DNA from: a candidate division CPR2 bacterium GW2011_GWC2_39_35
Lineage (GTDB): Bacteria; Patescibacteriota; CPR2
DNA: 64,000 bases
Reading direction: 5' to 3'
Assembly (NCBI GenBank): GCA_000995065.1
Contig: LBWX01000003.1
Span: forward strand, 153,284-217,283
Shown here: positions 1 through 64,000 of the stretch, one piece after another
Position numbering within the stretch: position 1 is the stretch's first letter
How the letters are laid out: each line of letters opens with the position of its first letter
Notes under the pieces: model-generated
The model's input: the letters and a program-made list of their open reading frames with translations, nothing else
Database searches by the model: none
Told to the model about the DNA's origin: nothing
Made by a program: the position numbers and the translations under genes

Positions 1-203
1 ACAAAAGAGATCACATATCTTACAAGCAATACATTTACTTATATCACAGTCTACTGCCGGGGTTAGATAAAAACCAACATTATCGTGGGAAAAATTTAGA
101 CATTTCTGGGGACACTTTTCGACACAAACCCCGCAACCTTTACACTGATCCAAATCGATGGTCCATTTTTTATCGGAACTTTCAAACGTCACGGGTTTAG
201 GCA
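1..203 (-). CDS. porD: 2-oxoacid:ferredoxin oxidoreductase delta subunit (4Fe-4S ferredoxin), 3' part truncated by window edge
   Basis: Reverse-strand translation from ATG at 203: MPKPVTFESSDKKWTIDLDQCKGCGVCVEKCPQKC...CIACKICDLFC, with two CxxCxxCxxxCP ferredoxin motifs; immediately downstream of gamma subunit. Confidence 0.6.
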
Positions 204-790
204 TGTACCTCCTCCTCTCTCGTTTCCCGAAGTTCATTTCGAAGCATTGTTATCCCGGCATCCAAAGCTTTAAAGTTTAATTGATGCATCGCCGGATTAT
301 TTAAAACCTTAGCCCCTAATTCTTCCTCTAGGGCTTTTCTTACGATTTCCTTCGTTAAACCATCTACCAAACTTGTAATAGCACCTAAGTAAATTACGTT
401 AAAAACTTTTAAAGTTAAGAATTTCTCTGCGTATTCCTTAGCATCCATTCCGATTTTCTTACAATTTATGTGTTCGACATCCTTTTTAGAAATCTGGCCT
501 CTCTCGTAAATATAAATTGTTTCCGGAGTTACGTATTGTTCTGTTCTCTTGACGGCTCTTTTACACAAAACTACCAAGATATCGGCTTTAGCAAATTTAG
601 GAAATGGAATCTGATGAGTCGAAATCTGATTAAAACCAACCGAAACTCCACCCCTCTGTTCAACTCCATAATTTGGAATATAAGTAGTTTTTCTACGCGC
701 CAAAAAAGCGGCAATGGTAAGGGTTTTACCAATTACCTGAACTCCTTGACCGCCCTCACCGGTAACAATTAATCTTAAAGGTTTTTCCAT
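197..790 (-). CDS. porC: 2-oxoacid (pyruvate/2-ketoisovalerate):ferredoxin oxidoreductase gamma subunit
   Basis: 197 aa; LIVTGEGGQGV N-terminal motif typical of POR/KOR gamma; operon context with alpha/beta/delta. Confidence 0.75.
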   Translation of the reverse strand: MEKPLRLIVTGEGGQGVQVIGKTLTIAAFLARRKTTYIPNYGVEQRGGVSVGFNQISTHQIPFPKFAKADILVVLCKRAVKRTEQYVTPETIYIYERGQISKKDVEHINCKKIGMDAKEYAEKFLTLKVFNVIYLGAITSLVDGLTKEIVRKALEEELGAKVLNNPAMHQLNFKALDAGITMLRNELRETREEEVHA

Positions 791-796
791 AATATT

Positions 797-1063
797 TTAG
801 GCCCCTTTTAACGAGAGTTTAACAATAAAAAACCAGAAGATCGCCGCCACAAAAAACAAACTAACGATAATAAGACTAGCTGATAAAAACTTAGATTGCA
901 CCACCCTGGCATCTTTAAAATGAGCATAGCCAAAAACCGCAAATGCCACACAAACCGCAACCAATAGCGACAAAACAAGATTAGTAAAAATAGGCGCTAT
1001 ATCCTTTGCAATATCACCTATTTTGCCCATTATTTGTACTATTAAGTCAGCTTGTTCCGTCAC
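797..1063 (-). CDS. small hypothetical membrane protein (2 predicted TM) inserted between POR beta and gamma genes
   Basis: 88 aa ORF with two long hydrophobic stretches; overlaps beta-subunit gene end by 17 nt. Confidence 0.4.
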   Translation of the reverse strand: MTEQADLIVQIMGKIGDIAKDIAPIFTNLVLSLLVAVCVAFAVFGYAHFKDARVVQSKFLSASLIIVSLFFVAAIFWFFIVKLSLKGA

Positions 1064-1769
1064 GATTAATCTCTCCTAATTTGTAAACTTCTTCCATAGT
1101 TTTTAGAAATTCAAACGATCCTTTGGCATCGGTTTTCCAATTTGTGGGACAAATTGACAAAGCTTCCACAAAGGAAAAGCCCTTACCTTCCATCTGATGA
1201 GTAATGGCCTTTTTAATATATTTTTTAAGCGTCATCGGGTTAGAGACTGAACCTCTTGCAATATATAAGTCACCATTTCCGATTTGAGATACTAATTCCG
1301 GCCCCATTAAAGGGCTTTCCAAGGTAAAATCACCGTTTGGTGTACTATCGGTAACTTCATGAGGCATTGTAGTTGGTGCCGCCTGACCTCCGGTCATAGC
1401 ATACAAAGTATTATTAACCGTAATGACCGTAACATTTTCTTGTCTTAAGGCTGAATGAAGCAAAGATTGAAGCCCGATAGCATATGCTCCGCCATCACCG
1501 GTATAAGCAATAACGACCGATTTTGGATTGCCTCGCTTTATTCCCACAGCTACCGGAGTTGTCCGGCCATGATGGGTCTGCACCGTATCGACATCATAAA
1601 AATCCCAAGCTAGAAGCGAGCAGCCGATATCTATGGAGAAAACCGCATCTTTTTGAATACCCAATTCGTCAATAGCCTGACCAAGCATTTTTAAAACTAT
1701 GCTATGTCCGCATCCTGGGCAAAATTTTGCCGGCTTTGTTTCTTTTTTATAACAACTCGGCACGCTCAT
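1047..1769 (-). CDS. porB: 2-oxoacid:ferredoxin oxidoreductase beta subunit (TPP-binding)
   Basis: 240 aa; CPGCGH Cys motif and GDGG TPP-binding region; overlaps alpha gene by 4 nt. Confidence 0.85.
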   Translation of the reverse strand: MSVPSCYKKETKPAKFCPGCGHSIVLKMLGQAIDELGIQKDAVFSIDIGCSLLAWDFYDVDTVQTHHGRTTPVAVGIKRGNPKSVVIAYTGDGGAYAIGLQSLLHSALRQENVTVITVNNTLYAMTGGQAAPTTMPHEVTDSTPNGDFTLESPLMGPELVSQIGNGDLYIARGSVSNPMTLKKYIKKAITHQMEGKGFSFVEALSICPTNWKTDAKGSFEFLKTMEEVYKLGEINRDGTS

Positions 1770-2818
1770 AAAACCTCCTGAATCTTTTCTAAGGCTTCTT
1801 CCGGAACAATACCTTCTGCCGGTTTAAAATAGGAATAATATTCGGCCTGGGTGGCTCCAAATAATGCGTCTCTTACTAGCTTTGCAAATTGGCCATGAGC
1901 AGCCTCTATTACCATTATTTTCTTAGCTTTTCTGACAGCTTTTATCATGGCTTCTTTTGGAAGCGGTCTTAAGGTGATTGGCCTAAATAAGCCAACCTTC
2001 ATTTTCTGCTCCCGAGCCATACTTACCGCCGCTTTTACGGCCTCAGCGACGCTGCCATGGGCAAAAACAATAAGTTCCGCATCACCGCAGTATAGCTCTT
2101 CATATTCGACTATTTTAGGACTCATTTTATGAAAATCTTCAATATCTTTATTTAAAACCTCTGCCAATTCATCTTCTAGACTATAACAGTTGCGGATATT
2201 TACATACTCGCCTTTTTCGATCCTTTCTTTGTCCTGCAGCATCGGCTTTGCATCTATGGTTTTTCCTTTGTGATAAATAACTTCGCCAAAGGTTTTGCCA
2301 AGATATCCATCGGACAAAATAAAAGTCGGGAAACGATAACGCCAGGCCGCATCGAAAGCTTTAAAAGTATAATCATACAACTCCTGAAGATTTCCGGGAG
2401 AATAAACAATCCTCATGCCTTCGCCATTTCCACCATGAGCGGTTAAAAAAAGCTCTTGCTGAGAAAAAATGACGGTACCAGTAGACGGGCCGCCGCGCTG
2501 AGCAATGTAAGTAACAATCGGGATTCTCATCGCCTCGGCCATAGCTAAAGAATCTTGCATTAAAATGTTTCCGGGACCAGCCGAAGCTGTCCATGCTTTT
2601 TTCCCTGCAAGAATACCGCCAATTGTTGCGAAACCTGCTGCAATCTCGTCTTCTGTCTGAAGAAAAACCAAATCTTTATCGACATCAGCACGCTTCGCCC
2701 AACCAGCTAAGATTTCAGTTGAGGGAGTTATTGGATAACCGCAGAACATGGATGCTCCGGCATCTATTGCAGCTTCGACAACAACTTCATTTCCAATTGC
2801 TAGGACCTTGTTCACCAA
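1766..2818 (-). CDS. porA: 2-oxoacid:ferredoxin oxidoreductase alpha subunit
   Basis: 350 aa; N-terminal GNEVVVEAAIDAG.. CGYPITPSTEI motif typical of POR/KOR alpha. Confidence 0.85.
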   Translation of the reverse strand: MVNKVLAIGNEVVVEAAIDAGASMFCGYPITPSTEILAGWAKRADVDKDLVFLQTEDEIAAGFATIGGILAGKKAWTASAGPGNILMQDSLAMAEAMRIPIVTYIAQRGGPSTGTVIFSQQELFLTAHGGNGEGMRIVYSPGNLQELYDYTFKAFDAAWRYRFPTFILSDGYLGKTFGEVIYHKGKTIDAKPMLQDKERIEKGEYVNIRNCYSLEDELAEVLNKDIEDFHKMSPKIVEYEELYCGDAELIVFAHGSVAEAVKAAVSMAREQKMKVGLFRPITLRPLPKEAMIKAVRKAKKIMVIEAAHGQFAKLVRDALFGATQAEYYSYFKPAEGIVPEEALEKIQEVL

Positions 2819-2824
2819 CCCTCC

Positions 2825-5023
2825 TTATATATCATATTTTAACACCATCTTTACATCCAAAGCAATAACGCCCTTATTCCTCTCGTTAACTCTTAACGGA
2901 TTTATATCCACTTCCTCGATCTCGGGAAAATCAGTCATAAGTTTTGACAGCCTAATAATCGTGTCGGAAATGGCATCAATGTCATATGCTTCTCCGCCTC
3001 TAAATTCCTGGAGCAGTTTTGAGCTTTTTGTTTCGGCTATCATTTCTAAGGCTTCTTTTTTGGTAACAGGTGCGATTCTAAAAGCAACATCATGAATTAA
3101 TTCAACCATGATTCCACCCAATCCAAATACGATAACCGGCCCAAAAATCGGATCTCGTTTGCCGCCCACAATAACTTCCTGACCTTTTCTTACCATATGA
3201 TAAACCGTAATTCCTTCGATTCTAGCTTCGGGCATTTTTTTATTTACGCTAGCCATTATTTCCTTAAAGGCTTCTTTTACTTCAGTCTTGTTATTTAAAC
3301 CAATTTTTACGCCTCCAACATCCGTTTTATGAAGAATGTCCTGAGATGTAATTTTTAAGACTACCGGAAAACCAATACTCTGAGCTGCTTCGGCCGCTTC
3401 CTCCGTATTTTTAGTTAGCTGACTTTTTGCCACATTAACGCCGTAAGAACGTAAAATTTTAGCCGCCAAACTATCCAAAGAATCGCCCAAGTTAAAGATT
3501 CCGGCAACATGTGCCTCCCTTAAAAGATTATTAACTCGGTCCTTATTAATGTTCTCTGTAAGTATAAGATCGGTCTTATCTTTTCGATCTAGATATTCTG
3601 AATATTCAAACATCGCCTCAAAAGCCCGAACCGCCCTTTCCGGAAAATCAAACGTTGGAATTTTATTCTCCGCTAGAACTTTAACACCTTCTGAGATTTT
3701 CTTTCCGCCCATAAAAGAAGCAATAACCGGTTTTTTATATTTTCTTTGCATCGCCACTATCACCTCTGCCGTTTTTTTAACTTCGGTTGTTATTTGCGGC
3801 GTAGCGATAACAATCACGCCATCCACATTTTTATCGGCGAGAACCGCCTCGAGCCCAATCTTATACCGATCGGCCTTAGCATCTCCCACAAGATCCACCG
3901 GGTTATTGATACTTGCCATTTTTGGCAATTTTCGCTCTAAATATGCTTTAGTTATCGAATTTAATTTGGCAAGCTCCAGTTTGCTCTGAAAAATGGCATC
4001 AGCAGTCATGACTGACGGTCCGCCAGCATTGGCAATGATAGCAATTTTATTTCCCTTTAAAAGAGGCTCAAAAGCAAACACTTTGGCATAATCAAAAAGC
4101 TCCTCTAAGTTGTATGCTCTTATAATTCCGGCTTTTTTAAAAGCAGCTGATACAGCCGTTTCTGAACCCGCTAGGCTTCCCGTATGGGAAGCGGCAGCCT
4201 TTGCCCCCGCAGATGTTATCCCGGCTTTTAAAACAATTAAAGGTTTTTTGGCGGTAATTTTTTTAGCAAAGCGAATAAAATTATCCCCTTCGCTTATTCC
4301 CTCTAAATATCCCAGGATTACCTTGGCCGCATTATCATTTTCCCATTCCTGAAACAAATCAGATTCATCGATATCGGCTTTATTTCCCAAAGAAACAAAT
4401 CTCGAAAAACCAATATCGTTAGCATTAGCCCAATCTAGAATAGCCGTACAAACCGCTCCGGATTGAGAAAAAACCGCAATGTTATTTTTTTCCGGCATGC
4501 TTTGGGCAAAAGAGGCATTAAGCTTTTGGAAAGTATCGATATACCCCAAACAATTTGGTCCCAAGACTCGAATTTGATGGTCATTTGCAATTTCTTTTAT
4601 CTGTCGCTCCAGCTCTTTTCCTTTTCCGCCGATCTCCCCGAAACCGGCTGAAATAATAATCGCGGTTTTTATACCCTTAATACCGCATTGCTCCAAAACT
4701 TCCGGTACGTAAAAAGCCGGCACCAGAATAACGGCCATATCTACCGAATCCGGGATATGATGAATCGTCTGGTAGCACTTGTATCCAAGAATTTCTTCGG
4801 CTTTTGGATTGACCGGATAAATTTTACCCCTAAAACCGTATCTTTTAATATTTGCAAGCACCAAGAAACCAAGCTTATCCGGATCTCTGGAAGCCCCGAT
4901 TATAGCGATACTTTTTGGTTGGAATAATAAATTCTTTTTCACATAATGCCTTAAAATATAATTACTTTTGATTCGTCTCCAAAGCTTTAAACAGAAAAGA
5001 TGCTTTAAAATGACAAAATCCAA
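2825..5023 (-). CDS. acd: acetyl-CoA synthetase (ADP-forming), fused alpha/beta domains (CoA-binding + ATP-grasp)
   Basis: 732 aa; KSIAIIGAS CoA-binding N-terminus, succinyl-CoA-synthetase-like flavodoxin domain, C-terminal ATP-grasp; annotated start at 5023 may be too far upstream (overlaps inverted repeat). Confidence 0.8.
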   Translation of the reverse strand: MDFVILKHLFCLKLWRRIKSNYILRHYVKKNLLFQPKSIAIIGASRDPDKLGFLVLANIKRYGFRGKIYPVNPKAEEILGYKCYQTIHHIPDSVDMAVILVPAFYVPEVLEQCGIKGIKTAIIISAGFGEIGGKGKELERQIKEIANDHQIRVLGPNCLGYIDTFQKLNASFAQSMPEKNNIAVFSQSGAVCTAILDWANANDIGFSRFVSLGNKADIDESDLFQEWENDNAAKVILGYLEGISEGDNFIRFAKKITAKKPLIVLKAGITSAGAKAAASHTGSLAGSETAVSAAFKKAGIIRAYNLEELFDYAKVFAFEPLLKGNKIAIIANAGGPSVMTADAIFQSKLELAKLNSITKAYLERKLPKMASINNPVDLVGDAKADRYKIGLEAVLADKNVDGVIVIATPQITTEVKKTAEVIVAMQRKYKKPVIASFMGGKKISEGVKVLAENKIPTFDFPERAVRAFEAMFEYSEYLDRKDKTDLILTENINKDRVNNLLREAHVAGIFNLGDSLDSLAAKILRSYGVNVAKSQLTKNTEEAAEAAQSIGFPVVLKITSQDILHKTDVGGVKIGLNNKTEVKEAFKEIMASVNKKMPEARIEGITVYHMVRKGQEVIVGGKRDPIFGPVIVFGLGGIMVELIHDVAFRIAPVTKKEALEMIAETKSSKLLQEFRGGEAYDIDAISDTIIRLSKLMTDFPEIEEVDINPLRVNERNKGVIALDVKMVLKYDI

Positions 5024-5096
5024 ATTTCAAATTCCAAATGAAATCCAAATGATTAAATTTCAAATAAAAAGACTTTTGACATTTGGATTTTGTCAT
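5010..5096. terminator. perfect 16-bp inverted repeat (atgacaaaatccaaat / atttggattttgtcat) with ~55-nt AT-rich loop between PfkB kinase and acd genes
   Basis: arms at 5010-5025 and 5081-5096 are exact reverse complements. Confidence 0.4.
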
Positions 5097-5152
5097 TGAT
5101 TTGACATTTGATATTTGAGCTTTGGCATTAATTTTATTTTTCATTTTCCCTC

Positions 5153-6127
5153 TCACTTTACTTTCACTGCTTGTCTCGCCTTAAATAAATCCCTCTTACT
5201 TAGCAGCCCTTCCGTTGCTCCCCATCTTCCAACAACCGATGCGGCATTCTTTGCCGCTTTTTCGAGCGAGATATTTACATCTAATCCCATTATTTGACAC
5301 GCCGTAAAGGTCGAGCCAAAAGCATCGCCTGCTCCCGTCGTATCAATAATGTGCGAAGACAAAACTTTTTGATAATACTCCATAAAACCATCACAAGCAT
5401 AAGCGCCATCATTGCCGCAAGTTACAATTACCATCTTTGGACCAAAAGATTTAAGCTCCATTAAAAGAGATTTTTCGTCATTTAAATCTAGCTTAGACCC
5501 CGAGGAAGAAACTAAATCCTTAGCCTCCTCTTTGTTTAAGATAAGGATTTCTGTTTCTTTTAAGAAATCGGCCAATTTTTTATAACCCTCTGAAAGCTGG
5601 ACCGATCCCGGATTCCAAGCTATTTTAATCTTATGAATTTTAGCAAAGTTAAAAATTTGGGGGACTAGAAGATCGGATTTTCCAGTTAAGGAGCTAACGT
5701 AAAACCAATCCGTCTTTTTTAACGGCCGCCAATTGTTAATAACCAGTTCATCATTTGCCCCTCTGTAGTTAAAAATTATGTGGTCCTTGCCGGCTACTAC
5801 TATATACCCTAAAGCCGTATGATTTTTCAAAGTTTTGTTAATAAAGGTTGTATTGACCCCTAAATTCTGCAAATCTGAAACCATAGCGCTTCCGGTGCCG
5901 TCTTTACCAATACTTGCCACCATGGCAGCCTTAAGCCCCAATCTGGCAAAACAAACCGAAGAATTATGAGCCCCGCCGCCATAAGTAAAAAAAGCCTCGT
6001 CAGGGATAATCTTCGATCCATATTCAAAAGCGAGAAGCGTTTCCTTTTTGTTTTCTATAATCTCACCTTTACAGGTTTTACAAAAGATATCTCTGGTGGC
6101 ACCACCAATGCTTACCACGTTAAACAT
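5153..6127 (-). CDS. PfkB-family carbohydrate kinase (ribokinase/phosphofructokinase-like)
   Basis: 324 aa; GG di-glycine region and DTTGAGDAF ATP/anion-hole motif of ribokinase superfamily. Confidence 0.75.
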   Translation of the reverse strand: MFNVVSIGGATRDIFCKTCKGEIIENKKETLLAFEYGSKIIPDEAFFTYGGGAHNSSVCFARLGLKAAMVASIGKDGTGSAMVSDLQNLGVNTTFINKTLKNHTALGYIVVAGKDHIIFNYRGANDELVINNWRPLKKTDWFYVSSLTGKSDLLVPQIFNFAKIHKIKIAWNPGSVQLSEGYKKLADFLKETEILILNKEEAKDLVSSSGSKLDLNDEKSLLMELKSFGPKMVIVTCGNDGAYACDGFMEYYQKVLSSHIIDTTGAGDAFGSTFTACQIMGLDVNISLEKAAKNAASVVGRWGATEGLLSKRDLFKARQAVKVK

Positions 6128-7379
6128 GCGTTGTTATCCTTCCGGATTTTTTTAAGACTGTTTTAAAAATTTCTCTCCCCCTTAGATGTTTTAGGGCGCC
6201 AAAACGACAACCCGTCTCGCCGAATTCACAAATACTATCTCTATTTTTACCATCGTAGATTAGAAAAGGAACCGGATCTTCGGCATGATCCTGAAGCTCG
6301 CATGCCGTAGTATGATCACCAGATATAAATATTAAAGTATTTTTTAGCTTTCGGAAAGCCTTAAGCTCTCGGTCTATTTTTTCAATCAATATCTTTTTCT
6401 CCATATAATCTCCTCGCTCTTCAGCACAAGTATCGACAGCCTTAAAATGGAGATAAACAAAATCATGATTTTTTAAAGCCTTTTTGGCCGCCACAACTTT
6501 GCTTTTATAGTTAGAACTGCTAAGACCATTAGCGCCATTCACCTTTATAAAATCCATCCCTAAATACCTTGCGATCCCAATATAAAGAGGCGCTCCGGCT
6601 ACCGCAGCAGCCCTTAAACCATATTTTTCTTTATAAGAAGGAACCTTAAAAAAGGTGCCGGATCCTCTTGTTAAAAGAAAATTAACGGGTAAAAGCCCTT
6701 TTTTAATTCTTTCTTCATTTAAAGGTAAGGTATTTAAATATTTATTGACTTCAAGCTGATATTTCCACAATGCCTTTGCGGTTTTAACGGAAGCCTGGGA
6801 ACTATCCAAGGGTTGAGGGTGCAAAACCTTGGCGTCCTTTTTGTGAGGGCCATCTTTATGGGGGTCCGTGTCCGACACCATAGACGAATGAGCATGAACA
6901 TTCTCGCTCAAATCTTTACCGCTTATAATAAGTACGCCGCGATGAGCCAAACCGGAGTAAATTTCAAAATTAAAACCGTCCACCTCCCTAGTTCCAATTG
7001 CTTCAGAAAATTCTATTGTTCTAGAAATATTCCCTGCCCGCGGATCCACAACTCGCAAATCTTCGTCTACCGTGCCGAAATCAACTCGTAAGGCAAGATC
7101 CCCGGGATTTAATTTGATCCCAAGCCCCAAGGCCTCCAAAACACCGCGTCCGGGATAGTCCTTAATATAATGATAGCCAAAAAGAGCCAAATGACATTCT
7201 TCGGAAGTGGGATAGACGCCTTTTGGCAAGGCATTTTGGACTCCGCAAATACCATTTTGGGCAAAAAAATCCATGTTTGGAGTCCGAGCCGCTTCTAGCG
7301 GCGTTTTACCCTCCAAATTTTTTATGGGCCTGTCGCCCAAACCATCTAAAATTACAAAAAGAATTTTTTTAAACGCCAT
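6120..7379 (-). CDS. apgM: 2,3-bisphosphoglycerate-independent phosphoglycerate mutase, archaeal type
   Basis: 419 aa; N-terminal ILFVILDGLGDRP metalloenzyme motif and overall ApgM-like sequence; overlaps neighbours on both sides. Confidence 0.85.
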   Translation of the reverse strand: MAFKKILFVILDGLGDRPIKNLEGKTPLEAARTPNMDFFAQNGICGVQNALPKGVYPTSEECHLALFGYHYIKDYPGRGVLEALGLGIKLNPGDLALRVDFGTVDEDLRVVDPRAGNISRTIEFSEAIGTREVDGFNFEIYSGLAHRGVLIISGKDLSENVHAHSSMVSDTDPHKDGPHKKDAKVLHPQPLDSSQASVKTAKALWKYQLEVNKYLNTLPLNEERIKKGLLPVNFLLTRGSGTFFKVPSYKEKYGLRAAAVAGAPLYIGIARYLGMDFIKVNGANGLSSSNYKSKVVAAKKALKNHDFVYLHFKAVDTCAEERGDYMEKKILIEKIDRELKAFRKLKNTLIFISGDHTTACELQDHAEDPVPFLIYDGKNRDSICEFGETGCRFGALKHLRGREIFKTVLKKSGRITTHV

Positions 7380-8085
7380 CTCCCTTTAGTTTTCTTAATT
7401 TTTTATAAAGTATAAACGACGGATTGGTAATTAAAATAAACGAGAGAAAAGTGACTAAAATGCTACTTATTATTGGCAAGGATGTAAGAATAATGCTAAC
7501 TACGATTATTGGCAGATAGAGAACGACGAGAGTCACGAAAATTTTTCCCTTATAGCCGCTTGTAATTGCTTTACTCTCCCTTAAAGCCTCTAGGCCTCGC
7601 TTTCCCTCAGAGACATAAATATAAGGCGCCATAAAATACATCACCATAAAAATAAAGCCCGGAATTATAAGCAAAATAAACCCTAGAAGAACTTTTAGGC
7701 CGTAAAGAATAGTTACGAAAAGAAATCCCCAGAACTTTCCTTTTGTTTCCTTAAAGATTCCGGATAACTGGCCCTTAATTAGATTCTTACCCGAAATAAT
7801 CTTATCCAAAGACTGTAGATACATCAAAAGAGGGTAAATCGAAAGGATCGAAAGAAATATTACAAGAACAAGGACAAAAAGATCACTAATAAGTTCTTGG
7901 CCATTTGTATCGTCAAAGAATAAACCGCCAAGACTCGCAATTAAATTTATCATGCCAGTTATAGCAATAAGAATAAGAAGAGGTTTAAAATTTGTCTTAA
8001 ATAAACCCCACGATTCACCAACTAAATCAATAATTTTAGGAAAACTATTTTCTTCGGAAGCACTCTTGTTATTTCCTTTACTCAT
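7369..8085 (-). CDS. hypothetical polytopic membrane protein
   Basis: 238 aa, ~6 hydrophobic segments; translationally overlapped with apgM inside the glycolytic operon. Confidence 0.5.
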   Translation of the reverse strand: MSKGNNKSASEENSFPKIIDLVGESWGLFKTNFKPLLILIAITGMINLIASLGGLFFDDTNGQELISDLFVLVLVIFLSILSIYPLLMYLQSLDKIISGKNLIKGQLSGIFKETKGKFWGFLFVTILYGLKVLLGFILLIIPGFIFMVMYFMAPYIYVSEGKRGLEALRESKAITSGYKGKIFVTLVVLYLPIIVVSIILTSLPIISSILVTFLSFILITNPSFILYKKLRKLKGDGV

Positions 8086-8128
8086 TACGATCCCTTTACA
8101 AATTAGTTATTTATATTGTACCAGTTTT

Positions 8129-9391
8129 TTAAGATTTTATCTCTGCTTCGATCTCTAACAATCTGTTATACTTAGCCACTCTTTCCCCTCTCGCCGGAGC
8201 GCCGGATTTGATTTGGCCGCACCCGCAGGCGACTACCAAGTCTGCTATAAAATCATCTGTGGTCTCACCGGACCTATGAGAAATTATAGGTTGAAATTTG
8301 GCTTTTGTGAGCATTTTTATGGCCTCTACGGTCTCTGTTAGAGTACCAATTTGATTGTATTTTATGATAGCGCCATTTGCTAACTTTTTAGAGATTCCGT
8401 CTTTAATTCTTGCCGGATTGGTTACAAAAAGATCATCTCCAATAATTTGGATTTTTCGGCCGTCCACTTTTTCTAAGCGCTCCTTTAAATTTGCCCAACC
8501 CTCAAAATCGTCTTCAGCCAGAGGATCTTCAATGGAGAAAATAGGATAGTCTACAATCCACTGGAAATACATGCCGGTCATTTGAGGCGCCTTTAAAGAA
8601 ACGCCTTGGGATTTAATATAATAATAACCTCCCTGACCATCAGTTTCTTTATATAATTCTGTTGCCGCAACATCCAAGGCAATAAAAACATCTTTACCGG
8701 GAATATAACCTGCTTTTTCTATGGCTTCTACCAAAAGTACCATTCCAGCTTCATTGTTTTCTAAATTTGGAGCAAATCCGCCTTCGTCTCCAATCATCGT
8801 GGCCAGCCCCCTGCTTCTTAACACTTCTTTTAAAGATTTATAAATTTTGGCTCCGGCCTCTATTCTTTTTGTAAAATTGTTGCCCATCACCGGAACAACC
8901 ATCATTTCCTGAACATCAACATTGTTATCGGCATGCGCTCCACCATTTATAATGTTTAAAAGTGGCTTAGGAGCAACATAATCTTCATTAAATTCAAAAT
9001 ACTTTTGAAGAAATCTGTAAAGCGGCATTCCTTTGTCTAAGGCTGCTGCTCTGGCCGCTGCCAGAGAAACACCTAAAATCGCATTGGCGCCTAACCTGGA
9101 TTTATTTTCCGTGCCGTCAAGCATCATCATTGCTTTGTCTATTTCCCAAAGATTTCCGATTTCATTTCCTTTAAGGGCATTAGAAATCTCTTCAACGTTT
9201 GCTACGGCTTTTTTTACTCCAAAACCATCCGCATCCCTTAGCTCATGAGCTTCGTGAGCACCTGTCGAAGCCCCGGATGGCACACTAGCCTTGGCCATTT
9301 TCCCATTGTCCAAGATAACTGTCACTTCGACAGTTGGATTGCCTCTAGAGTCATAAATTTCCCTCGCCTTAATTTCTCTAATTGTTGCCAT
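8129..9391 (-). CDS. eno: enolase (phosphopyruvate hydratase)
   Basis: 420 aa; MATIREIKAREIYDSRGNPTVEV N-terminus and SHRSGETTD active-site region. Confidence 0.95.
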   Translation of the reverse strand: MATIREIKAREIYDSRGNPTVEVTVILDNGKMAKASVPSGASTGAHEAHELRDADGFGVKKAVANVEEISNALKGNEIGNLWEIDKAMMMLDGTENKSRLGANAILGVSLAAARAAALDKGMPLYRFLQKYFEFNEDYVAPKPLLNIINGGAHADNNVDVQEMMVVPVMGNNFTKRIEAGAKIYKSLKEVLRSRGLATMIGDEGGFAPNLENNEAGMVLLVEAIEKAGYIPGKDVFIALDVAATELYKETDGQGGYYYIKSQGVSLKAPQMTGMYFQWIVDYPIFSIEDPLAEDDFEGWANLKERLEKVDGRKIQIIGDDLFVTNPARIKDGISKKLANGAIIKYNQIGTLTETVEAIKMLTKAKFQPIISHRSGETTDDFIADLVVACGCGQIKSGAPARGERVAKYNRLLEIEAEIKS

Positions 9392-9392
9392 A

Positions 9393-10865
9393 TTATTTTA
9401 TCCTTTTTACTTCACCAAATATTTTAAAACCTGCGTATGAAAGAAGCATAACAAAGGCTATTAAGAATAAACCATAAATAATTTTTTTTATCAACTTTTT
9501 AGCGTCAACCTTCTCGTTGGGAATAACAATGTTATTGCTTTCCCCGGAAAAATCCAGATGCCTGGAATCGCTGCGACCATCCGTTCCTAAATTCTCTTCG
9601 ACTGCCCCATATACCGGATAATGAGGTTTTGATGGATTAATATCATTTATACTATATGGTTTATCTGCAGTTGTTTCTTTACGATCTTCCTCCTTCTCAT
9701 ACGCCATAATATCCGGCTCTTTAGCTTCTTGTAGTTCTTTCTGTGCTGGCTTGTTTTCTGCCTTTTCTTCCGTCCCTTTTGTTTCATTACTATCATTTCC
9801 AAATTGATCAAGTTTAGCAAAATGAAAATTGACGGCACTTGAATCGAATTTTTGCTCCCCAGAATTATCGACAAGTTCTTCCTCGGCATCATTATTAGCA
9901 CCGATTTTAGAAATTGCTTCGTCTAGAAGAGACCTATCTTCAATCGTTTTACTGGAAACACTATCTATCTTGTCATCAATGTTACCTAAAATATCTTGAA
10001 GACCATTCTCGGGTACTAAGCCTTTGGAATCTTCTTCGTTATCCTCATCGCTATTATTTTTTAAAGCTTCGCTTTGCGCTGTATCTTCGTTATCAGAAAT
10101 ACTGCTATCTAAATCTGCAGAAATAAAGCTATTATCGATTTCGATAACCGGCTCTAAAGCCTTCTTTTGTATTTCAGCCAAAGCTTCGTCGAAAGGAGAA
10201 TCAGTCCTAGTATCAACACCATCTTCCCCTTCGGAGGGTAGATTGACGGTTAGATTTTGATTCGTGTCTTCGGTTTTAGCTTCAAGCTCTTCGGTAACAA
10301 CTATTTCTTTATCATCTGCCACTAAATCTATGTTTTCTGGCCCATTAGGCAGAGTCTCCTGATCCACCATGCCTTCAGTCAATTTTTCATTAATTTCTTC
10401 TGGAACTTCAACCGTTTCTAAAAATTCCGGCTCTTTCTTGGTTGGAAAAATCTCATCGGAACTATCTTTTAAATCTTGTTTGATAAGATCTTCATAGTCA
10501 TTTCCATAGAATTCCGCCTCATCCGAATCATCACTATCGCTCAGTTCTGATGGATCATACTCTTTAGCCAAATCTTCTTCGATCAACTCCTCATAATTAT
10601 CGCCTTCGTAATCATTAACATCGTTTTCCTTGCTACCATCAGATTTAACCGGAATCGAAACTTCTTCTCCAAAAGAAGCGTAATTAGATCCATGGAACTC
10701 AGTATCGTCTTCTTTCTCTGCACTTTCGATATTTAAAGAAGATCCCGAAAAATCATTATCTCCCGTGTTATTTATTTGGCCCCTAGATTTTGATGCTTCA
10801 AGAATCTGGTCAAAATCTATGGTACCTATCTCTTCGTTTTCTTCTCCGAAGGTTCCTTCTTCCAC
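9393..10865 (-). CDS. polyacidic (Asp/Glu-rich, low-complexity) protein with single C-terminal transmembrane anchor
   Basis: 490 aa; >30% D/E over most of length, C-terminal IIYGLFLIAFVMLLSYAGFKIF hydrophobic helix; stop abuts eno start codon. Confidence 0.6.
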   Translation of the reverse strand: MEEGTFGEENEEIGTIDFDQILEASKSRGQINNTGDNDFSGSSLNIESAEKEDDTEFHGSNYASFGEEVSIPVKSDGSKENDVNDYEGDNYEELIEEDLAKEYDPSELSDSDDSDEAEFYGNDYEDLIKQDLKDSSDEIFPTKKEPEFLETVEVPEEINEKLTEGMVDQETLPNGPENIDLVADDKEIVVTEELEAKTEDTNQNLTVNLPSEGEDGVDTRTDSPFDEALAEIQKKALEPVIEIDNSFISADLDSSISDNEDTAQSEALKNNSDEDNEEDSKGLVPENGLQDILGNIDDKIDSVSSKTIEDRSLLDEAISKIGANNDAEEELVDNSGEQKFDSSAVNFHFAKLDQFGNDSNETKGTEEKAENKPAQKELQEAKEPDIMAYEKEEDRKETTADKPYSINDINPSKPHYPVYGAVEENLGTDGRSDSRHLDFSGESNNIVIPNEKVDAKKLIKKIIYGLFLIAFVMLLSYAGFKIFGEVKRIK

Positions 10866-10908
10866 CTAAACCCCTTTTTACCTCTGGCAACGTATATTAT
10901 TTAAGAGA

Positions 10909-13272
10909 TCATATGTGAAAGTTCTTCCTAACTTCAGACAATTCTCTTAAAAGCAGTTTTTCCTCGACAGAAGCAATCAGCCTTCTGGTAGATTCGATAA
11001 CATCGGGACTTACAGAAACTGAGGTAACGCCGTATTCTACTAGTTTTTCCGTAATTTCCGGGTAAACCGACGGAGCCTGGCCACAGATGGAAGCTGTTAC
11101 TCCTCGCTCCCTACAAACTTCGATAATTCTCTTTAAGGCAATTTGTACGGCTTCGTTTCTCTCGTCATATTCTTCAGCCACAACAGACGAATCTCTGTCT
11201 AAGCCCAAGATAAGCTGAGTTAGATCGTTAGAGCCAATCGAGATGCCGTCAATGCCGCAATCGATGAATTTATCAATGAGGAAGACCGTGGATGGCACTT
11301 CTACCATAATCCAAAGTTTAAAGTCCGGACCTCGCCTGAGACCCGCATCCTCAACTAATTTTTTAACTGCCATAAATTCATCAATTCTTCTTACAAATGG
11401 AATCATTAAATGAAGATTCGGATTGTTTTGGCGTACTTTTTTTATGGCTTCAAGTTCCATATTAAAGAGTTCCGGCTCTTTCATATACCTAAAGCAGCCT
11501 CGGTATCCAATCATTGGATTTTCTTCATGCGGTTCGTCCTCGCCGCCAGGAAGGTTTCGATACTCGTTTGTTTTAAAATCAGTAGCCCTGTAAACTACCG
11601 GTCGCGGATAAAAAGCCGACGCAATTGTCTCTAAGCCTTCAGCCAATTTGTCGATAAATTCCTGCTGCCTGCCTTCTTTATGGAATTTGCGCGGATGTTC
11701 TTTGATGTATTCCATAATGATAAACTCGGCCCTTAAAAGTCCAACGCCATCCACATTTCTCTTAGCCATTTCTTCCGCAAGTTCCGGTTCGCCAAGATTT
11801 AAATAAACTCTAGTTGCGGTAATCGGCTCGGACATGACAGCCGAAGCAGCGGATCCGGAAACGGTTGTCGCCTGCTTTGTTTCCACAGCTTCTTTAATAA
11901 GACCTTTATAAACCAAGCCGCGGGAACCATCCACAGTAACGGCATCATAAGCTTTTAGAGTTTCGGTCGCAGTTTCGGTGCCAACGACGCAAGGAATACC
12001 AAGCTCTCTGGAAACAATAGCCGCATGACAAGTTCTTCCACCGGCGTCGGTTGCAATCGCCGAAGCCCTTTTCATGGCCGGAACATAATCCGGCGTTGTC
12101 ATCTCGGTAACCAAAACATCACCTTCAAGGATTTTATCAATTTCATCTGGAGAGTGGATAATTTTGACCGGGCCACCACCCATACCGGCGGAAGCAGCCG
12201 AGCCTTTTAAGATAATTTCTTTTTCAGTTGTCGTTTCCGGAGTACCCGAAGTCTCTTCTGTTTTTGCCCCGGCATCACCCAAAGTAGTTACCGGCCTGGA
12301 CTGAACCATATATATTTTTCCCTTATAGACAGTGTATTCCGTATCCTGAGGCTTGCCGTAATGCTTTTCGATGTTTAAAGCAATTTGGGATAGCTGTTTG
12401 ATTTCGTCATCCGTTAGCTTTTGTTTATCCTGAAGATCGACCGGCACTGGCTGAGCCGCTTTCTGAAGAGCGCCCGGATCATCAGTATCAGAAGAACCAG
12501 ACTCTCGGTTTAACATCCAAGTTTGCTTGTGGATTTCTTTATTAGAAATTTCCAAAGTCTTTTTATCCACAAGGTATCTGTCCGGCGTTACCGCCCCAAG
12601 CACCACTACTTCTCCCAAACCATAAGCAGCTTCGATGGAAATATGATCGAGATCATTATTGGTTGGATCAATAGTAAACATAACGCCCGCTTTTTCGGCA
12701 TCAACCATTTCCTGAACCGGAACCGCGATTCCAACTTCAAGCTGACCAAAACCCTTATCTGACCTATAATAAATAGCTCTGGCTCCAAAAAGAGAAGCAT
12801 AGCATTTCTGTACCGCTTCTACTACCGCATCATCACCAAGAACATTTAAATAAGTCGATTGCTGGCCGGCAAATGAGGCATCAGCCAAATCTTCGGCGGT
12901 TGCCGAGCTTCTGACCGCCACGTAAAGCTTTTCCCTATCACCCTTTAACTTGTGATAATTTTCAATAATATCTTTTCGTAAGTCTTCCGGCATAGAAGAC
13001 TTAATGATAAGATCTTGGATTTTTTCCGCTCTGGCCTGAAGATCTTTAGAATCTTCAACGTCCAAACCCTCCAAGATGGTTTCGATCTTTTCTTTAAGAC
13101 CGGCCTTTTCTAAGAAATAAAAATAGGCTTGAGCAGTAACATTGTAGCCGTTAGGAACCGGAATGCCTGCCTTAAGCATCTCCCCCAAATTAGCCCCTTT
13201 TCCGCCAACGGTTGCGCCGTCGCCCTTGCCTACTTCGGAAAACCAAAGAATATTTTTTATTGCTTCAGTCAT
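10909..13272 (-). CDS. ppsA: phosphoenolpyruvate synthase (pyruvate, water dikinase)
   Basis: 787 aa; N-terminal GGKGANLGEM ATP-grasp motif, central phosphohistidine domain (GGRTCHAAIVSRELGIP), C-terminal PEP-utilizing TIM barrel. Confidence 0.85.
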   Translation of the reverse strand: MTEAIKNILWFSEVGKGDGATVGGKGANLGEMLKAGIPVPNGYNVTAQAYFYFLEKAGLKEKIETILEGLDVEDSKDLQARAEKIQDLIIKSSMPEDLRKDIIENYHKLKGDREKLYVAVRSSATAEDLADASFAGQQSTYLNVLGDDAVVEAVQKCYASLFGARAIYYRSDKGFGQLEVGIAVPVQEMVDAEKAGVMFTIDPTNNDLDHISIEAAYGLGEVVVLGAVTPDRYLVDKKTLEISNKEIHKQTWMLNRESGSSDTDDPGALQKAAQPVPVDLQDKQKLTDDEIKQLSQIALNIEKHYGKPQDTEYTVYKGKIYMVQSRPVTTLGDAGAKTEETSGTPETTTEKEIILKGSAASAGMGGGPVKIIHSPDEIDKILEGDVLVTEMTTPDYVPAMKRASAIATDAGGRTCHAAIVSRELGIPCVVGTETATETLKAYDAVTVDGSRGLVYKGLIKEAVETKQATTVSGSAASAVMSEPITATRVYLNLGEPELAEEMAKRNVDGVGLLRAEFIIMEYIKEHPRKFHKEGRQQEFIDKLAEGLETIASAFYPRPVVYRATDFKTNEYRNLPGGEDEPHEENPMIGYRGCFRYMKEPELFNMELEAIKKVRQNNPNLHLMIPFVRRIDEFMAVKKLVEDAGLRRGPDFKLWIMVEVPSTVFLIDKFIDCGIDGISIGSNDLTQLILGLDRDSSVVAEEYDERNEAVQIALKRIIEVCRERGVTASICGQAPSVYPEITEKLVEYGVTSVSVSPDVIESTRRLIASVEEKLLLRELSEVRKNFHI

Positions 13273-13467
13273 TTATCACCCTCCTTTTAGTAAAAATTTA
13301 CTTAGCTTATTTATTGATCAATTATTTTTAAACATCTAAATACATAAAACAAACAACTAGCCGTTGCTAAAAATATTATAAACCCTTATCTAAGAGGAAG
13401 GAAGATTAATATTTTTTATAAAGAAGTTTTGTTTTCCCAATTTAGATTTTGGGGTTATTATAGATTC

Positions 13468-14751
13468 ATGAAAACAAAATGGATCATGTTTGCCGCGGTT
13501 ATTTTTTCGCTTTGCCTTAAAAATGCAGTTCTGGCGAGCAACGAACAAGAGTTCCTTTGGGGGGTCGCCACATCCGCCCATCAGATTGAGGGGGGAGATA
13601 TCCCCAGCGATTGGTACGAGTTCGAAAAACAAGGAAAAGCGCCGGATGGCAGCACCACCGAAAAAGCTGTGGACGGATATAATTTAGCATTTGAAGACAT
13701 CAAACTCTTAAAAGAATTGGGCGTAAATTCCTATCGTTTTTCTATCGAGTGGGCAAGAGTGGAACCGGAAAATAACAAATTTGACGAGGCAGCACTTAAG
13801 CATTATCACGATTTAATAGTTGCGCTAAAGAATAATGGCATCACTCCGGTTGTCACCCTTCATCACTTTACTAATCCTAAATGGATTGCGGATAAAAGTA
13901 GCTGGACTAACAAAGAAACGGCAAACGAATTTGTAGAATATGCGAGGAAGATAATTGACCAAAACAATAATGACGTTACTTATTGGATTACAGTAAACGA
14001 GCCAAATGTTTTCTTAAGTTATAGCTATATCTTTGGCAATTTTCCGCCTTACAAAAAGAAAGATATTTTGGTTTACAAAAAAGCCATAGAAAATGTCTTT
14101 GAGGCTCACCGTCAAATTTACCGATATATCCATGAAAAAAATAATAAAGCCCAGGTGAGCATCGCCTACAATTTTAGCGACTTTAAGCCGAAAACGTACC
14201 GGCTAATTGATGTTTTATCAGCCAGAATTTGTAATTATGCCTACTCCTGGTACTGGACCGATCAGGTTAAGAACGAGATGGATTTTGTGGGCATTAATTA
14301 TTATTTTAGCCGTTACGTTGGCCTCGACTATCCGTTTTCTTCCCAATATTACAAGTACACCGACGTTTCCGAATGGAATCAGTGGCCGCAAAACATCCAG
14401 CCCGAAGGCTTGGAGCATATTACCCTTATGGCCCATAATCGCTACAAAAAACCAATAATTATTACCGAAAATGGATTACCTGATAAAGATGATGATAAAA
14501 GACCGGATTTCATTAAAAATCACATCGAAGCTTTAAACACCGCAAAAAGCAAAGGGGTCGAAATCAACGGCTATTTCTACTGGTCTCTAATGGATAATTT
14601 CGAATGGTGGGGCGGCTATAAAGATAAATACGGTCTTTATGAAGTGGATTATAATACCATGAAGCGGCGTCCTCGCCCCAGCGCATTTTATTACCGAGAC
14701 CTTATTATGAACTATCAAAAGAACGAGAATTTATCTCTACCGACATACTAA
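13468..14751 (+). CDS. glycoside hydrolase family 1 beta-glucosidase with N-terminal signal peptide
   Basis: GH1 signatures TVNEPN (acid/base Glu) and IITENG (nucleophile Glu); start chosen at MKTKWIMFAAVIFSLCLKNAVLAS (ORF-track start 13429 is alternative). Confidence 0.85.
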   Translation: MKTKWIMFAAVIFSLCLKNAVLASNEQEFLWGVATSAHQIEGGDIPSDWYEFEKQGKAPDGSTTEKAVDGYNLAFEDIKLLKELGVNSYRFSIEWARVEPENNKFDEAALKHYHDLIVALKNNGITPVVTLHHFTNPKWIADKSSWTNKETANEFVEYARKIIDQNNNDVTYWITVNEPNVFLSYSYIFGNFPPYKKKDILVYKKAIENVFEAHRQIYRYIHEKNNKAQVSIAYNFSDFKPKTYRLIDVLSARICNYAYSWYWTDQVKNEMDFVGINYYFSRYVGLDYPFSSQYYKYTDVSEWNQWPQNIQPEGLEHITLMAHNRYKKPIIITENGLPDKDDDKRPDFIKNHIEALNTAKSKGVEINGYFYWSLMDNFEWWGGYKDKYGLYEVDYNTMKRRPRPSAFYYRDLIMNYQKNENLSLPTY

Positions 14752-14789
14752 CACCCATTTCGCACTTCCTTATTGTTCGACTCCTCAAA

Positions 14790-14846
14790 GAGGGTGGAGA
14801 ACTTAAATCCCCGAATTTCAGGGCTCCGTTTCACTTCGCTCGAAGA
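14790..14846. repeat. dispersed intergenic repeat family (tattgttcgac ... gtggagaact ... cgtttcacttcgctcg), copy 1; related copies at 53120-53190 and partial at 23177-23193
   Basis: 16-mer cgtttcacttcgctcg present three times in window; copies 1 and 3 share additional upstream blocks. Confidence 0.6.
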
Positions 14847-14956
14847 GTAATTATGGGTCATTAATACCAAGTGCGAAATGCGTGATTAAAAGATCTAATA
14901 ACAGTCTTCATTCTAGTATTTTGCTTTTTTATCCACAACGATTATCCACAGAAAAA

Positions 14957-15823
14957 CTAGGCTTTTCCACAGCTACCAAAAAGCTTCAACTTTTCATCCA
15001 CAACCTTCTTTACTTCTTCTTTGGCTGGACCCAAAAAATTATAGGGTACATGCTCTTCCGGATTTTTCTCCAAATGTTCTCTTATAGAATTTGTAAAAGC
15101 AAGCCGGAGTTCGGTATTAATATTTACCTTGGCAACGCCATTAAAAATGGCTTGCCTTAACTGTTTTTCGGGACACATGGAGCCGCCGTGCAAAACCAAA
15201 GGAATGCCAAGAAGGTGGTTTATTCTGCTTATCCTTTCAAGGTCTAGCTTTGTCTCCCCCTTATAAGCCCCGTGTGATGTTCCTACAGAGATTGCCAATG
15301 AATCTATTTTTGTCTCTTTATAAAAAAGCTGGGCTTCTTCCGGATTCGTAAAAAAATCGGAACGGTTTGAATCTTCGCCTTCGAATTTAGGTGTTAAGAC
15401 CTTACCTACTTCTCCCTCAACCGACACTCCATGCTTATGAGCTAATGCCACAACTTTTTTAGTCACATTCATATTTTCCTCGAAGGGAAGACCCGAGCCA
15501 TCGATATGAACCGAGGTATAACCAGCTTCGATAGCTTCCCGAACCGTTTCATAACTATCCCCATGATCTAAATGAATCGAGATTGGAATATTATACTTTT
15601 CTGCCGCCCGTCTTACAATAGCTGCCAGAAGTTCCGCCCCCGCATGATGCATCTCGGACTTTGACGATTCTACAATTACGGGCGACTTCTGCTTTGCACC
15701 AGCCTCGATAATTGCCATCGCAATTTCCAAGTTGGGCGCATTAAATCCCCCCACCGCATAACGGTGATAATAAGCATGTTCTAAAATTTTTTTGTTATTT
15801 GATAGCATTCCCAACTTACCCAA
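14957..15823 (-). CDS. fba: fructose-bisphosphate aldolase, class II
   Basis: 288 aa; YAVGGFN N-terminus, HLDHG and HGGSG metal-binding motifs of class II aldolases. Confidence 0.85.
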   Translation of the reverse strand: MGKLGMLSNNKKILEHAYYHRYAVGGFNAPNLEIAMAIIEAGAKQKSPVIVESSKSEMHHAGAELLAAIVRRAAEKYNIPISIHLDHGDSYETVREAIEAGYTSVHIDGSGLPFEENMNVTKKVVALAHKHGVSVEGEVGKVLTPKFEGEDSNRSDFFTNPEEAQLFYKETKIDSLAISVGTSHGAYKGETKLDLERISRINHLLGIPLVLHGGSMCPEKQLRQAIFNGVAKVNINTELRLAFTNSIREHLEKNPEEHVPYNFLGPAKEEVKKVVDEKLKLFGSCGKA

Positions 15824-16058
15824 TCATAGATTTAACAACAGATAAAACGGGATATTTTAAAGCAATTAGAACCACTGTAGCAATTAAGATTATTTTAATT
15901 GCTTTTCCAATACTCCATTTAAGTAAAAAGGCTACAATAACCAATACCACCGGAACGGTATAGACGCCCAAACCCAAGAAATTGTCTAAAAGCGTAAGCC
16001 ATTCTGGAACTTTACTTACTTCAGCCGCGATTCTAGATGGATCGACATTATTTGGCAT
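15816..16058 (-). CDS. small hypothetical membrane protein
   Basis: 80 aa, two hydrophobic helices; overlaps fba start by 8 nt. Confidence 0.4.
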   Translation of the reverse strand: MPNNVDPSRIAAEVSKVPEWLTLLDNFLGLGVYTVPVVLVIVAFLLKWSIGKAIKIILIATVVLIALKYPVLSVVKSMIG

Positions 16059-16197
16059 TTTGATCTCCTGTAATTGAGTTTACTTTTAAATTTTAAGTTG
16101 AAATTTTGCCTTTTGAGTTTTGAATTGACAGAGACGAGATTGCTTTGTCGCTCCGCTCCTCGTAGTGACATACGTCACCTATATTAAAACAAGCTTC

Positions 16198-16977
16198 TTA
16201 TTTGGTATGCTTCTCTGCACCTTTAATTATTTTTGCAAATTCGAAATGGTCGACTGAAGCTCCACCCACAAGCACGCCGTCAATATCCGGGTCATCAAAG
16301 TAAACGTTTGCATTCTTTGCTTTAACGCTGCCGCCATACAATACTCTCATTTTCTCCGAGATTGCTTTTCCAAATAATTCGGCAATGGTGTGTTTAATAT
16401 CTTTTGCAACCTCAGTAGCCCTTTTGGCGCTGCAATTTTTACCGGTACCAATGGCCCAAACCGGCTCATAAGCAATAACCACTTTAGCTACTTCGTCTTT
16501 GGTTATAAGATGGAGGGCCGCTTGAAGCTGAGATAAAATGGTAATCTTAGAAAATCCATCGTTAAAATCCTGCAGAGTGTCGCCAACGCACAGTATTGGG
16601 GTTAGGCCATGACGAACCGCCGCTGCCACTTTTTTAGCGATTATCTTGTCAGTCTCCAAGAAATGAATTCTTCTTTCAGAATGACCAACAATCACATATT
16701 TACATAGCCCTTTAAGCATGAGGGGCGATATTTCTCCAGTATAGGGGCCTTGCTCTTCGTAAAAAACATTCTGGGATCCAAGCTCAATATTGGTCCCATT
16801 TACAGAGATATTAGCGGTATATAAATCCACAAAAGGCGGACACACTACGATCTCTACTTTCTTTATGTCTTCTACTTCTTTCTTTAGTTTCTCCAGCATT
16901 ATAGATGTCTCCGGCACAATCCCGTGCATTTTCCAATTGCCGACAACAAGTTTTCGCTTTACCATATATACCCTCAC
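16198..16977 (-). CDS. tpiA: triosephosphate isomerase
   Basis: 259 aa; VVGNWKMHG and VGHSERR, AYEPVWAIGTG motifs. Confidence 0.9.
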   Translation of the reverse strand: MRVYMVKRKLVVGNWKMHGIVPETSIMLEKLKKEVEDIKKVEIVVCPPFVDLYTANISVNGTNIELGSQNVFYEEQGPYTGEISPLMLKGLCKYVIVGHSERRIHFLETDKIIAKKVAAAVRHGLTPILCVGDTLQDFNDGFSKITILSQLQAALHLITKDEVAKVVIAYEPVWAIGTGKNCSAKRATEVAKDIKHTIAELFGKAISEKMRVLYGGSVKAKNANVYFDDPDIDGVLVGGASVDHFEFAKIIKGAEKHTK

Positions 16978-17276
16978 TGTTTAAGATATAAACCTATAAT
17001 TAGTATAGCATAAGACGAGTCAAAAATGTCTAATATCTAATTTCTAATTGACTTACTAAAATCCCAATAACTGACTTACTAAATCCTAATATCAAAGTCT
17101 CTTCGAGTCTAAGCCTCGGAACCGAAGGCCTAAATACTAAACAAATTCGAATGAACAAAATTCTAAACTTTTGGATTTAGAACATCTAAATTTAGATATT
17201 GCTTGGAGTTTATTATTTAGTGCTTAGGATTTTTATTTATTGAGACTCGATTAGAAATTAGGATTCAGAAATTAGA

Positions 17277-17300
17277 AATTGCTAGTTTTCCTGAAGAAAA
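17277..17300 (-). terminator. hairpin gctagttttc-ctgaag-aaaactagc immediately 3' of pgk
   Basis: 10-bp perfect stem directly after pgk stop codon (minus strand). Confidence 0.45.
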
Positions 17301-18473
17301 CTAGCTTACTGCTTCTACTCCCGGCAATCTCTCTCCTGCCAAGAAGTCTAAGGTTGCCCCACCGGCCGTAGAAATATAACTAAAATTTTCTTTTAAATTT
17401 TCCGGAATGCTGGAAATAGTTTCGCCGCCCCCAATAACGCTATAAGCACCACTCTCAGCAACCGCCTTTGCAATTGCATGATTTCCCCTATCGCCACCAA
17501 TCTCAAAATATCCAAGAGGGCCATTCCAAACTATGGTTCCGGCAAACTTGATCGGCTCTATAAATTTTTCGATCGTTTCGACACCAATATCCACAATAAT
17601 ATCGTCATCCTCGAGATCCGCCACATCCTTCAAAATCTTCGGGGCGTTTTCTTTAGCCTCTTTTACCACAAAAACATCATCCGGAATTAGGACCTGAATC
17701 CCTTTTTGCTCCGCTTCGTACATAAGATTATCCGAAAATTCTTCCCAATCTTCTTCTGCAAACGACTTGCCGATATTATACCCTTCACCGGCCAAAAACA
17801 CATCCGCGCTACCGCCGCCAACTAAAATAACATCCACAAATTTAAGCATATTTTCTAAAACTCTAATTTTATCCGAGACCTTTTTTCCGCCAATGATGGC
17901 CACCACGGGAGTCTTTGGATTCTTGGTTACTTTTGATAACGCTTCCACTTCTTTTCTAAGTTGGAATCCCGCATAAGAATCCATAAGTTTTGGAACGGCA
18001 TCTACCGAAGCATGCGCCCTGTGAGACACCGAAAAGGCATCATTAACATAGATATTCCCCAAGGGTGCAATTTTCTTGGCAAACTCCTCGTCATTTGCTT
18101 CTTCCTCCAGATAAAAGCGCAAATTTTCTAAGATCAAGACATCGCCATTGTCCATATCACCAACCATTTTTTCCGTCTCTTTCGACAAAATATCCGGCGC
18201 GAAAGAAATAGGATGATTTAATAAGCTTTCTAAATGTTTGGTAATCGGTAGGAGCGAGAATTTACTATCCGGCTTGCCATCGGGCCGGCCCAGATGAGAA
18301 AGCAAGATAACCTTAGCACCTTTTTCTCTTAAATAATTAATGGTATCTAAACTAGCCTTTATTCTTGTATCATCCTCAATTTTGCCATTCTCTAGAGGAA
18401 CATTATAATCAACGCGTACCAAAACCCGCGCATTTTTTAAATCATAATCGTTAATATCGGTAAGTAATCTCAT
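17301..18473 (-). CDS. pgk: phosphoglycerate kinase
   Basis: 390 aa; RVDYNVP N-terminal motif, GGGA.. nucleotide-binding regions. Confidence 0.9.
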   Translation of the reverse strand: MRLLTDINDYDLKNARVLVRVDYNVPLENGKIEDDTRIKASLDTINYLREKGAKVILLSHLGRPDGKPDSKFSLLPITKHLESLLNHPISFAPDILSKETEKMVGDMDNGDVLILENLRFYLEEEANDEEFAKKIAPLGNIYVNDAFSVSHRAHASVDAVPKLMDSYAGFQLRKEVEALSKVTKNPKTPVVAIIGGKKVSDKIRVLENMLKFVDVILVGGGSADVFLAGEGYNIGKSFAEEDWEEFSDNLMYEAEQKGIQVLIPDDVFVVKEAKENAPKILKDVADLEDDDIIVDIGVETIEKFIEPIKFAGTIVWNGPLGYFEIGGDRGNHAIAKAVAESGAYSVIGGGETISSIPENLKENFSYISTAGGATLDFLAGERLPGVEAVS

Positions 18474-18636
18474 GAGACCTCCTTTGATTCATAATAACCA
18501 ATGTTTTAAATTTTCACTATAACAATTTTGCTAATTATTGGCCTAATGGGTTCAAATAATCTAAATAGGCCTATGAGTTAAATGTTTTAAATACCCATTA
18601 AGCCTACTAGACCCACTCAAGCCAACTTAGCTTGGT

Positions 18637-19635
<999 letters not shown>

Positions 19636-19748
19636 TTACACCCTCCTTAAACTAAACGCTTGTCTGAAATAAGTATATCACTTCCCAAAAAAGCTTCAAT
19701 TAAAAAATTACCCGATTTGCTTTTACCAAGGTAATTTTGATATAAAAA

Positions 19749-20714
19749 TTACTCCTTTTCTTTTTTGTTCGATTTCGGTTTTTGAATCATTCCCATAAGC
19801 CAAGCAAAACTAACCAAAATAAGACTAGGCCCTCCGGCATAAATACTATTATTAATGATGGCCTTTTTCATATTCTTGGGGTCAATCAGCTTCTTCTCTG
19901 ATGTATTTGAAGAAAGATAAACTTCCGCCGCAACACTTCTTTTATCTCCACTTACTGCATAAAGTTGATGTCTTCCCTGCTCTAAATCCACATCAGCTTC
20001 CCAAACACCATTTTCACCCGACTGTATTTCTTTTTTTACGGGACTAGAAAAAACAAGAACTTTAAGATCGGTACTTGCTTTGGCCGTGCCTCTTACTTCA
20101 ACTTTAAATTTATTATCCTCAATTTGTCCAACCTCTAGTTCATTTACCCTTAAATCCTTATCGACTTCTATTTTTTCCAATTCTTCTTTTGCACTAGTAT
20201 TCTCTTCTTTTGTTAAAGCCTTGTCCTTATCAACTTTTTTCTTAGCGGTTAAAGAGGCCGAAGATTTAAGGGTGCCGTCATTGTCCTCGCTCCTTGCTTT
20301 TTTATTTTTAACTTCAAGTTCGATGGCAGTCTTTGAAGGCGCGCCGGTTTGGTAATAAGCCGTGACATACAGATTGTAGACGCCGTCGTCGTATTCAATT
20401 GTATCCCATTCAAATTCCCCAAGTCCATTTGCTATCCGAACTTCTCCCTCAGAAATAGCATCTCCATTTTCATTTTTGCCGGATAGATACAAGGCTTTGG
20501 CTCCTGGGGCTGCAACAGTAATTTTTTTCTCTCCAAAAACTTCTTCCCCCGCCTTAGGTGAAATGATTTGAGGCAAGGGGTAAACGATAAAATTTTGGTC
20601 TTTGCTCTTGGGGTTATTAACTTGATCTTGAAATTTATTTATCCCAAAAAAAGCGCCATATGCGGCTGAAAAAGCAACAATTAAAATAGAAAGAATGATT
20701 TTGAGGACCTTCAT
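19749..20714 (-). CDS. hypothetical exported protein with N-terminal signal/TM and C-terminal membrane anchor
   Basis: 321 aa; hydrophobic N-terminus, Lys/Glu-rich coiled middle, C-terminal GGPSLILVSFAWLMGMI helix followed by basic tail. Confidence 0.5.
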   Translation of the reverse strand: MKVLKIILSILIVAFSAAYGAFFGINKFQDQVNNPKSKDQNFIVYPLPQIISPKAGEEVFGEKKITVAAPGAKALYLSGKNENGDAISEGEVRIANGLGEFEWDTIEYDDGVYNLYVTAYYQTGAPSKTAIELEVKNKKARSEDNDGTLKSSASLTAKKKVDKDKALTKEENTSAKEELEKIEVDKDLRVNELEVGQIEDNKFKVEVRGTAKASTDLKVLVFSSPVKKEIQSGENGVWEADVDLEQGRHQLYAVSGDKRSVAAEVYLSSNTSEKKLIDPKNMKKAIINNSIYAGGPSLILVSFAWLMGMIQKPKSNKKEKE

Positions 20715-20717
20715 TTT

Positions 20718-21125
20718 TTATTTCTTCTCCATCTTCGGCGCGAACAGAACATATTCCCCATTATTAGCATTTGTAACTTCTACAACATAATAAGAACTAT
20801 CGGAAGGGTCTGTCGGAAAATCTTCCGTTGGCAAATAGCTGCTTGGAAAATTTGAGCTAGAGTCTTTTCCGTAAAAAACACCTGAATTGCCCTCTGCCTG
20901 TCCTTTAGTTAAACTACGACGACCATTCACAAATTTCCCATGCCTCGACTTATAAGTTTCAATGACGTTTTTTATCTTATCCAAATCGTCACTTCTCACT
21001 TTATTACGAGTATCAACCGCCACACCATTAAGCCTTATAGCAATGAGGGCAATAAAGAAAACACCAACTACCGTAACGAGCATTATTTTTGCAATTAAAT
21101 TATCTTTAGATAACTTCTGAAACAT
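20718..21125 (-). CDS. hypothetical protein with N-terminal transmembrane helix
   Basis: 135 aa; IMLVTVVGVFFIALIAI helix near N-terminus. Confidence 0.45.
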   Translation of the reverse strand: MFQKLSKDNLIAKIMLVTVVGVFFIALIAIRLNGVAVDTRNKVRSDDLDKIKNVIETYKSRHGKFVNGRRSLTKGQAEGNSGVFYGKDSSSNFPSSYLPTEDFPTDPSDSSYYVVEVTNANNGEYVLFAPKMEKK

Positions 21126-21211
21126 TTCTTCTCCTTAATTTTGAATTCTTTTCTTATTATAGAACATAAGTAAAAAAAGTATAACCCCTCAAATAATGTG
21201 GGTAATTATTA

Positions 21212-21251
21212 AATGACGGTTTTTATACGATCGTTTAATTTTCGTCATTTA
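21212..21251. promoter_or_regulatory. conserved 40-bp palindromic motif (copy 1)
   Basis: aatgacggtttttatacgatcgtttaattttcgtcatttaa. Confidence 0.5.
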
Positions 21252-21438
21252 AGAGATCGTTTTGTTGGTTTTTGGTGATTAAATGCGGGAAAACTATAGC
21301 CTCGAAAACTCTTTACAAATTTCCATTTTTCTGTTAAATTATTAGAGTTGAAAATAGGAAATAGAAGGTAGAAAACAGGAAATAATTAAGAATCAGCCTT
21401 CTATTTATTAGTCACTATTTCCTATTTACTTGACTTAT

Positions 21439-21515
21439 GGCCCCGTCGTCTAGTGGCCTAGGATATCAGGTTTTCATCCTGAAGATCGCGGGTTCGAATC
21501 CCGCCGGGGCTGCCA
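21439..21515 (+). tRNA. tRNA-Glu (anticodon TTC)
   Basis: 77 nt including CCA; acceptor stem GGCCCCG/CGGGGCT (one G-U), anticodon stem TCAGG/CCTGA with loop TTTTCAT, T-arm GCGGGTTCGAATCCCGC. Confidence 0.85.
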
Positions 21516-21558
21516 ATAGAAAAATCAAAGATTTTTACTGATAGCTTATAGCTATTAT

Positions 21559-21590
21559 CAAAATGGCTTTTTTAAAAAGCCATTTTGATT
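21559..21590. terminator. rho-independent terminator after tRNA-Glu (caaaatggcttttttaaaaagccattttg)
   Basis: 13-bp inverted repeat with A/T tracts on both sides (bidirectional). Confidence 0.55.
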
Positions 21591-21659
21591 TTGCGGATTT
21601 AATAGTCAGAGCAAATTTTAGCTTCATTTCGAGAAGCAATCCCTCTTACTCTACTTATT

Positions 21660-22412
21660 TTAAATTTCCAACACTTTACTTATTACAGCTTCGGCAATTA
21701 ATTGGGATGGATTGATGATATCCGATTCGTTTGCTTTATCCCCAAGAAGAAGGGGAATTTCGGTACACCCCAAGATAATGCCGTCCACTCCCTCTCCGCG
21801 AAGATAATCTATTGCGTCGCAAGCAACTTTAGAAAATTCCTGGGGGTCTCCTCCCTGCTGCACCGGATAAATTCCTTCTTCATCAAGTTTGTATCCCAAC
21901 TCAACTGGTAACAAAACGGATTCGACTCCTATTTTCTTTAGGGGACCCTGGAAAAGCCCTTCCCTTAACGTGACTCCAATTGCCATTACTCCTACTCTCC
22001 TGCAATTTCTTCTTTTGGCCTCTTGGATTGCGACATCTACCAAACTAAGTAGTGGCTTTCCGGCCGCCTTCTCGATTTCCTTTGCAAAGATATGTGCGGT
22101 ATTTGATGTACAAATTAGAAAATCAGAGTTTTTACCTACAAATTTTGCAGCCTCCAAAAGAGTAGGCGAAGGTTCTAGCGCATCGGGATACGAGCCATCA
22201 GAGTTAAGAATCATTGGAGCTTTATTTACCATCCTAATATCCATCGGCGGATAACCGCGGTTACCGTATTGTGGGACAGGAAAATCTACAGAAGCCCGAA
22301 ATATTCTGTTCAATATATCAAGAGTCGCCCACTGCCCCATTCCACCAATAACCCCAACTCTTTTTAGGAAGGGAACTTCAGATTCATGATTTGCAATTAT
22401 TCTTTGTGGCAT
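21660..22412 (-). CDS. Asp/Glu racemase family protein (aspartate racemase-like)
   Basis: 250 aa; VGVIGGMG N-terminal and GCTE C-terminal motifs of PF01177-type racemases. Confidence 0.7.
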   Translation of the reverse strand: MPQRIIANHESEVPFLKRVGVIGGMGQWATLDILNRIFRASVDFPVPQYGNRGYPPMDIRMVNKAPMILNSDGSYPDALEPSPTLLEAAKFVGKNSDFLICTSNTAHIFAKEIEKAAGKPLLSLVDVAIQEAKRRNCRRVGVMAIGVTLREGLFQGPLKKIGVESVLLPVELGYKLDEEGIYPVQQGGDPQEFSKVACDAIDYLRGEGVDGIILGCTEIPLLLGDKANESDIINPSQLIAEAVISKVLEI

Positions 22413-22413
22413 A

Positions 22414-23094
22414 TTAATTATTCTCCTCCCACTTTATAAGCCGGCCGTCTTCTATGTAGGCGATTCGGTTAGCAATAGATTTTATGCGGTCGTCATGACT
22501 TACGACAATAATACTTTTGCCATGATCCAAGGCAACAGAACTTAATAAGTCCATAACCTCCCTACCCGTCTTTTTATCCAAATTGGCTGTCGGTTCATCG
22601 GCTAAGATTACCGTGGGGTCGTTCATCAAGGCTCTGGCAATTGCTATTCTTTGTCTCTCTCCGCCTGATAAATCATTAATATCGGCGTTAAGTCTCTTTT
22701 CTAGACCTAATGCAATAAGTAGTTCCGTCGCTTTTTTCTTTTTGTCCCTCACTCCAAATCCGGCTATCATCACGTTTTCTACGGCTGATAAATTAGAAAG
22801 CAAATTAAAAGATTGGAAAATAAAACCGATGTTTTTTCTTCTAAACTTAGTTAGATATTTAGGACTTATCTTTTGCATCTCTTTACCCAGAAACAATAAA
22901 TTACCGGACGATGGCGTTAAAAGCCCGCCAAGCATGGTAAGAAAAGTGGTTTTACCGCTTCCGGATGGTCCCATTATCATAAGCAGCTCCCCTTCTTTAA
23001 GGGAAAAATCGATGCCCTGAACTGCCCGCACTTCGATTGGCTTGCCGGCGTCAAATACTTTGGTCAAATTTTTGGTTTCTATAATTGTTTTCAT
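22414..23094 (-). CDS. ABC transporter ATP-binding protein (FtsE/LolD/MacB-type)
   Basis: 226 aa; Walker A GPSGSGKT, signature LSGGERQR, Walker B ILADEPT. Confidence 0.85.
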   Translation of the reverse strand: MKTIIETKNLTKVFDAGKPIEVRAVQGIDFSLKEGELLMIMGPSGSGKTTFLTMLGGLLTPSSGNLLFLGKEMQKISPKYLTKFRRKNIGFIFQSFNLLSNLSAVENVMIAGFGVRDKKKKATELLIALGLEKRLNADINDLSGGERQRIAIARALMNDPTVILADEPTANLDKKTGREVMDLLSSVALDHGKSIIVVSHDDRIKSIANRIAYIEDGRLIKWEENN

Positions 23095-23122
23095 TTTTTA
23101 TCTTTTATAAGTTCTATATGTT

Positions 23123-23176
23123 GTTTTAGTTCTCGACTTCGTTTTAGTTCTCGACTTCGTTTTAGTTCTCGACTTC
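23123..23176. repeat. tandem repeat: 3 perfect copies of 18-bp unit gttttagttctcgacttc, followed by a degenerate fourth copy gtttcacttcgctcgaac
   Basis: read directly in the 152-bp spacer between ABC permease and ATPase genes. Confidence 0.8.
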
Positions 23177-23246
23177 GTTTCACTTCGCTCGAACAGTATT
23201 TCCTATCGACCCATTGACCCATTAACCGATTCGCCAATTTGCCTAT

Positions 23247-24356
23247 CTATGCCCTAAAAACCTCCGCCGGATCAATCGACATAAGCCTCTTAAGCGGAAT
23301 TAAAGAAGAAATAGCCGCCATTACCAATGTAGCGATACATACAAAAATAAAATTAGCCGTCGGTACCTCGTAAATAAAATCCGGGACTTTGCTTTGAACC
23401 ACATCAATAATTAAGGGCATCAGCAAAATTCCGATGACAAGCCCTACGATTCCGGCGATAACAGCTTGCATTACTGCCACCAAAAAAAGTTGCTTGTTTG
23501 TATAGCCTATCGCCTTTAAAACCCCGTACTCCTTTGACCTTTCCAAAACTCCGGTAAAAATAGTGATGCCGATTACCGCAAGCCCGATAGAAAAAGCAAT
23601 AACCATCAGAACCCCCAGAATCGGCAAAAAGGCATTTTTTACGATTCCGGCATTAGTGTCCATGAGTCTTTGCTTAGTTATAACTTCGATATTGGGAATC
23701 TTGCCAAGCGACACCTCGGCTTTCCCAATGTCCTTAGCCGAAACGACAAAAAAATTAACATGAGTTTTGGCATCCGCAATCTTTATAACCTCTTCCATTT
23801 GAGCGTAGCCATAAGTAAAACCAAGGAAGTTTCCGCCGGTACTAATTCCAACAATCTTGTAGTTAGCATCTTTAATAATCAAGCTGTCACCGACTTTAAG
23901 CTTGTTTTTGCCGACAAAAGATTTATCAACAATAATCTCGCCTTTTTGTGGCTTACCCTTACCATCAATCACCTCAAAAGGTCTTATAACCCCCTCTTTA
24001 TCCATACCGATTAGAGCCAGGAAATTATCCTTCCCGTTTACATCGAGGCTTACCTGATGCACCAAGAAAGGCGTCACCCGGCTTACCCCTTCCGAGTTTT
24101 TAATTTGAGTCTCAAGGCTTTTGGGAATAACCGAAATTCCGCGGCTTAGATCGATATTTCCTTTGGTACCGATCCAATAATCGGATTCGATAACCTTCAA
24201 AAATTTTGTCATCTCGGCCCGCCAGCCCTCGTAAAGTCCCATTAGAATAAAAACCAAAATCACCGAAAGAGTCACTCCGCCGATGGTTATCAGAAACCTA
24301 GTTTTTTCTTTAAATAAATTGCGCCTGGCGATTAAAACAATGCTCATTCTAAACAA
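23247..24356 (-). CDS. ABC transporter permease, FtsX/MacB-like (4 TM with large extracytoplasmic loop)
   Basis: 369 aa; N-terminal TM, ~200-aa loop, three C-terminal TMs typical of FtsX-like permeases. Confidence 0.8.
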   Translation of the reverse strand: MFRMSIVLIARRNLFKEKTRFLITIGGVTLSVILVFILMGLYEGWRAEMTKFLKVIESDYWIGTKGNIDLSRGISVIPKSLETQIKNSEGVSRVTPFLVHQVSLDVNGKDNFLALIGMDKEGVIRPFEVIDGKGKPQKGEIIVDKSFVGKNKLKVGDSLIIKDANYKIVGISTGGNFLGFTYGYAQMEEVIKIADAKTHVNFFVVSAKDIGKAEVSLGKIPNIEVITKQRLMDTNAGIVKNAFLPILGVLMVIAFSIGLAVIGITIFTGVLERSKEYGVLKAIGYTNKQLFLVAVMQAVIAGIVGLVIGILLMPLIIDVVQSKVPDFIYEVPTANFIFVCIATLVMAAISSLIPLKRLMSIDPAEVFRA

Positions 24357-24404
24357 AGTATAGATTTAAAATATAATGCTGTAAACAACTAAGAAAGCAG
24401 CCAT

Positions 24405-25058
24405 TTGCGCCTTATCCGCATTATGCTAAAATTATTAAAGTTAAACAGAGAAAATATGGCCGAATCAGAATTAATCCAAAAAATCGAAAAAGAAGTTTTT
24501 GAAATTGCCAACAAAAATGGTTGGGAATGGTTTTACAAGGTTCATATGAAACCGATGGTAAAAAGCGCTAACGAATTATTAAAGCTTTATCCGGAAGCCA
24601 ATAAAGAAATCGTAATTATTGCCGCCTGGCTTCATGACACTGCCAAAATTTACGCAAAAGATATTATCGAATTTGAAGAGATTCACAAAACCCATCATCT
24701 TGAAAGCGCAGAAGTCGCGAAAGATTTGTTATTAAAACACAAGGAACTTACAGACGAAAAAATTGAAGAAATATTAAGCTGCATTATAAGACATCGAAAC
24801 TCGAAAGATTATCCGGCTAAGACTTTAGAAGAAAAGATTGTCACCGTGGCCGATACCTTATCTCACTTTAGAGGCGCGATTTATCTTATTCATTTTAAAT
24901 TCTTTCCGGAACATAGCTTAGAACAGATGGCTCACGAAGCTTTAGCAAAATTAGACAGAGATTGGCGTGACCTTAAGCTCTTACCAGAAGCGCCAAAACT
25001 GGCCGAAACCGAATATCAAGTTCTAAAAAAGATGCTAGAGAGCTACCTCGAAGATTAA
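24405..25058 (+). CDS. HD-domain phosphohydrolase
   Basis: 217 aa; AAWLHDTAK HD motif. Confidence 0.7.
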   Translation: MRLIRIMLKLLKLNRENMAESELIQKIEKEVFEIANKNGWEWFYKVHMKPMVKSANELLKLYPEANKEIVIIAAWLHDTAKIYAKDIIEFEEIHKTHHLESAEVAKDLLLKHKELTDEKIEEILSCIIRHRNSKDYPAKTLEEKIVTVADTLSHFRGAIYLIHFKFFPEHSLEQMAHEALAKLDRDWRDLKLLPEAPKLAETEYQVLKKMLESYLED

Positions 25059-25070
25059 CTCTCACAAAGT

Positions 25071-26195
25071 CTAGTGATAAATCCTTTGATTGTTAATGCC
25101 CAGGTTAGTTAAGACTTCATAACTAATTGTGTTTCTAGTTTTTGCAATATCGTTGGCACTGATAGAGATTTTCCCTTCGGTACCCAAAATTGTAACTTCA
25201 TCGCCTGTATTTATATTAACGCCATCCGTTATATCCACCATCATAATATTCATGCAAACATTTCCCACCACCGGGAATTTTTGGCTATTTATGATCACTT
25301 CGCCCTTATTTGACAAGAAACGGCTCACGCCATCTGAATATCCGATTGGTAAAATAGCAATCTTACTATTCCTTTTGGTTGTAAATGTCCCGCTATAGCC
25401 AATAGGCGTGTTTTTAGAAATATCTCTTATTTGGATAATTCTGGTCTTAAAAGATAAGGCTGGCTTAAGATCCACTTTGCTTTTATCAACATTGTCCGGA
25501 CAAATCCCATAAAGCATGATTCCGGGGCGAACCATATTAAAATGAGATTGGGGTAGGGAAATAGTAGCGGCACTGTTGGCCATATGGCAATACTTTAGAG
25601 AAATGGCATTTCTTTCTAACTCTACTATAACATTATTAAACTTTTGAATCTGATTCTTGGTAAACGCCTTATCCGAATCGGCGCTATCTGCCTGCGGACA
25701 ATGACTATAAATCCCCTCGATTTCGATGGCCTTTAAACTGTTTAGTTCTTTTGCAAAATCCAAAACTTTATCAATCGGCAACCCATACCAACTCATACCC
25801 GTATCCACTGCCAAATGGACTTTAGATTTCTTTTTTTGTTTTTCGGCTTCGTTGCCAAGGACTTTCGCAAAGTTTTTGCTATAAAGAGACAATGACAAAT
25901 CATACAAAATAGCTTGATCTATTCTATCCGAAGGCGTGTCATAAAGAACCAAAATAAGCCCTTTTATCCCTTCATTTCTAAGCCTAATGCCTTCTTCAAC
26001 CGTCGCTACCCCAAAAGCATCAATTCCTTCATTCTTACAAGCCTTGGCAACTTCAATAAGTCCATGACCATAGGCTTCGGCCTTAATAATGGGCATCACC
26101 TTAACACTCTTGTCGACCAAATTCACAATCTGTTTGATGTTGTGCTGGATAGCTCCCAAGTCAATTTCTACCCAACAATTATTTAATTTAACCAT
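25071..26195 (-). CDS. alr: alanine racemase
   Basis: 374 aa; PIIKAEAYGHG PLP-lysine motif. Confidence 0.85.
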   Translation of the reverse strand: MVKLNNCWVEIDLGAIQHNIKQIVNLVDKSVKVMPIIKAEAYGHGLIEVAKACKNEGIDAFGVATVEEGIRLRNEGIKGLILVLYDTPSDRIDQAILYDLSLSLYSKNFAKVLGNEAEKQKKKSKVHLAVDTGMSWYGLPIDKVLDFAKELNSLKAIEIEGIYSHCPQADSADSDKAFTKNQIQKFNNVIVELERNAISLKYCHMANSAATISLPQSHFNMVRPGIMLYGICPDNVDKSKVDLKPALSFKTRIIQIRDISKNTPIGYSGTFTTKRNSKIAILPIGYSDGVSRFLSNKGEVIINSQKFPVVGNVCMNIMMVDITDGVNINTGDEVTILGTEGKISISANDIAKTRNTISYEVLTNLGINNQRIYH

Positions 26196-26257
26196 GAAAG
26201 TATTTTACAACAAAAAAATCATACATAACACTTTAATACGGCCAGCGAGCAAAAGAC

Positions 26258-26815
26258 CTACTTATATTCTCTTTTCGGAAAAAAGCGGACGGTTTCTTTG
26301 GCCTCCCGGCTTTCTATTATCTCCGCATATTTGTAGGGAGCAGGAATGTTAAAAAGGGTTAAATCTGCCTTTAATACAGGGTTATACACAATAAGCGTGC
26401 CATAGTTAAATATCCTTCCCCAGAGGTTTTGACTAACCTTGACCGTTTCGATTCTCTCGGTAGAAAAAGCGGTTTCAACAATCCTTATAATTCCGTTTTC
26501 TTCGATTATCTCGTAGGGCATAATAATATACTCTAAGTTCGCCCACCATAAGACAATATAGGAGACAAAAAAAATGTTTATTATCTGAACAGTAAGCCCT
26601 CCTGCAATAAGGAGGATTTGCGGCGAAACAAATTGACTGACTTCGGATAAATAGGCATTAATAAGAAGAATAACTGCCATCGATACCAAACTAAGGACCA
26701 ATTCCAACATCAGTAAATTAAAGATAAGAATTACGATACTTTGCCTTAAGTTGTAGCTATAACTGCAAACAGGCGCATTAGTTTGGTTTTTGGGCTTTTG
26801 GCCAGTGGCTTTCAT
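26258..26815 (-). CDS. hypothetical membrane protein with bacterial PH-like (DUF304-type) C-terminal domain
   Basis: 185 aa; two N-terminal TM helices then soluble beta-rich domain. Confidence 0.45.
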   Translation of the reverse strand: MKATGQKPKNQTNAPVCSYSYNLRQSIVILIFNLLMLELVLSLVSMAVILLINAYLSEVSQFVSPQILLIAGGLTVQIINIFFVSYIVLWWANLEYIIMPYEIIEENGIIRIVETAFSTERIETVKVSQNLWGRIFNYGTLIVYNPVLKADLTLFNIPAPYKYAEIIESREAKETVRFFPKREYK

Positions 26816-26871
26816 GGCCTAACTATAGCAAAAATCCGGATAAAATAAAGATTTTCTGTTAACATTACTTT

Positions 26872-27369
26872 TCACTTTACCCCTTCGATTTTAAGCAACA
26901 TTTCTTTCCACCTCGTTTTTCCGCTCCAGCCGCCTAAGCTACCATCGCTTTTTAATACCCGATGACAAGGAATAACAACCGGAATGCGGTTTTTGGCCAT
27001 AGCGTTCCCCACAGCCCTAGCGCCATTTGGCTTGCCGCACATTATTGCTAGTTCTCTATAAGAAACCGTTATTCCGGCAGGAACTTTTCTTAAATTTTGG
27101 TAAATTTGTTTCTCTAGATCGGTGGCCCAATCCAAATCAATTTTGATGTCTAAAAAATCTGCTTTCTGTCCTTTAAAATAATTGGATAATTTATTGCAGA
27201 GCTCATTTCCAACATCTTTACTAAACGTAACCTCGCCAAATCTTTCATAAATCTGTGCCTCTAAATAACTTCTATTTTTCTCGGGAAATAAAAGACCAAC
27301 GAGCTTTTGATCTCGAAATAAAACCGCCCCGCCACCCCATTTTGTTTTATAAATGTTATAAACTGTCAC
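26872..27369 (-). CDS. ogt: methylated-DNA-protein-cysteine methyltransferase
   Basis: 165 aa; IPCHRV active-site motif. Confidence 0.85.
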   Translation of the reverse strand: MTVYNIYKTKWGGGAVLFRDQKLVGLLFPEKNRSYLEAQIYERFGEVTFSKDVGNELCNKLSNYFKGQKADFLDIKIDLDWATDLEKQIYQNLRKVPAGITVSYRELAIMCGKPNGARAVGNAMAKNRIPVVIPCHRVLKSDGSLGGWSGKTRWKEMLLKIEGVK

Positions 27370-27598
27370 TCTCAGAGATTAACATAATCTTGGCTTTTAC
27401 CAAAAAGATAACTCCAGGTAGAGTTCTTCAAACATATCCTTTTAAATCCGCCAAAAGTGTTTACCTAAGACAGTTTGAAACCAACATTCTACCTAAATAC
27501 CGCTTATGTCCTTTACAGCCAAGCGTTGAGGTGGTAAAATATTGTCCAAGTCTAGCACCTTTCACAAAATATTTCTCAAGCACACGATCGGAGGTAGT

Positions 27599-28132
27599 AT
27601 GTCGTCTCAAAAAGTTATTGGTATCATCGGATTCAATCCAACAGACAAGAAGATCGAAGAGAAGATCGCAACACAGGCCAGAAAAGCAAGTAGAGAACTC
27701 GGCCTATCCAGGAGCTTTAAAGCGATAATTGCACCAACAACTTCAGCTGAACAAATAGCCGAAGCTGTGCATGCAAGCGAAATCAGCTATGCCGATTACC
27801 TTGGCATCCCGCGTAAAATCAGCAAGATGGCTAAAGGGTTGCTCCAGAACGCTGGAAGAGTAAGCGACACAATGCTTGTGAGGGATATCATTAATCACCC
27901 GCACTTCGACGAACTTGCAATACTAGGGCATAACCTGCAAACTGCAATTAGCCTGCACGACAACAAGGATACCTTGTTTGTCGCTCCCAATATCAACGCC
28001 CTGATTGCAAGCATACTTGGACAGAATAATGGCGTGTTACATATGGCACACCGGCTCGTGCCCAAACCAGGCAGAATCACTGTCTTTAGAGCTACTGCTA
28101 ACGGACTATTGACGCCTATCAGCCTTGCATAG
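27599..28132 (+). CDS. hypothetical protein, compositionally atypical (GC ~47% vs ~37% flanks)
   Basis: 177 aa from ATG at 27599 preceded by GGAGG (ORF track gives 27542); no family recognised by eye. Confidence 0.5.
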   Translation: MSSQKVIGIIGFNPTDKKIEEKIATQARKASRELGLSRSFKAIIAPTTSAEQIAEAVHASEISYADYLGIPRKISKMAKGLLQNAGRVSDTMLVRDIINHPHFDELAILGHNLQTAISLHDNKDTLFVAPNINALIASILGQNNGVLHMAHRLVPKPGRITVFRATANGLLTPISLA

Positions 28133-28191
28133 TCAACTCTCTGTCTGATGTTCTTTGGTGCTTAGACTAGCAACATAATGTTTACCCCGCT

Positions 28192-28253
28192 GGGCAATGT
28201 GTTCCTTAAATACAAATCAACACGTATTTGTATACATTAAGGAACACACTGCC
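28192..28253. repeat. long imperfect palindrome / hairpin (26-bp stem, 3-nt bulge, 7-nt loop)
   Basis: gggcaatgtgttccttaaatacaaat ..caacacg.. atttgtatacattaaggaacacactgccc. Confidence 0.65.
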
Positions 28254-28275
28254 CGGCACCTAATCTTTAAGCAAC

Positions 28276-28297
28276 GCAAGAATTTCTTGCTTTTTTT
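28276..28297 (+). terminator. rho-independent terminator (gcaaga-att-tcttgc + T7)
   Basis: short GC-containing stem followed by ttttttt at 28291-28297. Confidence 0.5.
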
Positions 28298-28426
28298 ATT
28301 TACGGAGGACACTTAATGCCTTTAAGGGTCGCACCCTAAGAAGGGAACGACCCATTATGAACCCGGTCATAAACTTTTGAATTTTGACCTGTAATTTTGA
28401 CTTTCGATTTTTGAACTTTGAATTAT

Positions 28427-31426
28427 TTATACTTCCGTTAGCGTAAACGGACAGATTTCTTTATAGGCGCACCAGCCACATTCGCCGAATCCCGGGTTTG
28501 CCTCATAGTTATTTGCCTTAATACCGTCCACAACCCTTTTTATTTCGTCCATAACTTTGTTTATATCTTTCTCATTTCTTACCGATTCTCCCACAATTCC
28601 CTTATCAATAAAATCCAACGTTAATTTATCGGGTATCTTACCCTTAGTATTTAAATATGCGAGGGAATAGATGGATAGCTGGCGATTTTTTTTCGCTTTA
28701 TCATTCGCTTTTTCTTTAGACTCCACATCCGAAGTCTTAAAATCCCTGATTTCTACCATCTCCCGGCCTTCATAGATAGCGTCGTAGCGGCCCCGGATCT
28801 TAACATCTAAATCAGGAAGAGCTGCCATAAACCATTCCTCAAGTTTGGTAGGATTTCGCTTTAATTCTTCTTCTCTTTCGAAAAAATTCGCTAACGCCTG
28901 ACGCCCAAATTGAAACCGTTGCTCTTCGTGTTCTCTGGTTACAAATCCCTCTGGATTCCAATTTTCTTCAAACGCCCGCCAAACATCATCCAGATTTACC
29001 TTAAAACCGCCCATTTTCCGGGCAAAATATTCTTCAACCGCTTTATGGATAGCGCTGCCGTAAACCACGGCATGGAAAGTCTTAACCGGCACTTTTAAGA
29101 TATGCAAAAACTCAAATTTTTTAGGGCAAGACAGGTAGTCATCTATCTGATGAGGGCTTAAGGTAAGCTTCCTCTCCGTATAAAATTTCTTTGGAAGCGC
29201 AAAAACCTCTTTAGGCTTTTCAAACTTCCTTATTATTTCCATGTCGGACAATTTATATTTTGCGACATCGACTTCAGGAAGATTTAAAGATTCCAAAACA
29301 AATTGGGAAACTTTTCTTCTTCTGGCGCCACCGTAATCTTCGGCCGACGTTAGATAAAGCTCTTCTTTAGCCCTGGTCATCCCGACATAGTAAAGTCTTC
29401 TTTCTTCCTGGACATGCACATTTCTCTCTTCTCCCTCGGGCAGAGTTTCTTTTACCAGCTCATCCGGAATTTGGATCGGGTCGGACCGCCTATTCGTAGG
29501 GAAATGTCCCGCTACCGAGTTTACCAAGAAAACAATCTTAAACTCTAAACCTTTAGACTTATGAACGGTAAGAATGTTAACGGCCTCTAAATCCGGATCA
29601 ATCTCCGCCGTTGCCGGATCCTCGCCTGCTGCCATTAAGGCTTCGATGTGCGCTTTAAAATTGACCAAATATTTATCTTGAGACACATGCTCGAACTGCA
29701 TTACCCTTTCGAAAAATTTGGAAATATTGGAGACCTTTACCTGAGCCTCCACCACTTCTATCGGCGTTTTATCCTTGTTTCCTTTACCAAGCGCCGCATC
29801 TGCCTTCCCTAATAAGTCCTTTAAATAATCCGTATCTTTTAAAAAAGCATACAAAACCTGGCCCGTGGTGTCCTCCTTGGATAACTCCCGAAATTTTTCG
29901 AGATCCTTAAGAACCCTATCTACTTTTTCTCGAGGCATACTAAAAAGATTGTCTTTTAGTTCTTCGATCTCGTCCGCTTTTCTCATTGACCATTCCAGAG
30001 ACCTTCTTTTTATGCTGGCATATGAGTTAAGAGTTACCAAGTCGGAAACGGGAATCCCATAGATCTCGGAAGCTGCTAAGTGATAAAGAGAAATGGAGTC
30101 CAGGGGATCGACAATTGCTTTTACAAAATTGATCATAAGCCGTATCTCCGGCCGATCGTAAAGACCAGATGACCCATCGAATTTATAAGGAAGACCATAG
30201 CAGGTTAAAGCGCGCATAAAAGGCTCGGCACTCGAATTTTTGCGGACTAAAATAGCAAAATCGTTTAATTCATATCCCTTTTTTAGCTTTTCTTTTATAG
30301 TACCAGCCACTTTGTCAGCTTCGGAGGATAAAGAATCGCAATGAAAATGAGCCGGAATAATGCCGCTACCTTGAGCTTTTAGTTTCTTATCAATACCGTA
30401 TCTGGATTCTAAACGATCGGGGTCATTGTGTTTTACCAAGCGATAAGCGCCATCTAAGATGGGTTGAGTCGAACGATAATTCTGGGTAAGTATTATCTCT
30501 TTGGAGCCTGGATAATGTTTTTTAAAATCTAAAATGTTAGAAATAGCAGCGCCCCGAAAGCGATAAATGCTTTGGTCGTCATCTCCTACGACCGTAATAT
30601 TTCCATTTTCGCCGGCAAGCATCTTTACCAATTCGTTCTGGGCAAAGTTGGTATCCTGAAATTCATCCACTAGAATAAATTTAAACTGCTCTTTGTATTT
30701 TTTTAGGATTTTAGGATTATCCTTAAAAAGCTTAAGGGCAAGATTTATTTGATCGCCAAAATCGAGATAGCCGTTCTCTGCCATAAGCTCCTGATATCTT
30801 TTAAAAGCTTGAGCAATTTCCAGCTGATTTTCCCATTCTTTCTTGTCTTCTTCCAAGACTTCGGAAACCTTTTTGCTGCAAAAATCAACATACGCCTCCG
30901 GATCGATCATCTCGTCTTTGAGTTTAGAAAAGTAAGAGACCAAAGTGTCCACGTGCCTAACAGGACTCGAAAGCGGCATATAGTGCTTTAAGTCAAAAGC
31001 CATTAAGTTATCTTCGAAAAAGACAACTTGCTCCGGACGGGTTAGAACTTTAAAATTTGACGGAAGTCCCAAATCAAGCGCATTTTCTCTTATAATTTTA
31101 TCGCCAAAAGCATGAAAGGTAAGAATCCAAGTATCCACAAAACCGTATGGCACCAGTTTATCTACCCGCTCTTCCATCTCAGCCGCCGCTTTATCGGTAA
31201 AAGTTAAGGCCAAGATCTCCTCCGGCTTCGCTTTTTTTTCGGCAATAAGATAGGCGATGCGATGAGTAATAACACTCGTTTTGCCAGTACCGGCTCCCGC
31301 AATTATAAGAAGCGGTCCTTTAAGATGAAGCACAGCCTCTTTTTGCTCTTTATTAAGATTAGCGAGATCTAGGCTCGATTTCTTTGTTAACACATGAGTA
31401 TTATACGATAAAACATCAAATATCAA
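28427..31426 (-). CDS. ATP-dependent DNA helicase, UvrD/PcrA family, fused to C-terminal RecB/Cas4-like PD-(D/E)XK nuclease with Fe-S Cys cluster
   Basis: 999 aa; Walker A AGAGTGKT near N-terminus, UvrD helicase motifs, C-terminal CGWCAYKEICP cysteine cluster. Confidence 0.8.
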   Translation of the reverse strand: MIFDVLSYNTHVLTKKSSLDLANLNKEQKEAVLHLKGPLLIIAGAGTGKTSVITHRIAYLIAEKKAKPEEILALTFTDKAAAEMEERVDKLVPYGFVDTWILTFHAFGDKIIRENALDLGLPSNFKVLTRPEQVVFFEDNLMAFDLKHYMPLSSPVRHVDTLVSYFSKLKDEMIDPEAYVDFCSKKVSEVLEEDKKEWENQLEIAQAFKRYQELMAENGYLDFGDQINLALKLFKDNPKILKKYKEQFKFILVDEFQDTNFAQNELVKMLAGENGNITVVGDDDQSIYRFRGAAISNILDFKKHYPGSKEIILTQNYRSTQPILDGAYRLVKHNDPDRLESRYGIDKKLKAQGSGIIPAHFHCDSLSSEADKVAGTIKEKLKKGYELNDFAILVRKNSSAEPFMRALTCYGLPYKFDGSSGLYDRPEIRLMINFVKAIVDPLDSISLYHLAASEIYGIPVSDLVTLNSYASIKRRSLEWSMRKADEIEELKDNLFSMPREKVDRVLKDLEKFRELSKEDTTGQVLYAFLKDTDYLKDLLGKADAALGKGNKDKTPIEVVEAQVKVSNISKFFERVMQFEHVSQDKYLVNFKAHIEALMAAGEDPATAEIDPDLEAVNILTVHKSKGLEFKIVFLVNSVAGHFPTNRRSDPIQIPDELVKETLPEGEERNVHVQEERRLYYVGMTRAKEELYLTSAEDYGGARRRKVSQFVLESLNLPEVDVAKYKLSDMEIIRKFEKPKEVFALPKKFYTERKLTLSPHQIDDYLSCPKKFEFLHILKVPVKTFHAVVYGSAIHKAVEEYFARKMGGFKVNLDDVWRAFEENWNPEGFVTREHEEQRFQFGRQALANFFEREEELKRNPTKLEEWFMAALPDLDVKIRGRYDAIYEGREMVEIRDFKTSDVESKEKANDKAKKNRQLSIYSLAYLNTKGKIPDKLTLDFIDKGIVGESVRNEKDINKVMDEIKRVVDGIKANNYEANPGFGECGWCAYKEICPFTLTEV

Positions 31427-31629
31427 AACTCAAAGATCAAGGAACAAAATACAGATTAAAAGATTTAAAAATTTCTAATTTCTAATTGCTCTAATTTCTA
31501 ATCAATAACTAATACCAAAATGTCTAATTTATCACCCTCACTTTAACCCTCTCCATCTAAAGCAGAGGAATGTTTAGTCATTCTTGAATTGGGTATTTTT
31601 TAGGTCAATTAGGTCAATTAGAAATTTAA

Positions 31630-33777
31630 CTAGCTTGGTAATTTAAAAACTTTCTTACCAACTAAAACGTAAATATTTCCGCTAGCATCGGAAGTAAGAC
31701 TGGTGATCCCCTTAAAGGATTCCGAGGTCATTTGTTTTACAAAATTACCGCTTTTGTCAAAAACTAAAATTTTAGAGCTTACTTCATCAAAAATATAGAT
31801 ATTGCTTAAAGATTCGGAGGTATAAATAAGCTTTGGTTTTTCCATCTTAGGAGAGCCTTTTAATGAAAAATCCTGTTTCTTACCAGTACTAAATTTACTT
31901 ACCTGGCCATCATTTAATAAAACGTAGATGCTGCTGTCTATAGTTAAGGAAATTCCATCTCGAAGACTCAAATTCTCCTGGAAATAAGGAGTCGGCTTTG
32001 TAAAGCCATCAACTATTCTTTGATGCTTATAAATCTGACCGTCATCACCTAAAACATAAATATTTGAATAATAAGCTATCATGTCCTTCGCCTTATACCA
32101 TTCTCCTACTGGGAGTGATTGTCTTTTTATTTCTTTCCCCGAAAAACCATAAACCATTGGCTCAGCAGTCATAAACACAATTGTACCATCTTCTAAAATA
32201 TCGGCGCCTAGAGTATCGGTCGAAGAGTTATCTGTAAATACCACATCTTTGCTTTGAATAGCTACTTTGCCAACCCCAGCTTCAGAAATTAGATAAAAAT
32301 TTTTGCTGCCGTAAACAATCTTATCAAACTGCTTATCAAGAGCGAGCATCTCTTCAGGATTTACTTTAACAATGCCGTCTATTTGATCTAAGATATCTTG
32401 GAGTTTTTGTCTTAAGGTTTTGATCTCTTCGGAAAATTGATCCTTAAACTTAGAATTTTCTACTTTTTCGATAGCCTCTCTGGCTTTATCTAGGTCCGCT
32501 TTACCACCGTTTTTATCTCCTGCAATAATTTTCGTTAAAGCATCATTTTCTTTTGCGGCAGCATCGCTTAGATATACTTGATAGATTTCGTTATTTTCCT
32601 CAGGCTGCTTTTTTTCTTTCGACAAGAAATTTGACCCAATAAATAAAAATGCAGCAATCCCGACTCCGTAAATTCCAATCTTTAAGTAATCCTTTTTGAT
32701 GTATTTAAGACCGGGTAAAAATCTTTTAAAAGAGATGTTTTTCTTGCGCATTTTAACAGACATAGGGAATACGGACGCCTGATTAGAATTACGATTTGTC
32801 GTCCTATTTCTAGCCATATGCTCTCTTTTTGCTTTGGCTTTTTCAGTCGCCTTACCGGCAACTTTAGCAATTTTTATTTTTACGTGACCAAATCTTTCCT
32901 TTATATTCTTTCCCATTTTTAAGGCATCTTTGGATTTATGAGCCACTTTGTCGATAAGTGGCGACGCACTTGTAACCACCGATTCGGTAACGTTTTTTGG
33001 TTCGTCTAACCAAAATTCGTCCTGAAAATCCAAAGTGTCATTGGCTAAAGCCTCCGGATCAGTAATCTCTAAAACCATAAAAGAAAGTCTATTCTGAGAC
33101 TTTACATCTTCTAAAATATTATAAAATGTATTTACAGCTACCGAAGGCGTATGCTGAATGAGCTCATTTTTTAACTCTTCCTTTGAGATATTGTAGTTAA
33201 GACTTGGGGTAAAAAAGACTAATTTGTCTCCTCTATCTACCGAGCCACTCGCAATATTTACAAATGTCTTTAGGGGATGAAGCGCCCCTTTTGGCGATAG
33301 TCCTTCGGTGATCTGAATAAAATTCTTTTTCCTAAGTAGATGGGCTTGGGCTCCGCCAGTTTGGGTCACATGAAGCTCTTTTTCTCTTAAAACTGCAATA
33401 ACAGCACTTAACTTTCCAAGCCACGCAATTTTTCCATCTTCTGCTGCCTCAACTAAGGCCTCGTTCACTCTCCCTAAAGCGTATTCAAAACGGGGCAGCG
33501 CTTCTTGCTTATTGCTTTCATAATAGGCTTCTTTGACTGAATCCAAAACAATCTCGGCAATAACTTTCGAGCTTTCTGCATTTCCCAAGATTTCAATGAC
33601 GCCAAAAATACTGCCTTTATCCTTGTTTGCCTCTTTGTCCGGATGATATTCATAAGCATAAGCAAACCCAGGGGCATTTTTCTTGTGAGCCGATTGAATT
33701 TTTATCGTCCTTAAAATCAATTTTCTTTTCACTTGAATATTTGCCTTTATCTTCAAGTTATGATACACAAATAACAC
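31630..33777 (-). CDS. membrane protein with N-terminal PP2C/PPM-like (possibly degenerate) domain, single TM, C-terminal beta-propeller (NHL/YVTN-like repeats)
   Basis: 715 aa; PPM-like blocks GSIFGVIEILGNAESS and TQTGGAQAHLLRK, TM IGIYGVGIAAFLFIG, repeated IYVL..DG..K motifs at C-terminus. Confidence 0.5.
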   Translation of the reverse strand: MLFVYHNLKIKANIQVKRKLILRTIKIQSAHKKNAPGFAYAYEYHPDKEANKDKGSIFGVIEILGNAESSKVIAEIVLDSVKEAYYESNKQEALPRFEYALGRVNEALVEAAEDGKIAWLGKLSAVIAVLREKELHVTQTGGAQAHLLRKKNFIQITEGLSPKGALHPLKTFVNIASGSVDRGDKLVFFTPSLNYNISKEELKNELIQHTPSVAVNTFYNILEDVKSQNRLSFMVLEITDPEALANDTLDFQDEFWLDEPKNVTESVVTSASPLIDKVAHKSKDALKMGKNIKERFGHVKIKIAKVAGKATEKAKAKREHMARNRTTNRNSNQASVFPMSVKMRKKNISFKRFLPGLKYIKKDYLKIGIYGVGIAAFLFIGSNFLSKEKKQPEENNEIYQVYLSDAAAKENDALTKIIAGDKNGGKADLDKAREAIEKVENSKFKDQFSEEIKTLRQKLQDILDQIDGIVKVNPEEMLALDKQFDKIVYGSKNFYLISEAGVGKVAIQSKDVVFTDNSSTDTLGADILEDGTIVFMTAEPMVYGFSGKEIKRQSLPVGEWYKAKDMIAYYSNIYVLGDDGQIYKHQRIVDGFTKPTPYFQENLSLRDGISLTIDSSIYVLLNDGQVSKFSTGKKQDFSLKGSPKMEKPKLIYTSESLSNIYIFDEVSSKILVFDKSGNFVKQMTSESFKGITSLTSDASGNIYVLVGKKVFKLPS

Positions 33778-33930
33778 CTATTTTGCAAATCAGGGAATGG
33801 AAACCGGTATCTGGTATAAGAATTTAGTATAGAGTATTTAGAAAATGCTTTATTTATTAGCAAAAAAATTGATGGCATATAGAATTCCCGCTCAAAATAC
33901 GCTATAATCAAGTTGTAATGGAGAAAAAAA

Positions 33931-34923
33931 ATGAAAAGAATTTTAACGGGAGACAGACCAACTGGAAAACTTCATATTGGCCATTTAATCGGATCTCTAG
34001 GAAATAGGATTAAGCTTCAGAACGAGTACGATACTTTTATTATAGTCGCCGATTTTCAGGTGCTTACAGACCGCAAAGATACCGCAAAGATAGAAGAAAA
34101 TATTATCGAAATAACCAAGGATTATCTGGCCGCCGGCATTGATCCTAAAAAAACCACCATTTTTATTCAATCGCATATTCCAGCCCTTTCAGAGTTATAC
34201 CAAATTTTATCAAATGTAGTTACTGTCTCTAGGGTTAAAAGAAACCCAACTGTAAAAGAAGAATTAAAAGCGGCTCATATAGATGAAGCTAACATGTCCC
34301 TTGCCATGTTTTCTTATCCCGTTTCTCAGGCTGCGGATATCTTAGGCTTTAAGGCAAACTTAGTGCCGGTAGGCGAAGACCAAATCCCCCACATCGAACA
34401 AACAAGAGAAGTAGCGAGAACGTTTAATAAAACTTATGGCGCAGTTTTTCCTGAACCGGAAGCCCTTCTTTCTCCAGCCCCCAGAATTTTAGGACTGGAT
34501 GGAAAAGCCAAGATGAGTAAATCCCTAGGCAACACCATTATGCTTTCCGATACCCCAGACGAAATTAGAAGTAAATTTAAAAAAGCCGTTACCGACTCGG
34601 GCCGAGAAATTTATTTTGATAAAGAGCATAAACCGGAAATTTCTAATCTCCTCACTATTTTTAGTTTCTTTAGCGCCAAGAAAATAAGCGAACTTGAAAA
34701 AGAGTTTAAAGAGGCAAGCTATAGCGAATTTAAAGCTGCTATCGCCGAGGAATTGGTAGATAAACTTTCGGAACTACAAAAGAAAAGAACCGAAATTTCC
34801 GAATCAGAGGTAAAAGAAGTTCTTAAAAAGGGCACGTTAAAGTCCGCCGAAATCGTTAACGACACTCTAAAAGAAGTCCGAAAAACAATGCAGCTGGATT
34901 ACCCAAAAATATTTGGCTCTTAA
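33931..34923 (+). CDS. trpS: tryptophanyl-tRNA synthetase
   Basis: 330 aa; TGDRPTGKLHIGH (HIGH) and KMSKS motifs. Confidence 0.9.
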   Translation: MKRILTGDRPTGKLHIGHLIGSLGNRIKLQNEYDTFIIVADFQVLTDRKDTAKIEENIIEITKDYLAAGIDPKKTTIFIQSHIPALSELYQILSNVVTVSRVKRNPTVKEELKAAHIDEANMSLAMFSYPVSQAADILGFKANLVPVGEDQIPHIEQTREVARTFNKTYGAVFPEPEALLSPAPRILGLDGKAKMSKSLGNTIMLSDTPDEIRSKFKKAVTDSGREIYFDKEHKPEISNLLTIFSFFSAKKISELEKEFKEASYSEFKAAIAEELVDKLSELQKKRTEISESEVKEVLKKGTLKSAEIVNDTLKEVRKTMQLDYPKIFGS

Positions 34924-34928
34924 AATAA

Positions 34929-36353
34929 ATGAACCATAAGGCTTTGGAAAAATCATCATTTAAGCTAGGCAAACTTTTAACTTACTTTTTTATTGCATGC
35001 ATAACGGTTATTACGGCTATGCTTCTTTATTTATCTTTTTTTAAACCCCTCGAACAAGACGAGGGTGTTTTTTTGACTATTGCCAATGGGATTGTAGAAG
35101 GAAAATCCCCATACCAAGATTATTTTGATCACAAGCCTCCCGGCATTTATTTTCTTTTAGCTTCAGCAGTCTATTTGTCAGAGAATACTGCTCTTATGGC
35201 AAAAGGGATCCTCTTTTTCTTTAACTTTATCTCGTCGTTTTTAATCTTTAAAATTGCGAATGAGTACAAAAAAGGTTCTGGTTTTTTGGCTTCAGTTCTT
35301 TTTTTGTTTAGTGCTACTTTTTTTGAAACAAATCATATTATCGCCGAACCTTTTATGGTTACCTTCTTGCTCTTAGCTTTCTTGCTTATGCTTGAATGGA
35401 CGAACAAAAATGAACGCAAATACCTTGTTGGATCCGGATTGATGGTTGGACTTGCCGTTCTATTTAAACAAACCGCAATTGTCAATTTATTTATCTTTAT
35501 CCCATTTATTTACTTTGCAAAGAAAAAAATTTCTGATCTTGGCTATTTTATTTTTGGTACTATTATCGTTTGTTTTCCTTTTCTAATTTATCTCTTGAGT
35601 AAAAAAGTTGTTCAAGAAGCCATAAATCAGATTATTACCGTTAATTTTACTAGCTATCCCAAAGAAAACATGTCTATGGTATTTAATAACTTGGCGCCTC
35701 CTTTTAAAAAAACACTACCAATTTGGATCCTTTTTCTGGCCTTTGTCTTTTCTAAAGGGAAAAATATTGATCAAAAAAAATTGCTTCTTATTATTTCGGC
35801 TCTTGCACCAATGCCGTTTCTCTTAGTCCGTCATTATCCTCATTATTGGTTGCAAATAATGCCTTTTATAGCTATTGCAGCAGCCATCAGTCTAGATAGC
35901 CTCATTGGGTTTAAATCATCAAAAACATGGTTAAACTTGTTTAGGGTAGCAGTGCTTTCGATTATTGCTTTAAGTTTTTTTACCAATTTTAAGTGGTTTT
36001 ATTGGATGGCGAAAAACGTAGACCAACCAAAGCTAAAAGCAGAAAAAGAGGCCGCCAAAATGTTAAAGGAATTACCGCAAAAAAACATCCTTGCCGAAAA
36101 CCAATTCACCGGTTTTTATCTCCTCTCCGAAAAAGAAGCTCTAACTAAATATCTTTATATTACTGAAGTGAATGAAAAAGAAGCTGCCGAAGAAAAAACG
36201 ATTGAAATCCTAAAAAACAATAAGGATACAATAATTGTGTGGCCCAAGGACTTAAAATATACCTATGCCAAAAAGTTGCAAAACTACATTATCCAGCATT
36301 ACCAGCCTAAAAAAGAATTTTCGCAGTTGGGAATGATTATATACCAAAATTAG
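34929..36353 (+). CDS. GT-C fold membrane glycosyltransferase (ArnT/PMT family 39-like)
   Basis: 474 aa, >10 TM segments; N-terminal loop with DE motif (EQDEG) typical of GT-C enzymes. Confidence 0.6.
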   Translation: MNHKALEKSSFKLGKLLTYFFIACITVITAMLLYLSFFKPLEQDEGVFLTIANGIVEGKSPYQDYFDHKPPGIYFLLASAVYLSENTALMAKGILFFFNFISSFLIFKIANEYKKGSGFLASVLFLFSATFFETNHIIAEPFMVTFLLLAFLLMLEWTNKNERKYLVGSGLMVGLAVLFKQTAIVNLFIFIPFIYFAKKKISDLGYFIFGTIIVCFPFLIYLLSKKVVQEAINQIITVNFTSYPKENMSMVFNNLAPPFKKTLPIWILFLAFVFSKGKNIDQKKLLLIISALAPMPFLLVRHYPHYWLQIMPFIAIAAAISLDSLIGFKSSKTWLNLFRVAVLSIIALSFFTNFKWFYWMAKNVDQPKLKAEKEAAKMLKELPQKNILAENQFTGFYLLSEKEALTKYLYITEVNEKEAAEEKTIEILKNNKDTIIVWPKDLKYTYAKKLQNYIIQHYQPKKEFSQLGMIIYQN

Positions 36354-36364
36354 AGATTCAGCAT

Positions 36365-38446
36365 TTACCTTACCACTATCCCCGTGTTTCCAAACCAGCT
36401 CCACTTGGCCGCAAACGTATTAACATCAAAAGTTTTTGACGGATAACCATAACCAGAGTCATTTACCACAAAAGATGTCGGATTCTGAACCGTTCCGGTA
36501 AAGCCTTTTACAACCTGAACATGCATCGAGTTCACCGCCCTTATCGCTCGCCCGTTATTTTGCCACGTAACTTCGTAAGCCGGCCAAACGCCATTTACCC
36601 ACCATATAATAATCGGGTTTCCGTTGGCAATTTCCTGGGCAATTCCCTGAACTGTCCAACTTTGTTTTACTTCGACAGTCCGGTATTTAGACAAAGCCTT
36701 GGCTACCGGGTCCCAATGCGATCCATAACCCCAGCCCGGAGCTGTATTGCCGTCGATATCCCCCACAAAAGCGGCATTTGGGTCGCCCCAAGTAGCGTTA
36801 GCATCTCGCCAAGTTCCCGACCAAGTTGTCGGATCGTAACCCATCAGACCAACAAATTCTAGCTCGCCCACAGAAAGGCCCCGGTAGGAAAGTGCGTCTC
36901 TGGCAGCCGCCGCCATGCACGTATAAAGATGACTCTGCCTGTAAGAAGGAATGTTTAAAACAATAGATTGCTCCTTCGTTGTAAAAATTGCGCTAAATGC
37001 CTGAATTGAATCTAAACCATAAACTGCTTTTACGCCGGAACCAATAGATACCGCATAATTTTGACTGTATAAAAAACCACCATGCGAAAACACCATCGTA
37101 TTTCCATTCCAGCTAAAGCTTCCGTCTACTTTTGGCGTTAAAGCAAAACTGTCTTCGGCTGATTTATGATCCACCGCCTGATTAAAAGTAATTGAGATTT
37201 TAGTTCCGATGTCGACATTCCGAGCGCTATTTGCCGGATAAAAACCGGAGACAGTAACATAACCGATTGTAGTAAATGAATAAGAAAGACCGCTCTCAAA
37301 TAAGCTTTCATCGGCCGCCTTAGCCTCTTTAGAAATAGAAACAGTGTATTGGGTATTCTTTTCCAATGGGTTTTTGGGTAGAAACTTTAGAAGCCGATTC
37401 CCTTCCCAGCTAAAACCGCCATCCGCTTTCGGGGTCAAGCTAAAAGCTTTCTCCGTAGCTTCCTTATTCATGTCTTGTTTAAATTCGACTTGAATGTTGC
37501 TATTTGCCAAAACACCGCTACCGGTTGGCGAGTAAGAACTAACACCGGGCGCATCAATGGTTCTAAAAGAACTCTTACCTACTTCTTGTTTCTCGCTTAA
37601 AACACGAGTTTTTTTAGTATTATAATTATATACCGTAAGCGTCCTTAAAACCGTCAATGTATAATCTGTTCCTTTGGACAAATTTGACTTTGGCTTAAGG
37701 ATATATTTGAGGCCATCCTCCGCTACTTCTAGTTCTGCTGGCGGGCTTAATTCGAAAGAAAACTGAGCCAACTCATTATGAGACACATCTGTTAAGATAA
37801 CAATCTCCTGTTTTGGCAGTACCCCTTGAACACCGTTTGCTGGCTCTACAGCGGTAACTTTAGGTATGGGAGAAGTGAGAAAACTAAATAAATAATTCTC
37901 TTTTTTAACTCCGACAATATTTCTGATTTCTGTTAAAGACACTGTGTACCTTGTCTCCATTTCCGGGGTTTCTATCGGAATAAAACTTAAAGCACTTGAT
38001 CCGCTGTAAAGGTTAGTCTTAAAGTTCCAATTTCCTCCAAGCTCCGGACTGATCGAATATTTAAGATTTTCTTTACGAATAGGGCGATCAAAATTGATCA
38101 CTAATGGCTTGTCCTTAGTCACTTCTGTAACACCTAGAGCAGGTTCGCTTGGAAAAACTACCTTAGGTTGAGGCACTACAATACCAGCAACTAAGCCCGC
38201 AAACCCCAGAAAAAGCCCGATATTAATATATAATTTCACGTTAACCAAAAGATAAAGAAAAATACGAAGAAAATATTTAACGCGGTACAAAAGGCTAAAG
38301 TTGGCATCAAGCTCCGGCTTTTTAATCTGCTTTAACCAATTTAATAAAAGTAAAGCATTATAAATAACCATAAGAGACATAATAATAAGAAGAGAAATTT
38401 TTAGAAAGTTGGGGTTTAACAAAAATTTAAATAACTCTTTTAGCAT
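36365..38446 (-). CDS. exported protein with tandem Ig-like (SbsA-type) domains and C-terminal C39-like papain-fold cysteine peptidase domain
   Basis: 693 aa; N-terminal TM, repeated TPKADGGFSWEGN / TPKVDGSFSWNGN modules, C-terminal QSHLYTCMAAAARDAL ... HVQVVKG Cys/His arrangement. Confidence 0.55.
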   Translation of the reverse strand: MLKELFKFLLNPNFLKISLLIIMSLMVIYNALLLLNWLKQIKKPELDANFSLLYRVKYFLRIFLYLLVNVKLYINIGLFLGFAGLVAGIVVPQPKVVFPSEPALGVTEVTKDKPLVINFDRPIRKENLKYSISPELGGNWNFKTNLYSGSSALSFIPIETPEMETRYTVSLTEIRNIVGVKKENYLFSFLTSPIPKVTAVEPANGVQGVLPKQEIVILTDVSHNELAQFSFELSPPAELEVAEDGLKYILKPKSNLSKGTDYTLTVLRTLTVYNYNTKKTRVLSEKQEVGKSSFRTIDAPGVSSYSPTGSGVLANSNIQVEFKQDMNKEATEKAFSLTPKADGGFSWEGNRLLKFLPKNPLEKNTQYTVSISKEAKAADESLFESGLSYSFTTIGYVTVSGFYPANSARNVDIGTKISITFNQAVDHKSAEDSFALTPKVDGSFSWNGNTMVFSHGGFLYSQNYAVSIGSGVKAVYGLDSIQAFSAIFTTKEQSIVLNIPSYRQSHLYTCMAAAARDALSYRGLSVGELEFVGLMGYDPTTWSGTWRDANATWGDPNAAFVGDIDGNTAPGWGYGSHWDPVAKALSKYRTVEVKQSWTVQGIAQEIANGNPIIIWWVNGVWPAYEVTWQNNGRAIRAVNSMHVQVVKGFTGTVQNPTSFVVNDSGYGYPSKTFDVNTFAAKWSWFGNTGIVVR

Positions 38447-38447
38447 T

Positions 38448-41357
38448 TTAATTCTCTTTAAGCCAATCGTTATAAATGTCCCTTAAGGTCACATAAATAA
38501 CCGGGCCCAAATCCTTTTCGTACTTAAACTGATCAACATGGTTAAAGACCTCGTTTACCTTATCCTGCTCGGCACGGTTAAACCAATGCGGATGAGAAAG
38601 ATAAGTCACTTGTTTTTTATCTGTTAAGATTCCCCCCTTATAGTTTTCATCAAAACGGCTTATCATGTCTTTGGCCGAAAACCAATAAGAATCAGCCCCG
38701 TTATTCGGAACTTCCCAAACATCTAAAGCATCGTCAGATGTTTTATTTTGATCCGTTCTAGACGGCTTATAAGGCGCAGCTGTTTTAGACAAATTCCAAG
38801 GCCCCTTCTCGCTATAAAAGCTGTAAGATGTTCTCCCCGAACTATCCAACTTGATTCCTACTTTTTCTAATGACTTTAGAGTTTCTTCGTTAGCAAACCA
38901 GCCGCCAGCTCTAAAAGAGACTGGTTTCAAGAGACCTTTTTTCTCAAACCACCAAAGCGCTCGCTCCAAGATTTTAACCATCTCGGCTTCGTTGTAATTA
39001 GACGTAAGGGAACCGTAACCGTCACCACTGTCACCCCAATTTGGAGAATTTTTCGGTACCACTCCCGCATCTTTTATAAAATCATAATACATATGAAGAT
39101 GCAGTCCGACTTCCTCATCCTTAACCTTTTCTCTTTGTTTTACCCAATCGGTCAGATAATCCTGCCGATCCTGAGGCATAGACGAAACATAAATTCTTGG
39201 ATTAAAAAGATGGGTCATTGATAATCCGTGGTTATCGGCAATATTGGCCATAGCATTTAAATACACTTGGGAAACATCAATACCTTCCCAATCCTGAGTC
39301 CAAGTAACGTATAACGGATAAGAAACATAAAAACCATGTTTTTGACTTTTGTAGGTCTGGCCTCCGTCCTTAATAGTAGCCTGAATTTGATATTGGCCAG
39401 GTTTTAGGTCGCCAACATCAATAACGCCTTCCAAGATGTTGGCATCGCTCTTTTCTAAGCTTCCTTCTATCTCTGTTTTTAAAACCTCTACTTTTGTCTG
39501 AGGATCGGTAAGTTCGCTTGCCGTTTTTACCGAAACATTTAGAGTGCTGACGCCCGCAACTTTATCCGATTTTAAAATCCACAACCGATCGGTTTCAAGA
39601 ATTGTTGGATAGTGAGCCTCGTCGCCAACCGCAGTTTCGTAACCATAACGCCATTCACCCGCCATATTGCTGGCTGGTACATCTTTTGAAACCGCATTGC
39701 CGTAATAAAGATAAAGGTCTTTTATCTCTTGGCCGGCCGGAATGGATTTCGGATTCTTAAATTTTATGGTCGTATTACTTAAATTCCAACCATTTTGAAG
39801 GGAAAATTCAGCCTCCTCAAAGCTTCCGCCATTCCAAAACACAATACGAACATCTTTCCCGTTAGGCAAAGATTTTTTTTCTTTTACTAATTTTTGATGA
39901 TCAAGCGAAAATTTTAGGATTTGCCCTTTTGTAATGTCGCTAAAAGATTCTTTGTTTTTTACTATAAGCGGCCGATTAAAGGCATATTCGTCGCTCCACC
40001 AACCTGTAATTTGAGCCGACTTAACAGACTCCCTAACCTCTTCCATCGCACTAGGTACAACCATAAAAGAAACGAGTAATAAAATAAGAGATGCAAATAG
40101 AGCGTGCCTTTTTTTAATGAGGCGTTTTTTCTTTAGCGAACCATCCGACTTTAGAAAAAAGAAATTTTTTAAGTGTTTTATCTCTAACTTTGACTCTTTA
40201 TAAACCTCTTCACCAAGCCTATAGATAGCCTCGCTTTTTACTGCATCTTCCTGGTCTTCGCGAGAACCTTTTATAAAGTTTAAGGTGAATTTAAAGTTAA
40301 ATGGAATAAAAGTAGCGAGGGCCAGAGACAAAACAATCGTTAGAGCAAAAAGAAAAATAAATATTACAACCGAGCCAACCTTTGTGCCACCCGACATCTC
40401 ATATAATTGCAACAAAAAAATATGGGTCCAAAATAAAGCATAAGAATTTTGACCCAAGACCAAAAGAAAGTCACGAAGAATCGGAATTTTTTTTAATTGT
40501 GCGGTTTTATATAACAAAACGCTTGCAAAAAAAGTAAACAAAATACCGGTCAGCAAGAATGGAATTGAAGGCGGCCATCTTAGCGAGAAAAGACTTAGAT
40601 TCTTGGTAAGCCCAAAACTTAAGACAGCAATTGCCGCGGCTAGCAATCCAAAAAAAACTAAAAACTTTTTTAAAATCTGTTCTTTTTTAGAGAGAATATC
40701 AGCTGTTATCAATCTGTAGCCCCAGCTGATTCCTAAAATAAAAATAGGGAAATATTGAAAGATTGGGAAACGGTAATAACCGGGATGACCGACAAAAAAC
40801 GCTTTCCACGGCACTAAAAACTGAAACATCGGCAGCCTAAAAAGCGTGGTGCCTGCGAAATAAAAACAAGCCGAAATGGCAAACGCTAAAGGAATGGATC
40901 TCGCCATTTCTTTAAAATATTTGGGGAAAAAAGCGATGAGAAACGAGAATAGTATGAACGGCGGAATGTATTCCGTGTAAGAAGGAAGGGTTCTAAAAGT
41001 TAATATATTTAAAATAACTCCCCACTTCCAAAGACCATAAGAAGTTAGGATTTGTCCGGCCATTACAAAAAAAGCTAAAACATAATAGGAGACCAGAAGC
41101 ATTGTAAGCCTTTTTATAATGCGCTTCTTATCTAGATGCCAGCTTTCTTCATCTCTAAAATAAACAATATAAGAAACCGCGCCCGAGATTAAAAGAAAGG
41201 CCACAAAGCAAACAGTATTGCCAATTTTTTCTAAGGAAAGTAAAAATGGGCTTGTTGAATTATGAAAAAAATACACGGTATGAGCTAGAATCATTAATAG
41301 AACCGCTATCCCCCTTAGCAAGTCAAACAGAAAAAACCTTCTACCAGATTGGCTCAT
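38448..41357 (-). CDS. acyltransferase-3 (OafA-like) polytopic membrane domain fused to large extracytoplasmic C-terminal domain (possible carbohydrate esterase/deacetylase-like)
   Basis: 969 aa; N-terminal FDLLRGIAVLLMILAH signature of acyltransferase family 3, ~11 TM, ~530-aa C-terminal soluble domain with HLHMYYD / RAGGWF / HPHWF blocks. Confidence 0.55.
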   Translation of the reverse strand: MSQSGRRFFLFDLLRGIAVLLMILAHTVYFFHNSTSPFLLSLEKIGNTVCFVAFLLISGAVSYIVYFRDEESWHLDKKRIIKRLTMLLVSYYVLAFFVMAGQILTSYGLWKWGVILNILTFRTLPSYTEYIPPFILFSFLIAFFPKYFKEMARSIPLAFAISACFYFAGTTLFRLPMFQFLVPWKAFFVGHPGYYRFPIFQYFPIFILGISWGYRLITADILSKKEQILKKFLVFFGLLAAAIAVLSFGLTKNLSLFSLRWPPSIPFLLTGILFTFFASVLLYKTAQLKKIPILRDFLLVLGQNSYALFWTHIFLLQLYEMSGGTKVGSVVIFIFLFALTIVLSLALATFIPFNFKFTLNFIKGSREDQEDAVKSEAIYRLGEEVYKESKLEIKHLKNFFFLKSDGSLKKKRLIKKRHALFASLILLLVSFMVVPSAMEEVRESVKSAQITGWWSDEYAFNRPLIVKNKESFSDITKGQILKFSLDHQKLVKEKKSLPNGKDVRIVFWNGGSFEEAEFSLQNGWNLSNTTIKFKNPKSIPAGQEIKDLYLYYGNAVSKDVPASNMAGEWRYGYETAVGDEAHYPTILETDRLWILKSDKVAGVSTLNVSVKTASELTDPQTKVEVLKTEIEGSLEKSDANILEGVIDVGDLKPGQYQIQATIKDGGQTYKSQKHGFYVSYPLYVTWTQDWEGIDVSQVYLNAMANIADNHGLSMTHLFNPRIYVSSMPQDRQDYLTDWVKQREKVKDEEVGLHLHMYYDFIKDAGVVPKNSPNWGDSGDGYGSLTSNYNEAEMVKILERALWWFEKKGLLKPVSFRAGGWFANEETLKSLEKVGIKLDSSGRTSYSFYSEKGPWNLSKTAAPYKPSRTDQNKTSDDALDVWEVPNNGADSYWFSAKDMISRFDENYKGGILTDKKQVTYLSHPHWFNRAEQDKVNEVFNHVDQFKYEKDLGPVIYVTLRDIYNDWLKEN

Positions 41358-41421
41358 TTATACTTGCCCTCCTAGCTACGATCATTTATTATTATACACA
41401 TAATCATACAGAAGCGAAACC

Positions 41422-42351
41422 ATGACAACTAACCTAATATCAATAGTCTCCCCCGTTTTTAATGAGCAGGAAGTTATTCAAGATTTTCTAAAAGAAACTC
41501 AAGAAAACTTAAAAAAAGATTCATATGAAATTATTCTTATTGATGACGGTTCCACAGACAATACTCCAGATATTTTAAAAGCCATTGTCGTCCAAAATCC
41601 CAAAATTAAAGCTATCCGCTTTACCCGAAACTTTGGCCAGCAAGCGGCAATCATGGCCGGACTCCGGATGGCCAATGGAAAAGCAATTATCGTGATGGAC
41701 TCTGACCTCCAAGACCCGCCTCAATATATTCCTCAACTAATTAAAAAATGGGAAGAAGGCTACAAAATTGTTTATGCCAAAAGACTTAAAAGGCGCGATT
41801 CTTTTTTAAAAAAATTCACTGCCTCAATTTTTTATAAGCTGCTTCATTTTCTAACCGATACTAAAATGCCAAAAAATACCGGCGATTTTTACCTCTTGGA
41901 CAGAAAAGTGGTAAACGAGCTTAAGCAGCTTCCCGAAAAGTTTCTTTATTTTAGAGGTCTTACAGGCTGGCTCGGATTTAAGCAATCAGAAATCGAAATA
42001 ATTCGACCTAAAAGAATGAAGGGAACAACCGGATATACTCTTAAAAAAATGATGCGCCTAGCAACAGACAGCTTGCTTTCCTTTTCCAATAAGCCCTTAA
42101 GAGCCATCACCTACCTCGGTATGATTGTTTTGATGACTGGCATAGTTTTAGGCTTGGCTCTTTTATTTAAAGCTTCTTTATTTAAAGAACAGACCTTATC
42201 TCCCATATTGCTTGTAACAATCATTATTCTTAGCGGCCTAAACCTCATCTCTTTAGGGATCATCAGCGAATATTTAAGCCGGATTTTTTTCCAAACCCAA
42301 GACCGGCCTCTTTATGTAATCGAAGAAACTTATGGTTTTAAAAAAGAGTAG
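41422..42351 (+). CDS. family 2 glycosyltransferase (polyprenyl-phosphate sugar synthase, DPM1/ArnC-like) with C-terminal TM helices
   Basis: 309 aa; ISIVSPVFNE, IILIDDGSTD, DSDLQD motifs; two C-terminal TM. Confidence 0.8.
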   Translation: MTTNLISIVSPVFNEQEVIQDFLKETQENLKKDSYEIILIDDGSTDNTPDILKAIVVQNPKIKAIRFTRNFGQQAAIMAGLRMANGKAIIVMDSDLQDPPQYIPQLIKKWEEGYKIVYAKRLKRRDSFLKKFTASIFYKLLHFLTDTKMPKNTGDFYLLDRKVVNELKQLPEKFLYFRGLTGWLGFKQSEIEIIRPKRMKGTTGYTLKKMMRLATDSLLSFSNKPLRAITYLGMIVLMTGIVLGLALLFKASLFKEQTLSPILLVTIIILSGLNLISLGIISEYLSRIFFQTQDRPLYVIEETYGFKKE

Positions 42352-43621
42352 AAAAGTTGGTATTATTGGCAGCGGTATCGCCGGCCTTGCTTGCGGCTAT
42401 TTTCTCTTAAAAGAAGGTTTTGAGGTTGTAATCTATGAAAAAGACCAAGAGCTTGGCGGGCTCCTTAAAACGACTACAACCCAAAAGAATGTTAGAATAG
42501 AAAAGTTTTATCATCATTTTTTTAAAACCGACACTGAACTTTTAGAATTAATAAAAGATATTGGACTAAACCCTAAGGTCATCTGGCAAAAAAGCACTGT
42601 TAGCTTTTACCGTAATCATCAATTCTCCAACTTAAATACTCCCCTAGACTTACTAAAACTGCCTTTTATATCTTTTACTTCAAGGTTAAGATTCGGCATC
42701 GCAACCTTAATCCTTAAACACGCTACCAATCTAAACAGATATGAGAGCATGACGGCTAAGGAACTCGTCAGTAGATGTTTTGGTAAAGATATTTGGGACA
42801 AAATTTGGTCTCCTTTGTTTGAAGGCAAGTTTGGAATATATAACGACAAAATTGGCGCCGCCTGGCTCTGGTCAAGAATTAAAACTCGAACTAGTTCCAG
42901 AAGAAACGGCAAAGAAACCCTGGGTTATATTAAAGGAAGCCTTTGGGAACTAGTGAGTGCCCTCAAGGAAAATATTAACAATAAAGGCGGCAAGATAATT
43001 ACCGGCAAAGAAATAAAAAGTATTCGTTCGTTAAAAGATAAGTTGATTATAGGAAACGAAGAGTTTGATTTTATAATAAGCACAATTCCCCTTAACGACT
43101 TCATAAAAATCGCTCCCCTTACTACCAAAGAAAAGGTTAGGCTCGGAGAAATTTCTTACCTCGGAGCTATCTCTACCTTAATCGAGTTAAAATCAAAACA
43201 AACAAATTATTATTGGAACAACGTCTTAGACTCTAAAATTCCCTTTAAAGGCATCATCGAGCACACAAATCTTGTAAGCCCCGAGGAATACAAAAATAGT
43301 CATCTACTCTATCTTAGCCATTATTTACCAAATAATTCTGCCTTCTTTAAGTCTAACGATAAAGAAATTAAAAATACTTATCTTAACTATCTGGAAGAAA
43401 TCATTCCAAACATCCGCAAAGTAGTAATTAGCATCCAAGTATTTAAAGAGAGTAATGCTCAACCGGTAATTTATAGTAATTTTAGACCGCTACATAATTC
43501 CACGTCTTTAAAAAACCTCTTTATGACGAGCATGGCGCATACTTATCCATTCGACCGGGGAATGAATGAAGCCATAAAAGAAGCAAAAAAAGTTGTAAGG
43601 CTAATAAATTCTGATAATTAA
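42332..43621 (+). CDS. FAD/NAD(P)-binding oxidoreductase (amine-oxidase / protoporphyrinogen-oxidase-like fold)
   Basis: 429 aa; N-terminal VGIIGSGIAGLACGYFL ... EKDQELGG dinucleotide-binding motif; overlaps GT2 gene by 20 nt. Confidence 0.65.
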   Translation: MVLKKSRKVGIIGSGIAGLACGYFLLKEGFEVVIYEKDQELGGLLKTTTTQKNVRIEKFYHHFFKTDTELLELIKDIGLNPKVIWQKSTVSFYRNHQFSNLNTPLDLLKLPFISFTSRLRFGIATLILKHATNLNRYESMTAKELVSRCFGKDIWDKIWSPLFEGKFGIYNDKIGAAWLWSRIKTRTSSRRNGKETLGYIKGSLWELVSALKENINNKGGKIITGKEIKSIRSLKDKLIIGNEEFDFIISTIPLNDFIKIAPLTTKEKVRLGEISYLGAISTLIELKSKQTNYYWNNVLDSKIPFKGIIEHTNLVSPEEYKNSHLLYLSHYLPNNSAFFKSNDKEIKNTYLNYLEEIIPNIRKVVISIQVFKESNAQPVIYSNFRPLHNSTSLKNLFMTSMAHTYPFDRGMNEAIKEAKKVVRLINSDN

Positions 43622-43690
43622 GGTGAGGTTGACTGTCTTCTTAATATCCAATATACTGTAAACGTTTACTAGTTAATAAGTGAGGGATCA

Positions 43691-43990
43691 ATGGAAGAAC
43701 AAAACGACCAATTAGAGAAAAAAGGCGGCTTTAAGAAGTATTGGTGGGTTGCCTTATCCGTGTTTTTTGTGGTAATCGGGATTTCGGGCATTATCTATTT
43801 AAGCCTAATGCAGTCCAGCGAAAAGACAGCAAACAAATCTGCCACACCAACTCCGACTCCAACTAAAACCGAGCTTCAGAAAATCGAAGAAGATGAAAAA
43901 GCAATCGATACGGAAATTGCCGGAGTCGAAAAAGATCTAAAAGAAATTAATGAAAGCGAAACATCACTCGATGATGTTCCGGCTATATAG
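43691..43990 (+). CDS. small hypothetical membrane-anchored protein
   Basis: 99 aa; one TM (WWVALSVFFVVIGISGIIYL), TPTPTPT linker. Confidence 0.4.
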   Translation: MEEQNDQLEKKGGFKKYWWVALSVFFVVIGISGIIYLSLMQSSEKTANKSATPTPTPTKTELQKIEEDEKAIDTEIAGVEKDLKEINESETSLDDVPAI

Positions 43991-43999
43991 GAGGATTAT

Positions 44000-44980
44000 A
44001 TGAAAAAAACACTTTATTCATTCCTAGTCTTAGCACTCCTTCTTCCATCAGTAATTTTTGCAAGAGAAGCTAATGGAGAAGAATCAGGGAAAAATACCCC
44101 GACTCCAAGAGTAACTACTACTACCACCGAAGACGAAGATGTAAACGAAACTACTACTACAGCAACCCCGACTCCATCAAAAACAACTACCCCAAAAGTT
44201 ACTCCAAAAACATCAAAAGAAAGCCTGGAAGATTCCCTAAAAGCTTATAAAGAAGCAAGCGAAGCTAAAAAGCTTGAAAAGCTTAAAACTTTCGGCACAA
44301 AAGCGGTTGATAACAGAATCAAAGAGTTAAATAACATCATCTCTCAGATCGAAAAAAATAAGATGTTGGAGAGTGCTGACAAGACAGAACTTAAGACCGA
44401 CATCCAAAAAGAAATCGCAACCCTAGAAGCCCTTAAGGAAGAAATCACCAGCGCAACAGATCTCGAAACCCTAAGAACCTTAATTAAAAAGATCTATACC
44501 GATCACAAAATCTACGCTGTCGTTAAACCAAAACAACTGGCTATTTTAGCAGCTGCAAGAACAAAAGGCGCCGTCAATAAATTAGAAAATTTGGAAAAAA
44601 GGCTAGAAAAACTGATAGATAAAGCAAAAGACGATGGCAAAGACACTACCGCCGTAGAAAGCTATGTTACCGATTTTAAAGCTAAAACCGAACAGGCAAA
44701 AAGCTTAATCGATAAAGCAAAAGCTACTTTTAAATCGATGCCGATAAATGACCCCGCAAAAGCCAAGGTTTTAAGGGAAGAAGGCAAAGGATACCTAACA
44801 CAAGCTAAAGATCTTCTAAAACAAGCAGGCACCGATTTAAAGAAAATTATCGCTGCTTTAAAAACAGAAAAAAAGTCCAGTAATAGTAACACAGACGATG
44901 ACGATGATACTACTCCATCGACAACGCCAACACCATCTGCTACCCCAACCTCAACACCTACTCCAACAACGACCGAATAA
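44000..44980 (+). CDS. secreted coiled-coil protein with Thr/Pro-rich N- and C-terminal linkers
   Basis: 326 aa; signal peptide LLLPSVIFA, TTTTED..TPTPSKTTTPK and C-terminal DDDDDTTPSTTPTPSATPTSTPTPTTTE. Confidence 0.5.
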   Translation: MKKTLYSFLVLALLLPSVIFAREANGEESGKNTPTPRVTTTTTEDEDVNETTTTATPTPSKTTTPKVTPKTSKESLEDSLKAYKEASEAKKLEKLKTFGTKAVDNRIKELNNIISQIEKNKMLESADKTELKTDIQKEIATLEALKEEITSATDLETLRTLIKKIYTDHKIYAVVKPKQLAILAAARTKGAVNKLENLEKRLEKLIDKAKDDGKDTTAVESYVTDFKAKTEQAKSLIDKAKATFKSMPINDPAKAKVLREEGKGYLTQAKDLLKQAGTDLKKIIAALKTEKKSSNSNTDDDDDTTPSTTPTPSATPTSTPTPTTTE

Positions 44981-45002
44981 TGATTGCACTAATAATTCTA
45001 AT

Positions 45003-45031
45003 AAAAACCGCCCAGCAAAGGGCGGTTTTTA
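45003..45031. terminator. rho-independent terminator aaaaaccgccc-agcaaa-gggcggttttt
   Basis: 6-bp GC stem flanked by A5 and T5 tracts. Confidence 0.8.
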
Positions 45032-45094
45032 TTTGCATATCATAAAATAAATTAACCCAATTGCCACCCTTTTCTAAAAGCAATAGAAAGTATC

Positions 45095-45187
45095 TTTTTT
45101 CGTCATTCCCGTGAAAACGGGAATCCGGGAAAGCTTGGGAAGGAATGGGGCATCTGGATTCCCACCTCCGCGGGAATGACGAAAAAG
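45095..45187. repeat. compound palindromic REP/MITE-like element (outer 17-nt perfect inverted arms tttttcgtcattcccg / cgggaatgacgaaaaa with internal hairpins)
   Basis: direct reading; core gtcattcccg / cgggaatgac shared with second copy at 60923-60983. Confidence 0.65.
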
Positions 45188-45286
45188 TGGGTGGTTCAGA
45201 TTTAAGACAGTACAGATTTGAATTTAAGTTTAAGCACTTGATTTTTTTAACCGATAGTTTCATTATATATATAGGAGGTAATTATT

Positions 45287-45793
45287 ATGACGCATATTAA
45301 TTTAATGAAAAAAGAAAGCCAAATTGTAAAAGAAATCGAAAGAATAGAACCAATCCTGCAGTTTACTCTTTTTAATTTTATCTTTATCATTCTTGCCGAA
45401 TTTTTATCCAATCTAATAATTAATTTTACAGCTAGCCTATATTATATGCAGCACGTGAGTAATGTTTTCGCGGACCTTCAAGTAACTCACAAGGAAATAT
45501 TTTCTTTTTCGCTCATTAAATTTTCCATCTTTCTTCTAATAATATACCTGGTAAACCACCAATTAATGAAATATGTTAAATTAAAAATAAACCCGGAACA
45601 ATATGTATTTTCTTTCAGCGGCGTATTATCGGTAATATTTATTACGACAAATTTCAATATGAATCAGGGCGCCATGAAGAACTTTACCGATTTTAGCAGT
45701 GTAATTGCCGTGCTTTCAGTTGTAATCATTACTTTTACCGGAATCCTCCTTTCTCTTCCAAAAAAACCTAGGACAATAAGAAAAGAAGCTTAA
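45287..45793 (+). CDS. hypothetical membrane protein
   Basis: 168 aa; ~4 hydrophobic helices; RBS ggaggt 8 nt upstream. Confidence 0.5.
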   Translation: MTHINLMKKESQIVKEIERIEPILQFTLFNFIFIILAEFLSNLIINFTASLYYMQHVSNVFADLQVTHKEIFSFSLIKFSIFLLIIYLVNHQLMKYVKLKINPEQYVFSFSGVLSVIFITTNFNMNQGAMKNFTDFSSVIAVLSVVIITFTGILLSLPKKPRTIRKEA

Positions 45794-46101
45794 CCAAAGT
45801 TTCTTTCCACCGAGTCTAATATATTATTTAAGACGCCGGCTTCTTTGGCTTTTTTAATAGACGAATAGGTTATTATATCTCCCTTGTTTAAAATCACATT
45901 ATCTCTTTTATCCAAAATAACTCTAGCTACCGGTCTTCCTACTGCCATATTAAGACGCCTGTCTTCTGTCTCCTTTTTTGCTTCCTCTTCTTTTTCTGTG
46001 GTAATCCTTGTTAAAAATTTAAAAAAACGTTCCCAGCCGTCCCTGGTACGTTCAGTAAACTCCTCTACCCTTTCTTCGATACTCGGCTTTCTTATTCTCA
46101 T
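45790..46101 (-). CDS. hypothetical small protein (Lys/Glu-rich N-half, possible PRC-barrel-like C-half)
   Basis: 103 aa ORF convergent with upstream gene. Confidence 0.4.
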   Translation of the reverse strand: MRIRKPSIEERVEEFTERTRDGWERFFKFLTRITTEKEEEAKKETEDRRLNMAVGRPVARVILDKRDNVILNKGDIITYSSIKKAKEAGVLNNILDSVERNFG

Positions 46102-46181
46102 ACTTTATTTATATCCTGTTAGAACCCGGGAACCATTATTTAAACATCCAAAATGATTATGAATATGGTAAAATAAACATT

Positions 46182-46577
46182 ATGGAGGGTATGCTCGCCA
46201 AAAGTTTAATATTGTCTCTTCTTAAATGGTGGTATTTTGAGTCGCCGAAACAATTTTTGACACTTGCCAAAATGATTGCCAGAAAAATAATGGATAGCCT
46301 TTCTATTTCGATTATTTTAAGGACATTCTTTAGCCCTTGGAAGAAAGTCACCTCTTATAAACATAATAATTCACTAGAAGAACGAGTAAGGGCATTGGAA
46401 GACAATGCTGTTTCGAGGCTCGTAGGAGTGGTTATGAGATCGGCAATCTTAATTCTGGCTGCTCTTTTTATAGTTTTTTACATAGTAACATTGATGCTTG
46501 GCTCGATTATTTGGATCATTTTTCCGACCTTGCCGATTGCTTTAGCATTTTATAGCCTGGGATTTATTATCTCATGA
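46182..46577 (+). CDS. hypothetical membrane protein, translationally coupled (ATGA overlap) to Clp-type ATPase gene
   Basis: 131 aa; C-terminal two TM helices; stop overlaps downstream start. Confidence 0.5.
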   Translation: MEGMLAKSLILSLLKWWYFESPKQFLTLAKMIARKIMDSLSISIILRTFFSPWKKVTSYKHNNSLEERVRALEDNAVSRLVGVVMRSAILILAALFIVFYIVTLMLGSIIWIIFPTLPIALAFYSLGFIIS

Positions 46578-49048
46578 ATGAATCCACTACTACAAAACAA
46601 ATAATCATTAATTTTAAAGACCCCATTTTCGCGCTTGCAAAAATCAATAAAAAGCTTGGCAGTCCCAGATTCAAGTCGATTTCTAATATTATTATAATAG
46701 TAGGCATCATTTTCTTTGCCCTAATAAATATCCTTAAGTTAAGCGATTTTTTGATGTTTTTTGCTATAAATCTGCTAGCTATAAGCACATTTCTTATTAA
46801 CCTAAAGCTTTATTTCGACCTAAAAATTAAAAACTATGTCCCAAAAATTGAGATTTCAGTTTTAGCTGAAAAGCAAAGTCTGGGGAATCAAATCGATATC
46901 AGTCCGGTTTTAAACTTCGAAGCCGCTTTGCTTCTAAAAACAAATTGGGGCAATACCTTGGAGTCAATCTTTTTAAAAATTTGTCAAACCAGAGAAGCAA
47001 GTTTTATTTTGTATAAAGCTGGTCTTAGCACCCAATATTTTTCGGGGCTAAAAATTGATGCTTCCATAGAGGAAATACTAAAAAGAGCCCTCGAATCGGC
47101 CGCAAAAAATAACCAGCGCTTTATTTATATTAGTGATTTATTCTGGGGATTTGCCTCATCTTCTAAGATAATTCAGGATACCTTCTATAAAGCCGAACTG
47201 GACACTAAAGACTTGGAAAACCTGATATTTTGGGAAAAGACCCTGATGGCCAGAACTGAAGCTAAGAGCTTGCTTGATCCGGAAAATTGGACCTCAACCG
47301 GCGGTATTGCTAAAGACTGGTCTTCGGGATACACAATTTATCTGGATCAGTTCGGCAAAGATTTAACCAGTATGGTGTCTGGCGGATGGCTTAACTTTTC
47401 GGTTGTCTCGAGAGAAAACCTAACTAGAGAGATGGAAACCGCCCTTTCTAAGCAGCACAGCCATTTAATTATGGTTGGCGAAGCCGGCGTTGGCAAAAGA
47501 GCGCTCGTTTTAGAATTTGCCAGGAAAGTGCTGCACGGCAAGACTTTAGATCATCTTAATTTTAAAAGAATAATCGAGATTGATACAGGGCTTCTGGTCG
47601 CCGGCGCTCACGATAATGAAGGCGAGATTGAAACCAGGCTACAATTAATTCTTAACGACGCGGTAAAAGCCGGGAATGTTATCATTTTTATCGACAATAT
47701 CCATTCTATTTTTATTAAAGATGGCTACGGAACAGCTAATCTTTCTCAAATCTTAATTCCCTATCTAGAATCGGGCCGGCTTCAGTTAATAGGCGCCACC
47801 AATCTCGAAAGCTGGCATAAGATAAGTGCCAATTCCAACATTTCTTCGTTATTTAATAAACTCGAGGTGCCGGAAACAGACAAAAATCAAACTTTAAAGA
47901 TCCTTCAGGACTTAAGCTTCAAATTCGAATATAAATATAAGATTGCTATTACTTATCAAGGCCTGAACGAAACTTACAACCTGGCAAAAAAATATATTCC
48001 TTATGAGTTCTTCCCGGCAAAAGCAATTGATCTTTTGGAAGAAGCTGCTATTTTCTGCCAGAATAAAAGATCAAATTACTTAACCCCGGAATTGTTAAAA
48101 GAAGTGGTTTCTAACAAAACAAGCATTCCTGTTTCCGAAGCAAATGATGACGAAAAGAATGTTTTATTACACTTAGAACAATTTTTGCATGAACGGATTG
48201 TAGGTCAAGACAAAGCTATAAAGACAGTTGCTAGCGCCTTAAGAAGAGCAAGAGCCGGCTTAAAGAACGATAATAGACCGGTAGCATCATTTTTGTTCTT
48301 GGGCCCTACAGGAGTCGGGAAAACGGAAACCTGCAAAGCCCTGGCTAAAGCCTACTTTGGATCCGAAAGAAACATGTTAAGGCTTGATATGTCGGAATAC
48401 CAAGAAGTTTCAGCTATTCATAAGCTTCTTGGCAGCGATCAAGAAGCTGGCGGATATCTAACCAAACCTATTAGGGAAAAACCTTTTACCTTAATTTTAT
48501 TAGATGAAGTCGAAAAAGCACATCCGGACATCTTAAACCTCTTTCTTCAGGTATTAGATGATGGCCGGATTACAGATAATTTGGAAAGAACAATCGACTT
48601 TACCCACGCTATCATCATTGCTACTTCGAACGCCGGTTCGGAGCTAATTAGAGAACATTTTATGAGTAGCAATGCCGATACTCACGAGTTCGGCAAAATC
48701 CTTATCGATAAACTCTTAAAAGATGGGATATTTAAACCGGAATTCTTGAACAGATTTGACGGCGTCATCACATTTACCCCTCTATCCAAAGAAGAAATAA
48801 ATGCAGTAGCCAGGCTTTTAATAAAAGGGATAGCAAGACAGCTCGACGAGAAAGGCATAGCCCTTAAGGTAACAGACGGGGCTATAAATAAACTTTCCGA
48901 ATTGGGTTTCGATCCGGCTTTTGGCGCCAGGCAGATGAGAAGAGTTGTCCAAGATAAACTAGAAGATTTTATAGCCGAAAAAATCCTCGGCGAATCTTTA
49001 GAAAGAGGCGATTCTATTACATTTGATGTTGAGGATATCAAGGGATAA
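46574..49048 (+). CDS. Clp/Hsp100-family double-AAA+ ATPase with N-terminal transmembrane segments; first ATPase domain degenerate
   Basis: 824 aa; 2 N-terminal TM, Clp_N-like repeats, D1 Walker A GEAGVGKR (T->R) and Walker B IIFIDNIH (E->N), intact D2 Walker A GPTGVGKT and Walker B LLDEVEKAH. Confidence 0.75.
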   Translation: MNESTTTKQIIINFKDPIFALAKINKKLGSPRFKSISNIIIIVGIIFFALINILKLSDFLMFFAINLLAISTFLINLKLYFDLKIKNYVPKIEISVLAEKQSLGNQIDISPVLNFEAALLLKTNWGNTLESIFLKICQTREASFILYKAGLSTQYFSGLKIDASIEEILKRALESAAKNNQRFIYISDLFWGFASSSKIIQDTFYKAELDTKDLENLIFWEKTLMARTEAKSLLDPENWTSTGGIAKDWSSGYTIYLDQFGKDLTSMVSGGWLNFSVVSRENLTREMETALSKQHSHLIMVGEAGVGKRALVLEFARKVLHGKTLDHLNFKRIIEIDTGLLVAGAHDNEGEIETRLQLILNDAVKAGNVIIFIDNIHSIFIKDGYGTANLSQILIPYLESGRLQLIGATNLESWHKISANSNISSLFNKLEVPETDKNQTLKILQDLSFKFEYKYKIAITYQGLNETYNLAKKYIPYEFFPAKAIDLLEEAAIFCQNKRSNYLTPELLKEVVSNKTSIPVSEANDDEKNVLLHLEQFLHERIVGQDKAIKTVASALRRARAGLKNDNRPVASFLFLGPTGVGKTETCKALAKAYFGSERNMLRLDMSEYQEVSAIHKLLGSDQEAGGYLTKPIREKPFTLILLDEVEKAHPDILNLFLQVLDDGRITDNLERTIDFTHAIIIATSNAGSELIREHFMSSNADTHEFGKILIDKLLKDGIFKPEFLNRFDGVITFTPLSKEEINAVARLLIKGIARQLDEKGIALKVTDGAINKLSELGFDPAFGARQMRRVVQDKLEDFIAEKILGESLERGDSITFDVEDIKG

Positions 49049-49290
49049 TTAAAACATCAAAAGATTTGAATAACGAATTAAGAATAAAGAACAGAAATTC
49101 GGAATGTTTTGATATTTGAGATTTAATGATATTTCCGCTTGACTTTTAAATTTTAAACGATCCTAAAAAATTCGGTAGATAATTTCCAAATAATTTTTTT
49201 ATTTTTGAGCATGAAGGTTTTATTGACTTTAAATCTGCTTACTTTAAAATAGTTATATAGAGAATGCAAAGGCCTCGAGTATATATTGGG

Positions 49291-49328
49291 AATAGACCTG
49301 AGGCCGCCTGGTTTCAGGTCTATTTTTA
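49291..49328 (+). promoter_or_regulatory. terminator-like hairpin (aatagacctga..tcaggtctatt + T-run) 12 nt upstream of RBS aaggagg of next gene; possible attenuator
   Basis: 11-bp stem, GC-rich 12-nt loop, followed by ttttt then aaaaggaggagatATG. Confidence 0.35.
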
Positions 49329-49340
49329 AAAGGAGGAGAT

Positions 49341-49709
49341 ATGGCTTACTACAAATCAGTATTTACAAAATTATTCAGAGGTTTTTTTCTTGTAGGCACT
49401 TTTCATCTTCTTATTGCTTTAACTTATTTTGTTACCTTTCCGGTAAGCCAAGATTTTCTGGCAAATGCCGCATCGAGTATGGATTATGGCACTATCGATA
49501 ATTCCAATTTTGTATTCCTAATAAATTTTTTCATCCTTATTGCTAGTATCGGCCTTGCTATGCTTGCAAGCGTAACCCTAAAGCAGCTTGGATCGTCGAA
49601 AAATCAAATCAAAATCGCCCCACTTGTATTAGAACCGATAGAGATAGCTAAACCTCAAATTACAAAGGCCAAACAAACTCCAAAAAAGAAGATCATTATC
49701 CAGTTCTAG
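49341..49709 (+). CDS. small hypothetical membrane protein
   Basis: 122 aa; two hydrophobic helices. Confidence 0.45.
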   Translation: MAYYKSVFTKLFRGFFLVGTFHLLIALTYFVTFPVSQDFLANAASSMDYGTIDNSNFVFLINFFILIASIGLAMLASVTLKQLGSSKNQIKIAPLVLEPIEIAKPQITKAKQTPKKKIIIQF

Positions 49710-49844
49710 CTTCACGTATCTAGTATAAGGTATAAAGTATTAGGTATTTTTTAAATAACGTTTGATGATTTAATAATACCCTTATTTTCGAATAGTTATT
49801 TTCTTCCATACTTTTACCTAATGCCTTATACTAAATTCCCATTA

Positions 49845-52052
49845 TTATTTAGATGCTTTTCGATATGCATTTATATTCTGAGAGTTCTGGCTTTTTTCGA
49901 TGCCGGTTTCCCAGGGAATAAAGAATCCAAAGGTACAACCTTTTCCTGGCTTACTATCAAAATAGATATTACCTTTATGGCCCTCTATAACTTCTTTTGC
50001 CAAAAAGAGACCAAGACCACTGCCATCCGGCCTTATTTGTTGGGCATTTGATCCCCTAAAGAATTTTTTAAATATATCTTTTTGTTGATCTCCCGGCACT
50101 CCAATTCCCGTGTCTTTAACAAGCACAATCATTCCCTTATCATCTTTGTCCACAACAACAGTAATCCCGCCATCTCTTGTATAAAAAATAGCATTTTCAA
50201 TAAAATTAGAGATTACCTGACCCATCTTTAACTTATCAATCATCATCTTCTTTCTCTTTCCAGTCAAAACTTCTAGTTTCAAGAATAACTGCCTCGACTC
50301 TGCCCTTTCCCTCAAATGAGCCACTTCCTCAGCCGCAATTTCCGCAATATCAATAAGTTCTCCCTGCATAAAGAATTTACCCGTATCAATCCTAGAAATA
50401 TTCAAAAGATCATCAATAAGCCTCTCCATTCGGGAGGTATTTAAATAAGCCTCCTGCATAGCATTGAGCTGTGTTACCGTCAGATCGCCGAAGTCTCCCT
50501 CCACAAGCATATGAAGATAACCCGCAATAGTGGTAAGCGGCGTTCTAAGCTGATGAGATGCCATTGCCAAAAACTGATCCTTTGCCTTATCCAATTCCTT
50601 TAAATGTTCATTAGCCCTTAAAAGTTTGGCCGTTGATTTTTCGACTTTTTCTTCTAGAGTACAGGCAAAATTTTTTATTTCTTCATATTGACAAGCATTC
50701 TGAATAGCCACGGTCAGCTGATTGGATAAAATATGTAATACTTTAATGTCCTCCGGGCTGTAACTTTCTCCGGATTTCTTATGCCCAATTAACATCACTC
50801 CGGCTAAATAAGATTTTGTTTTTAAAACAAAGCTTATCCCGCTGTCATATTTCTTAAGAAGCGCTTTTCTGGGATCTGAATCGGCTAACTCGTATTCATC
50901 AAGAAGCATCTTTGTCTTAAGCATGTCAAATTCTTTAGGTGTTAGTTTTATTAGCTTTCCGAATCCAACTGCGTAAGTATCTTTTAAGTTACCTTGCTCG
51001 TCGGCAATAGCAAATAAGATACGAGAAGTTTTGATGGTAATCTCAAGCGCTCTAAATACCTTGAACAAAATTTCATGAAGTATTATTGTTGAGCTTATTT
51101 CTTCGCCGATTTCATTTAGAAATTCTTCTGACCGATATTGATTTTTGAAGAAGAACTTGTCCGTAATCTTGGCAATGAAGATTTTTATTGGCTGAAAAGA
51201 AAAAATTAGAACTAATACCACGGCAATGCGAAAAATCTGATGCCCGATGCTCACCTCTTCGCCAAAGACCAAAACATTTGCGGCATATATAAAAGCGGTA
51301 TATGCAATTGCAAGAGTCATAACAAGAAGAAAGAAAGCAAATGACTTGACAAAAATTACCTTAATGTCTATCAGACGATGCTTTACAATAGCATATGCGG
51401 TAAAGCTCAAGAAAATGAGCGCTGAGTAATTGCCGATTGCCCAGAATTGGGGAATTCCCTGAAAAAAGGGCAAAATGACGTTAAAAATAAGATTTGCCAA
51501 AACCCACACGAAGAAACCAAATAGAAAATAAACGAGCTTAGCTCTTGCATTAGCTTTAGATTTAAAATAATTTACCAAAAAACGATAGGCAATATATAGA
51601 AACCAAAAAAATATCAATGAGAAATAAGCATATGCGCCCTTCCCCAAAACAGGAATAGCTCCATACTGCGTTACCGCCATGTTTTTTACCATGAAATTGC
51701 CGGAAATAGAAATAGTAAATAAAAAAAGGCTCGAAAATATTAAAAAGAAATCCATTTTAATATTTTTCTTGTATTCCTGTAAAAAAGAAGTAGAAAAAAA
51801 ATAGAAGGGGATAAAGAAAAGAGCGACAACACCATATGCAATTCTACCCCAAAGCGGATCCGTAGTAATAAAAATAGAATTTCCTAAATAACATGCAAGG
51901 ATCCACAAGAACAAAAAAAGCGAGGTCCAGAAAAAAAATACGTTCACCTTGAGTCTCGAGTTCGAGGAAAGAACCCAAAAACCGAGCCCCAAACAAAGTA
52001 TTCCAACTACGATTGTCAATATTGCGTTAATCAAAAAAAATGTTTCTGCCAT
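49845..52052 (-). CDS. sensor histidine kinase with N-terminal multi-TM (7TMR-type) sensor, GAF-like linker, HisKA and HATPase_c domains
   Basis: 735 aa; ~8 TM; H-box MASHQLRTPLTTI; G-boxes DTGIGVP.. GSGLGL. Confidence 0.8.
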   Translation of the reverse strand: MAETFFLINAILTIVVGILCLGLGFWVLSSNSRLKVNVFFFWTSLFLFLWILACYLGNSIFITTDPLWGRIAYGVVALFFIPFYFFSTSFLQEYKKNIKMDFFLIFSSLFLFTISISGNFMVKNMAVTQYGAIPVLGKGAYAYFSLIFFWFLYIAYRFLVNYFKSKANARAKLVYFLFGFFVWVLANLIFNVILPFFQGIPQFWAIGNYSALIFLSFTAYAIVKHRLIDIKVIFVKSFAFFLLVMTLAIAYTAFIYAANVLVFGEEVSIGHQIFRIAVVLVLIFSFQPIKIFIAKITDKFFFKNQYRSEEFLNEIGEEISSTIILHEILFKVFRALEITIKTSRILFAIADEQGNLKDTYAVGFGKLIKLTPKEFDMLKTKMLLDEYELADSDPRKALLKKYDSGISFVLKTKSYLAGVMLIGHKKSGESYSPEDIKVLHILSNQLTVAIQNACQYEEIKNFACTLEEKVEKSTAKLLRANEHLKELDKAKDQFLAMASHQLRTPLTTIAGYLHMLVEGDFGDLTVTQLNAMQEAYLNTSRMERLIDDLLNISRIDTGKFFMQGELIDIAEIAAEEVAHLRERAESRQLFLKLEVLTGKRKKMMIDKLKMGQVISNFIENAIFYTRDGGITVVVDKDDKGMIVLVKDTGIGVPGDQQKDIFKKFFRGSNAQQIRPDGSGLGLFLAKEVIEGHKGNIYFDSKPGKGCTFGFFIPWETGIEKSQNSQNINAYRKASK

Positions 52053-52058
52053 TTTTAT

Positions 52059-53033
52059 TTAGCTCTTGCTTACTATTTGTAATATTAATAATTTTTCTAA
52101 TTTTTGTCCCAATTCTCTTATTTCGATTAAGTCTTTAATGTCCTTTTTGCCGCTAATATCCTTGTAGCACTCATCCCAAACATTCATTAACTTTTCTTCT
52201 AGCCTATCTCTTTTTATCTTCGCTATAAGTTCTTCACTACTTATTGCTTCCAAATTATCGACGTCTAAAATATTAGAATCCAGCGCATAAGCAAAAATCA
52301 AGCTTGTCAAATCCTTCTCGTCTATTTCCCTTTCCCACGTACTGATCCAATTTCCAATCCTGCCCATCTTCTGTGCCTTTAGAATTATGTCTCTTATTTC
52401 TTTTAATTCTTTAGGCGTTAATCTGCCGTTTCCGGCCATTAATTCCATAATATTATAAAGCATCATTTGCATCGAGCATGGAAAATAAGTCCAGTAATTT
52501 TCCGCGCTTATTAAAAAAGGGTGGCTGCTCACTAAAATAGCAAATCTCATAGAATTAAATATCTGGTCAATTTCAAAGCTAAGAATGTTTTTAAAATCGC
52601 TATAAAAAGGAAAATTGGCTATTTTTTTATTAATATGCCGAAAAATATCTAAAGCAAATGTCGAAAGAGTATCTAAATTTTCCCTCCCTAAATAATTATC
52701 GTTAGAAATAGCTTTGTATATTTCTTCTAAAAGCTCGCTGTCTTTTTTTAAATCCGCAATATCGTCTATGATGACGACAAACATACTGAATAAAAATTTT
52801 GCTTCCTCAACGTCTTTTTCATAGCTTTTATCATAATCAACAAAAGGAGAGACATTTTTAATAACACAATAGGTAAACGGCCATATTATGTTACTTCTTA
52901 CTCCGCCGGCCTTTACGTATTCATCCACCCATTTTTGAATGTTTTGAGGTAAAGGCACGCTCATCATGTTATCTAACTCAGACCTGATACTTTCCGGACT
53001 TAGTTTCGATTTTATTTCTTCGATTTTCCTCAT
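52059..53033 (-). CDS. class I terpene synthase-like protein (putative terpene cyclase)
   Basis: 324 aa all-alpha; DDIAD (aa 90-94) and NWISTWERE (aa 228-236; N..T...E = NSE/DTE motif), 138-aa spacing as in bacterial sesquiterpene synthases. Confidence 0.5.
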   Translation of the reverse strand: MRKIEEIKSKLSPESIRSELDNMMSVPLPQNIQKWVDEYVKAGGVRSNIIWPFTYCVIKNVSPFVDYDKSYEKDVEEAKFLFSMFVVIIDDIADLKKDSELLEEIYKAISNDNYLGRENLDTLSTFALDIFRHINKKIANFPFYSDFKNILSFEIDQIFNSMRFAILVSSHPFLISAENYWTYFPCSMQMMLYNIMELMAGNGRLTPKELKEIRDIILKAQKMGRIGNWISTWEREIDEKDLTSLIFAYALDSNILDVDNLEAISSEELIAKIKRDRLEEKLMNVWDECYKDISGKKDIKDLIEIRELGQKLEKLLILQIVSKS

Positions 53034-53119
53034 AAATATATTTTATCATTTTAAAGCTACCGCTGAAACCAAAAAAACGTAAACAACTTTTTTCGTTCAT
53101 CTTTCGCTACTTGTGTGCT

Positions 53120-53190
53120 TACATATTGTTCGACCTTGTGGAGAACTGCATTAAAGTACTTCTAGACCACGTTTCACTTCGCTCGCCATA
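53120..53190. repeat. dispersed intergenic repeat family, copy 3
   Basis: atattgttcgaccttgtggagaactgcattaaag...cgtttcacttcgctcg. Confidence 0.6.
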
Positions 53191-53390
53191 CCATCCGTAT
53201 GGGAAGAAAAAAGCAACTGCTCAACCCCATCGTCATTGCGAGGAGTTCATACGACGAAGCAATCTCGCTCCAGTTCCAGACAAAGATCGCCACGCTCATT
53301 TCATTCGCTGAGGGTGACAGTTGTGAGCAGTTACGAATAAAATAGGTAGTTTAGGTGTCAAATGCGAAAGTCGCGTTCAGTAGTATTGGA

Positions 53391-53912
53391 TCAATTGGAT
53401 ATTGTATTTAAACTTTCTAACCTCTCTAGAGCAATAATAAACCACGGCGTATATTTATCCGGATTCTCTTCCATGTCTTTTTTGAGATCATTAATGTTTA
53501 CCCATTTCCAATCTGCTACTTCCTCTTTAACGGGTTTCACGTCTCCATCATACTCCCCGATTAAAGTGGCGCAAACCTCGGACTCCGCTCCCACATCTTT
53601 ATAGGCGGCATGGTACTGAAACTTATCTGCCATTTTCAGTTTGCAGGTAAATCCTAATTCGTCCAACAATCTTCTTTCCCCTGCCTTCTCATAACTTTCA
53701 TTCTCCCTTGGATGGCTGGCACAGGTATTGTCCCATATAAGAGGCCAAAGCATTTTTTTCTCGCTTCTTTGCTGAATCAAAAGTTCACCCTTTTTATTAA
53801 AAATAAAATCTGCAAAAGCCCGATGAAGCTTTCCTTCATCCAGATGCGCTTTTACTTTTTCTTCCAATCCAATATTTTTGTCGTTTTCATCAACCAGTAT
53901 TACCTTTTCCAT
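53391..53912 (-). CDS. idi: isopentenyl-diphosphate delta-isomerase, type 1 (Nudix fold)
   Basis: 173 aa; HRAFADFIFN, NTCASHP Cys motif and WKW/E-rich catalytic region typical of IDI-1. Confidence 0.8.
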   Translation of the reverse strand: MEKVILVDENDKNIGLEEKVKAHLDEGKLHRAFADFIFNKKGELLIQQRSEKKMLWPLIWDNTCASHPRENESYEKAGERRLLDELGFTCKLKMADKFQYHAAYKDVGAESEVCATLIGEYDGDVKPVKEEVADWKWVNINDLKKDMEENPDKYTPWFIIALERLESLNTISN

Positions 53913-53913
53913 T

Positions 53914-54945
53914 TTATTTTTCCCTCTCGATTACAAAATTTGCAAGACCGGATAAAAGTTCCCGCCACTCATTTTTCGGCAAACTCTTAAGCTCGCCCCT
54001 GGCTTTTTCGACATAATTTCTAGCGATCTTGGCGGCTTTTTCTTTAGCTTTAGTTTTTTTAATTAATTCGATCACTTTTTTTACTTCGCCCTCTGTGACC
54101 GGATGATTGCTGTTTAAAACGCCATGAATTTTTTCTTTATCCTCGGCACTTAATTCCTCCAAAGCTAGAAGGATCACCACGTTGCCTAGTTTTTTTTCAA
54201 TAATATCTTTGCCGACCTTTTTGCCAAACGATTTTTCATCCGCAAAAATATCCAAAATGTCATCTTGAACCTGGAAGGCCATTCCCAAATTAAAACCATA
54301 ATTTCCAAGCATCAAAATTTCCTGCCAGTGTCCGCCGGCACAAATTCCGCCAGCTTCACAACTAGCCTTTAGCAAAACAGCCGTTTTTTTACTTATCATT
54401 TCAAAATAGTCTTCTTTAGAAATGTTTTTATACCTGTTTTTTGTAACAAAAGGCTCGTTCTCCCGTCCGGAACGCTCAAACGAAACATCAGTAATCTCAC
54501 CATCAGCAATTGCCTTTAGGGTTTTAGCTAGAAGCTCTGTTAGTCTAGAAACATTGGGAGATTTATTTGCACCCTGAAAAACAGAAACTGCATAATCTAT
54601 TCCGGCACACTGTGCCATGGAATTTCCGTATTTTGCCCAAACGGTCGGCTCATTCCTTCTAAAATCGCTGTGGTCGATCATGTCGTCTATAATAAGAGTG
54701 TAATTATGAAGGATTTCTAACGATGCGGCCGCATGAATGACATCTTCCAGCTTTCCTCCCAAACAAAGACAAGAAGCAATGGCCAGACCCGGTCTAATTC
54801 TTTTTCCCCCAACCTTCATTTGGTGATCCAAAAGCTCATGATTTCTTGCACCAACACCATCGTTTAAAAGATCTAAAATTACCGGATCAACCGCTTGGCT
54901 CCACTGGGTCAAATAAGTTTTTACGCTTTCTTTAGTAATAGGCAT
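53914..54945 (-). CDS. short-chain polyprenyl diphosphate synthase (FPP/GGPP synthase-like)
   Basis: 343 aa; first DDxxD LIIDDMIDHSDFRR with Tyr at -5, second QVQDDILD. Confidence 0.85.
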   Translation of the reverse strand: MPITKESVKTYLTQWSQAVDPVILDLLNDGVGARNHELLDHQMKVGGKRIRPGLAIASCLCLGGKLEDVIHAAASLEILHNYTLIIDDMIDHSDFRRNEPTVWAKYGNSMAQCAGIDYAVSVFQGANKSPNVSRLTELLAKTLKAIADGEITDVSFERSGRENEPFVTKNRYKNISKEDYFEMISKKTAVLLKASCEAGGICAGGHWQEILMLGNYGFNLGMAFQVQDDILDIFADEKSFGKKVGKDIIEKKLGNVVILLALEELSAEDKEKIHGVLNSNHPVTEGEVKKVIELIKKTKAKEKAAKIARNYVEKARGELKSLPKNEWRELLSGLANFVIEREK

Positions 54946-54957
54946 ATTTTTCCTTTC

Positions 54958-57135
54958 CTACGGTGTCGTAACCAGCATTCTTTTCTTTGGATCTGCCTTT
55001 ATTATAGATTTTATCGGAATTCTAAAGCCAAAAACCGAACCCTTGGAACTAGACCTAAAGATTATCTCGCCGCCATGATCTTCCACTACCCTTTTAGCCA
55101 AATAAAGGCCAAGGCCATTACCATCCGGACGCAAGCGCCTGGCGTTATCCGCCCTGTAGAATTTAGAGAACAATTTATTTTGCACTTCTTTTGGAACACC
55201 AATGCCGGTATCAATTACCTCAAAGACAAATTCGTGTTTATTGGCCGCGGCTCTTACAGTCACTCCGCCCTTTTCTGTATAATAAATCGCATTATCAATA
55301 AAGTTCATTATGACCTGACGAATCTTATTCTCATCGGCCTGAACGGTTGACATCTTTTTAGGGCACTCAAACTTAAGCCACAAGTTTTTGGTTCTAGCCT
55401 GATGCGCTAATTGTTTAACTTCATCAGCAATCATAACTTTCATATCAAGATCCTTGGGATCGATAAAGAATTTGCCCGTACTCATTCTGGACACATTTAG
55501 AAGATCATTAATTAAAGTCACCATCTTATTAGCGCCCTGAAATGCCTCATTTATAAAGTCAAACTGGCCAACCTTGATTTCTCCCGCATCCCCTTCTAAA
55601 AGCATGGATAAATAACCCTTAATAGCTGTAAGCGGAGTGCGCAGCTGATGAGATGCCATGGAGATAAACTCATCTTTTGCCTTGTCAAGTTCTTGCAGAT
55701 GGTCGTTAGCTTCGCGAAGTTTTTTGGTCTGACGCAAAACCTCCGCCTTCAAGGTGATGTTAAACTTCTGGATTTCCTCATACTGCTTGGCCCGCTGCAT
55801 CGCCATGGTAATTTCCGGCTCCACAATCTCTAAAATCTGGATATCTTTTGCCGCATACATATCCCCCGACTTTTTTTCACCCAAGAACAAAATGCCGGCA
55901 AATTGGTGATCCTCCATAAGCCTAACGGCTACCGAAGTCTCATATCTTCTTAAAATAGATTTGAGCCTGCTTCCTTCTTCTAATTCGTCATATACTGCAA
56001 TTGGAAAGCGGCTTAGATATTTAATGTCGCCGTATTCAACTTCCGGCGCTTTTTTGTAACCGATAGACTGAACAGAATGAATATGCCCTTCCTCTACTAC
56101 TACAAACATGCCTTCTAATATTTTAAATTGCTGCAAAATATGATCTAAGCTTTTATAAAGAAGCTCGGTTAAGACGATATTGGTACTTAAGATATGGTTA
56201 GTTTCCCTAAGAAAAGCATCCGGATCATACTGCTCTTTAAAGAAAATTTTATCCGTAACTTTGGTAAGAAATCTCCGTAATGGCTGAAAGGTAAAGGCCA
56301 TTACCATGGCAAGAATGATTTGGATGATTGTATGCGTCATAGAATAACCCTGCTCCGGAAAAAACAATCTCTGAACTGCAAAAATCGTAGTAGCATAACC
56401 CCCGGCAAGAATGATGACAAGCAGCGTATATGCCAAAGATTTGGCAACCACCATCCGAATGTCCATAAGACGATGTTTAACAATGGCGTAGGCTATGCCA
56501 CCAATCATAAAAACAAAACCATAAATCCCTAAACGATTAACTGTTTCATTAACTATCAACAGCCTAGGTATGATTAGGTTAGTTGAAATTGCAATTGTCG
56601 CAGATAAAGATAACCCCATTGTTATATAAAGTAATTGCGACCTAGCCACTCCTCGAGAAGAAGACAATTTTTTAATAAGAATAGTGATTCCCACAAGAGA
56701 TAAGGCAATTAACATGACAGAATAAATAATAAATAAAGGACCCTCTTGAAAATCTATGCCCATATCTTTAGAAAAATGTACGCTCTCAATAATGTACGAT
56801 GAATAAGCTAATCCAGAAAAAACAATTGAAGCTATTAACGATACTATCCAAAGAGTATTCTTTATCTTACTCTCAGACTGAAAAACCAAGCAGAAAGAAA
56901 AAAAGGTAAACGATGTGATTAGACCAAATGCAAAATCTGTCCTTACAAGATAACTAACTAAAGCAACATTCAATGTCTCGCTTTCAAAAAAAATAACCAA
57001 TGACCAAATAGATAACGCTAGTGTAAGCAAGAAGAAGATAAGGTTGGAGGGTTTTTTTGAATTTCTAGAAAAAACCAGGAGACCAAGAAACAAATTTAGA
57101 GAGACCGCTATAATTAAAAGCGCATAACTAATCAT
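54958..57135 (-). CDS. sensor histidine kinase, paralogue of 49845-52052 (multi-TM sensor + GAF-like + HisKA + HATPase_c)
   Basis: H-box MASHQLRTPLTAI; same architecture; start set at MISYALL (ORF-track start 57171 overlaps upstream gene). Confidence 0.8.
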   Translation of the reverse strand: MISYALLIIAVSLNLFLGLLVFSRNSKKPSNLIFFLLTLALSIWSLVIFFESETLNVALVSYLVRTDFAFGLITSFTFFSFCLVFQSESKIKNTLWIVSLIASIVFSGLAYSSYIIESVHFSKDMGIDFQEGPLFIIYSVMLIALSLVGITILIKKLSSSRGVARSQLLYITMGLSLSATIAISTNLIIPRLLIVNETVNRLGIYGFVFMIGGIAYAIVKHRLMDIRMVVAKSLAYTLLVIILAGGYATTIFAVQRLFFPEQGYSMTHTIIQIILAMVMAFTFQPLRRFLTKVTDKIFFKEQYDPDAFLRETNHILSTNIVLTELLYKSLDHILQQFKILEGMFVVVEEGHIHSVQSIGYKKAPEVEYGDIKYLSRFPIAVYDELEEGSRLKSILRRYETSVAVRLMEDHQFAGILFLGEKKSGDMYAAKDIQILEIVEPEITMAMQRAKQYEEIQKFNITLKAEVLRQTKKLREANDHLQELDKAKDEFISMASHQLRTPLTAIKGYLSMLLEGDAGEIKVGQFDFINEAFQGANKMVTLINDLLNVSRMSTGKFFIDPKDLDMKVMIADEVKQLAHQARTKNLWLKFECPKKMSTVQADENKIRQVIMNFIDNAIYYTEKGGVTVRAAANKHEFVFEVIDTGIGVPKEVQNKLFSKFYRADNARRLRPDGNGLGLYLAKRVVEDHGGEIIFRSSSKGSVFGFRIPIKSIIKADPKKRMLVTTP

Positions 57136-57721
57136 AAACAATTCCTCGTCTCCAATTTTTAACATAAACATTCTGAATTTGGTTTTGCTTATCAGGAAAT
57201 TTTGAATTACTAATTATATCGATAGCCTTTTTTTCAACACCTTTATATTTTAACTGTAATACATTTATTAATTCATTGCCAACAAAACCTTTTCCTTTAC
57301 TCTGATGATAGAAATTTAAATAACTATAATCTAATAGCCCTAGCCTTAAAAAGTACCACACAGATATGAGCAAAGAACAAGGAATATGACCCTCTTTATT
57401 ACTAATATAACTTAAGTAACTTCTTTTTGCTTTACCTTCGTTTATTAATTCAAAAAAAGGCTCTTTAAGCTTAACTAGCTCGGACTCAAATAGTACAAAA
57501 TCTGGCATAACGTTTGAATGCTCGAGATTGGATAAGTACTTATCTATGTTTAATTTCTGCCTTGTCGGATTATAATCATCAATTAAAAGTGCTAGACTAT
57601 AAGACAAACCTTTTTCGCCAATACTTATGGTTATGTCCTTAACTGCCGGGATCATACCATGAGAACGAATATTTTTTTCATCAATATAAATATGAGCAAA
57701 CTCAATGCTAAAACTTTCCAA
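57128..57721 (-). CDS. hypothetical protein
   Basis: 197 aa ORF, no recognisable motif. Confidence 0.4.
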   Translation of the reverse strand: MESFSIEFAHIYIDEKNIRSHGMIPAVKDITISIGEKGLSYSLALLIDDYNPTRQKLNIDKYLSNLEHSNVMPDFVLFESELVKLKEPFFELINEGKAKRSYLSYISNKEGHIPCSLLISVWYFLRLGLLDYSYLNFYHQSKGKGFVGNELINVLQLKYKGVEKKAIDIISNSKFPDKQNQIQNVYVKNWRRGIVYD

Positions 57722-58894
57722 TTATTTGCCTCCCAAAATTAGCTTAAGCAAAAATTGGTTAGTTGCTGCTTTTTCAAATAACCAACCCCAAAATTTAGGA
57801 AAAGGAAATGAATAAAAGGGATTTGTTGCCTTAAATAAAACACCATAATTACCACTTTCTTTGTCTCCAACAAAACCATTTTCAACTAGCCTAACTTTCT
57901 CTAATCCGAAAGATTCATACATCCGAATTTGCGGGTCAAGCGCAACCTCTTTACCATCCTTTATAATTCTCTTGCTATAATATTCCTCTGGAGTCATTTC
58001 CTGTCTAAACTTATGAAAGTCTGGCATTCTACCACTAAAATATGCCATTTTTTTGCGTTCTGCTATTAATTTCCTCCCCGCCGCCGCAAAAAGCCTATCT
58101 ACCAATTCCAAACCTCTAACGTCAGGGCTTGTTGTTAATGCAACACCATAAACATACCTACCGTTAGAATCAAATGTAGTATCAAGTGTCCCATTATCAG
58201 TTGAGTCCTCCCAAGATGTAAAATCCTTAATTCCTTTATTGGTAGGCATTAGGCTTAAAATTCCTTTAACTTTTCCATCCATATCAGCAACAAAAAACCA
58301 TTCTTTACTATTTTCTATCCTTTTTCCCATCATCTCCCCAGTAGCCGTAACTTCTTTAGAAATGTCACCATACCTATCATTATCAACCTCTAGTATGTCC
58401 TCCAGATCTGATATTTTAACATTTCTTATAATAACTTTTTTTCTATTGAAAATCCTATTGAATTCTAGCGGAATGCTTGCTATTAACAAAACAATAGATA
58501 GTTCAACAAATAGTAATGAAGAGATTAAAGGAGGCAACTTATCCCATCCACTAACCAATAGATAGGCTGGAGGAACAAAAGCAGCTATCCTGTTCAACGT
58601 AAATCCCGTATACACTAACTCATTTTCGAATGTTACGTTCTGAAAATCTAAATTAAAAATATGATTAAGGCGCAATTTTATAATACCACTACCAAGAATC
58701 ATTAAAATAATGCCGATATTAAAAAAAATCTCACTAATAATTAATATGGTTAAAAAAAACATTGGATCAATACCGTATTGCTCATTAACAACGTTAAAAC
58801 CTTTTACAATAATTTCAAAAACTAGCCAACCAATGATAACAAGGGTTGTTAACAATACTATCTTTGAAAGTCTTTTATTTTTCCCTAGTTTCAT
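57722..58894 (-). CDS. membrane protein (4 N-terminal TM) with C-terminal GNAT-like acyltransferase-type domain (tentative)
   Basis: 390 aa; hydrophobic N-terminal third; C-terminal YVYGVALTTSPDVRGLELVDRLFAAAGRK block reminiscent of GNAT motif A. Confidence 0.4.
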   Translation of the reverse strand: MKLGKNKRLSKIVLLTTLVIIGWLVFEIIVKGFNVVNEQYGIDPMFFLTILIISEIFFNIGIILMILGSGIIKLRLNHIFNLDFQNVTFENELVYTGFTLNRIAAFVPPAYLLVSGWDKLPPLISSLLFVELSIVLLIASIPLEFNRIFNRKKVIIRNVKISDLEDILEVDNDRYGDISKEVTATGEMMGKRIENSKEWFFVADMDGKVKGILSLMPTNKGIKDFTSWEDSTDNGTLDTTFDSNGRYVYGVALTTSPDVRGLELVDRLFAAAGRKLIAERKKMAYFSGRMPDFHKFRQEMTPEEYYSKRIIKDGKEVALDPQIRMYESFGLEKVRLVENGFVGDKESGNYGVLFKATNPFYSFPFPKFWGWLFEKAATNQFLLKLILGGK

Positions 58895-58930
58895 AAATAA
58901 ATCTGGTTACTTTCATTATTTTTTTATTTA

Positions 58931-58995
58931 TACTCATGCCCAATCTCCCTCGCTATCTCTGACCACTAGCAAATCACGCACTATTTCTTCCATCA
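58931..58995. repeat. ~65-bp direct repeat copy A (degenerate duplicate of the 3' end of plsC); partner at 60280-60345
   Basis: tactcatgcccaatctc + cgctatctc + gcactatttcttc blocks shared with 60280-60345. Confidence 0.6.
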
Positions 58996-59209
58996 TTTAC
59001 TATTTATCCCATTATACCCTACTTACTCTAAATAATTAAATACAAATCCTTTTGCTAAATATTCTTAAAAAAAGGGGCAGTTCTCTCTTTAAATATTAAT
59101 CTCCTATTTTATTAATAACCAATCGCCTACCCACACAAATAACAAAAATAGCCTCCAAAATCCTGCAACATTTGACACCTCCCGAATCTCGCCAATCAAT
59201 TATTTTAGG

Positions 59210-59249
59210 ATGACGGATTTTCTACGATCGTGGTAATTACGTCATTTAA
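59210..59249. promoter_or_regulatory. conserved 40-bp palindromic motif TGACGG-N-TACGATCGT-N-CGTCATTTAA (second copy at 21212-21251)
   Basis: two near-identical occurrences in intergenic DNA, internal ACGATCGT palindrome flanked by TGACG/CGTCA inverted arms. Confidence 0.5.
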
Positions 59250-59424
59250 CAAGGCGCTCGCTTTATGAATTTTATCCTAATAACCGCTAAACTTTTTCTT
59301 GACGTTCCAATAGTTTAGGATTACAAGTTTAAAAACATATGTAATTATCGTAATATAATGACACGCCCATCTTTAAGAAGAGAAAAGCTATTTTGATAAG
59401 CAATGACTAACTAAAGGAGCTAAT

Positions 59425-59835
59425 ATGAAATTTGCGGTTGCTACAAAAGCTGTTATCTTAAATCCAAAAGGAGAAGTTTTAATACTAGTAAAGAGCAATA
59501 AAGATGAAATTAACCCGAAAACTGCCGATATCCCTGGAGGACGTCTAAAATTCAGCGAAAAAATTGAAGATTGCTTAAAAAGGGAAATTGAGGAAGAAAC
59601 TAGTATAAAAGAGATCAATATCATAGCACCTTCCAAAACATGGAGCCTAATAAAAGATGATATGCATCTTGTAGGAATCACGTTTGCTGTAACTACTAAT
59701 ACCTATGAAGTTAAGACAAGCTTTGAACATGAAAGCTTTTCTTGGCTATCGCCAGAAGAAATTTTAGAAAGCAATCTTTCGGATTGGATAAAAGAAGAAG
59801 TGAGGGCAGCATTAAAAATAGCCAGCCAAAACTAA
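59425..59835 (+). CDS. Nudix hydrolase
   Basis: 136 aa; Nudix box GGRLKFSEKIEDCLKREIEEETS. Confidence 0.75.
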   Translation: MKFAVATKAVILNPKGEVLILVKSNKDEINPKTADIPGGRLKFSEKIEDCLKREIEEETSIKEINIIAPSKTWSLIKDDMHLVGITFAVTTNTYEVKTSFEHESFSWLSPEEILESNLSDWIKEEVRAALKIASQN

Positions 59836-59879
59836 AAAACGGCCCCAAAGCCGCTTTACTACCTTAATCTTTCTTAAGC

Positions 59880-60155
59880 TTATGCCATCTCCGGCATTTG
59901 AATGAATTTCCTAATTTTTTTTATCTCTAGACCTTGTTCATCTTGCCGTTCAATAACAGCATTTAGTTTTCTTTCTATTCTATCATTGCTCATTTCTAAA
60001 TTCTCAACCCTTTTTTCTAACCCACCCATACTATGCTCTAATTTATCCATTCTGTTCTCTAACCCGTCCATCTTATCTTCCAAACGAACAATATGCGGCA
60101 AGACAACTTGCTCGAAACCTTCGTTAAATAAATTAATCATCTCTTTCTTATCCAT
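59880..60155 (-). CDS. small coiled-coil protein with repeated LE..M(D/E)KLE heptads
   Basis: 91 aa; LEDKMDGLENRMDKLEHSMGGLEKRVENLEMSNDRIERKL. Confidence 0.45.
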   Translation of the reverse strand: MDKKEMINLFNEGFEQVVLPHIVRLEDKMDGLENRMDKLEHSMGGLEKRVENLEMSNDRIERKLNAVIERQDEQGLEIKKIRKFIQMPEMA

Positions 60156-60263
60156 AAAAATAATATACCTTCTGTTAGGACCTAAGTCAACAAAAAATTA
60201 GCCGATCTAAAGAAATGTACACACCCGGTGTGTACAGCCTAGACACAAAAGCAATTACTAAGG

Positions 60264-60884
60264 CTAAGTTTTGTGCTCGTACTCATGCCCAATCTCACGC
60301 GCTATCTCAGGCATTAAGATGTCGTGCACTATTTCTTCGGGTGTTTTGTCAGCAATTTCTTTATAGGAAATCGGTTCCAAGAATTTAACCCTACAAATCC
60401 GCTTTATTCTGGGAAACTTATGATGCCTTCCAAAAACGTGATGCGAATTTTCTATAGCTACAGGCAAAATATCTACCTGATTTTGCAGAGCCATTCTAGC
60501 CACGCCCCTATATGCCTTAAGCGGTTTTCCATCGTAGCTCCTGGTTCCTTCCGGGAAAAGAACTAAGATATGGCCTCTTCCTAAAACATCAGCCGCTGCC
60601 TGATAAACCATCTTCTTATCTTTACTAAAACGATCCACCTTTATTTGTCCGGTTATACGCATAATAAACCTAAAGAAAGGGTTTCTATAGATCCAGTCTG
60701 CCGCCAAAAAGAAAAGTCTTCTTCTAACCGCCGCACCAAGAAATGCAAAATCCAAATAACTCGCGTGATTAGCTGCAATTATAATCGGCCCCTTTCTGGG
60801 AATATTATGCTTTCCCTCAACCCTTTCTATCCAAAAAAGTTTAATCAGGGGGCTTAAAAGAATTTTTAGAACTCGATACAGCAT
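60264..60884 (-). CDS. plsC: 1-acyl-sn-glycerol-3-phosphate acyltransferase
   Basis: 206 aa; NHASYLD (HX4D) and FPEGTRS motifs. Confidence 0.8.
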   Translation of the reverse strand: MLYRVLKILLSPLIKLFWIERVEGKHNIPRKGPIIIAANHASYLDFAFLGAAVRRRLFFLAADWIYRNPFFRFIMRITGQIKVDRFSKDKKMVYQAAADVLGRGHILVLFPEGTRSYDGKPLKAYRGVARMALQNQVDILPVAIENSHHVFGRHHKFPRIKRICRVKFLEPISYKEIADKTPEEIVHDILMPEIAREIGHEYEHKT

Positions 60885-60922
60885 ACGCTTATAATACCAT
60901 TATATGTCTTTTTAAGAAGTTA

Positions 60923-60983
60923 CTGGATTCCCGCCCCTTCCATCTTCGCTAAAGCTACGCTGGACAGGTCGCGGGAATGACAC
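60923..60983. repeat. second copy of REP/MITE-like palindromic element (ctggattcccgcc ... gcgggaatgacacg)
   Basis: shares ctggattccc and gcgggaatgac arms with 45150-45185. Confidence 0.6.
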
Positions 60984-60995
60984 GAGAGAGACTAT

Positions 60996-62456
60996 CTAGT
61001 AAGCCTTGGCAAAGATTACTCGCTTGTCAGATTTTTGGCTGCAGAGAATGCATTTACCTTCTTCTTCTTTCTCGTCAAAAGGAATGCAGCGGATAGTGGC
61101 TTTGGTTTGCCGCTGAACTTCGGCTTCACATTCCTCGCTACCGCACCAATGAGCCCTTATAAATCCGGGGTTCTCCTCCAAAATATTCTTAAACTCATCC
61201 CAATCGTCAGTAATATGAGTGTTGTTACTTCTAAAATCCAAAGCCTTTTTATAGAGATCATTTTGGATAGTTTCCAAAAGATCATTTGCATAGATGCCTA
61301 TCCTCTCGTCGCTTACAAATTCCTTTTCTCCAGTATCCCTTCTTACTACAACCACCGTATTTTTAGCGACGTCTTTCGGTCCGATTTCTATTCTTACCGG
61401 CACTCCTTTTTTCTCCCACTCGTAGAATTTAGGACCCGGGCGACCTTCTCTGTCATCAATATGAATGGTGATGCTTTGATCCCTTAAAGAATCAGCCATT
61501 TCTTTAGTTTTCGACATCACCGCTTTTTTATCTTCTTCGTTATCCCAAATCGGCACAATTACCGCCTGGACGGGCGCAATTTTTGGCGGCAACACCAAAC
61601 CCTTATCATCACTATGAGTCATAATGAGACCGCCAATTATTCGGGTACTCAAACCCCAACTTGTTTGCCACGCATACTGTTCTTTTCCATCCGAGTCCGA
61701 AAATTTGACATCAAAGGCCTTAGCAAAGTTTTGGCCCAACATATGAGACGTGCCGGACTGAAGAGCCTTACCGTCTTGCATCATGGCTTCGACAGTCGTT
61801 GTGTAAACCGCTCCGGCAAACTTTTCGGATTCCGACTTAAAGCCGCTAATTACCGGCATAGCCAAGTAGTCCTCTGCAAATTTCTTGTAAACGCCTATCA
61901 TTTCTAGTGTCATTTCAGACGCCTCTTTTTCTGACGCGTGAGCCGTATGCCCTTCCTGCCACAAAAATTCGGTGGTCCTTAAAAATGGCCTAGTCCGCAT
62001 CTCCCACCTAACCACATTTGCCCATTGATTAATAAGAAGTGGCAAGTCCTTGTAAGACTCGATCCATCTGGAATAAGTGTCATATATTATAGTCTCCGAC
62101 GTCGGACGAACAATTAGCGGCTCATCCAGCTCCCCGTCCGGAATTAACTTGCCGTTTTCTTCTTTTAGTCGATGATGGGTAACAATAGCGCATTCTTTGG
62201 CAAAACCTTCTACGTGCTTAGCCTCTTTTTCGAAAAAACTTTTAGGAATAAATAAAGGGAAATAAGCGTTTTTGACCCCCTTTTCTTTAAACATCCCGTC
62301 TAACGTTTTTTGTATATTTTCCCAGATGGCGTAACCCTCCGGCTTTATAACCATGCAGCCTCTAACAGGCGAGTTATCAACTAAATCAGCCGCTTGAATG
62401 ACGTCTAAGTACCATTTTGAATAATCTTTTTCTCTGGAAGTTATCTTTTTATCCAT
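60996..62456 (-). CDS. proS: prolyl-tRNA synthetase, archaeal/eukaryotic type
   Basis: 486 aa; class II motifs, C-terminal Zn-binding domain with Cys cluster (HWCGSEECE ... CILC). Confidence 0.9.
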
Positions 62457-62578
62457 TTTTTCCTTTGGTTTACTTAAGCATTTTACTAAATAATTACCCA
62501 GATTCCAAATCGAAAAGTAAATATACTTTTCTTAAATCCCAAACTCGCCTTGACGTATACTCGTCAAAGTAAGATAAT

Positions 62579-62980
62579 TTGGTCATGAAATCAACCGGAC
62601 TATCAACCAAAATAAACGAAAAAAGAAAGAAGCAACCCCTGCACCGAAGCTTTCAAAGTGCTTTTAGAGGCATAAAACACGGCACGGAAGAGCGTAATTT
62701 CTTGATCCATTTATTTTTTGGTTTTTTAGCCATCAGCCTTTCTTTTGTCTTTAACTTAGATTTAATCGAAAAAACTATCATTGTGGTTCTAACCGCTCTT
62801 GTCTTGGGGGTAGAGCTCATCAATTCCGCCATCGAAAGATCTTTAGATTTTATAACTACCGAGCATCACCCCGAAATTGCTAAAATTAAGGAGCTGATGG
62901 CCGCTGTAGTTTTAGTGTTTGTTGTAGCTGCCTTTGTTGTAGGTGTCCTCATCTTCTCAAAAGCAATATTTCTTAAATAA
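62579..62980 (+). CDS. dgkA: diacylglycerol kinase family (DgkA-type; could be undecaprenol kinase)
   Basis: 133 aa; EERNFLIHL catalytic-region motif, three TM. Confidence 0.7.
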   Translation: MVMKSTGLSTKINEKRKKQPLHRSFQSAFRGIKHGTEERNFLIHLFFGFLAISLSFVFNLDLIEKTIIVVLTALVLGVELINSAIERSLDFITTEHHPEIAKIKELMAAVVLVFVVAAFVVGVLIFSKAIFLK

Positions 62981-62982
62981 TT

Positions 62983-63651
62983 ATGAGAAAAAAATATTTA
63001 AAAAAGTTTCTTGTAGATTCGTTAATTATTATCACGGCAATTATCGTAACGCTTGCCGTAATCGTTCATGTTTTCCCGGTTTTATCTATTGATGTCGAGA
63101 TTTCTAGAAAAATTCAGGAGAACGGTGGTTCAATCCTTCTTGAGGCCATGAAGCTTATTAGTATGTTTGGAAATGCCGCCGGATTGCTTACGACGGTAGC
63201 TTCAGCTTCCGCCATTTTTTATTTTTTTTCTTATCGCCGAGAGGCATTATTTCTCATTTCAACCATAGCCGTAGATGCTGCAACGCTGGCTATAAAATAT
63301 ATTGTCAACCGTCCCCGGCCCGATTCCAGTCTGGTTAGCATCTATGCCAAGGTTACGGACCCTGGCTTTCCAAGCGGACATGTTGTACATTACACCGTTT
63401 TTTTCGGCCTGATTTTTGTTTTCATGCTGCGCCTTAAGAAAATTCCTATACTCACCCGAATTCTTATAAGCTATATTTGCCTTAATCTGATTTTTTTAGT
63501 ACCGATTTCCAGAATTTATCTGGGCGTACACTGGCTTACCGACGTTATCGGCGGATATTTAGTAGGACTGTCTTTTCTTATTGTGCTGCTATACTTATAT
63601 TTTTATCCTAAGACTTTAAAAAAGCTATCCAAGAGATTTGACATTAAATAA
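62983..63651 (+). CDS. PAP2-family membrane phosphatase (phosphatidate / undecaprenyl-diphosphate phosphatase-like)
   Basis: 222 aa; KYIVNRPRP, PSGH and later H/D-containing C3 region (YLGVHWLTD) = PAP2 motifs. Confidence 0.75.
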   Translation: MRKKYLKKFLVDSLIIITAIIVTLAVIVHVFPVLSIDVEISRKIQENGGSILLEAMKLISMFGNAAGLLTTVASASAIFYFFSYRREALFLISTIAVDAATLAIKYIVNRPRPDSSLVSIYAKVTDPGFPSGHVVHYTVFFGLIFVFMLRLKKIPILTRILISYICLNLIFLVPISRIYLGVHWLTDVIGGYLVGLSFLIVLLYLYFYPKTLKKLSKRFDIK

Positions 63652-63690
63652 TATTCATAACATACAATCTCTAGTTTAATAAGATGTAAA

Positions 63691-63719
63691 AAGCCAGGTG
63701 CAAATAATTCACCTGGCTT
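63691..63719. terminator. bidirectional terminator hairpin aagccaggtg-caaataatt-cacctggctt between convergent genes
   Basis: 10-bp stem with flanking A/T. Confidence 0.6.
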
Positions 63720-63738
63720 CTTGCCAAAACTCTAGCCT

Positions 63739-64000
63739 TTAATATGGCTTTTCTCCGATGGCTGCAATATACCAACCATCCGGTCTACCATACTTTAGGG
63801 TAGCATAGCGAAGATAATAAACATCCGTCTGAACCGGATTTATATCTTTGTCGGACAAACAATCATGAAGGGGTTGATTAATCTTTTCATATTTGACCCT
63901 AAAAGTAGCAATTTGCGGTCCAAATAGATCGCTGCCATTGCCCTTATTTTCAACCCTCTTCACGTCAACAATTTCGTAGGTATATAGCTCAGCTGAAAAG
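63739..64000 (-). CDS. hypothetical protein, C-terminal part (gene likely continues beyond window end)
   Basis: ORF reading into window edge, stop at 63739. Confidence 0.3.
   Translation of the reverse strand, partial: FSAELYTYEIVDVKRVENKGNGSDLFGPQIATFRVKYEKINQPLHDCLSDKDINPVQTDVYYLRYATLKYGRPDGWYIAAIGEKPY

Follow-up and report, generated by a model that had tools for sequence, protein, structure and literature searches.

The Clp/Hsp100 ATPases are textbook soluble threading motors. Here we describe a gene pair carried by a candidate division CPR2 bacterium, located in a 64,000-nucleotide stretch of DNA that was analysed as a whole (hereafter the window), whose large product is a two-ring Clp/Hsp100 class-I ATPase with an N-terminal transmembrane (TM) hairpin. 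It is homologous throughout to ClpA, ClpB and ClpC, sharing with them the type of N-domain (remotely), a D1 module with AAA_lid_9 and an AAA_2-type D2 module with D2-small, and the predicted protomer superposes on the structures of ClpC and ClpB. The domain order resembles that of ClpA, without an M domain. The M domain present in ClpB and ClpC is missing, as are the ClpP-docking loop and the D1 KYRGEFE and D2 GYVG pore loops present in ClpA and ClpC. The protein differs from all three in its TM hairpin, in an apparently obligate small membrane partner and in a D1 module that has lost the Walker A Thr, the Walker B Glu, the Arg fingers and the pore-loop Tyr.

Likenesses extend beyond the Clp proteins. 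FtsH also has two N-terminal TM helices per protomer and presents its substrate-entry face to the membrane, but its single AAA ring has an aromatic pore loop and is fused to an M41 protease. Both of these features are missing here, and a Pfam scan of the ATPase detected no M41 zinc-metalloprotease or other peptidase domain. Pex1/Pex6 is a double-ring ATPase with an inactive D1 and an active D2, held at the membrane by the small anchor Pex15/PEX26. The module described here would have in common with Pex1/Pex6–Pex15 a dead D1, an active D2 and a small membrane protein as anchor of the ring; Pex1/Pex6, however, belongs to another AAA clade and is a soluble heterohexamer that threads its substrate with aromatic D2 pore loops. 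The degenerate plant Clp proteins of the SMAX1/D53 type have likewise departed from the classical unfoldase role, and SMAX1 gave a weak sequence match to the ATPase in the PDB search, but these proteins are soluble nuclear regulators, whereas the D2 module here is still a fully equipped ATPase. The Torsins are relatives of Hsp100 without aromatic pore loops, and substrate threading by them is regarded as improbable (PMC5425593).

The features of the gene pair are collected in Table 1. When the sequence was re-read, both open reading frames fell where the first-pass annotation had placed them, with the stop and start codons overlapping as ATGA, and the proposed translational coupling of the ATPase to a small membrane protein is supported. 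An alternative start for the partner gene at 46191 would give a product of 128 aa. A scan for promoters and terminators gave counts that did not exceed those in shuffled sequence. That clpP is not nearby was borne out by a Pfam scan of 35 window proteins, among which there was no Clp protease domain, and a second Clp ATPase was not found within the window.

Table 1. Features of the gene pair, in window coordinates (aa, residue numbers in the respective protein).
Feature	Position	Strand	Sequence, extent or basis
Small partner gene	46182..46577	+	ORF, 131 aa
Partner signature motif	46323..46352	+	TFFSPWKKVT, inter-helix loop; family consensus KTFFSPWRRY
Partner hydrophobic segments a (aa 87-110) and b (aa 116-131)	46440..46574	+	Hydropathy, AlphaFold2 helices, charge statistics
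ATGA overlap of partner stop codon and ATPase start codon	46574..46577	+	Read from sequence
Large ATPase gene	46574..49048	+	ORF, 824 aa
K/R-rich N-tail, predicted cytoplasmic	46574..46663	+	Conserved motif, IINFKDPIFALAKINKK in the window; family FNFNLKxAxIFQAVKWE
TM hairpin	46664..46828	+	Helix 31-54, outer loop of 3-4 residues, helix 58-85
Divergent Clp_N-like N-domain, two repeats	46853..47263	+	Tether of about 8 residues to TM2
D1 AAA+ module, predicted catalytically degenerate	47336..48073	+	Runs straight into D2, no M domain
D1 Walker A	47477..47500 (aa 302-309)	+	GEAGVGKR, Thr to Arg; GK[ST] in 0/63 relatives
D1 pore-loop position	47600..47626	+	AGAHDNEGE, Tyr missing; canonical AGAKYRGEFE
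D1 Walker B	47681..47704 (aa 370-377)	+	IIFIDNIH, Glu to Asn; variable in the family
D1 Arg-finger position	47843..47860	+	SSLFNK, both arginines gone; canonical ERRFQP
D2 AAA+ module (AAA_2 and D2-small)	48191..49033	+	Catalytic motifs intact
D2 Walker A	48302..48325	+	GPTGVGKT; sequence, family alignment
D2 pore loop, shortened	48425..48463	+	LLGSDQEAGGYLT; canonical PGYVGY stretch deleted
D2 Walker B	48491..48517	+	LILLDEVEK; sequence, family alignment
Position of the ClpP-docking loop of ClpA/ClpC	48638..48685	+	SELIREHFMSSNADTH; no [IVL]G[FL] tripeptide
D2 Arg finger	48743..48760	+	FLNRFD; alignment with relatives
D2 sensor-2	48920..48943	+	FGARQMRR; alignment with relatives

The Pfam matches of the ATPase (AAA_2, 1.3e-48; ClpB_D2-small, 1.4e-20; AAA_lid_9, 8.8e-11), its best phmmer score in the PDB (ClpB, E 7e-126) and the top Foldseek matches of its AlphaFold2 model (pLDDT 87.4, pTM 0.78), which are ClpC and ClpB protomers, place it among the Clp ATPases. 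All NCBIfam Clp equivalogs nevertheless score below their cut-offs; the best scores are those of ClpB (TIGR03346, 508.8 bits versus a cut-off of 1232), and ClpA (TIGR02639) reaches 454.6 versus 993. The two TM helices recognized in the first-pass annotation are reproduced by hydropathy, by positive-inside charge counts and by the AlphaFold2 model, in which both have a pLDDT of about 90. Charge counts indicate that both subunits of the module are likely to face the cytoplasm. There is no direct Pfam match to Clp_N in the N-domain; comparison with canonical ClpC/ClpB N-domains by hhalign (96.2%, E 2.6e-9) nonetheless recovered both of the Clp_N-like repeats described earlier, as a remote relationship.

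Conservation was assessed in 63 full-length homologues, each taken from a different Patescibacteria species genome. Nucleotide binding without hydrolysis, as predicted for D1 in the first-pass annotation, may be conceivable in the window protein, where the Walker A Lys is retained, but most relatives read G-x-G-R-K at this site. The Walker B motif is variable, DE being kept in 26/63 relatives. The pore-loop Tyr and the Walker A Thr are lost in every member examined, and the trans Arg fingers are missing from all of them. The loss of catalysis in D1 that had been predicted from the window protein agrees with the Arg and Asn substitutions, with the loss of both Arg fingers and with a Walker A that is non-canonical across the family. 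Re-inspection did not restore canonical residues. Sequencing errors do not account for the substitutions, since 52 database homologues, as well as 63/63 species homologues, also depart from the canonical residues at these positions. An M domain does not follow D1: in the PDB alignments residues 391-521 of ClpB correspond to no more than aa 494-503 of the query, and ClpA pairs with the ATPase as one unbroken stretch.

D2 is the most conserved region of the ATPase, with a mean pairwise identity of 74%, followed by D1 and then by the N-domain and TM region. Its description as canonical holds for the ATPase motifs only, namely Walker A and B, sensor-1, the Arg finger and sensor-2, since the GYVG pore loop is deleted. 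At this point the window sequence LLGSD------QEAGGYLT is aligned with the canonical GSPPGYVGFDEGGQLT. All 63 relatives keep the Walker motifs and the Arg finger (NRF) of D2, and all 63 carry the same six-residue deletion, with an aromatic residue there in a single one of them; the pore-loop residues that remain differ from relative to relative. The alignments that were called for earlier found neither an M domain nor a ClpP-docking loop. HFMSSNA occupies the position of VGF in the window, and the [IVL]G[FL] tripeptide occurs in 0/63 relatives. In a few basal members of the family (P0025, P0026, P0032 and P0035) D1 is nearly canonical or part of the GYxG loop survives, and the ancestor probably threaded its substrates on this account. 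Residual threading through non-aromatic loops may be conceivable in the module.

The small partner consists of a net-positive helical N-domain (aa 1-86) followed by a C-terminal hydrophobic hairpin. Its AlphaFold2 model (pLDDT 86.4) has helices at 65-113 and 116-130, and the signature loop occupies aa 48-64. In an alignment of 67 sequences Ser51 and Trp53 are invariant and Thr48 and Phe50 nearly so, and the uncharged turn between the hydrophobic segments carries an invariant Trp111 and Pro115. A word search puts the size of the family at 449 members or more, and a profile search recovers at least 1,471 cluster representatives; no match to the partner exists in Pfam, NCBIfam, PHROG, PADLOC or the PDB. 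The hallmarks of the module's partner, a length of about 125-135 aa, an FSPW[KR][KR] motif and the C-terminal hairpin, are all present in the window protein.

A scan seeded with the partner gave 80 species-level loci, five of which reach a contig end. In each of the 75 informative loci the ATPase gene lies directly downstream of the partner on the same strand, and all eight look-ups that began from the ATPase, distant subgroups included, found a partner-like gene upstream (8/8). The spacing in relatives is tight, mostly -23, -4 or -1 to +9 nt. In addition, the two genes are naturally fused in P0016, P0022, P0023, P0027, P0029 and P0073, and further fusions occur in P0285, P0389, P0313, P0378 and L068. 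We considered L068 as an assembly artefact and dropped that explanation; the fused proteins are found independently of this locus, and the gene fusion is therefore real. Conservation of the pair thus extends well beyond the evidence available to the first-pass annotation. From the strict adjacency and the fusions we infer that the partner is an obligate subunit, probably in a physical complex with the ATPase. Three hydrophobic segments are the usual number in the fused proteins, at odds with a simple two-hairpin model of the topology. The pair is confined to the Patescibacteria (CPR), in which it is widespread.

The surroundings of the pair vary. A 115-aa protein with two TM segments is encoded upstream in 29/80 loci and mraZ lies downstream in 34/80, the pair often being directly upstream of mraZ-rsmH. 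The 115-aa protein and mraZ were considered as a third conserved component and set aside, both being missing from the window. Neighbours common to the window and to its closest relative (L001) are shared at the level of the clade only.

On balance we lean towards an obligate two-subunit, membrane-integral AAA+ machine that is driven by D2, delivers nothing to ClpP and is unlikely to thread polypeptides. The parts usually employed for pulling and for feeding a protease are lost, and the module therefore probably works by another route. The ATPase would assemble as a hexamer, with its N-domain/D1 face apposed to the membrane on the cytoplasmic side and the K/R-rich N-domain of the partner lying beside that face. 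D1 would serve as a structural scaffold ring and D2 as the sole motor, whose ATP turnover may be converted into conformational changes by way of the membrane-proximal N-domains, the TM bundle and the partner. The module would then be a membrane switch or remodeller rather than a processive polypeptide threader, comparable to the Torsins with their membrane cofactors, and its clients are probably membrane or envelope proteins.

Torsin and LAP1/LULL1 too form an Hsp100-related, membrane-associated system with a membrane-protein partner and no aromatic pore loops. Torsin, however, has a single AAA+ domain, resides in the ER lumen and hydrolyses ATP very slowly, whereas there are two rings here. 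It lacks an Arg finger of its own and is supplied with one by its cofactor, whereas the D2 Arg finger of the present family is intact in 63/63 relatives. The Torsin cofactor, moreover, is a degenerate AAA+ fold and the partner here is a small helical protein. The resemblance appears to be functional only and does not point to orthology.

The first-pass annotation had proposed a membrane-tethered unfoldase or extraction module. The membrane tether stands, but threading is not supported, the pore-loop Tyr being missing from both rings. A processive extractase or unfoldase of membrane proteins in the manner of Msp1, Cdc48 or Pex1/6, which would use unconventional pore loops and release its substrates into the cytoplasm, is the likeliest of the alternatives. 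The eight-residue tether keeps the substrate-entry face (N-domain/D1) at the membrane, the partial GYxG loops of basal members point to descent from a threading motor and the hydrolysis motifs of D2 are strongly constrained. Against this, a conserved pore-loop residue of aromatic or bulky hydrophobic type is absent from both rings, and the D2 loop is six residues shorter throughout the family and variable in what remains. To our knowledge every characterized threading AAA+ ring needs aromatic or bulky pore loops (PMC5425593). We therefore regard an extractase as doubtful, while giving it some weight. Much less can be said for a membrane-tethered ClpA/ClpC-type partner of ClpP, an equivalent of FtsH with a separate protease. 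CPR genomes often have ClpP and rarely ClpX (Meheust 2019 supplementary data), so that a ClpC-type partner is needed, and annotation pipelines do label these ATPases ClpC. The docking loop and the pore loops are nevertheless absent, all ClpA and ClpC-related models of NCBIfam fall far short of their cut-offs and in one locus (L088) a canonical Clp gene adjoins the module, all of which makes such a role very improbable.

A ClpB-like disaggregase that works with DnaK at the membrane would be in keeping with the top NCBIfam and PDB sequence scores, which are those of ClpB, and with the fact that ClpB likewise has no ClpP loop. It is hardly credible given the shortfall against the ClpB equivalog, the loss of the pore loops, a D1 that is predicted to be dead and the absence of the M domain through which ClpB is coupled to DnaK. 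The PADLOC matches of the ATPase to DolB and PDC-M37B raise the question of a defence role against phages, or of a conflict module, with a Clp-like ATPase at its core as in Dodola DolB. We reject this reading since the matches are limited to the generic AAA_2 region; it is further disfavoured by a partner that matches nothing in PADLOC or PHROG, by the absence of an effector domain and by the occurrence of one pair per locus, in many species, in a housekeeping context that often lies upstream of mraZ-rsmH. Nothing but the unusual residues themselves would suggest that the gene is a pseudogene in decay or an artefact, its key motifs altered by sequencing errors. The ATPase reading frame is intact over its 824 codons, an identical protein is present in an independent assembly, equally long homologues reach 54-55% identity, the substitutions recur in 63 species and the AlphaFold2 model is confident. 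The conservation evidence had already refuted this explanation, and we assign it a negligible probability.

We return to the preferred reading, a D2-driven membrane machine, and to its implications. Full-text literature searches turned up no account of a bacterial Hsp100 anchored in the membrane, nor any of the partner family. Tentatively, and with less confidence than in the preferred reading, we suggest that the module may be an Hsp100 integral to the membrane, the first of its kind: a two-subunit machine found across the CPR that has abandoned polypeptide threading and in which D2 gates, assembles or remodels something in the membrane. If this is so, six ATPases and six partners would place at least 24 membrane helices under a widened channel devoid of pore loops. 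The module would then be a bacterial counterpart of the Torsin–cofactor systems or a Bcs1-like conduit. A tie to envelope biogenesis or division, mraZ often being adjacent, or to an episymbiotic lifestyle would be possible.

Non-threading use of the Hsp100 scaffold has previously been argued for the eukaryotic Torsins only, and the mechanism of Torsin is itself unsolved. A large, membrane-built clade with a small partner of its own to rely on, a dead D1 and a D2 that has lost its pore loop would indicate that the scaffold is fit for a non-threading job in bacteria also. Annotation pipelines call these ATPases ClpC or 'AAA family ATPase', and under such labels the module is hidden in reconstructions of metabolism and proteostasis. 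It is among the widely conserved Patescibacteria genes of unknown function, and since the genomes of these organisms are tiny, such genes are likely to matter.

The 824-residue ATPase clearly belongs to the Clp/Hsp100 superfamily, solved structures of ClpB, ClpC and ClpA aligning with it across both its first (D1) and its second (D2) AAA+ module. As the first-pass annotation had read, its ORF overlaps that of a 131-residue membrane protein, here called the partner, in an ATGA arrangement. The partner start is ambiguous: the ATG at 46182 gives MEGML, matching MEGLL in the closest relative, contig L001, and the database entry P0121 begins at the second ATG (46191), giving a protein of 128 residues.

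Positions of the genes, domains and fusions discussed
Feature	Position	Strand	Basis or remark
Partner ORF, 131 aa	46182-46577	+	ORF call
ATPase ORF, 824 aa	46574-49048	+	ORF call
ATGA overlap, four shared bases	46574-46577	+	
AAA_lid_9, ATPase	aa 437-513		Pfam
AAA_2, ATPase	aa 568-729		Pfam
ClpB_D2-small, ATPase	aa 737-816		Pfam
Thr/Pro-rich secreted protein, 326 aa, flanking	44000-44980		kept only in L001 contig
Small membrane proteins flanking pair	45287-45793, 49341-49709		kept only in L001 contig
Membrane histidine kinase, ~735 aa	49845-52052	-	HisKA + HATPase_c
Paralogous membrane histidine kinase, ~735 aa	54958-57171	-	HisKA + HATPase_c
693-aa protein	36365-38446	-	weak pilin-like match (aa 279-358), Big_5/Big_10 Ig-like, Peptidase_C39_2
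Canonical Clp gene, relative's locus L088	L088:1-2495	-	called as two ORFs
Fusion, relative's locus L068	4489-7203		
Fusions P0016, P0022, P0023, P0027, P0029, P0073 (database proteins)			hmmsearch E 1e-31 to 2e-6
Fusions P0285, P0389, P0313, P0378 (database proteins)			partner domain at ATPase N-terminus

Two N-terminal transmembrane helices had been proposed, and these are backed by hydropathy and by a confident AlphaFold2 model (pLDDT 87.4, pTM 0.78), which places them at residues 31-54 (TM1) and 58-85 (TM2). The Clp_N-like repeats described behind them are likewise borne out, though Pfam gives no Clp_N match, by alignment of the family profile for residues 82-262 with that of canonical ClpC/ClpB N-domains (hhalign 96.2%, E 2.6e-9, both repeats). 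Alignment with the Clp proteins found neither the M domain nor the ClpP-docking loop: query residues 494→503 stand where ClpB covers 391-521, ClpA aligns as a single uninterrupted stretch, and the position of VGF in ClpC or IGF in ClpA is occupied by HFMSSNA. All NCBIfam Clp equivalogs score far under their cut-offs (ClpB 509 against 1232, ClpA 455 against 993), and by the tests that define ClpA/C, ClpB, Torsin and FtsH the ATPase is none of these. No second Clp ATPase was found in the window and, in agreement with the reported lack of a nearby clpP, a Pfam scan of 35 window proteins detected no Clp protease domain.

The Walker A (GEAGVGKR) and Walker B (IIFIDNIH) sequences quoted for D1 are both present. 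In PDB and family alignments D1 has HDNEGE in place of the pore-loop motif KYRGEFE and has lost the two trans-acting arginines (SSLFNK for ERRFQP), so that D1 is, judged by its motifs, disabled more thoroughly than was stated. D1 may or may not bind nucleotide: the Walker A lysine is kept here, but most relatives read G-x-G-R-K. The description of D2 as canonical holds for Walker A (GPTGVGKT), Walker B (LILLDEVEK), sensor-1 (TSN), the arginine finger (NRF) and sensor-2 (GAR), all intact, but not for the substrate-gripping loop, which is shortened to LLGSD------QEAGGYLT, against the canonical GSPPGYVGFDEGGQLT, with GYVG missing.

The closest database proteins are from Patescibacteria, one identical, three at 54-55% identity and many at 30-42%. 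N-terminal transmembrane segments are present in 52 of the best 120 matches; nearly all of these 52 combine a degenerate D1 with the deletion in the D2 loop, features that the canonical ClpC/ClpB matches without such segments lack. Features were counted in 63 full-length homologues, one per species-representative genome and all from different species. A canonical D1 Walker A (GK[ST]) occurs in none of the 63, which speaks against sequencing error; D1 arginine fingers and the ClpP tripeptide are likewise absent from all, and the DE of the D1 Walker B is kept in 26. Walker A, Walker B, the arginine finger and sensor-2 of D2 are retained in essentially all, and every one has the six-residue D2 pore-loop deletion, an aromatic residue surviving in the remnant of only one. 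Sequence comparison thus identifies the unusual motifs as a family trait and not an accident of one sequence. Mean pairwise identity falls from the D2 large domain (74%) through D1 (54%) and the N-domain (43%) to the transmembrane region (37%), an order that fits D2 as a constrained motor and D1 as a ring retained without catalysis. Since the D1 Walker A is still canonical in a few basal members (P0025, P0032, P0035) and a partial GAPPGY loop persists in two (P0025, P0026), degeneration appears to post-date membrane anchoring.

The window partner as a lone query in a word search retrieved only two relatives, its database twin being annotated as candidate division CPR2 bacterium. An alignment was built from the ORFs upstream of three ATPase homologues, recovered from their contigs; one of these also meets the ATPase start in an ATGA overlap. 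A search with it yielded at least 449 proteins, and a 67-sequence profile at least 1,471 representatives (50% clustering), of which 1,064 have E <=1e-10. All the named matches are Patescibacterial proteins that are labelled 'hypothetical' and lack Pfam domains. In the consensus, a helical N-domain rich in K and R carries a KTFFSPW[RK][RK]Y loop that is almost invariant, and a hydrophobic hairpin of about 45 residues (segments a and b), with W and P invariant at the turn, forms the C-terminus. We found no description of this family or of a membrane-integral bacterial Hsp100 in full-text literature searches; the partner family is previously unrecognised.

A scan with the partner profile, run on a single genome for each GTDB species, returned 80 loci (L006-L085). 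A Clp-like ATPase lies directly downstream on the same strand in 75, mostly at a spacing of -23, -4 or -1 to +9 nt, and the other five are at contig ends. In look-ups starting from the ATPase, which took in the distant GIGKE, Clp_N-positive and near-canonical subgroups, the next gene upstream coded for a partner-like protein of 115-134 aa in 8/8, and conservation of the pair is upheld from both sides. Most partners at the 80 loci have a conserved Glu within segment a (GLLxE[IV]F), absent from those of the window and L001. Single-polypeptide fusions, with the partner domain N-terminal to the ATPase, occur in several lineages. Strict adjacency and repeated fusion classically mark proteins as subunits of a single complex, as we predict these two to be.

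Most fusions have three hydrophobic segments, namely a, b and a helix aligned to TM2, the ATPase N-tail and TM1 being lost; this is topologically odd if each spans the membrane. Segment b is short (13-15 hydrophobic residues; a 15-residue helix in the AlphaFold2 model of the partner) and may be less than a full span. Charge counts (K/R 11.6 against D/E 3.7 in the partner N-domain; K/R 6.6 in the ATPase N-tail and 4.5 after TM2) indicate that the soluble parts of both proteins face the cytoplasm.

Universal conservation is limited to the pair itself. Other small membrane or secreted proteins flank it in the window and in L001, three of them at 48-56% identity between the two and without family assignment. 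At loci of the Nealsonbacteria/Paceibacteria type mraZ follows on the same strand (34/80), as do rsmH (16/80) and an ftsL-like gene (10/80), and in 29/80 the gene directly upstream encodes a two-TM protein of 115 aa; none of the four is present in the window. For the role of the pair, this frequent site upstream of a division/cell-wall cluster is no more than a weak hint. Just downstream of the window module are two histidine kinases, one with a HisKA_7TM N-terminus, with no response regulator identified in the interval that separates them. The 693-aa protein has an unusual architecture.

In L088 a canonical Clp gene (Clp_N, NBD_SMAX1, AAA and AAA_lid_9, then AAA_2 and D2-small) adjoins the module divergently. 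The two types coexist in one genome, and the module is therefore not simply the organism's ClpC. Supplementary Data 1 of Meheust et al. 2019 (PMC6744442) counts 1,327 CPR genomes with ClpP but only 33 with ClpX. Its single 'ClpC' family, fam03231, occurs in 1,355 and evidently takes in the membrane variant as well.

The N-domain begins about eight residues after TM2; read against known Hsp100 hexamer structures, this would have the N-domain/D1 face abut the membrane with D2 pointing into the cytoplasm, and D1 would serve as assembly scaffold and D2 as sole ATPase. To our knowledge, every characterised threading AAA+ motor depends on aromatic pore loops. Both rings lack them and offer nothing for ClpP docking, and the most economical reading would therefore be an ATP-driven, non-processive switch or remodeller working at the membrane together with the partner. 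The main rival, a membrane extractase with unconventional loops, shares the tethering and is unlikely given the same absence; of the membrane-tethered unfoldase or extraction module first proposed, the tethering stands and the threading is doubtful.

The closest precedent for a switch or remodeller is found in the Torsins, which are Hsp100-related, membrane-associated, without pore loops and dependent on a membrane cofactor, and for which threading has been deemed improbable (PMC5425593). Pex1/Pex6-Pex15 offers a further likeness in its dead D1, active D2 and small membrane anchor. We regard the non-threading character, taken singly, as evenly balanced, and our best reading, a two-subunit membrane AAA+ complex that does not thread, as just on the probable side. 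Very probably the two subunits make up a conserved membrane AAA+ complex, and one that is neither a ClpP partner nor a ClpB-type disaggregase.

Follow-up and report, generated by a model that had tools for sequence, protein, structure and literature searches.

In 2-methylisoborneol synthase operons, a gene for signal transduction and one for a prenyl-diphosphate methyltransferase are conserved beside the synthase gene; the synthase is canonical (PF19086), the regulator is a soluble CNB/Crp-type transcription factor and no polytopic histidine kinase is involved, and no REC/PilZ or DXS fusions are known in these systems. Nor, to our knowledge, has kinase linkage or fusion to DXS, PilZ or REC been described for canonical class-I terpene synthases (Terpene_syn_C_2, PF19086; for instance LrdC 6OH6 and the synthases of 10-epi-cubebol, 7ZRN, epi-isozizaene, 3KB9, and selinadiene, 4OKM). 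Structure mining has added class-I synthases whose fold is missed by sequence annotation (IB BalTS, IC AsR6 and ID/IE/IF), mainly from actinomycetes and Bacillus; classes IB-IF carry replaced motifs (DYLDNLxD; D(N/D), ND, RXXKD) (Abe et al., 2024, PMC11234867). In B. subtilis, YisP, a protein of class-I isoprenoid fold that acts on FPP, has a lipid product linked to KinC-harbouring membrane microdomains (PMC6454102), a precedent for a membrane histidine kinase that responds to a terpenoid lipid. YisP is squalene-synthase-like, its gene lies apart from kinC, the link is indirect via flotillin microdomains, and neither a conserved operon nor domain fusions are known. Finally, IPP/DMAPP feedback ties prenyl diphosphate levels to the first MEP enzyme; the known regulation targets the catalytic domain of DXS itself and works by monomerisation (Di et al., PMC10203381).

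Here we describe TSL, a previously unannotated terpene-synthase-fold protein encoded in a 64,000-nucleotide stretch (the window) of a candidate division CPR2 genome. TSL shows only 7-14% identity to the canonical synthases and, as is not known for them, its family is systematically paired with histidine kinases and includes fusions with DXS, PilZ or REC. Its family lacks the conserved Arg about 46 residues before the NSE-type triad (the "pyrophosphate sensor" position) and the C-terminal RY pair; the residues that mark it out are G44xR46, W51, R214, QxMxRIGNxxxTWxRExxxxD and, near the C-terminus, SRGxK. Like the structure-mined classes, TSL is findable only via predicted-structure comparison, but it keeps DDxxD and the triad, has a signalling linkage, and occurs in CPR, Planctomycetota and other lineages. 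Some CPR loci resemble 2-methylisoborneol operons in that a SAM methyltransferase gene lies directly upstream of TSL, and DXS-TSL fusions could embody the DXS feedback link, although no dedicated C-terminal domain of terpene-synthase fold is known from earlier descriptions of DXS.

Layout of the block

The earlier note placed seven minus-strand genes in one row, and consecutive ORFs are found at those positions:

57722..58894, minus strand: membrane-anchored GNAT-fold protein, 390 aa (N-terminal helical TM region; GNAT domain from about residue 154)
57128..57721, minus strand: 197-aa hypothetical protein (hyp197), 8-nt overlap with the HK2 start
54958..57135, minus strand: HK2, paralogous HisKA_7TM sensor kinase (HisKA_7TM 2e-16, HisKA, HATPase_c)
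53914..54945, minus strand: short-chain-type trans-isoprenyl diphosphate synthase (IDS; Pfam polyprenyl_synt 2.2e-57)
53391..53912, minus strand: type-1 (Nudix) isopentenyl-diphosphate isomerase (IDI; NCBIfam NF002995 157.3 bits, TIGR02150 136.7)
53034..53390, no strand: IDI-TSL intergenic spacer, 357 nt, lineage-specific insertion
53160..53195, no strand: copy of a dispersed intergenic repeat in the spacer, core CGTTTCACTTCGCTCG; other copies at 14817-14852 and 23166-23201
52059..53033, minus strand: TSL, non-canonical protein of class-I terpene-synthase fold, 324 aa; the central finding
52752..52766, minus strand: TSL DDIAD, residues 90-94, DDxx(D/E) metal-binding motif
52326..52352, minus strand: TSL NWISTWERE, residues 228-236, NSE-type triad N228/T232/E236, 138 residues past DDxxD
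49845..52052, minus strand: HK1, 735 aa, sensor histidine kinase, polytopic with about 8 TM, conserved TSL partner (HisKA, HATPase_c)
50526..50561, minus strand: HK1 H-box ASHQLRTPLTTI, phospho-acceptor His500, invariant in alignment A2

Rather than a single designed cassette, the block consists of three neighbouring modules: (i), the trio of membrane GNAT, hyp197 and HK2; (ii), IDS-IDI, ordinary CPR housekeeping that happens to adjoin; (iii), TSL-HK1, the sole universal part (18/18 Patescibacteria loci). The proposal that two kinases bracket an isoprenoid cassette therefore gives way to a lineage-specific juxtaposition, because the trio stands on its own in a relative (L123) and only TSL-HK1 is universal. 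The earlier note had called a dedicated IPP-to-terpene cassette unexpected in a minimal genome, but an IDS-IDI pair is not unexpected in CPR: IDI-I is reported to be universally distributed there, and IPPS genes to be syntenic with MVA genes (Hoshino and Gaucher, 2018, PMC6107057). The arrangement does recur among relatives, as IDS-IDI-TSL-HK in L009 and as IDS-(x)-TSL-HK in L006 and L013, with IDS orthologs upstream of TSL in all three. Of the outcomes that the earlier note had listed as refuting its proposal (no class-I fold, a long-chain synthase, a cassette absent or scrambled in all relatives), none is observed.

The individual assignments largely hold. IDS carries a FARM DDMID (87-91) with Tyr82 at -5, the aromatic residue on which its short-chain assignment had rested, and a SARM DDILD (228-232); neither the -5 rule nor the best NCBIfam matches, all under equivalog cut-offs (IdsA (short chain), encapsulin cargo polyprenyl transferase and GGPP synthase), make it a long-chain enzyme. 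IDI exceeds both NCBIfam equivalog cut-offs (127 bits for NF002995, 105.8 for TIGR02150), which confirms the Nudix-type isomerase. The two kinases are paralogs along their full length (36.5% identity), with about 8 TM segments by hydropathy and the near-identical H-boxes reported before (ASHQLRTPLTTI in HK1, ASHQLRTPLTAI in HK2); HK2 has 725 aa as called in public assemblies, while the longest ORF reaches 57171. The suggested GAF-like linker is weakly supported: HK1 itself matches Pfam GAF_2 at E = 0.069, whereas the aligned region of three orthologs matches GAF at 4e-7. Upstream of HK2, the protein read as a membrane GNAT-like one indeed combines a TM anchor with a GNAT fold (AF2 pLDDT 79 overall, >90 in the C-terminal domain; best Foldseek matches the GNAT-like domains of CurA and GphF, E 2e-9, TM 0.84 on target), and 5/15 of its homologs match Pfam GNAT families. 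Searched against Pfam and NCBIfam, hyp197 falls in no family, and L123 encodes a 192-aa counterpart in the corresponding place. The spacer, described earlier as about 360 bp and structured, is real as a gap, but its fold energy is ordinary (z = -1.42; 7/100 shuffles fold as well), an Rfam search returns no meaningful match, and relatives lack it (in L009 IDI directly adjoins TSL; in L013 11 nt separate IDS and TSL). It is not a conserved structured element; its GC (41.7%) is the highest among the long intergenic gaps of the window.

Fold and conservation of TSL

Strong similarity to the class-I fold, set beforehand as the test of the terpene-synthase-like assignment, is what we find: the AF2 model has a pLDDT of 90, and its best 50 Foldseek PDB matches are class-I terpene cyclases without exception. 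Among 160 family members at <=50% identity to each other, the metal ligands are nearly invariant, both in the DDxx(D/E) motif (D90 98%, D91 99%, D/E94 99%) and in the triad (N228 100%, T232 98%, E236 99%), as are R46 (99%), R214 (98%) and D241 (99%), with R225 (93%) and R235 (96%) around the triad. This conservation is unchanged in fusion proteins and holds in haloarchaeal and Verrucomicrobiota members, and the window TSL has all signature residues. The family is large (743 representative clusters in a profile search), and Pfam Terpene_syn_C_2 is matched at E<=0.01 by 31/94 single-domain members (best 2.3e-7), even though the window TSL itself stays under the Pfam threshold (18.4 vs 23.7 bits).

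We favour, with about even confidence, the reading that TSL is an active but divergent class-I terpene synthase that forms one functional unit with the adjacent membrane kinase. It would bind a prenyl diphosphate via a trinuclear Mg2+ site made of DDxxD and N228/T232/E236 and ionise it to yield a lipophilic terpenoid, and in the window a C15 or C20 substrate could come from the adjacent IDS and IDI. What we observe directly is the fold, the motifs with their conservation, the gene linkage and the domain fusions; catalysis, substrate, product and any physical or regulatory coupling, with its direction, are inferred from these. Several observations speak against an active synthase: the sub-threshold Pfam score, the failure of the family profile to match any PDB sequence, the missing Arg and RY pair, and the loss of SRGxK from the subclade of the window TSL.

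That low score, that loss and the repeat-bearing insertion just upstream of TSL could also suggest a decayed or non-functional relic of secondary metabolism, placed in the window by chance. We consider this highly improbable, and effectively refuted by synteny and conservation: at least four independent assemblies carry the same intact ORF, all signature residues are kept, the model is of high confidence, and the linkage is found again in dozens of loci that are independent and highly diverged.

Kinase linkage across lineages

An HK1-type polytopic kinase directly follows TSL in 18/18 Patescibacteria loci (L001-L018), and again in L124. In the window HK1 starts 6 nt past the TSL stop, and in CPR relatives the gaps run from -4 to +28 nt. 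The HK1 N-terminal membrane domain is orthologous to that of the kinases in L001-L018 (30-44% identity), and 8/13 of the TSL-following CPR kinases match Pfam HisKA_7TM. The linkage is not specific to reduced genomes, the setting in which the earlier note had presented it, since histidine kinases also accompany this domain in Planctomycetota and many lineages from soil and sediment metagenomes: in the non-CPR branch, a kinase is among the next three genes in 26/31 loci that extend >=3 kb downstream and 17/18 that extend >=6 kb. Well-covered non-CPR loci also hold IspH (13/18) and a TodX/FadL hydrophobic-compound channel (13/18), and dxs and ispH paralogs share clusters with the kinase. TSL-linked kinases of both branches are polytopic intramembrane sensors that lack a large periplasmic domain. 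In CPR, IDS or IDI lies beside TSL-HK in 7/18 loci, and a GGR-like reductase or SAM methyltransferase directly upstream of TSL in five.

Alternatively, TSL might be an ordinary isoprenoid enzyme of the envelope or of lipid metabolism, such as a prenyl-diphosphate hydrolase like YisP or an enzyme that makes a membrane terpenoid. The kinase would then simply control its transcription by way of an unlinked response regulator, the common case of a regulator gene beside its target, with neither direct coupling nor product signalling. We judge this unlikely. It would fit the lipid/polyprenol-phosphate genes that flank the window block (PlsC, DgkA, PAP2), the three CPR loci where TSL-HK-IDS adjoins the dcw cell-wall cluster (MraZ, MraW, PBP, MurE), and the stand-alone receiver that follows the kinase in L018; FPP hydrolysers of class-I fold do exist, YisP yielding farnesol (cited in PMC6454102). 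Yet the near-zero or overlapping gene gaps exceed what shared transcription needs, and REC/PilZ-TSL fusions point to post-translational control. Moreover, a kinase gene normally stays beside its regulator far more consistently than beside its target, whereas here TSL and kinase adjoin in 18/18 CPR loci and a receiver does so in only 1-2/18. As the earlier note had said of the window, there is no response regulator in it, nor within 10 kb past either end. About 84 kb of the source contig contain neither MVA or MEP genes nor a response regulator, which counts against the active-synthase reading.

Domain fusions and a proposed direction of signalling

TSL members occur fused to DXS or DXS-like domains (43/63 N-terminally extended members), PilZ, REC-PilZ or a GGR-like reductase. 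Pfam confirms REC-PilZ-TSL (P0048) and PilZ-TSL (P0050 and others), proteins of other lineages in which TSL is the C-terminal domain, and a hybrid kinase gene follows the REC-PilZ-TSL gene.

DXS fusions are easier to explain for a regulatory domain that binds prenyl diphosphates than for an enzyme many steps downstream, which counts against an active synthase. They would suit a non-catalytic or barely catalytic TSL that binds IPP, DMAPP, FPP or a longer prenyl diphosphate by the retained Mg2+/diphosphate site and reports precursor status, docking on the adjacent kinase (compare PII on NtrB, PhoU on PhoR) or, when fused, controlling DXS allosterically; the module would then be a sensor of isoprenoid homeostasis. 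DXS is flux-controlling and allosterically feedback-regulated by IPP and DMAPP (PMC10203381). The dxs and ispH paralogs in kinase clusters fit this too, as does the absence of the pyrophosphate-sensor Arg and RY pair, which are used in catalytic closure; and since TSL is constant across branches whose kinases have different sensor domains, TSL could be the real sensor. Even so, we find this explanation rather unlikely. Pseudo-enzymes usually drop some catalytic residues, whereas all TSL metal ligands are kept at 98-100% even among very divergent members. REC-PilZ-TSL would amount to three input domains and zero output, TSL stays intact next to many degenerate DXS-like partners, and TodX channels, GGR-like reductases and SAM methyltransferases imply a small hydrophobic product that is made, modified and moved.

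TSL and HK1 are probably translationally coupled and, on the favoured reading, would together constitute a signalling-metabolic module. We prefer a direction in which the two-component pathway controls TSL as its output, because TSL occupies the usual gene position of a response regulator and ends REC-PilZ and PilZ proteins elsewhere. Its hydrophobic product would then act in the membrane or cross it. This output model would also be compatible with feedback from the TSL product onto the intramembrane sensor; sensor domains of CPR and non-CPR kinases have no detectable homology, which argues against one conserved terpenoid-binding pocket. A regulated or signalling-linked terpenoid product was the idea of the earlier note that the wider evidence strengthens most. 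Our literature search found nothing on TSL-kinase pairing, and its occurrence across many bacterial groups suggests an undescribed signal-coupled terpenoid system.

Composition of the gene block

The conserved unit here is the terpene-synthase-like protein (TSL) together with its kinase, not the seven-gene block. The seven consecutive minus-strand ORFs described in the earlier note are all present, and several independent assemblies carry the block unchanged (Rifle groundwater, PRJNA268031; GCA_000995395.1, GCA_001771115.1).

Genes and spacer of the block (window positions)
49845-52052, minus strand: HK1, sensor kinase directly downstream of TSL; HisKA and HATPase_c (Pfam/NCBIfam)
52059-53033, minus strand: TSL, terpene-synthase-like protein, 324 aa
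53034-53390: spacer between IDI and TSL
53391-53912, minus strand: IDI, IPP isomerase
53914-54945, minus strand: IDS, isoprenyl diphosphate synthase
54958-57135, minus strand: HK2, kinase paralogous to HK1; HisKA_7TM, HisKA and HATPase_c (Pfam/NCBIfam)
57128-57721, minus strand: hyp197, hypothetical protein, 197 aa
57722-58894, minus strand: GNAT-like membrane protein, 390 aa

A scan of species-representative genomes gave 24 TSL loci, mostly from Patescibacteria, and in all 18 that extend beyond the gene a same-strand kinase directly follows TSL, with a membrane domain orthologous to that of HK1 and a gap between the two genes of -4 to +28 nt (6 nt in the window); the kinase likewise follows TSL in locus L124. 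IDS lies upstream of TSL in three loci, one of which (L009) has the exact order IDS-IDI-TSL-HK, and a second IDS type lies downstream of TSL-HK in four. Immediately upstream of TSL stand a GGR-like flavoprotein (three loci) or a SAM methyltransferase (two loci, L001 and L002), with a third methyltransferase copy about 4 kb upstream in L017. A receiver is found next to a TSL-linked kinase only in L018 (stand-alone, after the kinase) and another is 2.6 kb off in L017; as previously noted the window holds no response regulator, and none was found within 10 kb past either end. These counts bear on the third reading that we consider for TSL, as an ordinary envelope-lipid enzyme beside a neighbouring regulator, which leaves unexplained why TSL adjoins a kinase so much more often than the kinase adjoins a receiver.

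The two kinases are indeed paralogous (36.5% identical over their full length, with near-identical H-boxes and about eight hydrophobic segments each); both carry a HisKA H-box and HATPase_c, and the H-box His is invariant over 13 aligned kinases. The 7TM domain PF16927 scores 61 bits in HK2 (cut-off 28.6) and has no match in HK1 at E ≤ 0.1, though 8 of 13 orthologs aligning with HK1 do match it. That two kinases bracket the isoprenoid genes holds as a gene arrangement, but they do not enclose a single cassette: HK2 belongs with the GNAT-like protein and hyp197, a trio (GNAT-like protein, hypothetical protein of about 195 aa, HisKA_7TM kinase) that is kept as its own module in the window (54958-58894) and in locus L123 (6642-10584), from a relative sharing 64% identity, where PlsC lies upstream. 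With the TSL-kinase pair and this trio each conserved in its own right, and an IDS-IDI pair expected in CPR, the window block is three modules side by side, TSL-HK1, IDS-IDI and GNAT/hyp197/HK2. The description of the membrane protein upstream of HK2 as GNAT-like is borne out by its structural model, which matches the GNAT-like domains of CurA and GphF (E 2e-9; Foldseek TM 0.84 on target); the 390-aa sequence itself matches no Pfam or NCBIfam family, and 5 of its 15 homologs match Pfam GNAT families. The domain is nearest the decarboxylating/loading GNAT-like domains of CurA, GphF and SxtA, not simple N-acetyltransferases.

A bulky aromatic residue five positions before the first Asp-rich motif (FARM) marks short-chain isoprenyl diphosphate synthases. 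The window IDS (PF00348, 2.2e-57) has Tyr82 at this position (YTLIIDDMID, FARM DDMID 87-91; SARM DDILD 228-232), as the earlier note had read it, and an aromatic residue is present there in all seven TSL-linked CPR IDS genes. Long-chain NCBIfam models score below short-chain ones, and the best matches reach no equivalog cut-off (IdsA, 238 bits against 468; GGPP_syn, 195 bits against 500), so a short-chain product is inferred from sequence rather than assigned. IDI is a Nudix-type, type 1 IPP isomerase (NF002995, 157.3 bits, cut-off 127; TIGR02150, 136.7 bits, cut-off 105.8). The claim that such a cassette is unexpected in a minimal genome does not survive for its IDS-IDI part, given that IDI-I is universal in CPR, where synteny links IPPS genes with MVA genes (PMC6107057). 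Neither MVA nor MEP genes were found in the window or in the 10 kb past each end (about 84 kb covered).

Nor does the spacer between IDI and TSL appear structured: shuffled sequence folds as well as this 357-nt gap (z = -1.42), Rfam has no family match to it, and relatives do without it, IDI abutting TSL in L009 and IDS lying 11 nt from TSL in L013. It also contains one copy of a dispersed 36-nt repeat family (core CGTTTCACTTCGCTCG), whose three copies in the window are all intergenic (14817-14852, 23166-23201 and, in the spacer, 53160-53195). Fold, Rfam result, non-conservation and repeat together are the grounds on which a riboswitch or sRNA was rejected.

Several other features of these loci may be recorded. 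At 45096-45186, between genes, a 31-nt inverted repeat (TTTTTCGTCATTCCCGTGAAAACGGGAATCC / GGATTCCC...GGGAATGACGAAAAA, 84% complementary, 29-nt loop) resembles a REP or MITE-like element. A 40-nt direct repeat (58920-58959 and 60269-60308, 83% identity) flanks a 1.35-kb segment with a Nudix gene (59425-59835, plus strand) and a DUF7310 gene (59880-60155, minus strand); in L123 PlsC directly adjoins the GNAT gene. The window arrangement resembles the footprint of an insertion in which the 3' end of PlsC was duplicated. Next to the block is a cluster of genes for a PlsC acyltransferase, a PAP2 phosphatase and a DgkA-type diacylglycerol/undecaprenol kinase (60264-60884, 62579-63651), and these lipid and polyprenol-phosphate recycling functions may share the IDS product. 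Further off, at 41422-43621, the genes of a GT2 glycosyltransferase and of a 429-aa protein from the flavin amine-oxidase family (Amino_oxidase/NAD_binding_8) overlap by 20 nt, and a near-complete glycolysis/fermentation supercluster occupies a single strand at 197-20714 (POR subunits, ADP-forming acetyl-CoA synthetase, PfkB, iPGM, enolase, PPDK, FBA, TIM, PGK, GAPDH). In three Paceibacterota genomes (L011, 9763-18228; L014; L015) the dcw cell-division/cell-wall cluster (MraZ, MraW, a small ORF, PBP, MurE) is directly preceded by TSL-HK(GAF)-IDS. Two contigs with CPR-type genes (L001, L010) are filed in MAGs labelled Lysobacteraceae and Methanosarcinales, labels that are probably binning errors; the ProRS of L010 is 59% identical to that of the window.

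A divergent terpene-synthase-like family

That the protein at 52059-53033 is terpene-synthase-like is upheld by structure and by motifs. Its AF2 model (pLDDT 90, pTM 0.89) has the all-alpha class-I terpenoid synthase fold, and its top 50 Foldseek matches are exclusively class-I terpene cyclases. The Asp-rich DDxx(D/E) motif is DDIAD at residues 90-94, with D90, D91 and D/E94 conserved at 98-99% among 160 members; 138 residues past D90 comes an NSE/DTE-type triad, N228-xxx-T232-xxx-E236, conserved at 100%, 98% and 99% in the same number of members, in which the second motif position is W or L, in contrast to the D of the (N/D)Dxx(S/T)xxxE pattern. The metal-binding residues are 98-100% conserved throughout the family, fusion proteins included, and none is lost in those haloarchaeal and Verrucomicrobiota members that have no kinase neighbour. 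Since every metal ligand is kept near-perfectly across such wide divergence, the alignment argues for a working diphosphate-Mg2+ site in TSL and, most simply, for catalysis.

The closest relatives, the canonical bacterial class-I terpene synthases, have this fold and these metal motifs in common with TSL, which differs from them in falling below the Pfam threshold (Terpene_syn_C_2, E = 0.0019, 18.4 bits against a gathering cut-off of 23.7) and in lacking both the sensor Arg and the RY pair. No basic column is conserved at positions 165-213, where the canonical pyrophosphate-sensor Arg (about 46 residues before the triad) was looked for, the nearest conserved Arg being R214 at -14; the C-terminal RY pair, canonically about 80 residues past the triad, was not found in the family. 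In their place the family has a signature of its own: G44xR46, W51, R214, QxMxRIGNxxxTWxRExxxxD and a C-terminal SRGxK. Because this last element is missing from the window's subclade, the window protein may not be the best representative of the family for assays; CPR homologs such as those of L009 and L013 do have it. An NCBIfam search had no match, and searches of PDB sequences, whether started from this one protein or from the family profile, gave no meaningful one. Among 94 single-domain relatives, however, 31 match Terpene_syn_C_2 at E ≤ 0.01 (best 2.3e-7), and since a third of them do so, the family is a distant homologous branch of terpene synthases and not a convergence of folds. Membership in the published non-canonical classes ID, IE or IF was rejected on motifs and taxonomy; classes IB-IF have replaced motifs, unlike TSL (PMC11234867).

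Domain fusions and neighbourhoods outside CPR

With a word-indexed search, which returned only 12 homologs, the family looked tiny; an exhaustive profile search of 1.84 billion representatives returned 743 members, 386 of them at E ≤ 1e-30. The family thus comprises at least 743 clusters at 50% identity, from CPR, Planctomycetota, Verrucomicrobiota, haloarchaea and many soil and sediment lineages. N-terminal extensions are present in 63 of 160 retrieved sequences, and 43 of these 63 carry a DXS or degenerate DXS-like domain, an example being P0068 from a Phycisphaerae MAG, a complete DXS plus TSL whose database label is "DXS" only. At least five of the 63 carry PilZ, one as REC-PilZ. Rare fusions are to RibB (DHBP synthase; one member, P0070) and to a GGR-like flavoprotein (one of the 63; P0064 and L039, 958-3075), the latter fusion locus having no kinase nearby.

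The DXS fusions, like the known feedback of IPP and DMAPP on DXS (PMC10203381), speak for the main rival to catalysis, in which TSL senses prenyl diphosphates and acts on the kinase or on the fused DXS. A sensor is harder to reconcile with the full retention of the catalytic residues, and the REC-PilZ-TSL protein would then consist of three inputs and no output.

Contexts outside CPR were drawn from six members and 79 further metagenome loci, in which genes were called by a simple ORF finder and labelled through seed-based phmmer. The caller sometimes chose antisense ORFs in high-GC contigs, so the count of loci in which the TSL ORF was called (68 of 79) and the kinase fractions are conservative. 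The recurring order is (DXS-)TSL, [FAD reductase, IspH], hybrid kinase, REC-HATPase_c, IspH, TodX. TSL has a kinase no more than three genes away in 26 of the 31 loci with at least 3 kb downstream and in 17 of the 18 with at least 6 kb; IspH occurs in 13 of 18 loci, and so does a TodX/FadL channel. The kinases linked to TSL in these lineages are polytopic, with 5-7 TM segments and without a large periplasmic domain. A 7TM domain common to them and to HK1 was considered and dropped, phmmer finding no similarity. The hybrid kinases (L044-L106; e.g. the ORF after 801-1715 in L068, L081, L083) share a distinctive 5-7 TM N-terminal domain that starts ...HYILxMMIxTRLxGSxGGLLVIYYVELTL... and appears to be a membrane sensor domain not described so far; in almost every case a REC-HATPase_c protein of about 350-390 aa comes next.

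A possible signalling output

We tentatively propose, as a possibility that may well prove wrong, that TSL is the enzymatic output of an unrecognised bacterial signalling pathway, in which a polytopic kinase (in some lineages together with REC and c-di-GMP/PilZ inputs) switches on a terpene synthase whose small hydrophobic product leaves the cell, through TodX in diderms, and serves either as a membrane effector or as a signal, diffusible or volatile; the same intramembrane kinase might in turn detect this product. Our preferred reading, with which the partner genes agree, goes less far, to a module that would make, tailor and release a small hydrophobic terpenoid under signal control: (i), precursors would come from DXS, IspH, IDS and IDI; (ii), the GGR-like reductase and the methyltransferase could tailor the product; (iii), the outer-membrane channel for hydrophobic molecules would release it. 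The kinase pathway would control TSL, a direction suggested by REC-PilZ-TSL, which has a response-regulator architecture with TSL as the output domain, and by the CPR loci, where TSL holds the usual place of the regulator gene upstream of the kinase. The kinases are consistently of the intramembrane-sensing type, which leaves room for the product to be sensed in the membrane. On the wider proposal, cluster contents suggest a hemiterpene where only DXS and IspH are present, and a C15 or C20 product where IDS is. In the episymbiotic CPR, a terpenoid cue could be exchanged with the host cell.

Bacterial terpene synthases are treated as secondary-metabolite enzymes and are found through Pfam or antiSMASH models. 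The TSL family mostly escapes these models, the window protein being unannotated and the DXS fusions labelled "DXS". Loose functional precedents are the 2-MIB operons with their CNB regulators. YisP and KinC of B. subtilis are another (PMC6454102). Literature searches on terpene synthases in Patescibacteria or CPR, or in connection with PilZ, histidine kinases or DXS fusions, returned nothing relevant, and no paper was found in which a domain of the terpene-synthase fold is fused to REC, PilZ or DXS or has histidine kinases linked to it. The near-obligatory pairing of TSL with membrane-embedded kinases, together with its REC, PilZ and DXS fusions, would make it the first domain of this fold built into two-component or c-di-GMP signalling. 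As a sensor, TSL would be the first domain dedicated to prenyl-diphosphate sensing in control of the MEP pathway. If it is catalytic, these loci would encode signal-gated production of terpenoids, possibly volatile or membrane-active signals, which would extend to ultra-small bacterial symbionts that have very few systems of regulation.

Follow-up and report, generated by a model that had tools for sequence, protein, structure and literature searches.

A terpene-synthase-like gene family genomically linked to histidine kinases and signaling domains in CPR bacteria, Planctomycetota and haloarchaea

Introduction

A gene on the minus strand of a candidate division CPR2 genome (52059–53033 of the 64,000-nucleotide stretch analyzed here, referred to as the window) was proposed in a first-pass annotation to encode a class I terpene cyclase, raising the question of what such an enzyme would make and what it would be for in this genome. 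The gene, here called terpene-synthase-like (TSL), is one ATG-to-TAA open reading frame encoding a 324-aa protein with a single alpha domain; the coordinates given in that annotation are exact, and the strand, which it left unstated, is added here. We put the probability at about 0.7 that TSL would be an Mg2+-dependent class I terpene synthase ionizing FPP or GGPP and coupled to two-component signaling.

Results and Discussion

Metal-binding motifs and fold

Both metal-binding motifs named in the first-pass annotation are present. The Asp-rich motif DDIAD (residues 90–94; 52752–52766, minus strand) lies at the C-terminal end of a long helix, 68–95 (helix D), and the NSE-type motif NWISTWERE (residues 228–236; 52326–52352, minus strand), in which N228, T232 and E236 form the triad of the NSE pattern, lies at the C-terminal end of helix 206–237 (helix H). 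At position 2 of this motif, a non-ligand site, TSL has W rather than D. The distance of 138 residues from D90 to N228 is likewise as first described, and compares with 139 and 141 in the actual sequences of pentalenene synthase (PS) and epi-isozizaene synthase (EIZS), respectively. In 200,000 composition-matched shuffles of the TSL protein, DDxx[DE] occurred in 26%, [ND]xxx[ST]xxxE in 33% and both motifs at a spacing of 130–150 in about 0.4%; taken alone, therefore, the motif pair is only suggestive. It is placed beyond chance by the near-invariance of the six ligands in 161 diverged relatives, together with the fold match.

The AlphaFold model of TSL (pLDDT 88.5) consists of 15 helices, in agreement with the all-alpha character first proposed, with a predicted G1/G2 helix break at residues 183–187. 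The modeled structure has the class I terpenoid-synthase alpha fold: the top 50 Foldseek matches are all class I terpene synthases, with modest TM-scores of 0.52–0.65. A non-terpenoid-synthase alpha-helical fold, the outcome that the first-pass annotation had set against its own proposal, was looked for in the fold search and did not appear.

Profile searches point in the same direction from a greater distance. The only family match in a Pfam scan of TSL is PF19086 (Terpene_syn_C_2), at 18.4 bits against a gathering cut-off of 23.7. The same sub-threshold match is seen in 8 of 12 close relatives, the best with an E-value of 1.2e-4, and a precomputed PF19086 match exists for about 10 of 120 distant members, one of which is labelled “terpene synthase family protein.” A search of NCBIfam with the TSL protein gave no match. 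The A1 profile, built from 12 sequences, found nothing among PDB sequences, so the broader A2 family profile was needed; its sole significant match there is AtTPS18 (7BZB), with an E-value of 2.5e-5 over the NSE/DTE helix. This alignment pairs R225, N228, T232, E236 and D241 and sets the NSE motif opposite NDVGTYETE. Alignment of the family profile to the single EIZS and PS sequences with hhalign was not significant, although in the former the family NSE motif lines up with NDLCSLPKE, and residue equivalences with bacterial terpene synthases consequently rest on spacing and predicted helices.

On this sequence and model evidence the TSL gene very probably encodes an enzyme of terpene-synthase type, and to this extent the first-pass call of a candidate class I terpene cyclase is supported. 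Cyclase is one candidate activity beside those of an acyclic-product synthase and a prenyl-transfer enzyme, and a sesquiterpene substrate is a candidate in the same sense.

Conserved residues and the C-terminal tail

The TSL family is large, with 742 clusters at 50% identity, and has members in CPR/Patescibacteria, Planctomycetota, haloarchaea and other lineages. Its members fall below the Pfam threshold and are almost always annotated as hypothetical or, in the case of fusions, as DXS only. The family is recognized by the signature DDxx(D/E), about 140 aa, N-x-[LIV]-x-T-W-x-R-E, and then S-(R/K)-G-x-K-COOH, with a DDxxD-to-NSE spacing that ranges from 131 to 160 and has its mode at 140–141.

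Conservation was scored over 161 family representatives that are 21–50% identical to the window protein. None of the six putative metal ligands drops below 98% conservation: D90 and D91 never vary, D/E94 is found in 160 of 161 representatives, and N228, T232 and E236 in 159, 157 and 158 of 159, respectively. Further conserved residues are R46, R214, R225, R235, D241, W51 and W286, and the strongly conserved positions map to helices that include D and H, the bearers of the two motifs. The window protein deviates from the family consensus at several conserved positions, with S in place of N at 176, N in place of E at 179, and E in place of D at 154 and 197. R46 (52896–52898, minus strand), 44 residues N-terminal of DDxxD and conserved in 157 of 159, may be a partner of the diphosphate or of the Asp motif, as in plant terpene synthases (TPSs) and by analogy with R24 of the archaeal TPS A0A5E4I9B1.

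The effector triad, which the first-pass annotation had suggested looking for, is absent in its canonical form. Forty-six residues before the NSE Asn, where EIZS and PS have R, the window protein has T182; Arg occupies this column in just 2% of the family, and the family alignment has no conserved R/K anywhere in residues 172–192. The RY pair, suggested in the same way, may have a substitute. Where it would be expected, an S-(R/K)-G-x-K motif stands at the C-terminus of the family, its R/K falling exactly at N+95 in 73% of members, and in the window this position is K323 (52065–52067, minus strand), at N228+95, the same as the distance from NSE motif to RY pair in PS. The window protein ends K323-S324-stop, two residues before the end of the family S-R-G-x-K tail and with K where most members have R; there is no adjacent Tyr and no true RY pair. 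Homologues from Natrinema and Halorubrum are examples with the complete S-R-G-x-K tail. No family member carries a C-terminal extension; all fusions are N-terminal and leave the conserved C-terminus free.

Assembled from these positions, TSL would be a soluble single-domain enzyme with a trinuclear Mg2+ cluster, bound by D90, D91 and D94 from helix D and by N228, T232 and E236 from helix H. This cluster would hold the diphosphate of FPP or GGPP, supplied by the adjacent prenyl synthase and isopentenyl-diphosphate isomerase (IDI), and R46, R214, R225, R235 and the C-terminal K323 may help to clamp it. Ionization would give an allylic carbocation that could be cyclized or quenched in a pocket of family-conserved aromatics, with a terpene hydrocarbon or alcohol as the likely end product. 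Counting against this reading is the strong conservation of the pocket over three phyla, which is more typical of housekeeping or ligand-binding proteins than of diversifying secondary metabolism.

Isoprenoid neighbors

The first-pass annotation had also placed TSL beside genes for a prenyl diphosphate synthase and IDI, and both assignments are confirmed. The type-1 IDI (Nudix type, 173 aa; 53391–53912, minus strand) passes two NCBIfam equivalog cut-offs, NF002995 with 157 bits (cut-off 127) and TIGR02150 with 137 bits (cut-off 106). The short-chain trans-prenyl diphosphate synthase (343 aa; 53914–54945, minus strand) is archaeal IdsA/GGPP-synthase-like and matches Pfam PF00348 with an E-value of 2e-57; its best NCBIfam matches, IdsA_Meth and GGPP_syn, are both under cut-off. 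Its first Asp-rich motif is DDMID, without insertion and with Tyr at −5, and its second is DDILD. By the known chain-length rule, these sequence features suggest a C15–C20 product.

This neighbor bears on a further explanation, namely that the terpene synthase assignment is a misreading and TSL itself elongates prenyl diphosphate chains or is a head-to-head synthase of squalene/phytoene type. All of these enzymes have the class I isoprenoid-synthase fold in common. However, as the first-pass annotation had argued, two DDxxD motifs would be expected in a polyprenyl synthase; the adjoining true synthase has both, while TSL has one, its second motif being NxxxTxxxE. Neither polyprenyl_synt (PF00348) nor SQS_PSY in Pfam matches TSL even at E-values up to 10, the marks of squalene and phytoene synthases (two DxxxD-type motifs; SQS, CrtM and PSY matches) are absent from it, and the neighboring gene already provides a genuine prenyl synthase. 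A misread prenyl or squalene synthase is thus highly improbable.

A spacer of 357 nt separates IDI from TSL (53034–53390, minus strand), with a GC content locally reaching 50% against 38%. It probably holds the promoter for TSL and the kinase gene that follows, although its promoter and terminator signals are no better than the shuffle background; it contains no Rfam match, no repeat and no conserved ORF, small ones included. Outside the window, a prenyl synthase gene adjoins TSL in eight other distinct loci. A geranylgeranyl-reductase (GGR)-like flavoprotein is encoded directly upstream of TSL in three loci and is fused to it in one protein (P0064), and IspH is found in a DXS-fusion locus. 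The flavoprotein at 42332–43621 was considered as a GGR-like partner in the window and rejected, being an unrelated protein of amine-oxidase type; the window has no GGR-like partner.

Linkage to histidine kinases

Six nucleotides past the TSL stop codon begins the gene for a sensor histidine kinase of 735 aa (49845–52052, minus strand) with about eight N-terminal TM helices, a cytoplasmic domain, HisKA and HATPase_c. A second 7TM histidine kinase (737 aa; 54958–57171, minus strand; Pfam HisKA_7TM, HisKA and HATPase_c) is a paralogue of the first, with 37% identity, and heads the gene run kinase–prenyl synthase–IDI.

The arrangement of TSL and its partner kinase is conserved. Besides the window, 21 distinct CPR loci have readable sequence downstream of TSL, and in every one of them an orthologous kinase gene comes directly 3′ of it. 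The gap between the two genes is −4 to +28 nt in 20 of these and in the window; the remaining locus (L018) is frameshifted and has a gap of 226 nt. The partner kinases have 7–9 TM helices and no periplasmic domain. Inspection by eye of the N-terminal membrane region of the partner kinase revealed no Asp-rich motif, and a UbiA-like role for the TM domain was rejected. The coupling to kinases, which the first-pass annotation does not mention, is the most distinctive feature of the locus. A gene for a REC protein adjoins TSL only in one locus (L024), and most loci lack an adjacent response regulator.

An enzyme of this kind next to a membrane kinase invites comparison with Bacillus comQXPA, in which the gene for a soluble class I-fold enzyme using an isoprenoid diphosphate precedes that for a multi-TM kinase; ComQ prenylates ComX, which is sensed by ComP. 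The TSL gene is likewise immediately upstream of a multi-TM histidine kinase gene. TSL might accordingly be a prenyl-transfer enzyme, passing its carbocation to an acceptor (peptide, small molecule or lipid head group), with the modified molecule serving as the kinase ligand. Precedents exist in ComQ and in DabA, an N-prenyltransferase with a terpene-synthase fold, and the order from enzyme to multi-TM kinase resembling comQ(X)P, the kinases with 7–9 TM helices and no periplasmic domain, and a strongly conserved pocket suited to one defined acceptor are all in keeping with it. Unlike ComQXPA, however, the loci lack a comX-like ORF and mostly have no response regulator beside TSL. A precursor ORF would not fit into gaps of −4 to +28 nt, so that a ComQXPA-like cassette was rejected; the genes upstream abut TSL in three loci (L006, L015 and L019), and the 357-nt spacer in the window is without a conserved small ORF. 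Moreover, TSL matches Terpene_syn_C_2 and not polyprenyl_synt, the Pfam family of ComQ, and is thus TS-like rather than polyprenyl_synt-like. Prenyl transfer is on balance unlikely.

For the terpene synthase reading, the same arrangement would mean that TSL shares a transcript with an intramembrane-sensing kinase of 7–9 TM helices, probably with translational coupling between the two. The signaling link could run in either direction, the hydrophobic product acting as the kinase ligand or the kinase controlling terpene output.

Signaling fusions

Histidine kinases are also found in Planctomycetota-type and haloarchaeal fusion loci. In the fusions, the domain N-terminal of TSL is REC, PilZ, DXS or a GGR-like domain. 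DXS or DXS-like fusions dominate, with 46 of the 62 N-terminally extended representatives; REC-PilZ-TSL and PilZ-TSL together account for eight representatives, and REC-HalX-TSL, of the Salinarchaeum type, is also found.

DXS is the flux-controlling enzyme of the MEP pathway and is feedback-inhibited by IPP and DMAPP. The predominance of DXS fusions, seen against this established feedback, allows TSL to be pictured as a non-catalytic prenyl-diphosphate sensor, which would bind Mg2+ and FPP or GGPP and report precursor levels to the kinase in CPR bacteria or to the fused DXS in Planctomycetota. The tight kinase coupling, the retention of pocket and ligand-binding residues across phyla, and the absence of the canonical effector triad that triggers ionization are further points in its favor. 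However, pseudo-enzymes usually lose some of their metal ligands, whereas all six are retained here in at least 98% of the family. REC-PilZ-TSL and REC-HalX-TSL are built like response regulators whose C-terminal domain is the output, an input-only protein would be odd, and the co-occurrence of a GGR-like reductase and a methyltransferase suggests that a product is processed further. No earlier case of a terpene-synthase fold acting as a sensor is known to us, and we consider this explanation quite unlikely.

The REC, PilZ and REC-HalX fusions instead count in favor of TSL as an enzyme that is a regulated output, and the family is genomically hard-wired to two-component and c-di-GMP signaling. 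Near-universal adjacency or fusion to bacterial signaling proteins suggests that terpene production is tied to cell signaling.

Comparison with known terpene synthases

The bacterial class I sesqui- and diterpene synthases used for comparison were 10-epi-cubebol synthase (7ZRN), the (E)-biformene synthase LrdC (6OH6), epi-isozizaene synthase (3KB9) and selinadiene synthase (4OKM). TSL resembles them in a DDxx(D/E) motif that ends helix D, in an N-x-x-x-(S/T)-x-x-(R/K)-E motif that ends helix H, in the spacing between the two (138 versus 139–141) and in the predicted G1/G2 break. It differs from them in its identity of only 7–13%, its sub-threshold Pfam match, the W for D in the NSE motif, the lack of a pyrophosphate-sensor Arg at N−46 and the S-(R/K)-G-x-K tail in place of an RY pair. 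In addition, its active-site residues are conserved across the family rather than diversified, and its genomic coupling to histidine kinases is obligate.

Plant TPS alpha domains (AtTPS18, 7BZB; bisabolene synthase, 3SAE; sabinene and limonene synthases) gave the top Foldseek query TM-scores with TSL, 0.61–0.65. In AtTPS18, R-L-A-N-D-V-G-T-Y-E-T-E-I-N-R-G-E stands opposite R225-x-x-N228-x-x-x-T232-x-x-x-E236-x-x-x-x-D241 of TSL, and the TSL Arg about 44 residues before DDxxD may correspond to the plant RxR or R264-type Arg. Unlike the plant enzymes, TSL is prokaryotic, has no beta or gamma domain and no RRx8W motif, and has a much shorter N-terminus.

A precedent comes from archaea, where single-alpha-domain TPSs that are invisible to default Pfam/InterPro but active on FPP (A0A5E4I9B1, a beta-bisabolol synthase, A0A0E3NXY0 and A0A537EJD0) were found with EnzymeExplorer (bioRxiv 10.1101/2024.01.29.577750). 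A0A5E4I9B1 has DDxxD at residue 67 and NTLNTWPRE at a spacing of 154 aa, and its R24 contacts D68 (bioRxiv 10.1101/2024.01.29.577750). Compared by the motifs as printed in that paper, NTLNTWPRE fits the TSL pattern N-x-[LIV]-x-T-W-x-R-E, and R24 lies 43 residues before D67, as R46 of TSL lies 44 before D90. Both proteins are single alpha domains that default Pfam misses and a relaxed Pfam threshold detects. The spacing of 154 is inside the TSL family range, though far from its mode. Haloarchaeal members of the TSL family are among the uncharacterized TPS-like sequences of the same paper, which reports no kinase linkage or fusions and whose coverage does not extend to CPR bacteria (bioRxiv 10.1101/2024.01.29.577750).

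Significance

A literature search found no paper connecting terpene synthases with CPR/Patescibacteria, and nothing relevant on a terpene synthase with a histidine kinase, PilZ, a receiver domain or a Planctomycetes DXS fusion. No report in the literature searched describes an enzyme of terpene-synthase fold obligately coupled to histidine kinases, REC and PilZ.

It is possible, and we offer it tentatively, that the TSL family is an unrecognized class of signal-coupled terpene synthases whose terpenoid is the output of, or a ligand for, two-component and c-di-GMP signaling. In CPR bacteria, the co-translated kinase with its 7–9 TM helices would then sense the hydrophobic product inside the membrane, and the terpenoid would serve these reduced-genome episymbionts as an autoinducer, a host-interaction signal or a signal of membrane state. 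Switching of the enzyme in haloarchaea and Planctomycetota would be direct, by phosphorylation in the REC fusions or by c-di-GMP in the PilZ fusions, and the conserved GGR-like reductase would tailor the product.

CPR genomes are minimal, and the retention of a prenyl synthase, IDI, a TS-like enzyme and a kinase block therefore implies an important function. Once the TSL family is recognized, hundreds of haloarchaeal, Planctomycetota and CPR genes would receive a new annotation. The coupling to signaling proteins makes it a testable proposition that prokaryotic terpenoids act as regulated signals or membrane effectors, and since some haloarchaea with a family member are in culture and genetically tractable, tests need not depend on the uncultured CPR.

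Conservation and fold

The terpene-synthase-like gene (TSL) is a single ATG-to-TAA open reading frame, 324 aa long, with the coordinates given in the first-pass annotation (52059-53033); it lies on the minus strand of the window. Re-translation of the window DNA recovered both reported motifs, DDIAD at residues 90-94 and NWISTWERE at residues 228-236, and their spacing, measured at 138 aa, is close to the DDxxD-to-Asn spacing of the authentic sequences of pentalenene synthase (PS, 139) and epi-isozizaene synthase (EIZS, 141). By itself, the motif pair is weak evidence for a terpene synthase. In 200,000 shuffles of the TSL protein, DDxx[DE] alone occurred in 26% and [ND]xxx[ST]xxxE alone in 33%, and both occurred 130-150 residues apart in 0.4%. 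The case for TSL therefore rests on conservation and fold.

A word-indexed search returned only 12 relatives; an exhaustive profile search returned 742 cluster representatives at E ≤ 1e-3, with 386 at E ≤ 1e-30. Conservation was assessed in 161 sequences, comprising the window protein and 160 homologues, including the best 150 of the 742 representatives. Overall identity of this set to the window protein is only 21-50%. Conservation reaches at least 98% at D90, D91, D/E94, N228, T232 and E236, and at least 90% at R46, R214, R225, R235, D241, W51, W286, Y39, Q157 and Q221. The family signature of helix H, which holds the second metal-binding motif (NSE/DTE), is N-x-[LIV]-x-T-W-x-R-E, and DDxxD and N are spaced 131 to 160 apart (mode 140-141).

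A confident AlphaFold model built from a 12-sequence alignment contains 15 helices (pLDDT 88.5, pTM 0.88). DDIAD lies at the end of a long helix (68-95), and helix 206-237 ends with the N/T/E motif; in class I terpene synthases these places are held by helices D and H. The best 50 Foldseek matches to the model all belong to that enzyme class, with TM-scores of 0.52-0.58 against bacterial enzymes and 0.61-0.65 against plant alpha domains. The sole Pfam match is Terpene_syn_C_2 at 18.4 bits, below the threshold of 23.7, and the same weak match is found independently in 8 of 12 relatives. When a 55-sequence family profile was compared with all PDB sequences, it matched the plant sesterterpene synthase AtTPS18 (E 2.5e-5) exactly over the NSE/DTE helix, aligning TSL R225, N228, T232, E236 and D241. 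The finding is real, and as regards fold and motifs the initial terpene synthase interpretation is upheld. The evidence best supports reading TSL as a class I enzyme of the terpene synthase type that depends on Mg2+ and uses FPP or GGPP; the motifs and fold ranking reject one alternative, a chain-elongating or head-to-head synthase.

Departures from canonical bacterial terpene synthases

Two further features that the first-pass annotation had proposed to look for, the effector triad and a true RY pair, were not recovered. The pyrophosphate-sensor Arg, which precedes the NSE Asn by 46 residues (R194 in EIZS, R173 in PS), is replaced by Thr182 in TSL, and only 2% of the family has Arg in this column. 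The plant R-x-x-D-D-x-x-T motif has a conserved Arg that aligns with TSL R225, three residues upstream of N228. R46 lies 44 residues upstream of D90, and we infer that it stands in for the upstream Arg of the plant type. In place of a true RY pair, the family has a conserved C-terminal S-(R/K)-G-x-K motif with its R/K at N+95, the distance of the RY pair in PS (N+98 in EIZS). At this site the window protein, like its closest relatives, reads K323-S324-stop. No member of the family was found to have a C-terminal extension, all fusions being N-terminal, which is consistent with a functional free C-terminus.

The first three active archaeal terpene synthases (TPSs) to be reported each consist of one alpha domain that default Pfam fails to detect, and one, A0A5E4I9B1, produces beta-bisabolol from FPP (bioRxiv 10.1101/2024.01.29.577750). 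That enzyme has DDxxD at 67, R24 contacting D68, and NTLNTWPRE at 221 (bioRxiv 10.1101/2024.01.29.577750). Compared by published motifs, NTLNTWPRE fits the family's helix-H signature, and the Arg-to-DDxxD distance (43, versus 44 in TSL) and motif spacing (154, within the family's 131-160) are compatible.

Distribution of the family

Within the Patescibacteria, TSL is found in Paceibacterota, Saccharibacteria, Nealsonbacteria and Moraniibacteriota; other named members belong to Planctomycetota and many haloarchaeal genera. Nearly all are annotated "hypothetical protein", one Natrinema protein being a "terpene synthase family protein". Two haloarchaeal members are among the uncharacterised TPS-like sequences listed in bioRxiv 10.1101/2024.01.29.577750, and the terpene synthase nature of the haloarchaeal branch was therefore already anticipated. 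Contigs L016 and L007, binned as a Methanosarcinales archaeon and as Lysobacteraceae, show the typical CPR-type order GGR-TSL-kinase or methyltransferase-TSL-kinase (GGR, geranylgeranyl reductase) and are probably mis-binned CPR contigs. The L007 kinase is broken into three ORFs, through frameshifts or as a pseudogene. A metagenomic copy of the window locus at 100% identity (L037 880-1843, JGI metagenome 3300025011) has TSL annotated in two pieces, of 249 aa and 80 aa; this split is an assembly frameshift or strain variant, and because of it the database copy P0001 is truncated.

Isoprenoid gene context

In the window, 5' to 3' along the minus strand, a 7TM histidine kinase (54958-57171) is followed by a prenyl diphosphate synthase (53914-54945) nearest to archaeal IdsA and GGPP synthases, isopentenyl-diphosphate isomerase (IDI; 53391-53912, above two NCBIfam equivalog cut-offs), a 357-nt spacer (53034-53390), TSL and, after a 6-nt gap, a second 7TM histidine kinase (49845-52052). 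The prenyl synthase and IDI neighbors noted initially are confirmed, on the TSL strand. The synthase carries DDMID without insertion, Tyr at -5, and DDILD, which by the known chain-length rule suggests a C15-C20 product. The two kinases are full-length paralogues (37% identity over 734 aa) flanking the isoprenoid block, one heading the prenyl synthase-IDI run and the other coming after TSL; among the loci examined, this duplication is found in the window only. The spacer is locally GC-richer (up to 50%, versus 38% in the window), has no Rfam match or conserved ORF, and shows similarity within the window to 23163-23191 (29 nt at 86%) and 14827-14842 (16 nt, exact).

Directly upstream of the first kinase are a 197-aa ORF (57128-57721, minus), overlapping the kinase start by 44 nt, and a 390-aa ORF with an N-terminal membrane region (57722-58894, minus); neither matches Pfam or NCBIfam. 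A PlsC-type acyltransferase (60264-60884), a DAGK_prokar protein of the prokaryotic diacylglycerol/undecaprenol-kinase family (62579-62980) and a PAP2 phosphatase (62983-63651) cluster 7-10 kb from TSL. They may act in the recycling of lipids or polyprenyl phosphates, in which case they too would draw on what the prenyl synthase makes. An amine-oxidase/phytoene-desaturase type flavoprotein (42332-43621) overlaps a family-2 glycosyltransferase gene (41422-42351) by 20 nt; it is unrelated to the GGR-like partners of the family and was rejected as such a partner. The translation of a 101-aa ORF (44958-45263, minus; …SFPRRWESRCPIPSQAFPDSRFHGNDEKR…) resembles a non-coding or repeat element that has been read through, not a gene.

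A prenyl synthase adjoins the TSL block in 8 further distinct loci, either as the same archaeal type upstream or as an IspA-like DDxxxxD type after the kinase. In 3 loci the gene immediately before TSL encodes a GGR-like flavoprotein, and in P0064 the two are fused; a SAM methyltransferase is upstream in two. Prenyl transfer to an acceptor, as by ComQ or DabA, is a less likely alternative: no precursor ORF would fit in the TSL loci.

A DXS or transketolase-like domain is present in 46 of 62 N-terminally extended representatives. Planctomycetota encode DXS or divergent transketolase-like-TSL fusions of ~900-950 aa: P0068/P0269 (L033 7001-9748), P0099 (L036), P0075 and P0107. In several, Pfam still detects the Transketolase_C part only, which may mean that the DXS half has degenerated. 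A Phycisphaerae DXS-TSL fusion is labelled DXS only; IspH and a GGR-like flavoprotein are encoded at the same locus. The DXS fusions favor another, less likely alternative, that TSL is a non-catalytic prenyl-diphosphate sensor; against this stand the full conservation of the metal ligands and the output position of TSL in other fusions (below).

Link to signalling

An orthologue of the downstream kinase is the next gene after TSL, on the same strand, in the window and in all 21 distinct CPR loci with readable downstream sequence. In the window and 20 of these loci, -4 to +28 nt separate the two genes; the distance is 226 nt in the frameshifted L018. Each partner kinase begins with 7-9 TM helices set close together, lacks a periplasmic domain and continues with HisKA and HATPase; some have an additional cytoplasmic domain of ~220 aa. 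Only in L024 does a response regulator adjoin the pair.

Elsewhere, signalling domains are fused N-terminally to TSL as REC-PilZ-TSL, PilZ-TSL and, in Salinarchaeum, REC-HalX-TSL (REC, receiver domain); PilZ is present in 8 representatives altogether. The architecture of the REC and PilZ fusions is that of response regulators with TSL at the output position, which favors a regulated enzyme over a sensor domain. The fusion loci encode REC, REC-PilZ-TSL, hybrid kinase, REC-HATPase and FAD protein (L031); DXS-TSL, FAD protein, IspH, HAMP kinase and REC-HATPase (L033); and REC-HalX-TSL, FAD protein and REC-PAS-kinase (L028). The FAD proteins of TSL loci across these phyla form a single GGR-like homology network. 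Both bacteria and archaea therefore show, repeatedly, the triad of a terpene-synthase-like enzyme with a GGR-like reductase and a histidine kinase. No description of this association was found in the literature searched; what appears to be new is the CPR branch, together with the kinase coupling and the fusions to REC, PilZ, DXS and GGR.

TSL combines the fold of class I terpene synthases with an atypical set of diphosphate-binding residues, and its link to signalling is obligate. In CPR, a REC-less enzyme would be co-transcribed with an intramembrane-sensing kinase; its hydrophobic product may be the ligand of the partner kinase, or the enzyme and kinase may work as one unit.
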